A DNA stretch of 64,000 nucleotides from Bugula neritina. Lineage: Eukaryota; Animalia; Bryozoa. Under the pieces are notes generated by a model. The model had not been told where the DNA came from and ran no database searches. It worked only from the letters and a program-made list of their open reading frames with translations. Made by a program: the position numbers and the translations under genes. The DNA lies in assembly GCA_964035545.1 (NCBI GenBank), contig OZ037769.1, positions 248,001-312,000 on the forward strand. The letters are read 5' to 3'. Positions 1 through 64,000 of the stretch are shown here, piece after piece (the first letter of the stretch is position 1; every line of letters starts with the position of its first letter).

Positions 1-219
1 TATTAATGTGAGTTATTACATAATATATTACTCAAGCAAGCACAAAATAATTTTTATATTAAGAATCAAGCTGTAGCCATGACTTTCTCTAGGGCCACAT
101 ACATGTATCACTGAGTGTATAATATTACTATTGTCAGATAAGCTCCTATATTGCACAACACTTCCAAAGCAACTAACTACCAATGGCTGTCATATATTGC
201 CTGATGTAATATCCTGTAG

Positions 220-559
220 CCCGCCACATGGGTTAGGCCCGATGATCAACAAACAGGTTTACCAGAACAGAGCACAGCCACACAGAAAAGAACGTGTCAC
301 TGTCCAGGGAAACCAGCAGCACTAACCATATTCTCTGCCTGTCTTACCCTGATACTAATTGCTATTGTGGCAGCTCCAATTGTGGTAAGTGACACATTGA
401 TTTAGAGCTCATTGTCAATTCACCTCCTAATCCGAATGTTGAATCTTCACACTGTAATACACAATGTGCATGACATGATTACATGTAATCTTACACTGTA
501 GTATTTATGCCTTGCAGGTGACTAGTTTATTCATATTTCTGAGAGCTTACACGTTCTAG
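220..559 (+). CDS. 3' part (last two exons) of a small protein with a C-terminal transmembrane segment; 5' end lies outside the window
   Basis: Exon 220-384 (ctgtag|...|gtaagt) and exon 518-559 (ttgcag|...TAG) join in phase 0. They give PATWVRPDDQQTGLPEQSTATQKRTCHCPGKPAALTIFSACLTLILIAIVAAPIV/VTSLFIFLRAYTF*, with a long hydrophobic C-terminus. Confidence 0.6.
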
Positions 560-1274
560 ATGTTTGACAGAGGAGAAAATAGGTTTGTGTTTTACGCTTC
601 TTCAATTTATAAATTACCTCGTTGTATTTAAATTTGCTTCAACTTTAAGTATGCAATATATTTAATAAGACAATAAAATTGATTGCAAACTTAGAGCTGT
701 ATTAGTGAGTAATAGCTGTTATGCTGTATATTTGGCTAATATCAGTTGCACTATGCTTAAGCAATTGGTAACCATGGTAACCTAGTTGAAAACAAAATAA
801 ATTGATTTATTCATAAAGTTCCTGAATGATTGCATTATCCTGATTCCTTGTTGCAATTCAGCTTCTCGTGAAATCAGTTTTTCTGTAACCATAGTCTGTG
901 AAAACAAGGAAACCTTCACCAAAGTGGTGGCTTGGGAGATAGAAAGAGATTCCATCTGCTTGTAGGTCATGTGACATACACACAACTCCACCATGTATCA
1001 CGACTTGAAAGTCAAGTATTACTCAAACTACTAAAATATATAAACTTACTAAGGATGTTACAATGAGCTGCAACTCTTACAGGTCTCAAAGGAGAATCCA
1101 CATGCACACAGCACGTGACTGTATAGCTGAGTAAAGGTGGAACATACTATTGCCATAGTGCAATACATATATTATATTAAATATGCTATATTAAATAGAT
1201 GACTTGTATTGAAAGCTATAGCATTGACAAGAGCTTCTTGCAGCTTTAATACAATCATTAAAGTTTCATGAGAG

Positions 1275-1320
1275 GTTATAAGTTCAAATCCTAGTGCAGG
1301 GCCATTGATGATGTCAGAGA
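1275..1320 (+). mobile_element. Degenerate fragment of a tRNA-derived SINE (same family as 56005-56220)
   Basis: B-box-like GTTCAAATCC followed by GGCCATTGATGATGT. This resembles the minus-strand SINE at 56.1 kb (GGTTGGAGCCC...GGCCATTGGTGATGT). Confidence 0.35.
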
Positions 1321-3373
1321 TGGTCACAGGGGAGAAGACTCCAGACTACTAGCAAATAATATGTAACTACTAACGCTACAGATAAGTCATCAACTTATTT
1401 TTTCATACCTTGTAATTCAAGATTCACATTCATATAAATAAATTTCACTAAAATCATGTGCAGTAGTGAGTTGTGAGACGCAAACCAAACTACATTTATT
1501 GTGATATAAATATAAATTAAACATACTTTAAGCTATCAAGGTTAAATAAAGTTAAGATATTGTATCAAACATTAGGATTATGTAACAGTATGAAATATTA
1601 CAAGTTATTAATTTACCAACACTTTTAGTACCATATTGACATTATGGATATTGATAGTATAAAGTCTACCCTAATTACAACCAAATAAAGCAGTGCAATG
1701 TTAATGGTGGAGTGGGATCTCGTTGGTGCATAGCTTCACACAGTATGCTCCAACATTCTGCTAGAAACTCGTATTCTTATCAAACGTGGTGCTTATGTTA
1801 GACTGTTAGTACAGGGTATAGAGTTTTAACACAGGTGACTAGAATATCACTGTATTCTATACTATAGTATATAATATTACACGCTGTATAATATTATATA
1901 CTGTAGTATATACTATTACATGACACAATAAAATACTATGGATTTGTAGACCTTTCTTAATTTTTTATTTTTACAAAAAACTAGTTGAAACTGCAACATC
2001 CATGCTTTATTATTCGGGATAAATATAATCTTCAAAGTAATAGGAAAGACAACTCTATAATATAAAATTTAGAACTTTAGTAGTTTATATTGTTATACTA
2101 AACTTACATATAAATTCGAGGGATGGCCAAAAATATGTTCTAAGAGTCAAATAAAGTATGACTATACGTTATTTACAAGATATCATAAGGGTTTAAAAGA
2201 CATTTAGTCTAAGAGTTAGTACAACTTTTAGACTAAATATGTCACAACGCTGCTGACAGAAAGGTATTGCCCTTAATTATAGTCTTGTAAGAATTACAAA
2301 CAAATTTTCTTAGTAGAAAGTTACTAGATATAATTATAATTATATTGATTTCTGTAAGACTTCATAGTATTACCATTTCATAATTATAATCCTTGCTAAG
2401 CAAACAAACTCAATTATGTTTAGCATAATATGCACTATATACAGCATGCAGTAGAGTCTTAGTTATTCTACCATATCCTTTAACAAAATAGCTTTCAACA
2501 TAAATTTACTGTGACTATGCATTCACGTTAACTTCTTCTATGCTTCATTTTTTATGCTGATATGTGCCCACATAATTATATGTTCAAGTACTATATGCTT
2601 ATATGCTTATGCGTTTCGTTTTCATACTAGCATGCCCTATGCTTATATGCTTATGCGTTTTCATACTAGCATGCCCTATGCTTATATGTTATATTCTCTG
2701 CAACAGTTAGCTGCTTAGCTAATATATATATGCTGATGATACAGATAATAAGCATACGTTTGCTTCTGATCAACTATAAAGAGTTCTTCCTCTTACAGCC
2801 CCATAATGCCTTAGCAGATATTACATAATATTCAGAATAAGTAATATTTGCCTTTGGTGCAGTTTAAGAAGCAAATCTTTAATTTAGTAAAGTTGCTTAT
2901 GCAGTGCTGCAGTTAAATTAAAAACTCAACAACATTTTGTTTACTTAGTTTTGTCTGTAAGAAAGTATAATGTCAAGGACTGCATGGTTGCTATGGCAGC
3001 ATCATCGCGTCATTGAACCTCTCGTCATACTCAGTAGTATAGAATTATGATTATAGATATTTGCATCTAATACAAGAGCGGGCTGAGTAGTAATAGGAGG
3101 TGTAGTGGCAGCGTAGTTGTAGCTAGTACCAGTGGGTAAACTCTTTACTCTGTACACCTTCAACCTCATAATCAGGTAATATACTGTAGTAAACATCAAC
3201 TCTAAATTCTCTTTAAATAAACTTCCCTTAAATCAAACCCTCCTGTGTTAATTTCTTTTGTTATTCCGAAATTATTTATAGGAAATATAGAATTTGAATC
3301 ACAAAGCTTCATTAGCATGTTTATATGAGTTTTGTTTCCTTTAAGGCTCCAGTCTGATTAGTGTAGAACTTCC

Positions 3374-6300
3374 ATGGCCAGACAACTCCCTCTTCTGCTG
3401 CAACTTCCAGCAATCATCTGTTTAGTCGTAACAGTACTTGGTAAGCACCTCCCCAGTCTCATACAGTTTCTCTATCACTCTGAACTTTAAATACATGCGC
3501 CACTTTCCCTTCGTCACTTTGACACTGTTCCTTCTCCAGATGTTGGAGTAAGTTGTGACAAAACTCCCACATGTGCTGGAAGGTCGAGTCTGTTACAAGA
3601 CTATGGGCTGTTCTGTAAGACGCAATCTTCGCTGGCAAACATGAGAGAAACTCAATCGTGCCTGGTGGAAGCCATTGCTCTAGATGAGAACAAGACATGC
3701 TCTGGCGTCAGCAACTGTACTGTAAGTTGTATTCTTTGTATTGAGAACTTAACTGTATATACTGACTTGTGTTAGAGACTTAACTGTATCTACTGACTTG
3801 TGCTAGAAACTTAGCTGTATATATTGACTTGTGCTAGAAACTTAGCTGTATATACTGACTTGTGTTAGAAACTTAGCTGTATATACTGACTTGTGTAAGA
3901 GACTTAGCTGTATCTACTGACTTGTGCTAGAGACTCAACTGCCTCTAATGACTTGTGCTGAAGACAACTGATTGTGTAGGAGGTGAACATTAGAGTAGAA
4001 GACAAGGAGTATGACTTTGAGAATCATATCTGGAGCTTTTCAGCCTGTTTCAAGAGTTCAATGCAGGTCAAGGTCTGTACAGACAACTCTGGTTAGTATT
4101 TAAATTTCTTAGTAAAATTATAGCCTTAGAGAGTGAATGCTGATTTCTACTAAAACTTTTGTAAGGCAGTTCTGCTGTACAGATTTAGTCAGATAGGCTT
4201 TCCTGTGAATATACCAGTGTATCTAACCACTCCTTAGCTGTACTATAGTTCAAACTTTACCTAAAAATAGTAAAATTTTAGCAATTTGTACAGCTTGGTC
4301 TATATACAACCTGTTCCGAAAATTTGCCAACATAAAGAGATAAGTCTGCCTTAGTAACATGATGAATTAAAACTCGCTATGACTGGTATATACACGGTAT
4401 GCACCTTTATAGTAGATTAAATCTTGTAACACTGAAATTTTTTTTTTATTTAATTATGAGACGCAATATAATTCTATTTTATTTCAATTTGTCACAAAAA
4501 GCAGAAACAAACATCACCACGTCTGCTACCACCACACAGCCTGAGAACACAACTGAAACATCTCCTCCCACAACAACCACCAGCATCCTTACATCTGACA
4601 GCAGTGAAGAGGGTATGAAACAAATTCATTGAACTATCGTTTTACATTTCTATGTGGTACTATAGGCTACTAACTTATAGTTAACTATCATACAACTTTG
4701 TGACCTGTAGGAATGACTCTGGACGGGTGCTATGAAGGCTCCGTGACATTCACAGAAGACAATGAGTCACAGTCTGTCACAGTAACCTTGACCCATGAAG
4801 AGAATGGGAATGAAGTTAATTTTACTGCTGAAGTCGTTGGCTGCTGTTCGGAGTCCCACTGCAAAGTGAAAACTTCTTCTCGTGGGTTTGATTAGACGCA
4901 GTTTTCCATTTACTAGACAGAGCTCTCTACTTACTAAACAGAGTTCTCTATTTACTAGACAGAGTTCTTTATTTACTAGACAGAGCTCTCTACTTACAAT
5001 AGACAGAGTTCTCTACTTACTAGACACAGTTCTCTACTTACTAGACGGAGCTTTTTATTTACCAAACAGAGTTCTCTATTTTGACAATACAGTTGCATGT
5101 AGAAGTAAATTATAAAGATGCTAGTATATATACATTAAGTAAGCTTAGAGTAGTGGTCTTCAAGTTAATAGAAAGTGTATTTAGGTTCCATGATATAATA
5201 TTATTACACAATGCAATGGTATATTGAAGTAGTATGATATATATATAATACAACTTGACCTAACTCTCAGCAAACTTATTAATGTGCATATGAATACATA
5301 TTGTATAAACAAGCTGTCTGGTTGCTATAGCAACGCTGTCAGCACTAATACAGTTTTTCTAAGAGGGTTTTTTTCTATAGCACTATAAGAATCAACTTTT
5401 AAAAATGCTGTTTGCTTAATATGTTTTATAAAACATCTACATAATTCATTTTAAATATACAGACATTTCATTCCAGAGGATCAATATTACTGACAAAAGT
5501 CCCTGATTATGTCAATATTATAATTAGAAAACTTCTTTCACGTGAAAATGTCACTTAATGATGGAGTATTTTCTAGAAAACTTGAAATGCAATTACGGGG
5601 ACGACGACTCCACTAGAGAGGTGATGTGTTCCGATGCTTGTTTTACTGTCATCACTGAGGAAAGTGGAGAGGCAGAGTGAGGGAGTAGCAGTAATAGATT
5701 ACCATAACTCTTCAGCTTTCTTATAATATACCCATATCAATATGCTCATAAAAGTAAAAAGTATAAAATATTCATGTAATGCAGTATTGAAATATGCTGC
5801 CACCAATAATGTGGTAACAGCCTTGGGCCAAATAAGATTGTAAAATATATAAAATGTAATATTTACCATGCTATATAATATGATATAATAATTTCTAAAT
5901 CATATATAATATAATACATAATATTGTATAATACCAATATATAAAATAGTTTTGGACAAATAACAAAACTAGTGCACCTTTTTGCTTTGCCATCAAGCGA
6001 AAAACCGAACGCATTATTCGATAGTTTCCATAAGTTTATTTCTCAAAGGAAGTGAAAAATTTTTTATAGAGTAAAACATGGCTGCCTAAATGATTTCTCA
6101 GACGAGGAGCTGAAAGAGTTTGACGTTGATAAATGCTCTCTGGAGTATGAGGCAGGAATGTGTTTGGAGGCTGATGATAGCCAGGTAGCCTAGCAACCAA
6201 TTATATACACAATCTCTGTTTGAAAGAGTTGGGTGACTATGGATATGAGTATATAGTTGGGTGAAATAGCTGAAGTAGCTTCAGTTGGGTAGTTCTAATG

Positions 6301-6606
6301 TTTGCTAAAATTTCATTATTGTGGTAACCAAATAACTGTTTTGCGACTAAAAATGATGTGACATAGAGCATGTGAAATAATTGTTTTGTTTTAAGAAGAC
6401 ATTGCTACAAGAGTATAACATCAATATTGATATTGTCTTTTCCCATGCAGGCATGTCTCAGATGTTGTATGAAATCTCTGTGTAATGATTGGACGTCAGC
6501 TGATGATATTCTGACCCAAGTTACTACTTCTGACTCTGGCTCAGTCTCTTTCTACTTCCCCGCACCTTTTATTCCAAGTGTGCTACTGACCTACAATCTC
6601 CTTTAG
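3374..6606 (+). CDS. GPI-anchor-type surface protein: signal peptide, Cys-rich domain, short Thr-rich mucin linker, second Cys module, Ly6/uPAR (three-finger)-like domain (paralog 1, ~336 aa)
   Basis: Exons 3374-3440, 3540-3721, 3980-4091, 4505-4612, 4711-4881, 5577-5676, 6070-6184, 6451-6606; all GT-AG, total 1011 nt. Starts MARQLPLLLQLPAIICLVVTVL (signal peptide). Carries a 10-Cys LKC...HGC...CLRCCMKSLCN Ly6 pattern and a hydrophobic tail after DSGS. Same exon layout as 42324-47561 and 52314-55161. Confidence 0.85.
3745..3960. repeat. ~31-bp intronic minisatellite (ttagctgtatatactgacttgtgctagaaac)
   Basis: About 7 degenerate tandem copies in intron 2 of the first Ly6 gene. Confidence 0.85.
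4910..5080. repeat. 21-bp intronic minisatellite (tttactagacagagttctcta)
   Basis: About 8 degenerate tandem copies. Confidence 0.8.
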
Positions 6607-7328
6607 GAGAGTTAACTCTTTATTTTGCTCTCATGTTTCATTGTTATACTCTTTGCATTTCTAATGCAAACAATCCATACTGCTTATAACTAATTAATTT
6701 CTTTAATTCAATGGCTTGACGTAATTATTTTTCTAGTAACAGTCAATCTTCTAAATTTAACTTACATCACGTGTAAACTATAAAAACACTTTCAGATTAC
6801 GTAGTATATTTGGTAGTAAATGTTTTCTTTCAATGCATGTTAATGCTTTAATAGGCAATAATTTTGATTAGTAACTCTTTTTATTTCTTTGGCAGTTTCT
6901 GGTAGTAAGACTGAACAATTGTAGTTCATGATATTCCCTGTGTTTATTCTGTTACAAATGGTAAACACATATATAAGCACCTTAACCTTACAGTAATTTA
7001 TGATAGGCTTCTATGTGTGTTTGCTATAAAGTGTGAAGTTTTTACAATTTCTGTATCCAGCAACTATAATATCTTTGTTTCATTCTAACTGTTAACAAGA
7101 TTGAATTTTTGAACAATTGAAATATTACGGCGTGTCAGCCTAACTTATGACGATAAATGGTGAGAGTGGAGGAGGTTATGATAGACTTAGCAACTCAACT
7201 TTGCTAAGTTCTTGAGGCGTCTTATGAAACTTCTCATTTATTTGATAGGCTCACGGGCTAATAAATCTCAACTAATCAGCTTCAGTTAGTTTCATTGAAT
7301 GGATATAGATGCTAGGTGTAGTATGTAC

Positions 7329-7542
<214 letters not shown>

Positions 7543-8465
7543 AGCTGTAGTTATATGCACTACATAGAAGCATTGTGTCATAAATCATAGCAAATAAATT
7601 AGTAGCAGAATTACATAACTTTACTTGATATGCTGGAAATATGCATTAAATAAAATGTTTAGCATATTAATTGTAGAATTGATGACATAAATAAATAAAT
7701 AAACGTTATCAATGGATGAAGCAGCTAACATGGATAATGTGTGATCTTGCTATTTAGTAAAAATTTACACGTATGTAAACTGTTCTGTATTATATCTATT
7801 ATCTAGGCACTAAAGACTCTGTAAACTGTTCTGTATTATATCTATTATCTAGGCACCAAAGACTGTTGTTCTTAGATAAGGGAAGACAATTCTGAAAAAA
7901 TGCTTTTAGAAGTACAATTCTAATATTTTAAATAAGAAGTTTTGAACACAGTTGCAGCTTTGCAGTTCTAAAAAACGTAGTTTTTGAAATAACAAATCAA
8001 CATACATCATCATATTTAGTGTGAGGGAACTACAATTATTTCATGCGGGTTATGCTAGCATTTTGTTCTGCTAGTAACGTAATTGTCAAGTTGCACTTTT
8101 TCCGTTAGTAGGCTAGATCTGCCCCTGTAAATTAGAGAAATTATTTTTAGACTAATACAAACATGATGAGTTAAAAATAAATTCTCAGTCGCACATTGTC
8201 AATGGAGGAATATATTCACATATATGTTGCAATCAATTCTTTTGTTAGACACCAAGTCACCATCTAGCATTGCTGCTATAAAGTTTATTGTTTTTCAACT
8301 GTAGTCAGGAATAATAGAACTATTGATATTTACCTCGTGACTGCTACGTATATAGCTGCTAAGTGGCTTAGTAAACAATCAAGCCTATGGAGTTTAGATA
8401 TCATGTGAGTTCTACACAAGTGTTGAATAGCTTGTGCAATATTGGACCACGGTTCTTGAGAGGAC

Positions 8466-8552
8466 TATAAATACATATTGCATAGTTGCACTTGTAATAT
8501 AGGTACGCCGTAGTCTCACCTGTGTACAGAACGCTCTGGGTATATTGTCAAG
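8466..8552 (+). promoter_or_regulatory. Putative TATA box and non-coding first exon of the first CD225-WSC gene
   Basis: TATAAAT at 8466; strong donor aag|gtaagt at 8553; acceptor tatag at 8809 just upstream of the ATG at 8824. Confidence 0.35.
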
Positions 8553-8823
8553 GTAAGTTGAGTTATGTCTACTTTAATTTTACTTTTAAGTCAAAAGGAG
8601 TGACACATTTATTGAACCTGTTTGAATTTAAGTTTTGTATTCAGTATTGCATCATGATGTTAACTTATAGCTTATTATGTACCATTCCTTACTACTACTA
8701 GTAGTAGTACTAATACTACTACTACAAGTGGTGGTAGTACTGCAAGTAATGGTAGTACTGCAAGTAGTGGCAGTACTACTAGTAGTAAACACTGTAACTT
8801 GTACTATAGAAACTGCTCAGAGT

Positions 8824-11800
8824 ATGACGCTTGAACCGAAATACGAGGAGAAGACTCAATATGGAATGAATGAACCCCCACCCCCTGCATATCCAGTAGC
8901 AGTGAATGGATCCGCCCCCTCCTCTGTGTACGGCAATGTGTACTCCACTCCCGGTTCCACTCAAGCTGGTTATGCCGCACCCACCGGTTATGCCGCACCC
9001 ACCGGTTATGCTGCACCGACCGCGGCAGCGGCAGCTCCGACAGCGGCAGCTCCGACAGCGAATGGTAACAGGTCAGCCTACTACCAGAGCAAGAATGGAA
9101 CTTACTGCAACGTTGTGGTACCAGGTGACCAGCTGCAGGCAGATGGATCTCTACCCCACGTAAGTACCTTGTCTCAAGTAATACTTTGTCTCAAGTAGTA
9201 CTCTGTCTTAAGTAGTACTCTGTCTCAAGCAAGTACTCTGTCTTGAGTAAGTACTCTGTCTTAAGTAAGTACTATGTCTCAAGTAAGTACCCTGTCTCAA
9301 GTAAATACTCTGTTTCACGTAAGTACCCTGTCTCAAGCAAGTACCCTGTCTCAAGCAAGTAATCTGTCTTAATTAAGTACCCTGTCTCAAGTAAGTACCC
9401 TGTCTCAAGTAAGTACCCTGTCTCAAGTAAGTACTATGTCTCAAGTAAGTAACCTGTCTCAAGTAAGTACTCTGTCTCAAGTAAGTACTCTGTCTCAAGT
9501 AATTACTCTGTCTCAAGTAAGTACCCTGTCTCAAGTAAGTACTCTGTCTTAAGTAAGTACTCTGTCTCAAGTAAGTACTCTGTCTCAAGTAAGTACTCTG
9601 TCTCACGTAAGTACTCTGTCTTAAGTAAGTACCCTGTCTCAAGTAGTACTCTGTGTCAAGTAAGTACTCTGTCTTAAGTAAGTACTCTGTCTCAAGTAAG
9701 TACTCTGTGTCACGTAAGTACTATGTCTTAAGTAAGTACTATGTCTCAAGCAAGTACTCTGTCTCAAGTAGTGAGTCAACTGAGTCAGTTACATATAATC
9801 AGAGTGAATATTTAGTATAAAGGATCTTTGCAGGCTCCCATATTTATTACTGGGAACTGAGTGTAAGTAACATTGTACCTATATAACACTATATATTGCT
9901 GTGAAGAATATATAACACTATTATAATATATATTGTGTAAAACTACATTGGTTTTTAAGCTATTCCAGTGTCTTTTATTACTTGTGTAGGTTTTTACTGT
10001 ATAAATATTTTATTTTATTGTCTCTGGTCAGATATAACAATTGAGGTTAGAATGTGATACTAAATTAGTACTGCTCAATAGTAGCCTGTCTAATCTTCCT
10101 TTAAGGAATACTGCAAGAACAATGCTATGCAGATTCTAATGTTACAGCTGCAAAACTTGTATATACCCTCCTTATATACTCATATATGTATGTACTGTAT
10201 ATACCCTCCTTATATACTCATATATGTATGTACTGTATATACCCTCTTCATATACTCATATATGTATGTACTGTATATACCCTCCTTATATACTCATATA
10301 TGTATGTACTGTATATACCCTCTTCATATACTCATATATGTATGTACTGTATATACCCTTCTTATATACTCATATATGTATGTACTGTATATACCCTCCT
10401 TATATACTCATATATGTATGTACTGTATATACCCTCCTTATATACTCATATATGTATGTACTGTATATACCCTCCTTATATACTCATATATGTATGTACT
10501 GTATATACCCTCCTTATATACTCATATATGTATGTACTGTATATACACTCCTTATATACTCATATATGTATGTACTGTATATACCCTCCTTATATACTCA
10601 TATATGTATGTACTGTATATACCCTCCTTATATACTCATATATGTATGTACTGTATATACCCTCCTTATATACTCATATCTGTCTGTACTGTATATACCC
10701 TCCTTATATACTCATATCTGTCTGTACTGTATATACCCTCCTCATATACTCATATATGTATGTACTGTATATACCCTCCTCATATACTCATATATGTATG
10801 TACTGTATATGCCCTCAATCTAACAACACCATAAGCTATTCTATGACAATGCATGGTATCTCCAATTTAGACTATTTTGTGCTGGCTTAGCTTAGCTCTG
10901 CTATGAGCAATACAATAGACTAGTTAGGGTGTTGAGTATGTCCATCATACATGCAGCCCACTGGACTATTGAATTTGCATCAATTAATTTGAGTTGCTAT
11001 TTAAACAAGTCTTAAATAAAGCAGAGTGTGTATTCTGAATTGAAAGTTGAAACTAGTAAAACATATTACGTCATTCAACTTAGCTTACAACCAGGACAGA
11101 ATAGAACCTGCAACCAAGATACTATTGATTCTTGTATTATTCATTTCATGTTTTGTTTAACTTATTTGCTCAGAAAGTTAAATTTATACTATTTCAATAA
11201 AATGCATTTTAAGAAGTTGGGAGAAAATGGTGTCAAGATATAATGAAATTATCTAGTTATGAAAGCAAATAAGTTAGCATGATGATATTGGGCGGAATAA
11301 AGCTATTTCAGTGCTGTGTTGCAAATAGCTAAATGCAGCATCCAGCTTTTTCTGCAACGACACACTAACAGAAACTGAGACACACTGCAACTGTGACCTA
11401 TTAAAATGTGGCCCAAATATGATGAATAATTGCAGAAGTGTCACATAGCGTTCTGACACATAGTATTCTGACACATAGTATTCTGACACGTAGTATTGTG
11501 ACACATAGTATTGTGACACATTATATTCTGACACATAGTATTCTGACACATAGTATTCTGACACATAGTATTCTGACACATTGTATTCTGACACATTGTA
11601 TTCTGATACATAGTATTGTGACACATTGTATTCTGACACATAGTATTCTGACACATAGTATTCTGACACATATTATTCTGACACATAGTATTCTGACACA
11701 TAGTATTGTGACACATAGTATTCTGACACATAGTATTGTGACACGTAGTATTCTGACACATAGTATTCTGACACATAGTATTCTGACACATAGTATTCTG

Positions 11801-14800
11801 ACACATTGTATTCTGACACATTGTATTCTGACACATAGTATTCTGACACATAGTATTCTGATACATAGTATTCTGACACGTAGTATTGTGACACATATTA
11901 TTCTGACACCTAGTATTGTGACACATAGTATTGTGACACATAGTATTCTGACACATAGTATTGTGACACATAGTATTCTGACACATTGTATTGGGACACC
12001 TGGTATTTCATTGCAGACGTGTCACCATCACTCAAAGATATGGTTCTACATATCTCTCTGTGCCATCATCCTATTCTTTCCGCTGGCCATCCCCGGGGCG
12101 GTGTTCGCACACAAAGCTCGACAAGATGCTAAGAGGGGAGACAAACTCGCTTACAAGAAGCATTTGAGAATCTCTCATGTTCTCACCGGGATAGCCATCG
12201 GTTTCGGGATTTCCTCCATTGCAAATGTCACAGCAAGAGTTAGTTTTCATGAAAATCAGCAAAACATTGGCCGACATGTTTTAATAAAAGCCACACTGAG
12301 TTCAATAATTTAGTTTATTTTATTGAAAGAAGAGAATAGCATTATAAAAGTAGTATAAGTAAGTTATGTTGAGCAGTGCAACAAGTATTTTGAGTGAGCC
12401 AACAAGCAAAGCATGTTATACGATTTGGTTATTGAACACATGATGAAAATAGATTGCAACTCAATAATTCCATCTGTACAGGCTATACATATTCTATTAC
12501 TGGACGTTATCATACAAATGTTAGTCATGAAATATCCCAAGCTTTTTAATTTTAGTGGAAATTTTGATTTAGGGTGCGGGTTGAAATTCTCACGAGAACA
12601 TAACTTCTTATGCTACATTTGTAATCTAGTACAATGGCTTTTCTCAAATTCTCCATTACTGCACCTACTTCTCTACAATGCAATACAAATTTATTTATCA
12701 GACAAATAAAATATTGTAGATTCCCCAGTTTGTAAAAAAAAGTACGGTGATTTCATATGGAGGGTTAGAGAAGAGATTGGTACCGAACTGGACTAGTGAG
12801 TATAATATTAGTATAGAACTGTAAGTATAGTATAGAACTGTAAGTATAGTATACACTGTAAGTATAGTATATACTGTAAGTATAGTATATACTGTAAGTA
12901 TAGTATATACTGTAAGTATAGTATACACTGTAAGTATAGTATACACTGTAAGTATAGTATAGAACTGTAAGTATAGTATAGAACTGTAAGTATAGTATAC
13001 ACTGTAAGTATAGTATACACTGTAAGTATAGTATATACTGTAAGTATAGTATATACTGTAAGTATAGTATACACTGTAAGTATGTAGTATACACTGTAAG
13101 TATAGTATACACTGTAAGTATAGTATAGAACTGTAAGTATATTATATACTGTAAGTATAATATACACTGTGAGTATAGTATACACTGTAAGTATAGTATA
13201 TACTGTAAGTATAGTATACACTGTGAGTATAGTATACACTGTAAGTATAGTATAGAACTGTAAGTATATTATACACTGTAAGTATAGTATACACTGTAAG
13301 TATAATATACACTGTAAGTATAATATACACTGTAAGTATAGTATAGAACTGTAAGTATAATATACACTGTAAGTATAGTATACACTGTAAGTATAGTATA
13401 GAACTGTAAGTATAGTATAGAACTGTAAGTATAGTATAGAGCTATAAGTATAGTATACACTGTAAGTATAGTATACACTGTAAGTATAGTATATACTGTA
13501 AGTATAGTATAGACTGTAAGTATAGTATACACTGTAAGTATAGTACATACTGTAAGTATAGTATACACTGTAAGTATGTAGTATACACTGTAAGTATAGT
13601 ATACACTGTAAGTATAGTATAGAACTGTAAGTATATTATATACTGTAAGTATAATATACACTGTGAGTATAGTATACACTGTAAGTATAGTATATACTGT
13701 AAGTATAGTATACACTGTGAGTATAGTATACACTGTAAGTATAGTATAGAACTGTAAGTATATTATACACTGTAAGTATAGTATACACTGTAAGTATAAT
13801 ATACACTGTAAGTATAATATACACTGTAAGTATAGTATAGAACTGTAAGTATAATATACACTGTAAGTATAGTATACACTGTAAGTATAGTATAGAACTG
13901 TAAGTATAGTATAGAGCTATAAGTATAGTATACACTGTAAGTATAGTATACACTGTAAGTATAGTATATACTGTAAGTATAGTATAGACTGTGAGTATAG
14001 TATACACTGTAAGTATAGTATAGAACTGTAAGTATATTATACACTGTAAGTATAGTATACACTGTAAGTATAGTATACACTGTAAGTATAGTATACACTG
14101 TAAGTATATTATACACTGTAAGTATAGTATACACTGTAAGTATAGTATACTTACAGTGTATAGTATACACTGTGAGTATACTATACACTGTAAGTATAAT
14201 ATACACTGTAAGTATAGTATAGAACTGTAAGTATAATATACACTGTAAGTATAGTATACACTGTAAGTATAGTATACACTGTAAGTATAGTATAGAACTG
14301 TAAGTATAGTATAGAGCTATATAAGTATAGTATATTCATATAATATCAGTGTAATATATTATATGTTGCCAGCATCTGGTAGTTATATTGGCTGTTACGC
14401 TGACGACCCAGCAGATAGAGATCTGAATGGAGAAGTCATGTCTGGCCTTACAAAGGAAGAATGTCTCACCTATTGTGCGAACAAAGGTAGGGATACCATA
14501 ACCCGCTGGTTTATGTCTTGTGTCTCAACAGAACAGCTGGAGTTATTCTTCCTCTGGTTTATTCTATATAATGCTGTTGATAACCACTATTCCAACTTCC
14601 AGGATACAAGTATGCAGGGCTACAAAGTGAAACAGACTGCTACTGTGGACAAGAGTTTGATAAACACGGTAAACTTGACGACTCAGACTGCGACTACGAG
14701 TGCCCTTCTGACCCAGACTTCTCTTGTGGAGGAAGTTTCAAGAACTCAGTCTACAGAACTCACTACCTAGGTAGAGTAGCAGTATACTGTACTAATACCT

Positions 14801-17800
14801 AGGTAGAGTAGCAGTATACTGTACTAGTACCTAGGTAGAGTAACAGTATACTATACTAATACCTAGGTAAAGTAGCAGTATACTATACTAATACCTAGGT
14901 AGAGTAGCAGTATACTGTACTAATACCTAGGTAAAGTAGCAGTATACTATACTAATACCTAGGTGAAGTAGCAGTATACTATACTAATACCTAGGTAGAG
15001 TAGCAGTATACTGTACTAATACCTAGGTATTAGTACAGTATACTATACTAATACCTAGGTGAAGTAGCAGTATACTGTACTAATACCTAGGTAGAGTAGC
15101 AGTATACTGTACTAATACCTAGGTAAAGTAGCAGTATACTGTACTAATACCTAGGTAGAGTAACAGTATACTATACTAATACCTAGGTAAAGTAGCAGTA
15201 TACTGTACTAATACCTAGGTAGAGTAACAGTATACTATACTAATACCTAGGTAGAGTAGCAGTATACTGTACTAATACCTAGGTAAAGTAGCAGTATACT
15301 GTACTAGTACCTAGGTAGAGTAACAGTATACTATACTAATACCTAGGTGAAGTAGCGGTATACTATACTAATACCTAGGTAGAGTAACAGTATACTATAC
15401 TAATACCTAGGTGAAGTAGCAGTATACTATACTAATACCTAGGTAGAGTAGCAGTATACTGTACTAATACCTAGGTATTAGTACAGTATACTATACTAAT
15501 ACCTAGGTGAAGTAGCAGTATACTGTACTAATACCTAGGTAGAGTAGCAGTATACTGTACTAATACCTAGGTAAAGTAGCAGTATACTGTACTAATACCT
15601 AGGTAGAGTAACAGTATACTATACTAATACCTAGGTAGAGTAGCAGTATACTGTACTAATACCTAGGTAAAGTAGCAGTATACTGTACTAATACCTAGGT
15701 AGAGTAACAGTATACTATACTAATACCTAGGTAAAGTAGCAGTATACTGTACTAATACCTAGGTAAAGTAGCAGTATACTGTACTAATACCTAGGTAGAG
15801 TAGCAGTATACTATACTAATACCTAGGTAAAGTAGCAGTATACTGTACTAATACCTAGGTAGAGTAGCAGTATACTGTACTAATACCTAGGTAAAGTAGC
15901 AGTATACTGTACTAATACCTAGGTAAAATAGCAGTATACTGTACTAACTACCTAGGTAAAGTAACTGCACACTATTAGGCAAAATATTACAGCTCTTTTT
16001 TAGAGTTGCCTTTCCTCTCTCTAGTATTTTTACTTGGTCCTAGTAATTAACTCGTCTTTATCCAAGAGTGCTGCCTTATGCAGGATGTTATGACGACTAC
16101 AATGGAGATGCTGTCGACCAGTTCAGCTACATCATGCCCTCTAGTAACGCTACTCAAGATACGTGTATATCCAGGTGTATGCAGGAAGGTATGTTCTAAC
16201 CAACATCCACGTGTATATCCAGGTGTATGCAAGAAGGTATGTTCTAACCAACATCTACCTGTATATCCAGGTGTATGCAGGAAGGTATGTTCTAAGAAAC
16301 ATCTACCTGTATATCCAGGTGTAGGCTGAAAATCTACTAGTCTCGCTGCTTACATAATTTCTTTGCAGTTAAAAAACAATTTTCAACACTAAGTGCAAAA
16401 CAAGTATGAATAATATATTCATCAATACATGTGAGGTAGCTTTAGTGACTGTGCGCTGCTAATGAATAACACCAACCACTCTGCTGTCAGGTTATGAGTT
16501 TGCTGCCATCAAAAATGGAGAAGAATGCCAGTGTAGCAACGATCCTAACAGAGATGGTGAAGCAGATATCGGCTCCTGTAACGTCGCTTGTGAAGGGAAC
16601 GCCGACTTTCTGTGTGGAGGGAAATTCAAGAACTCGGTCTATAAAACTGATTATAACAGTGAGTCGTGCTTTAGACATGCATATGTGTAATAGAATATGA
16701 TATAATATGACATTCTATAATAAAATATAATATAATATGAAACAACATGCATTGTTTTCCTAGACATAGAAATAATAGACAACTACCTTGGTTGCTATGA
16801 CGACGATGTGAATGATAGAGACATGGATGAACACTACTTTGATATTGATGGCATCGATGATTCTGAGAAATGTGTTGAAGCTTGTGGGCACTTGGGTACG
16901 TCTTAGTACACTTTCATTATACATTCTGTTGCAATGTAAGTTACAAGTTACAAGTTACAAGTAATATACTGTGTAGGATACAAGTAATATACTGTGTAGG
17001 TTACAAGTAATATACTGTGTAGGATACAAGTAATATACTGTGTAGGTTACAAGTAATATACTGTGTAGGATACAAGTAATATACTGTGTAGGATACAAGT
17101 AATATACTGTGTAGGTTACAAGTAATATACTGTGTAGGTTACAAGTAATATACTGTGTAGGATACAAGTAATATACTGTGTAGGTTACAAGTAATATACT
17201 GTGTAGGATACAAGTAATATACTGTGTAGGTTACAAGTAATATACTGTGTAGGATACAAGTAATATACTGTGTAGGATACAAGTAATATACTGTGTAGGT
17301 TACAAGTAATATACTGTGTAGGTTACAAGTAATATACTGTGTAGGTTACAAGTAATATACTGTGTAGGTTACAAGTAATATACTGTGTAGGTTACAAGTA
17401 ATATACTGTGTAAGTTACAAGTAATATACTGTGTAAGTTACAAGTAATATACTGTGTAGGATGCAAGTAATATTCTGTGTAAGATACAAGTAATATTCTG
17501 TGTAAGTTACAAGTAATATACTGTGTAGGTTACAAGTAATATACTGTGTAGGATACAAGTAATATACTGTGTAAGATACAAGTAATATACTGTGTAGGAT
17601 ACAAGTAATATACTGTGTAAGTTACAAGTAATATACTAAGTAAGTTACAAGTAATATACTGTGTAGGATACAAGTAATATACTGTGTAGGTTACAAGTAA
17701 TATACTGTGTAGGATACAAGTAATATACTGTGTAGGTTACAAGTAATATACTGTGTAAGTTACAAGTAATATACTGTGTAGGTTACAAGTAATATACTGA

Positions 17801-19683
17801 GTAAGATACAAGTAATATTCTGTGTAAGTTACAAGTAATATTCTGTGTAAGTTACAAGTAATATACTGTGTAAGTTACAAGTAATATACTGTGTAAGTTA
17901 CAAGTAATATACTAAGTAAGTTACAAGTAATATACTGTGTAGGATACAAGTAATATACTGTGTAAGATACAAGTAATATACTGTGTAAGTTACAAGTAAT
18001 ATACTGTGTAAGTTACAAGTAATATACTGTGTAGGATACAAGTAATATACTGTGTAGGTTACAAGTAATATACTGTGTAGGATACAAGTAATATACTGTG
18101 TAGGTTACAAGTAATATATTGTGTAGGATACAAGTAATATACTGTGTAAGTTACAAGTAATATACTGTGTAGGATACAAGTAATATACTGTGTAGGTTAC
18201 AAGTAATATACTGTGTAGGATACAAGTAATATATTGTGTAAGTTACAAGTAATATACTGTGTAGGATACAAGTAATATACTGTGTAGGTTACAAGTAATA
18301 TACTGTGTAGGATACAAGTAATATATTGTGTAAGTTACAAGTAATATACTGTGTAGGTTACAAGTAATATACTGTGTAAGTTACAAGTAATATACTGTGT
18401 AGGTTACAAGTAATATACTGTGTAAGTTACAAGTAATATACTGTGTAAGTTACAAGTAATATACTGTGTAAGTTACAAGTAATATACTGTGTAAGTTACA
18501 AGTAATATACTGTGTAGGATACAAGTAATATACTGTGTAGGTTACAAGTAATATACTGTGTAGGATACAAGTAATATACTGTGTAGGTTACAAGTAATAT
18601 ACTGTGTAGGATACAAGTAATATACTGTGTAGGATACAAGTATGCTGGTGTCCAATTCGGAGAGACATGTTTCTGTGGCAATGAATACGGAAAGCACGGG
18701 GAACTTGCTAAGAGTGGGTGTAAGGATGAATGCACCGCAAACTGTGCTGGAGATGAGGCTAATTACATTTACAGAACTCGCTATATTGGTAGGATGTCAA
18801 CTAAACAATATAATATGTAACATAATTTTATGTTATATATCGCAGTATAATATGTAACATAATTATATATAACATATTATATATTGTATTATAATATATT
18901 GCATACTAATGTACCTCATGATATATTAATATATAATATCTCATCTATTACTGTATTATATGATATAATATTATTTTAAATCAGATTCTATATTAAAAAA
19001 TTGTACTATATATTGTTATATAAAATTACATAATATATTGTTATACTACATTCTATTATATATTGTTATATTATATTATATTATATTATATTATATTATA
19101 TTATATTATATTATATTATATTATATTATATTATATTATATTATATTATATTATATTATATTATATTATATTATATTATATTATATTATATTATATTATA
19201 TTATATTATGTCAGGCTGCTTCCCAGACAAAGAGCAAAGAGCTATGAGTCATGAAATAGACATTGACTCTGACCAGAATGAACCAGCCACTTGCATAGAG
19301 CTGTGTGAAGCCGCAGGTGAGAGGTCAAACTTCTAGTATATTACAACTACATGACTTTGTCCATGCTCTTACATAGACAGCTGCATCTATACTACAACTG
19401 TTACAACTATAACCTTTCTCACTTGGACAGCTGCATCTATACTGCAACTGCTACTTCGCCAATCTCAGTATTGCTACATGCTGATGCAACAATAAATTCT
19501 CTTACAGGTTACCAGTTTGCTGGCGTAGAGGACGGCGACCAGTGTTACTGCGGTAACAACCCCAACAGGTACGAGCAGGTGTCTGAAGACGAGTGTAACA
19601 GGCAGTGTTCTGGCAGCACTAAGCACACCTGTGGCGGCTCCTGGAGAATCTCCATATTCAAGACACAAGCAGATTACGATTAA
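8824..19683 (+). CDS. CD225/dispanin-like membrane protein fused to four WSC domains (paralog 1, ~584 aa)
   Basis: Exons 8824-9159, 12017-12238, 12720-12795, 14373-14486, 14603-14770, 16084-16188, 16491-16658, 16764-16895, 18633-18788, 19215-19316, 19508-19683; total 1755 nt, phases consistent. N-terminus is Pro/Tyr/Ala-rich (EPPPPAYP, GYAAPT x3). CD225-like segment WFYISLCAIILFFPLAIPGAVFAHKARQDAKRGD. Four WSC motifs of the form Y(I/L)GC(Y/F)xD...C...C...GYxYAGL...C(Y/F)CG...C...C...CGG...S(V/I)Y. Confidence 0.8.
9160..9770. repeat. 18-bp minisatellite (gtaagtactctgtctcaa) starting exactly at a splice donor
   Basis: About 34 copies; the first copy begins with the GTAAGT donor of exon 8824-9159. 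Confidence 0.95.
10158..10810. repeat. 38-bp minisatellite (tgtatataccctccttatatactcatatatgtatgtac)
   Basis: About 17 near-identical tandem copies; intronic. Confidence 0.95.
11450..11995. repeat. 15-bp minisatellite (ttctgacacatagta)
   Basis: About 36 copies ending just before the acceptor at 12016. Confidence 0.95.
12810..14335. repeat. 18-bp minisatellite (actgtaagtatagtatac); every unit carries GTAAGT or GTGAGT
   Basis: About 85 copies filling the intron 12796-14372. Confidence 0.95.
14764..15960. repeat. 32-bp minisatellite (tacctaggtagagtagcagtatactgtactaa) spanning an exon/intron junction
   Basis: About 37 copies; the unit contains the last exonic bases TACCTAG and the GT donor. Confidence 0.95.
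16161..16322. repeat. 48-bp repeat (~3.4 copies) spanning a splice donor
   Basis: Unit acgtgtatatccaggtgtatgcaggaag|gtatgttctaaccaacatcc; the first copy is partly coding. Confidence 0.9.
16955..18642. repeat. 23-bp minisatellite (tacaagtaatatactgtgtagga) whose last copy provides the splice acceptor
   Basis: About 73 copies; the final copy gtgtag|GATACAAGTAT starts exon 18633. Confidence 0.95.
19040..19209. repeat. (TATAT/ATTAT)n microsatellite
   Basis: Pentanucleotide run directly upstream of the acceptor at 19214. Confidence 0.9.
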
Positions 19684-20686
19684 AGTGCCATAATGTTAGC
19701 TAGAGAAATAGATCAATATTAATTGTATATTCTTATTGTTTTCAAATCTGTGTTTGTTTTCTTTTCTACTTGGACTTTACTTGTAAATTACCTGAAATTT
19801 TAACTTTTTTATTCATGACTTGCTGTATTTGAATATTTTTCGTGCATCATCATTTTACCAGGTGGCAATAATGTTTATCTGGTGGCAGTAATATTTACCA
19901 GGTGGCAGTAATGTTTACCAGGTAATAATGATGGCTGATGCCTATTTTAATTTTGTTTGTGCAGAGCTATGCTGTGATAAAATGAATCATTGAAAGCAAT
20001 TTTAATGCTTCTGTTTTTCAATATTTTTTCTCAAAGTTAATGTATTTTTTAGTGAATTTTAGTAGCAGAAAATAAATTTTTTAATCTATTTTTGTAAATA
20101 AAGGTGTGATGATGTGGAAATTCAGCTTCAAAAATTAGCTTCCAAAAGAGGGTTCAAGTGTTTAGCTGTGAAGTCTTGTACAAATGATTAAAAGCCACGT
20201 TGTTTTAAAGCTTAATGTAAAGTTAATACCTTGAAGGTTGTAAACATTTAGCATAAGAAAGGTGAACGACTAGAAGTGCGTTGACACTGTCAATACAGGA
20301 AAGTGCTGGAGATCAATAGAGACTCAAGAGTTTGTTGCATGTAATCAAACTGATTAGTTATTGATTCACTGAAACAAGTAATTCTCTATTTATATGCTCT
20401 TCAAGTTCAACAACTGCTGCCGAATAAGTTTTAGTCTTTCTATATTTCAGAGCAAACAATTCATGCGTTGTTTGTTTCAAATACAGCCATAGAAAACCTT
20501 GTTCTAAATGAATCTGACATAATTAAAAATACAGACTCTACCTGGACACTGTATTATGTCTATACAGTTGAGGAAGGCAGGTTTTAGCATGCAGCTGCTA
20601 TGAAACAGAGACTGTGATAGCACCAATACCTGAGATATATTTTCAAGGGGCTCAACTTTGCTGTCTGTTGCTTCCTAAAGAGGACC

Positions 20687-23600
20687 ATGGACAAGAATGA
20701 GTACACTGGGGACTCTGCTCCAGCACCGGTGAAGGCACTGGATCCATTATATGGCAGCAGGGTGCTGGTCACAGAGGCAGCGGGAGAAGAGAACCTGTAT
20801 GCAGATCCACCTGCACCAGTTCAGGCAGAGGTTGTGTCTGCTGACTCCCCACAGCTACCACGAGTTCCTGGTGATCCTGTGAACTCTTACTGTGGCCCTG
20901 ACCCACCCACCCCAGTCTTAGCAGAGAGTCTCAGCACAACTTACCAAGTTTCACAGTCTACTTCAGCCCCAACCCAGTTCTCTGTCACAGAAGGAGGTGT
21001 TACAGTTCAACAGGTTAAGTGCTATTAAATTAGTCCTTCTATAGTTTGTAATGATAGTGCTATAGTTAGTAATGATAGTGCTATAGTTAGTAATGATAGT
21101 GCTATCGCTTGTAATGATAGTGCTATAGTTAGTAATGATAGTGCTATAGTTAGTAATGATAGTGCTATAGTTAGTAATGGTAGTGCTATAGTTAGTAATG
21201 ATAGTGCTATAGTTTGTAATGATAGTGCTACAGATAGTAATGATAGTGCTATAGTCAGTATTGATAGCGCTATAATTAGTAATGATAGTGCTATAGTTTG
21301 TAATGATAGCGCTATAATTAGTAATGATAGTGCTATAGTTTGTAATGGTAGCGCTATAGTTAGTAATGATAGTGCTATAGTTAGTAATGATAGTGCTACA
21401 GTTAGTAATGATAGTGCTATAGTTAGTAATGATAGTGCTATAGTTAGTAATGATAGTGCTATAGTTAGTAATGATAGTGCTATAGTTAGTAATGATAGTG
21501 CTATAGTTTGTAATGATAGTGCTATAGTTAGTAATGATAGTGCTATAGTTAGTAATGATAGTGCTATAGTTAGTAATGATAGTGCTACAGTTAGTAATGA
21601 TAGTGCTATAGTTAGTAATGATAGTGCTATAGTTTGTAATGATAGTGCTATAGTTAGTAATGATAGTGCTATAGTTAGTAATGATAGTGCTATAGTTTGT
21701 AATGATAGTGCTATAGTTAGTAATGATAGTGCTATAGTTAGTAATGATAGTGCTATAGTTTGTAATGATAGTGCTATAGTTAGTAATGATAGTGCTATAG
21801 TTAGTAATGGTAGTGCTATAGTTTGTAATGGTAGTGCTATGCTATAGTTAGTAATGATAATTTAACAACATCAACTGGGATTTTACCATTTGTTGATAAG
21901 TTCGTATATTGACAACAAAACCGCTAATCAGTTTGTGATTGTTTAGAAAATATATTCCTAACAGTAACTAGCAGGTACTTGTGAGAGAGAGTAACTATGC
22001 AGGTACTTATGCTGTGTCCCTCAACCATCAGCACATATATGCACAAGCTCCAACTTGCCTATTCTACATAAATGAATTGTTTTTTACTTCTAGTTTTACG
22101 AAGACTTGATAGAAAAACATTAAATAGAAATGTATGTCTTGCAGTAGGTGTAGCGTTTTGATGGAACTATTTAACCTATTCAATTTTCCCACTGCTGCCT
22201 AGGTCAGCGCTGCCGCATCTGTTTGCTGGCTGGTAATCAGCATCTTCTCAGCAATCCTTTGCTGCCTGCCTCTCGGTGTTGCCGGAGCAGTTCTGTCGTG
22301 TGTCGCCATTACAGACGCCAAGAGGCAAAACAAGGAAACATATCAAGCAAGGCTCTGTCAAGCTAGAATAGTAACAGGAGTTGGGATTGGTCTCGGTTTG
22401 GTTGGACTGGTAGCAGGTCTTCTCTCCGGTGTATGTAGACTTGAGTAGTTGTGTAGAGTGTATGTAGACTTGAGTAGTTGTGCTGAGTGTATGTAGACTT
22501 GAGTAGTTGTGTTGAGTGTATGTAGACTTGAGTAGTTGTGTAGAGTGTATGTAGACTTGAGTAGTTGTGCTGAGTGTATGTAGACTTGAGTAGTTGTGTT
22601 GAGTGTATGTAGACTTGAGTAGTTGTGTAGAGTGTATGTAGACTTGAGTAGTTGTGTAGAGTGTATGTAGACTTGAGTAGTTGTGCTGAGTGTATGTAGA
22701 CTTGAGTAGTTGTGTAGAGTGTATGTAGACTTGAGTAGTTGTGTAGAGTGTATGTAGACTTGAGTAGTTGTGTAGAGTGTATGTAGACTTGAGTAGTTGT
22801 GCTGAGTGTATGTAGACTTGAGTAGTTGTGTAGAGTGTATGTAGACTTGAGTAGTTGTGTAGAGTGTATGTAGACTTGAGTAGTTGTGCTGAGTGTATGT
22901 AGACTTGAGTAGTTGTGTAGAGTGTATGTAGACTTGAGTAGTTGTGTAGAGTGTATGTAGACTTGAGTAGTTGTGCTGAGTGTATGTAGACTTGAGTAGT
23001 TGTGTAGAGTGTATGTAGACTCGAGTAGTTGTGCTGAGTGTATGTAGACTTGAGTAGTTGTGTTGAGTGTATGTAGACTTGAGTAGTTGTGCTGAGTGTA
23101 TGTAGACTTGAGTAGTTGTGCTGAGTGTATGTAGACTTGAGTAGTTGTGTTGAGTGTATGTAGACTTGAGTAGTTGTGCTGAGTGTATGTAGACTTGAGT
23201 AGTTGTGCTGAGTGTATGTAGACTTGAGTAGTTGTGCTAAGTGTATGTAGACTTGAGTAGTTGTGTAGAGTGTATGTAGACTCGAGTAGTTGTGCTGAGT
23301 GTATGTAGACTTGAGTAGTTGTGTAGAGTGTATGTAGACTCGAGTAGTTGTGCTGAGTGTATGTAGACTTGAGTAGTTGTGCTGAGTGTATGTAGACTTG
23401 AGTAGTTGTGCTGAGTGTATGTAGACTTGAGTAGTTGTGCTGAGTGTATGTAGACTTGAGTAGTTGTGCTGAGTGTATGTAGACTTGAGTAGTTGTGCTG
23501 AGTGTATGTAGACTTGAGTAGTTGTGCTGAGTGTATGTAGACTCAAGTAGTTGTGTAGAGTGTATTCCTGTGTGTTCTGAGCTCTACCTGACCCGTATAC

Positions 23601-26600
23601 TCTCAAAGAAATATTCACCATGCTATACAGACTCCTAGAAGTATGAATGTTATAATTCTATTTACCATTTTACAGCTATTACTGACATTTTCCTCGAGAC
23701 GATATGATGAACCCCTGGTATTTGACTCTGGAGTCACCATAAACCAACCATGGGATGGTAACAAAACCCATATAATGATTATTTGCTTCTTTGTGCATGC
23801 TTACTTTGCTAAATACATTATTTGAATTCTACAATACGTAGCAGTTGGAGGTAAATAGATTCTACAATAGTTAGCAGTTACAGGTGAATGCACATCCGTT
23901 CTTTTAGATCAGGGGGTGTATTTGGGATGTTTTCAAGATGTTGATGGCTCTGTGCAACTTGATGGGATAAAGTATAACTTTGGGTGGTCAAACGGAGCCC
24001 AGAAGTGTGTGGAGTTCTGCGCAATGCAAAGTAAGAGGAAAGTTATACAGCCCCACACCACTTAATCCAAGTTCTAACTGCTACCAGTTTACTAAAGAGC
24101 ATTAGCACAATATGGTGGGAAGCTAAGTTGCAGTTTATTACAAAAAGAAAGTTGATTTCTCATTTGTATATTGTAAATTACAAGCTGTACATCTACAAAA
24201 CCTTACTAGACCCTTTGTAGAAGAGATTATTCAACCTCTTTCTTTAAACTTGGTAACAGTGTGCAAGCATTGCTTCACAGGAGGAGGCAATTTCTACAAT
24301 ACGCACAACATTGTGGTAAAACATAATAAACAATACCGTAGTTATCCCCACTAAATAATAAACGATATTGTCGCTATGACCATAGTTGTAGAATATGATG
24401 CTCTATAATAGATATGTAGGCGTAAGATTATGCTGATCTATAAAGGTGATTGGTGTACAAGAAAGTATTATATTACTGCATGTGTGTAATATTGGAATAG
24501 TATGTAAATATATTCTTTTACAGGTTTCAAGTACGCAGGCCTTCAAGGAGGGGACATGTGTCACTGCAGTAACTACTACAATTCTACAACCAGACTTGAA
24601 GAGTCCAGCTGCGATGTTTATTGCCAGAATACTCGGGAAATCTGTGGAGGGTATTCAGAGAGTTCTATTTATAGAACTAACTTCTTAGGTGTGTACGATA
24701 CTGGCTCTCCTGCATACTCATACTGCATCCAATAGGTTTGTTGTTATAGCGTTGTGTACTGTTATGTAGGCTGTTTCCATGACGATTTTCCAGACATGTC
24801 TTTGGGTGAGTTCTCTGCAGAGGTTGAAAGTCACCAGGAATGTATAACAATGTGTGGAAACTACGGTAAGTCTATGTAATGTAATATGTACTGCTAACTT
24901 GATCACATGACTTAGACTGGGATCATCATCATAGACTGAGATCAACATAACTAGCCAGTCACAACTTATATGCTGCTATGTGGTATGACATGTACATGGT
25001 ATAATATATGAGATTATAGCATGATAGTTGTGCAGACAATTCCTCTACGCAATCTACCAAAGTATCCCACAAGTGGACCTGACAAATATAAATAAAAATA
25101 AAATAAGATATAAACGCCATTATATCATAGCTAACTATTTATATACCTTTCAATTTGCATTATCAACTATATTATCTATTCCGTAGCATAAAGTTATTGT
25201 GTAACTGGGAGAATAAAATACTAGCAGTAGTTGGTGGTCTATTACAGCTTATGACTTTGCCGGCCTTCAGAACTCTAGTACGTGTTACTGCGGGTACGAC
25301 CCCAACCGATACGGTGAAGCAAACTTAGCTGAGTGCAACATTCCCTGTGAATACAACTCCAGTTTGACATGTGGTGGGCTGCTTAAGAACACGGTCTATA
25401 AAACACATTTCCTCTGTGAGTATAAGACACATTTCCTCTGTGAGTATAAGACACATTTACTCTGTGAGTATAAGACACATTTACTCTGTGAGTATAAGAT
25501 ACATTTACTCTGTGAGTATAAGACACATTTACTCTGTGAGTATAAGATACATTTACTCTGTGAGTATAAGACACATTTACTCTGTGAGTATAAGATACAT
25601 TTACTCTGTGAGTATAAGGATGTAGTCTCTAAGACACATTTACTCTGTTAAGATTTAGGAGGTTGCATATTTTAGATCACTCCACCTACTACTACCTTGG
25701 TTGTTTCCTGGACAGACCTGATTTCCCTGATCTCAACTCCTTCACCTACACTCTTCAGCAAACTGATGACCACCACGCATGTGTTTCTATCTGCGCTCAC
25801 AGGGGTTCAACTTTACTTACATAACAGCTGCGTTCAAATCATTGAAAATGTTGAAGTCGAAACTTTTAATTGAAATATTACACCTTCTACTAATTTGGAG
25901 AAGATACATTAAGGTTTTACACATAGCTCAGTGTTATAAAACTATCTCGTTAGATTCTTACTGTGACTTAGTTTGTCTGGGTGATTACCTGCAGGTTTCA
26001 GGTATGCTGGGCTACAGAATGGAACTGAGTGTTTTTGCTCACAGACGTATGGTAGATATGGTAAGATGGGGGAGACAGAGTGTTACACAACTTGCCCAGC
26101 ATCTGATGCAATCTGTGGAGGAATTAATAGAAACACTGTTTACAGAACATTCTACCTGGGTGAGTAGCCAATGAGCATCATTCTACCTAGGTGAGTAGCC
26201 AATGAGCATCATTCTACCTAGGTGAGTAGCCAATGAGCATCATTCTACTGCCATATTTGACCATGAGTCTCTCTTGCATTAGCCAACCATGACTATTGGG
26301 TTTCATAGCTTATTGAGGTATTTGTAAACAACCTCTAATAGTTTATTGCGTGTGTCATCACCGAGGAGGTTGTGTCAACAGCAATCTGATGTTTATAGGA
26401 TGCTTTGAGGACGATGCATATGACAGAGCACTGAATGAAAGCATAGACTTAGCTATTAGCTATTTTGACTTTGAACCTGCGATGTGCATCACTACCTGTG
26501 AAGTAAAAGGTAAACACTATAGTGTATATTATATTTATATATTAATGTTTATGAGTCAATGCTGTTCTCATTTATACCAAATCTAGTATGTAGCAGAGCC

Positions 26601-27169
26601 TCTTCTGCTAGAACTGAAATAAGCAGACAAAGCATATGAGCAGAATTCTCGAGCCCTACCAAACATTTAAGAGTTCATATATGTGTAAGCTCTAAGCACG
26701 AGAGACAAGTTATTGCTGTTATCAAACAAAGAGTTTTTTATTGAAAACTGATAAAGAACTTGCTTGAAGTGGGCCTGTTATTATAAATTGCCAATCTACT
26801 TAGTAATGAATACTCTAACTGAATAAAAACCAAGCTAAATAGTAAATATACTGCAGTTTATACCAGAAAATATTATGTAAACATAATCTGCACTCCACAA
26901 CTGTTAGGGTAAAAACTATTGCAAAATAATCATAGCAAACAAGCTGATTGACAGTTGATGGAGCGAGTATTAATAGTGACTGGGTGTTACCAGGTTACTT
27001 GTTTGCTGGAGTACAAAATGGTAATGAATGTTACTGTGGGCACGACTTCAACAAGTACCAGCAAGCACCTGACAACCACTGTGACATTTTATGTGATGGC
27101 AGCTCTGGACAAGTGTGTGGTGGGCACCTACGGAACTCTCTGTACAAGACTTCCCTTCTAGACTTCTAA
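20687..27169 (+). CDS. CD225/dispanin-like membrane protein fused to four WSC domains (paralog 2, ~589 aa)
   Basis: Exons 20687-21013, 22203-22430, 23676-23757, 23908-24030, 24524-24688, 24770-24865, 25248-25415, 25676-25804, 25995-26159, 26399-26509, 26994-27169; total 1770 nt. Canonical CD225 core WLVISIFSAILCCLPLGVAGAVLS...DAKRQ...ARIVTGVGIGLGLVGLVAGLLSG|LLLTF, then four WSC domains. Exon number and phases match paralog 1. The donor at 25805 (gttcaa) is weak. Confidence 0.82.
21041..21860. repeat. 21-bp minisatellite (tagttagtaatgatagtgcta)
   Basis: About 39 copies in intron 1 of paralog 2. Confidence 0.95.
22429..23562. repeat. 29-bp minisatellite (gtatgtagacttgagtagttgtgtagagt) starting at a splice donor
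   Basis: About 39 copies; the first copy begins with the GTATGT donor of the CD225 exon. Confidence 0.95.
25397..25618. repeat. 24-bp repeat (tataagacacatttactct|gtgag) spanning a splice donor
   Basis: Nine GTGAGT donor copies at 24-nt spacing, 25416 to 25608. Confidence 0.9.
26148..26247. repeat. 31-bp repeat (~3 copies) spanning a splice donor
   Basis: cattctacct(g/a)g|gtgagtagccaatgagcat repeated three times. Confidence 0.9.
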
Positions 27170-56760: not shown

Positions 56761-59726
56761 ATGATTTTTCTCACTTTCCAGTCTCTACTTCTGTTAGCTG
56801 CAATAGCTGGTAAGTTTAAGTGTTTAAAGAAATTGAGCACCTATAATGTATATCTACCTGCAGTTCCGTTAGTATTATAGACTTACTTGGTTTGTTGTAG
56901 TGATGTGCAATTTTCTCTGAAAATTACCAGCATTTTGTATCCATAGTTAATATTTTCTATTTCCCTTACTAACCTTGACTGCAATATACTCAGGATTCTT
57001 TGAAACAACTTTAATTGTTTAATAGATAAGCGTGTTTTCATCATACTGCATGCTATAAATATTCATAATCTATAGTCCACATATCACAGCAATAGGTACC
57101 AATCAAATACTATCGTCCCACCTGTACACCCCCCCCCCCCCCCCCCCTGTAATATACTGTAGGGTGGTAATTCTGTAATAGCTGCTACACTAACTCATTT
57201 GAATATGATTAACAAAAACATTCACACTGTTTCTCTATATAGCTAATATTATTACGGAGACTTCATACACTATAATATACTATAAACTAAAGTATAAATC
57301 TAGCCTCAGTTCTTTATTTCCTCAGTACCCTTCAATTGATCTGTATCAGCACAGCCATTACATATAGACTTCACTAATCTAATAAATCAGCATTCTGCAA
57401 CAATATTCCATTTGCTACGATTCTACTTGATCAACTTTCATTGCTAAGACACGTTTAATAAAGCAATACTCTTGATTGCACTGAATCGAGTTACATGCTT
57501 TTAAATTAGAAGTTCAAATACTATTTTTAATAACCTCATATGCAATCACATAAGACATGACGAAATAATCTCTGAAAAATTAAAAACAACTTCTTTTATA
57601 CTAAACTGCTTAACTCTCGAAATATTCCAAGATAGTCTGATATAAACGTTATGATCTATTCTCATAAAAAGATTCTGCCAACTTAACCTGCAGTACTTGT
57701 GTTCAATTAGACCAGGCGGGCTCTAAAAGAGTTGTGTCCAATGAGGAAGGAAACGGTGAAGAAAGGGGGCCAATACCCAGCCCGTACAGTTTCACTGGAT
57801 CAAGGTTCAGTGGCTACAAGGCGGGAGTACCGAGGTACTCTTCTCTACAGACAGCGCTCTGGTCAGGAGTCAGCGTCAGAGGAGTGGAGCAGTACGAGGC
57901 CAGGTTCAACAGCAGCGTCTTCTTTGATAACAGTCAGTCTGATAACATAGCTCTCTAGTATTTTTCTGGCTCTCTTTTTCATCATCATTTAATGTCTATG
58001 ATTCTACGCAACATGTGCTATGTGCTACTAGAGAATTAGTCTGTAGTGTCTTCTATTCCGTAAACCCATTCTGCTTTTACACAGTTCAAAAATTATTATA
58101 CACGCGCTTTAAGGTGTAGCACCGACATAGTTGCTTTAGTGAATCAGCAATACTATTATAATATTATATTGTGCTTATCAATGAAGCAAATGTGTTTAGT
58201 GTTGCTCAATATGTTGCATACCTTTTTATTTATTCTAATCAATTTCCTTAATGATAGCTCAGGCTATTTTTGTATTTAAACAGTTGAATAGATTAAGTAC
58301 TTTTTGAAATGACAAATGTTTCACTGTTTTACCACAAGTTATTTTCTAAAGTAGAGTAGTATAGAGTAGTATAGAGTAGAGTAGAGTAGTATAGAGTAGA
58401 GTAGTATAGAGTAAAGTAGTATAGAGTAGAGTAGAGTAGAGTAGTATAGTGTAGTATATAGAGAAGAGTAGAGTAGTATAGAGTAGAGTAGTATAGAGTA
58501 GAGTAGTATAGAGTAGAGTAGAGTGGTATAGAGTAGAGTAGTATAGAGTAGAGTAGTATAGAGTAGAGTAGAGTAGAGTAGAGTAGAGTAGAGTAGAGTA
58601 GAGTAGATTAGAGTAGAGTAGAGTAGAGTAGAGTAGAGTAGAGTAGAGTAGAGTAGAGTAGAGTAGAGTAGAGTAGAGTAGAGTAGAGTAGTATAGTGTA
58701 GTATAGAGTAGATTAGAGTAGAGTAGAGTAGAGTAGAGTAGAGTAGAGTAGAGTAGAGTAGAGTAGAGTAGAGTAGAGTAGAGTAGAGTAGAGTAGAGTA
58801 GAGTAGAGTAGAGTAGAGTAGAGTAGAGTAGAGTAGAGTAGAGTAGAGTAGAGTAGAGTAGAGTAGAGTAGAGTAGAGTAGAGTAGAGTAGAGTAGAGTA
58901 GAGTAGAGTAGAGTAGAGTAGAGTAGAGTAGAGTAGAGTAGAGTAGAGTAGAGTAGAGTAGAGTAGAGTAGAGTAGAGTAGAGTAGAGTAGAGTAGAGTA
59001 GAGTAGAGTAGAGTAGAGTAGAGTAGAGTAGAGTAGAGTAGAGTAGAGTAGAGTAGAGTAGAGTAGTGTAGATAGAGGCAAGCAGCTGTAACACGACTCA
59101 TTACAGATCCACCGGTATGCTATTCTGAAGACAGGATTCTGGTTGGTCCAGGCACACCAAAGAGCGAGCCCATTGGCTACTTTGTGTGCCCTTACGCAGA
59201 TTCGGATACCATAGAAGACAGATATTGCTGTGGAGCGGCGAAGCATCAACACTGCTGCAAGATATGGGAAGAGTGAGTTCTAACTTTTGTCATGTCAGCA
59301 TTTATACAACTTGATATGAAATATTAAAATATACACATAAAATGTTATAGTAAATACATTGAATATGACAATAAATAAATTAAATACTTGTGTATATATT
59401 AAATATAGTACATATAGAGTGTAGTATATACTACATACAGAGGGTAGTATATGTAGAGTGTATCCATCAGATAATATATACACAATATAAACCAAGATGC
59501 TAGCAAGCATATAATGTGATATTTAATTTGTGTTGAGGAATTGCTAGTAGCTTGAAGTGCCTAAGATGAGGAAATGAGGATTTGTGTTCTCTTTTACAGT
59601 TGGGGCCGAGTAGCTGGTACCATAGCAGCAGGTGCTGTCGCCGCACTAACTATACTCACCATTACTATCTGTATTCTAATCAAGTGCTGCCAGAGTCTCA
59701 ATCAGGATAGGCAATTCAAGTTCTAA
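56761..59726 (+). CDS. Shisa-like single-pass type I membrane protein (~187 aa)
   Basis: Exons 56761-56809, 57711-57932, 59107-59272, 59600-59726; total 564 nt. Signal peptide MIFLTFQSLLLLAAIA. Cys module VC...GYFVCP...RYCCG...QHCC resembles the Shisa pattern. TM VAGTIAAGAVAALTILTITICILI followed by KCC. The exon-2 acceptor is less certain. Confidence 0.72.
58350..59066. repeat. (AGAGT)n microsatellite
   Basis: Seen directly; intronic. Confidence 0.95.
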
Positions 59727-59751
59727 ACAATTCACAGTCTGCTTCACGAAG

Positions 59752-59965
59752 CTGGGAACTTACACACAACTGTGAACTTACACACAACTGTGAACTTACA
59801 CACAACTGAGAGCTTACACACAACTGAGAACTTACACACAACTGGGAACTTACACACAACTGGGAACTTACACACAACTGGGAACTTACACACAACTGGG
59901 AACTTACACACAACTGGGAACTTACACACAACTGGGAACTTACACACAACTGGGAACTTACACTT
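59752..59965. repeat. 18-bp minisatellite in the putative 3' UTR (ctgggaacttacacacaa)
   Basis: About 12 copies after the stop at 59726. Confidence 0.9.
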
Positions 59966-60716
59966 ACAGTCGTAAACCCACAGACACACTAACCTTGAGA
60001 TCTAACGTTTCATGCCATTTGATTTTATAAAGATTTATGTATATATGCAATACAACAACTAATGCATTATTTAGCACACACTAATACTTGATTCAATCTT
60101 GTAGAAATGCTCTATGTAGTACTATGCATTCACATTGTATTATGAAGCCGAATAGACATCAAAGTTATGTAATAAAGCCCTTGTTATTAAACCTAATGGT
60201 GATATTTCTGAATAAAATAATATGCCGAAAGGTTTTATTTGTGATAATCAAAGGGTTAAAGTTCACACTGGTAACAATACCAATGTTCACGGCTCGCTAT
60301 ATATAGCCGCACTTTCTACCTTTCACGTCTCAACCATGTCGTTATCATTTATCAAAGTCTAAATATAAAATAAAGTGTAAAAAGGAAGTTACGTATCAGT
60401 AGTTATCTTGTCAAGGAGGCGGTTCCCATCGTTGAAAAAGCGCTCGAGCTGATTGGTTAAAACTCCCAGTGACCGCGTGATTACTAACTACTAGCAACGC
60501 TAGTCGCAACAATGACCAAGTATATTATTTTTATTTTAGTTTACCGAGACTTATTACTTCAGCACACGCAATAGGAAAGAAGCTGCAAACTTCTAGATCA
60601 CTCTGATACAATACTTTGCAACAGGCAGTTGTAAGTCGAATCTTAATATCTCAAACTAGAGCTGCCATCTAATAATATAACTTTAGTATAACTATAACTA
60701 TATCGCTATCAGCAAA

Positions 60717-63700
60717 ATGAGTTGGAAAAACGATATCAAGTTTTCAATTATGTTTGTCGTCGCTCACTGCGTTACTTTATACAGAAGGCTAAAGGTGTAT
60801 TTGGGTAAGTTTTTTGCTTATTGGCTTGAAATTTGCGTTTCAGTATCACGATATTTATAAGTATATAAAAGGAGACATTTAAGTTTTAACTGTTATACTT
60901 ACAGTTACAGCATACAATTAATATTATCAATATGAATATCTATATTCGTTTTGGTAATGAATAATTATATTCATATCCAGATTGATATTGCCTGCATCTT
61001 TGACATAATCTTCATCTTGTATTTAATTGATTGCTCCTTGTTTTGTGAGTGCTGAGTTAAAATACAGATTGAACGTTGATCACTGGTTGATGTAGAGCAA
61101 GTGTTTATAAGATATTAATATTTCTGTGTTTAACATGCTTTAATTTTATTATTTTTTTGAATGCTTGACAGCTAATAGTACAGAATCGTACAGTCATTTT
61201 AATTATTCAAGATATTTGCTCTATTTTACATGTCTGAGTTGATTAGCCACGGCAGTAGAGGTTATTTCCTATAATGTCGAAACATATTTTTATTAATTTG
61301 AATTATGCAATTTATAATTTGCAACAATAGCAAACGTTTTGTCATTTGCAAGAATAGGAGATTGTCTTCAAGAGCAGCATGATCATTATACATAAACTAA
61401 AAATATTGTGTTTAGTTTATGAACTGTCCATAGGGATTCTGAAGACCAAGTACGGTATAATCGGTTATCAGCTCAATCAACATGGCATCCCACTCTCAGA
61501 TTTGTTTGCTGAAGAGATTCACAATGCTGCCTCGCAGTACGACAGATTCAGGGAGGATGACTTAGTCGTGGCTACGTACGCCAAGTCAGGTACTAAGTTG
61601 AACTTGTGTACGTCAAGTCAGGTAACTTAAGATAATCTCATTTACACCATTCGCTGATAAGAGTGTGGCTGTGATTACTCCGGAATCTTCTCTAAATCAT
61701 GTTAACGTGACTCTAGATATTGGCAAACCTCCAGCAATATGTTTACACCTCTTCCAATATGGTTGATAGTATTATGCAACATCTGTCACGCAGTGTAGCG
61801 CTCTTTGCTAGAGATATTAACATTGTAGGTACTGCAGTCTACACAGTTAGTATAGTGTATGTCAATACCTTTGTTTCCTGTTTGCCGATTCAGGTACAAA
61901 CTTCACAGAAGATATAGTGGCTTCAATATATGCAGAAGTTGGTCTCTATCAGAGAGGTTACAAGCCTCACGTAAGAATGGAGTTCACGTTCTTTAAAGCT
62001 CCAAGTAGGTGAATACACTATCATCATGTGACCTTTGCTCTACAACTAGTGTCTATGGTGAAAATAAAAATAGCAAAATTTGTAATATTCAAAAAGGAAT
62101 AAAGTGGATTAATTGTTTCAAAGCTACTCATGACATTGTTAGCTTGTCACCAGCCTCTTTCTGGTTCATTTTAGAGCCGTCTTACAGAATTTTATGCCGA
62201 GATCAAATAGCTTTATGGAGCGTATAACTTGTATTGCCGTATGGCTCATTTTTCAAAGCTTGCCTAAAATTGTGTGTCAAGAATCATTGCAGGGGTCAAC
62301 TGACAGTGTATTGACAATCAATAGCAGGTGTGTGAAGTTGTTTGTGTAATGACTCATTTGATGTCATCTGCAGACAAAGAGAACCTGCTGGCACATGTCG
62401 ATGCCATACCCAGTCCCAGAGTTATATCCACTCACTTGCAGTGGGATCACTTACCAGAAAAAGTTAGAAATGGAACAGTTAGAGTAAGTTGATCTGCAAA
62501 CGTAGTGACTAAATATATGTTTTTCAATACTGATCATACAACTTTACACAACAATAAAAAACAAAGTAAGGAAAAACACAGTGAGGTTTAATAATGTCTA
62601 TCAAAAACATGTGTCTAAATCATTTAGTCAAGTGTCTTGTCTTACAGCTACTCTGCTGTACGTATTGAGGGTACATAACTCCTATCTGAGATTCCTCCGA
62701 TAATGATGACATATTTGTTATTGTTCATTGTGTGAAATATTGCTTAGGTCTTTCATTTTATCTTACTGTATTTTTATTTTGATGTTTTTAATTTTGTAGA
62801 CTATCCATTGCCTGAGAAACCCCAAGGACGTGGTTTGTAGTGGTTTTCCATTTTTTAGGAAACTTGGAGTTATTCACCCTAACTTAACATGGAAAGAGTT
62901 TTTCCAGCATTTCCTGGATGAAAACAGTGAGTATAATATTTAGCTGTGTTTCTAGTTATATATATATATATATACTTATAATATTTAGCTGTGTTTCTAG
63001 TTATATATATATATATATACTTATAATATTTAGCTGTGTTTCTAGTTATATATATACTTATAACATTTAGCTGTGTTTCTAGTTATACATATATACTTAT
63101 AATATTTAGCTGTGTTTCTAGTTATATATATATACTTATAATATTTAGCTGTGTTTCTAGTTATACATATATACTTATAATATTTAGCTGTGTTTCTAGT
63201 TATATATATATACTTATAATATTTAGCTGTGTTTCTAGTTATATATATATATATTTATAATATTTAGCTGTGTTTCTAGTTATACATGGGGGATATTTCC
63301 AATATGTCCGTCAATGGCATGCACACAGGCACCAGAAAAACCTGCTAAACTTGGAGTATGAAGATTTGAAGAAGGTGAGACACTTTTGTATTGTCAGTTT
63401 CTTTCACTCAGTCATGAAGTTAACTTGTTCAAGCTCTGTTAAAGATCTACACCCGTTAGGTTTAGTCATGAGAGTAAAAAGTAAGTCTGTATAATCTCTT
63501 TCATGTCAGCATAAAAGTTTTCAGTTATATTATTCTGTGAGAGAAAAATTTCAAGTCTTTTCAATTACCTGAGTCAGAAGGATACAATATTTTTATCAAA
63601 TATTTGAATTAAAAAATCTTTCTTAGAACCTGAGAGAAAACGTAGTCAAAATTGCTGAATTTCTGGGCCAAACTCTAACAGAAGAGCAGATCAAAAGAGT

Positions 63701-64000
63701 TGTGACTGAAAACACTTTTGAGAACAAAAAGAAGTCAGTTGGTTCAAAGCATCTGATATACAGAAAAGGTGAGTCGACTGTTGGCAGGTTTAGGAGTTCT
63801 CATCATTCAACCAATCACGTTGAGTATTAAACTCGTCTAATCACAGTAGCTGTTGGGTGTTGAACTCGTCCAATCACAGTAGCTGTTGGGTATTGAACTC
63901 GTCCAATCACAGTAGCTGTTGGGTATTGAACTCGTCCAATCACAGTAGCTGTTTTATAGGAAAGTCTGGAGGTTGGAGGTCAGAGTTGACAGTGGAACAG
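60717..64000 (+). CDS. Sulfotransferase (Sulfotransfer_1, cytosolic SULT-like); 3' end truncated by the window
   Basis: Exons 60717-60804, 61434-61589, 61894-~62004/62008, possible 62175-62305, 62374-62483, 62800-62926, 63280-63374, 63627-63768, 63960->64000. Motifs: 5'-PSB FREDDLVVATYAKSGTNF, SPRVISTHL, 3'-PB RNPKDVVCS, YEDLKKN, IAEFLG, YRKGKSGGW. Confidence 0.9.
62933..63285. repeat. ~39-45-bp minisatellite (ataatatttagctgtgtttctag|ttata...) whose last copy is the splice acceptor
   Basis: 9 copies of gtttctag make up nearly the whole intron; the last one starts exon 63280. Confidence 0.9.
63828..63953. repeat. 33-bp minisatellite (aactcgtccaatcacagtagctgttgggtattg)
   Basis: About 4 copies ending just before the acceptor at 63959. 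Confidence 0.85.

Follow-up and report, generated by a model that had tools for sequence, protein, structure and literature searches.

A gene pair on chromosome 5 (C5) of the bryozoan Bugula neritina raises the question of whether a CD225/dispanin membrane anchor and four WSC domains are joined in one protein, or whether each locus holds a small dispanin gene followed by a separate WSC gene. The known dispanins (IFITMs, PRRT2, SynDIG, and their relatives) are small proteins whose action is exerted from inside the membrane. Were the module to bear large lectin-like ectodomains in one lineage, across at least 15 genes, it would follow that CD225 can serve as a general type-II anchor. The pair lies at ~256.8-275.2 kb of C5 in the DToL assembly GCA_964035545.1, within the 64,000-nucleotide stretch of DNA analyzed here (the window, from whose first nucleotide the exon positions below are counted), and a sequence-only reading of this window had proposed the fusion. 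As a whole, the best explanation of our results is likely that each gene encodes one CD225-anchored, four-WSC membrane glycoprotein. Judged gene by gene, splicing of the CD225 exon to the WSC exons appears very probable for gene 1 and quite probable for gene 2.

Enumeration of the GT/AG sites that keep the reading frame yielded one consistent 11-exon path per gene, with GT-AG at all junctions of both. The exon lengths, divisible by 3 in each case, total 1740 nt (579 aa) in gene 1 and 1770 nt (589 aa) in gene 2. In both, the order runs from a Pro/Tyr-rich exon through the CD225 exon and a short linker to eight WSC half-exons (Table 1), with the exon 1/CD225 and CD225/linker junctions in phase 0 and all later junctions in phase 1. 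Hence, the shared layout and phases described earlier, including the linker that enters in phase 0 and leaves in phase 1, were borne out. In gene 1, an alternative start codon is possible at 8866, and the first half of WSC3 has alternative acceptors at 16764 or 16770 that leave the phase unchanged. A hydropathy scan restricted the hydrophobic segments to the CD225 exon, with no signal peptide in exon 1. A minisatellite was observed in an intron of gene 2 (within 20650-26649).

Table 1. Exons of the two genes, in window positions. Scores marked "local HMM" are self-inclusive, as the scored exons are among the seeds of that HMM.
Feature	Position	Strand	Details
Gene 1 exon 1, Pro/Tyr/Ala-rich, predicted cytoplasmic N-terminus	8824..9159	+	donor GTAAGT; PPxY motif (PPPPAY)
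Gene 1 CD225/dispanin exon	12017..12238	+	two hydrophobic segments, basic loop between; PF04505 18.9 bits
Gene 1 linker exon	12720..12795	+	phase 0 in, phase 1 out; ends in conserved ..NWT
Gene 1 WSC1 first half	14373..14486	+	PF01822 positions 1-36, 16.8 bits; 3 Cys
Gene 1 WSC1 second half	14603..14770	+	PF01822 41.9 bits; 5 Cys
Gene 1 WSC2 first half	16084..16188	+	local HMM (first-half) 51.2 bits; no Pfam match; 3 Cys
Gene 1 WSC2 second half	16491..16658	+	PF01822 35.7 bits
Gene 1 WSC3 first half	16779..16895	+	PF01822 positions 1-35, 17.7 bits
Gene 1 WSC3 second half	18633..18788	+	PF01822 31.9 bits
Gene 1 WSC4 first half	19215..19316	+	PF01822 15.6 bits
Gene 1 WSC4 second half + TAA stop	19508..19683	+	PF01822 29.6 bits; stop kept in JGI lineage
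Gene 2 exon 1, Pro-rich, predicted cytoplasmic N-terminus	20687..21013	+	no hydrophobic segment
Gene 2 CD225/dispanin exon	22203..22430	+	CC-LPLG motif; PF04505 25.5 bits
Gene 2 linker exon	23676..23757	+	completes second helix (LLLTF); ends ..QPWD, phase 1
Gene 2 WSC1 first half	23908..24030	+	PF01822 16.6 bits; in-frame alternative acceptor 23884
Gene 2 WSC1 second half	24524..24688	+	PF01822 32.2 bits
Gene 2 WSC2 first half	24770..24865	+	local HMM 55.1 bits; no Pfam match; 3 Cys
Gene 2 WSC2 second half	25248..25415	+	PF01822 33.4 bits
Gene 2 WSC3 first half	25676..25804	+	local HMM 59.7 bits; weak donor GTTCAA kept in JGI lineage
Gene 2 WSC3 second half	25995..26159	+	PF01822 33.4 bits
Gene 2 WSC4 first half	26399..26509	+	local HMM 44.1 bits; no Pfam match
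Gene 2 WSC4 second half + TAA stop	26994..27169	+	PF01822 47.3 bits

Matches to the two Pfam families, examined exon by exon, lie above the cut-off for the WSC second halves and below it for the anchors. Specifically, all eight WSC second halves alone exceeded the PF01822 cut-off of 27.8 bits (29.6-47.3 bits), and four of the eight first halves gave weak matches over profile positions 1-36 (15.6-17.7 bits). Each pair of halves, in both genes, carries 3+5 cysteines, making eight per domain. The CD225 exons, scored alone without the linker joined, match PF04505 but stay below its cut-off of 27.1 bits (Table 1). Among the aligned family anchors, 21 of 21 match PF04505 at E <= 0.01 (best 2e-13), a profile of the family alignment (A1) finds PRRT1 (9zks) through its CD225 domain, residues 223-288 (E 3.8e-5), and the gene 1 exon matches the local family HMM with an E value of 1.6e-29, which is self-inclusive as this exon is one of the seeds.

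Both anchors show two hydrophobic segments around a basic loop in A1 and in the hydropathy scan, features shared with the CD225/dispanin family at large (IFITM1-3, 5, 10, PRRT1/SynDIG4, PRRT2, SynDIG1, TRARG1, and TMEM233). Further likenesses are the Pro-rich N-terminus of both genes, the CC-(L)P-(L)G motif of gene 2 (CCLPLG, in the first segment), and the PPxY of gene 1; IFITM3 carries PPNY. Gene 1 differs from the dispanins in that FFPLA stands in place of the Cys-Cys motif, so that the double cysteine has been lost, and with a weakly hydrophobic second helix its anchor is atypical. In gene 2, the second helix does run across the splice junction (..GLLSG/LLLTF..), as had been noticed from the sequence, and this is kept in the second lineage described below; AlphaFold, given the gene 2 anchor exon with the family alignment, returned two helices at low confidence (pLDDT 66). 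The short C-terminus of typical dispanins, which end a few residues past the second helix, is not found in either gene model, where ~390 residues with four WSC domains follow instead. It is in this long four-WSC C-terminal extension that the novelty lies.

A word-based search with the gene 1 anchor returned a sole match, a genomic open reading frame of a JGI metagenome, which led to orthologous contigs (L040 and L041) from a diverged B. neritina lineage that are colinear with both genes. AG/GT dinucleotides are kept at every junction that these contigs cover (all but the last acceptor of gene 2), as are all of the WSC cysteines and the PPxY of gene 1. Exon indels between the lineages comprise only 39, 15, and 6 nt, all multiples of three: 39 nt in total in gene 1 exon 1, a 15-nt in-frame JGI insertion in the gene 1 linker, and a single in-frame indel of 6 nt in gene 2 exon 1, with none in the gene 2 linker. 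The introns show 70 indel events in 2245 aligned nt, only 14 of which are multiples of three. The dN/dS values are 0.16 for the CD225 exons, 0.16 for the WSC exons, 0.29 for the linker, and 0.36 for exon 1 (dS 0.15-0.29), with 11 synonymous and 6 non-synonymous changes in the CD225 exon of gene 1, 12.5 and 6.5 in that of gene 2, and an excess of synonymous changes in the linker (p = 0.023). A DNA run (X1) contains a second haplotype, which in the second half of WSC1 of gene 2 shows 5 synonymous and 2 non-synonymous differences. Both genes are under purifying selection.

The notion that gene 1 and gene 2 are a tandem pair of recent duplicates did not hold. Their anchors are only 32% identical in A1 (38% over the locally matched part), and in the family tree the gene 1 anchor groups with a gene of a cluster at 3.7 Mb. 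The two belong, as diverged members, to a family that comprises at least 15 genes on chromosome 5, where WSC exons follow 14 of 15 related anchors on the same strand (11 of the 12 CD225 exons at C5:3.68-3.83 Mb, plus three in and beside the window), at a spacing of ~1-2.3 kb except in the upstream gene (0.3 kb). These WSC-linked anchors form a clade apart from the stand-alone dispanins (96/100 support), small members of which are also present in the B. neritina genome, clustered on C4. The linker could be recognized in eight paralogs, ending in a conserved Trp in six and with Cys at this place in two further paralogs. The linker-like frames readable in five paralogs besides gene 1 contain no ATG. 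Stand-alone family members are likewise spliced right after the second helix (protein P0016 mapped onto contig L012). The family probably goes back to a single fusion, in which WSC modules of two exons each were added to the end of a dispanin gene by phase-1 exon shuffling; the family pattern could in principle also stem from the copying of an adjacent gene pair.

One paralog, at C5:3687839, is present in UniProt as A0A7J7JVQ3 (named "KREMEN1" in GenBank), an uncharacterized automatic model in which CD225 (37.5 bits) is joined to WSC (48.2 bits). Its CD225-linker-WSC order and intron positions are those of gene 1 and gene 2; it differs in its short N-terminus and its truncation at 189 aa inside the first WSC, and its anchor is 36% identical to that of gene 2 in A1 (40% by phmmer against gene 2's exon). 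The model was built by AUGUSTUS with transcriptome hints (PMC7576161). That the architecture is undescribed is thus correct for the literature, where queries for CD225 or dispanin with WSC, and for WSC in bryozoa, found nothing relevant among the papers searchable, and incorrect for the databases, where it already stands under an automatic name. A protein search with the CD225 exon of gene 2 gave 36 matches, none above 47% identity and no ortholog model, and word-based searches with A0A7J7JVQ3 and with the last WSC exon of gene 1 returned, respectively, only the query itself and no match; in these searches, no database protein spans the CD225-WSC junction of gene 1 or gene 2. Three long matches considered as dispanin fusions (P0001, P0012, and P0028) were rejected as Calx-beta or low-complexity proteins, and the ESM Atlas gave no usable match to A0A7J7JVQ3. 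Gene 1 and gene 2 enlarge this family by two diverged members whose Pro/Tyr-rich tails are long, with a PPxY conserved in one of them, and they supply the sister-lineage comparison that supports the CD225-WSC join.

A search of public sequencing runs with the gene 2 stretch gave one match, run X1, whose DNA contigs carry no splice joints, and no RNA run. Hence, we infer the CD225-to-WSC join on comparative grounds: conservation in the sister lineage, the family pattern, and the A0A7J7JVQ3 model all agree with the fusion architecture first proposed. The alternative that each locus comprises two genes, a small stand-alone dispanin and a separate secreted four-WSC protein starting in or near the linker, is unlikely, although the dispanins clustered on C4 show that such small proteins occur in this species. 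It draws on gene 2, where the linker acceptor is closely preceded by an in-frame ATG at 23643 and a signal-peptide-like hydrophobic run; a transcript that began at this point would specify a WSC-only protein for secretion. The same run recurs in the JGI lineage, with an in-frame ATG two codons further downstream. The earlier statement that no signal-peptide exon precedes the WSC exons is therefore right as to a separate exon and incomplete as to this stretch of gene 2. Between the lineages, however, the stretch from ATG to acceptor took two frame-shifting, mutually compensating indels, and JGI gene 2 has a stop after the first ATG, so that this stretch behaves as a polypyrimidine tract rather than as coding sequence. 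In gene 1, no ATG is present and a stop codon lies directly upstream of the linker in frame, in both lineages, which means that the linker exon cannot start translation. Further, the CD225-to-linker gap in the JGI lineage is just 141 nt in gene 2 and 193 nt in gene 1, leaving no room for a 3' end and a promoter. In both lineages, reading through the gene 2 donor adds five codons before a stop, a point in favor of the two-gene reading. Against it, the corresponding tail of gene 1 is not conserved, with different lengths and sequences in the two lineages beyond ~14 residues, and the linker is conserved as coding sequence.

A mixed outcome, in which the fused receptor is the main product and gene 2 additionally gives a small dispanin and/or a secreted WSC protein through a retained intron or an internal start, also seems improbable to us. 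It draws on the same ATG, hydrophobic run, and read-through stop, the last of which makes an intron-retaining small isoform possible, and on the first 26 nt of the CD225-to-linker intron of gene 2, which are identical between lineages against an intron average of ~89%, but this identity could be due to chance or to a splicing signal. Finally, that the loci represent degenerating copies or artefacts of prediction, with no protein product, is very hard to credit, given that, despite the atypical gene 1 anchor and the failure to find an RNA run for the queried gene 2 stretch, both frames are intact with all cysteines kept in two lineages, dN/dS is 0.16, no indel breaks the frame, and the X1 haplotype differs mostly by synonymous changes.

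Under the preferred reading of one fused protein per gene, each product would be a membrane glycoprotein of ~580-590 aa. The Pro/Tyr-rich N-terminus, with its PPxY in gene 1, would face the cytoplasm, and the CD225/dispanin module would be the sole membrane anchor, consisting of the first hydrophobic segment, the basic loop, and the transmembrane helix. Beyond it, a short juxtamembrane linker would lead to four WSC domains, each with eight Cys, and N-glycosylation sites, located outside the cell or in the endosome lumen. This N-in, C-out topology is inferred by analogy with IFITM3, for which it is established, and an oxidising compartment is required for WSC domains that are rich in disulphides and bear N-glycosylation sites.

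What such proteins would bind and do can be hypothesized based on the known systems that they resemble. Tentatively, and short of an even chance, they may act as multivalent receptors, on the cell surface or along the endocytic route, whose ligand would be a glycan or a protein; clustering would be provided by the dispanin module and sorting by the PPxY via NEDD4-type ligases, which sort IFITM3. Known ligands of WSC domains include, in fungi, beta-glucan, xylan, and chitin, while the WSC domain of KREMEN1 contacts a protein, DKK1; hence, a glycan ligand for the Bugula WSC array is not a given. KREMEN1/2 and polycystin-1 are animal membrane receptors that likewise have WSC in their ectodomain, but each with a single WSC alongside kringle and CUB or numerous other domains, and they are type I or polytopic proteins without CD225. 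The fungal cell-wall stress sensors Wsc1-3 also combine extracellular WSC, a membrane anchor, and a cytoplasmic signalling or sorting tail, and offer a possible analogy for polysaccharide-matrix sensing in bryozoans, whose body wall is chitinous. The fungal sensors differ in being type I proteins with a signal peptide and one WSC, held on a Ser/Thr-rich stalk by a transmembrane helix of the ordinary kind, whereas the Bugula genes lack a signal peptide and combine four WSC domains with a dispanin anchor in the predicted opposite orientation.

A more specific proposal, that dispanin-WSC proteins are pattern-recognition restriction factors in which WSC binds microbial or symbiont glycans and an IFITM-like anchor blocks fusion or directs lysosomal uptake, is in our view decidedly unlikely. 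If true, it would couple recognition to an IFITM-type effector in one polypeptide, for which we know of no vertebrate example. For bryozoan biology, these genes would be candidate receptors for microbes, for a symbiont, or for the chitinous body wall, and the bryostatin producer Ca. Endobugula sertula lives as a symbiont in B. neritina. As natural chimeras, such dispanin-WSC genes would also provide a means to probe what CD225 contributes, be it clustering, sorting, or membrane remodelling.

The window lies at C5:248001-312000, on chromosome 5 of a 216,009,554-base genome; the B. neritina assembly from the Darwin Tree of Life project is given as 216.00 Mb (PMC11480708). When all frame-preserving GT/AG combinations were enumerated around each coding block, a single frame-consistent path of 11 exons emerged for each gene, bearing out the shared layout and phases described for the pair in the sequence-only reading. 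Specifically, exon 1 joins the CD225 exon, and the CD225 exon joins the linker, in phase 0, while the linker exits in phase 1 and the WSC exons are all 1-1, with summed exon lengths of 1740 nt (579 aa) for gene 1 and 1770 nt (589 aa) for gene 2. Each WSC domain carries three cysteines in its first half-exon and five in its second. The proposed WSC identity held in a PF01822 search, with all eight second halves exceeding the Pfam cut-off alone (29.6-47.3 bits) and four of the eight first halves giving weak matches to profile positions 1-36. In both genes, hydrophobic segments are confined to the CD225 exons and exon 1 lacks a signal peptide; the second helix of gene 2 spans the CD225/linker junction, as claimed.

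For the anchor, the suggested PF04505 check, run on each exon by itself, returned a match in both CD225 exons, but at scores (18.9 bits in gene 1 and 25.5 bits in gene 2) under the cut-off of 27.1. At least 24 similar CD225 exons occur in the genome. In an alignment of 21 anchors, comprising 15 of these exons and six database relatives, every sequence matched PF04505 at E <= 0.01 (best 2e-13), and in the Protein Data Bank the profile of this alignment hit human PRRT1 at its CD225 domain (E 3.8e-5). AlphaFold modeled the gene 2 CD225 exon as two long helices, at low confidence (pLDDT 66). The Cys-Cys/Pro-x-Gly motif is retained in gene 2, and its cysteine pair has been lost from gene 1.

The only public sequencing run found for the locus (X1) is of DNA, and protein searches found no database protein spanning the CD225/WSC junction of gene 1 or gene 2. 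The case for the predicted CD225-WSC join is comparative and has four strands: a second lineage, compactness, the family, and an independent gene model. First, a word search with the gene 1 anchor led to an ORF present in two metagenome contigs from JGI (samples 3300003318 and 3300002729). The longer contig (L040) aligns colinearly with window positions ~7450-26500 and contains gene 1 entirely and gene 2 except for its last exon. Given a synonymous divergence of 0.24-0.29 in the membrane and WSC exons, this sequence represents a separate lineage within the species complex (here, the JGI lineage). All splice acceptors and donors within L040 are kept, and the only exon indels are of 39, 15, and 6 nt, the 15-nt one falling within the gene 1 linker exon; alignable introns show 70 indel events in a total of 2245 nt, with just 14 of them multiples of three. 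The dN/dS values are lowest in the CD225 and WSC exons (0.16 for each), with 0.29 in the linkers and 0.36 in exon 1, and synonymous change in the linkers exceeds the neutral expectation (p = 0.023). The JGI lineage also keeps every cysteine, the gene 1 PPxY, and the helix that spans the gene 2 junction.

Second, in the JGI lineage 141 nt (gene 2) and 193 nt (gene 1) separate the CD225 exon from the linker, versus 1245 and 481 nt in the window, where intron minisatellites have enlarged the interval. The 3' end of one gene plus the promoter and 5' end of a following one cannot fit into some 150 nt.

Third, the arrangement recurs across a family, which was mapped on the genome with local HMMs built from the exons of the genes under study. 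Within C5:3.68-3.83 Mb, same-strand WSC exons follow 11 of the 12 CD225 exons within ~1-2.3 kb, a count that becomes 14 of 15 once gene 1, gene 2, and a third gene lying immediately upstream of the window are counted. No WSC exons lie near the small-dispanin cluster on C4, and large WSC arrays outside the CD225-WSC loci have no CD225 exon nearby. Among the eight paralogs in which a linker exon is recognizable, it begins with hydrophobic residues, is often acidic and tyrosine-rich, and ends in six with a conserved Trp one residue before the phase-1 donor, a Cys standing there in two further paralogs. In the stand-alone family protein P0016, which maps on locus L012, a tail exon is spliced on directly behind the second helix; because stand-alone members are also spliced there, the donor at the CD225 exon end is an old family feature.

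Fourth, the GenBank/UniProt protein A0A7J7JVQ3, automatically named KREMEN1 and derived from the B. neritina draft GCA_010799875.2, combines a CD225 exon, linker, and WSC domain in one model. It represents a paralog at C5:3687839, with ~92% protein identity to its counterpart there, and an in-frame indel of 3 nt separates its linker in the draft from that in the present assembly. Proteins of this 2020 draft were predicted by AUGUSTUS with transcriptome hints (PMC7576161).

Other products of gene 2 can be envisaged. A small intron-retaining isoform is possible, since read-through of the CD225 donor ends at a stop after five codons in both lineages. Alternatively, a transcript starting inside the CD225-to-linker intron would yield a secreted product composed of four WSC domains. 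Among the frames readable in paralogs, no ATG in the linker frame was found except in gene 2, where one at 23643, 33 nt 5' of the linker acceptor, precedes a hydrophobic run that could pass as a signal peptide; an equivalent in-frame ATG lies six bases further downstream in the JGI lineage. The claim that a separate signal-peptide exon is lacking is upheld, with this qualification for gene 2. However, the stretch at 23643-23675 is a polypyrimidine tract, two mutually compensating frame-shifting indels separate the lineages after the ATG, a stop follows the first ATG in the JGI version, and the corresponding site in gene 1 is occupied by a stop codon. These features count against the secreted form as the main product of gene 2, and the ATG and hydrophobic run could be a chance product of the tract.

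The predicted CD225-WSC genes of the window had been called a tandem pair. They are adjacent and share an architecture, but gene 1 clusters with a gene at 3760048 (C5) in the anchor tree, and not with gene 2; hence, they are not recent duplicates. The tree sets WSC-linked anchors, including genes 1 and 2, apart from stand-alone ones (support 96/100) and leaves the third gene unplaced on a very long branch. That gene (C5:229192-243529, minus strand; loci L021 and L022) has ~11 WSC domains and points away from gene 1, and the CD225-like exon preceding these domains is very divergent (local HMM E 3.3e-4; PF04505 at E <= 0.01). Genome-wide, WSC exons are greatly expanded (at least 146 matches, nearly all over the Pfam cut-off), most of them in dense tandem arrays (e.g., C4:23.06-23.08 Mb, C3:15.15-15.90 Mb, and C8:5.81-5.89 Mb).

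Being disulphide-rich and bearing N-glycosylation sites, the WSC domains would have to face the outside or the lumen. Since the dispanin module is the sole membrane element in both genes, and this orientation agrees with the established N-in, C-out topology of IFITM3, we infer that the products are type-II-like receptors showing four WSC domains. Proline and tyrosine abound in their putative cytoplasmic tails, and the conserved PPPPAY of gene 1 is similar to the PPxY motif on which NEDD4-mediated sorting of IFITM3 depends. In fungi, WSC domains have beta-glucan, xylan, or chitin as ligands, and the WSC domain of KREMEN1 contacts a protein; here, glycans of microbes and the bryozoan's own body wall, which is chitinous, would both be plausible candidate ligands. 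Dispanins, the closest known kind, share the anchor but have no ectodomain, whereas fungal Wsc sensors, KREMEN, and polycystin-1, the next closest, carry their WSC ectodomain in the reverse orientation and on another kind of anchor. The literature searched yielded no paper describing the CD225 and WSC combination, and the suspicion that this architecture was new stands to that extent, although the uncharacterized automatic entry A0A7J7JVQ3 already has it. To this family, the window contributes two diverged members and a sister-lineage test.

Most long introns of the two genes are each filled by their own minisatellite, beginning no more than a few bases from the 5' splice site; these introns are far shorter in the JGI lineage (e.g., 141 versus 1245 nt).

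Tandem repeats in the window
Feature	Window position	Remarks
Intron minisatellite, gene 1	9160-9770	
Intron minisatellite, gene 1	12809-14334	
Intron minisatellite, gene 1	14764-15963	copies exon end and donor
Intron minisatellite, gene 1	16954-18642	
Intron minisatellite, gene 2	21039-21840	
Intron minisatellite, gene 2	22429-23565	
Intron minisatellite, gene 2	25397-25618	
15-nt repeat CCAACCACAGCAGGG	44645-46173	102 copies, 99% identity

The first 26 nt of the gene 2 CD225-to-linker intron (22431-22456) are identical across lineages, introns overall being ~89% identical, and this unit is amplified 39 times in the window. In X1, a second haplotype at 24531-24645 (second half of gene 2 WSC1) shows seven differences in 115 nt, five synonymous and two non-synonymous; the remaining X1 contigs listed over 23656-25396 show none. 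At least five of the seven variants equal the JGI-lineage sequence, which points to shared polymorphism or gene conversion. Finally, the 15-nt repeat is GC-rich (53%), with a strong AT skew, and several reading frames run open through it; it may represent either a minisatellite within an intron or a repeat exon rich in Pro and Thr.
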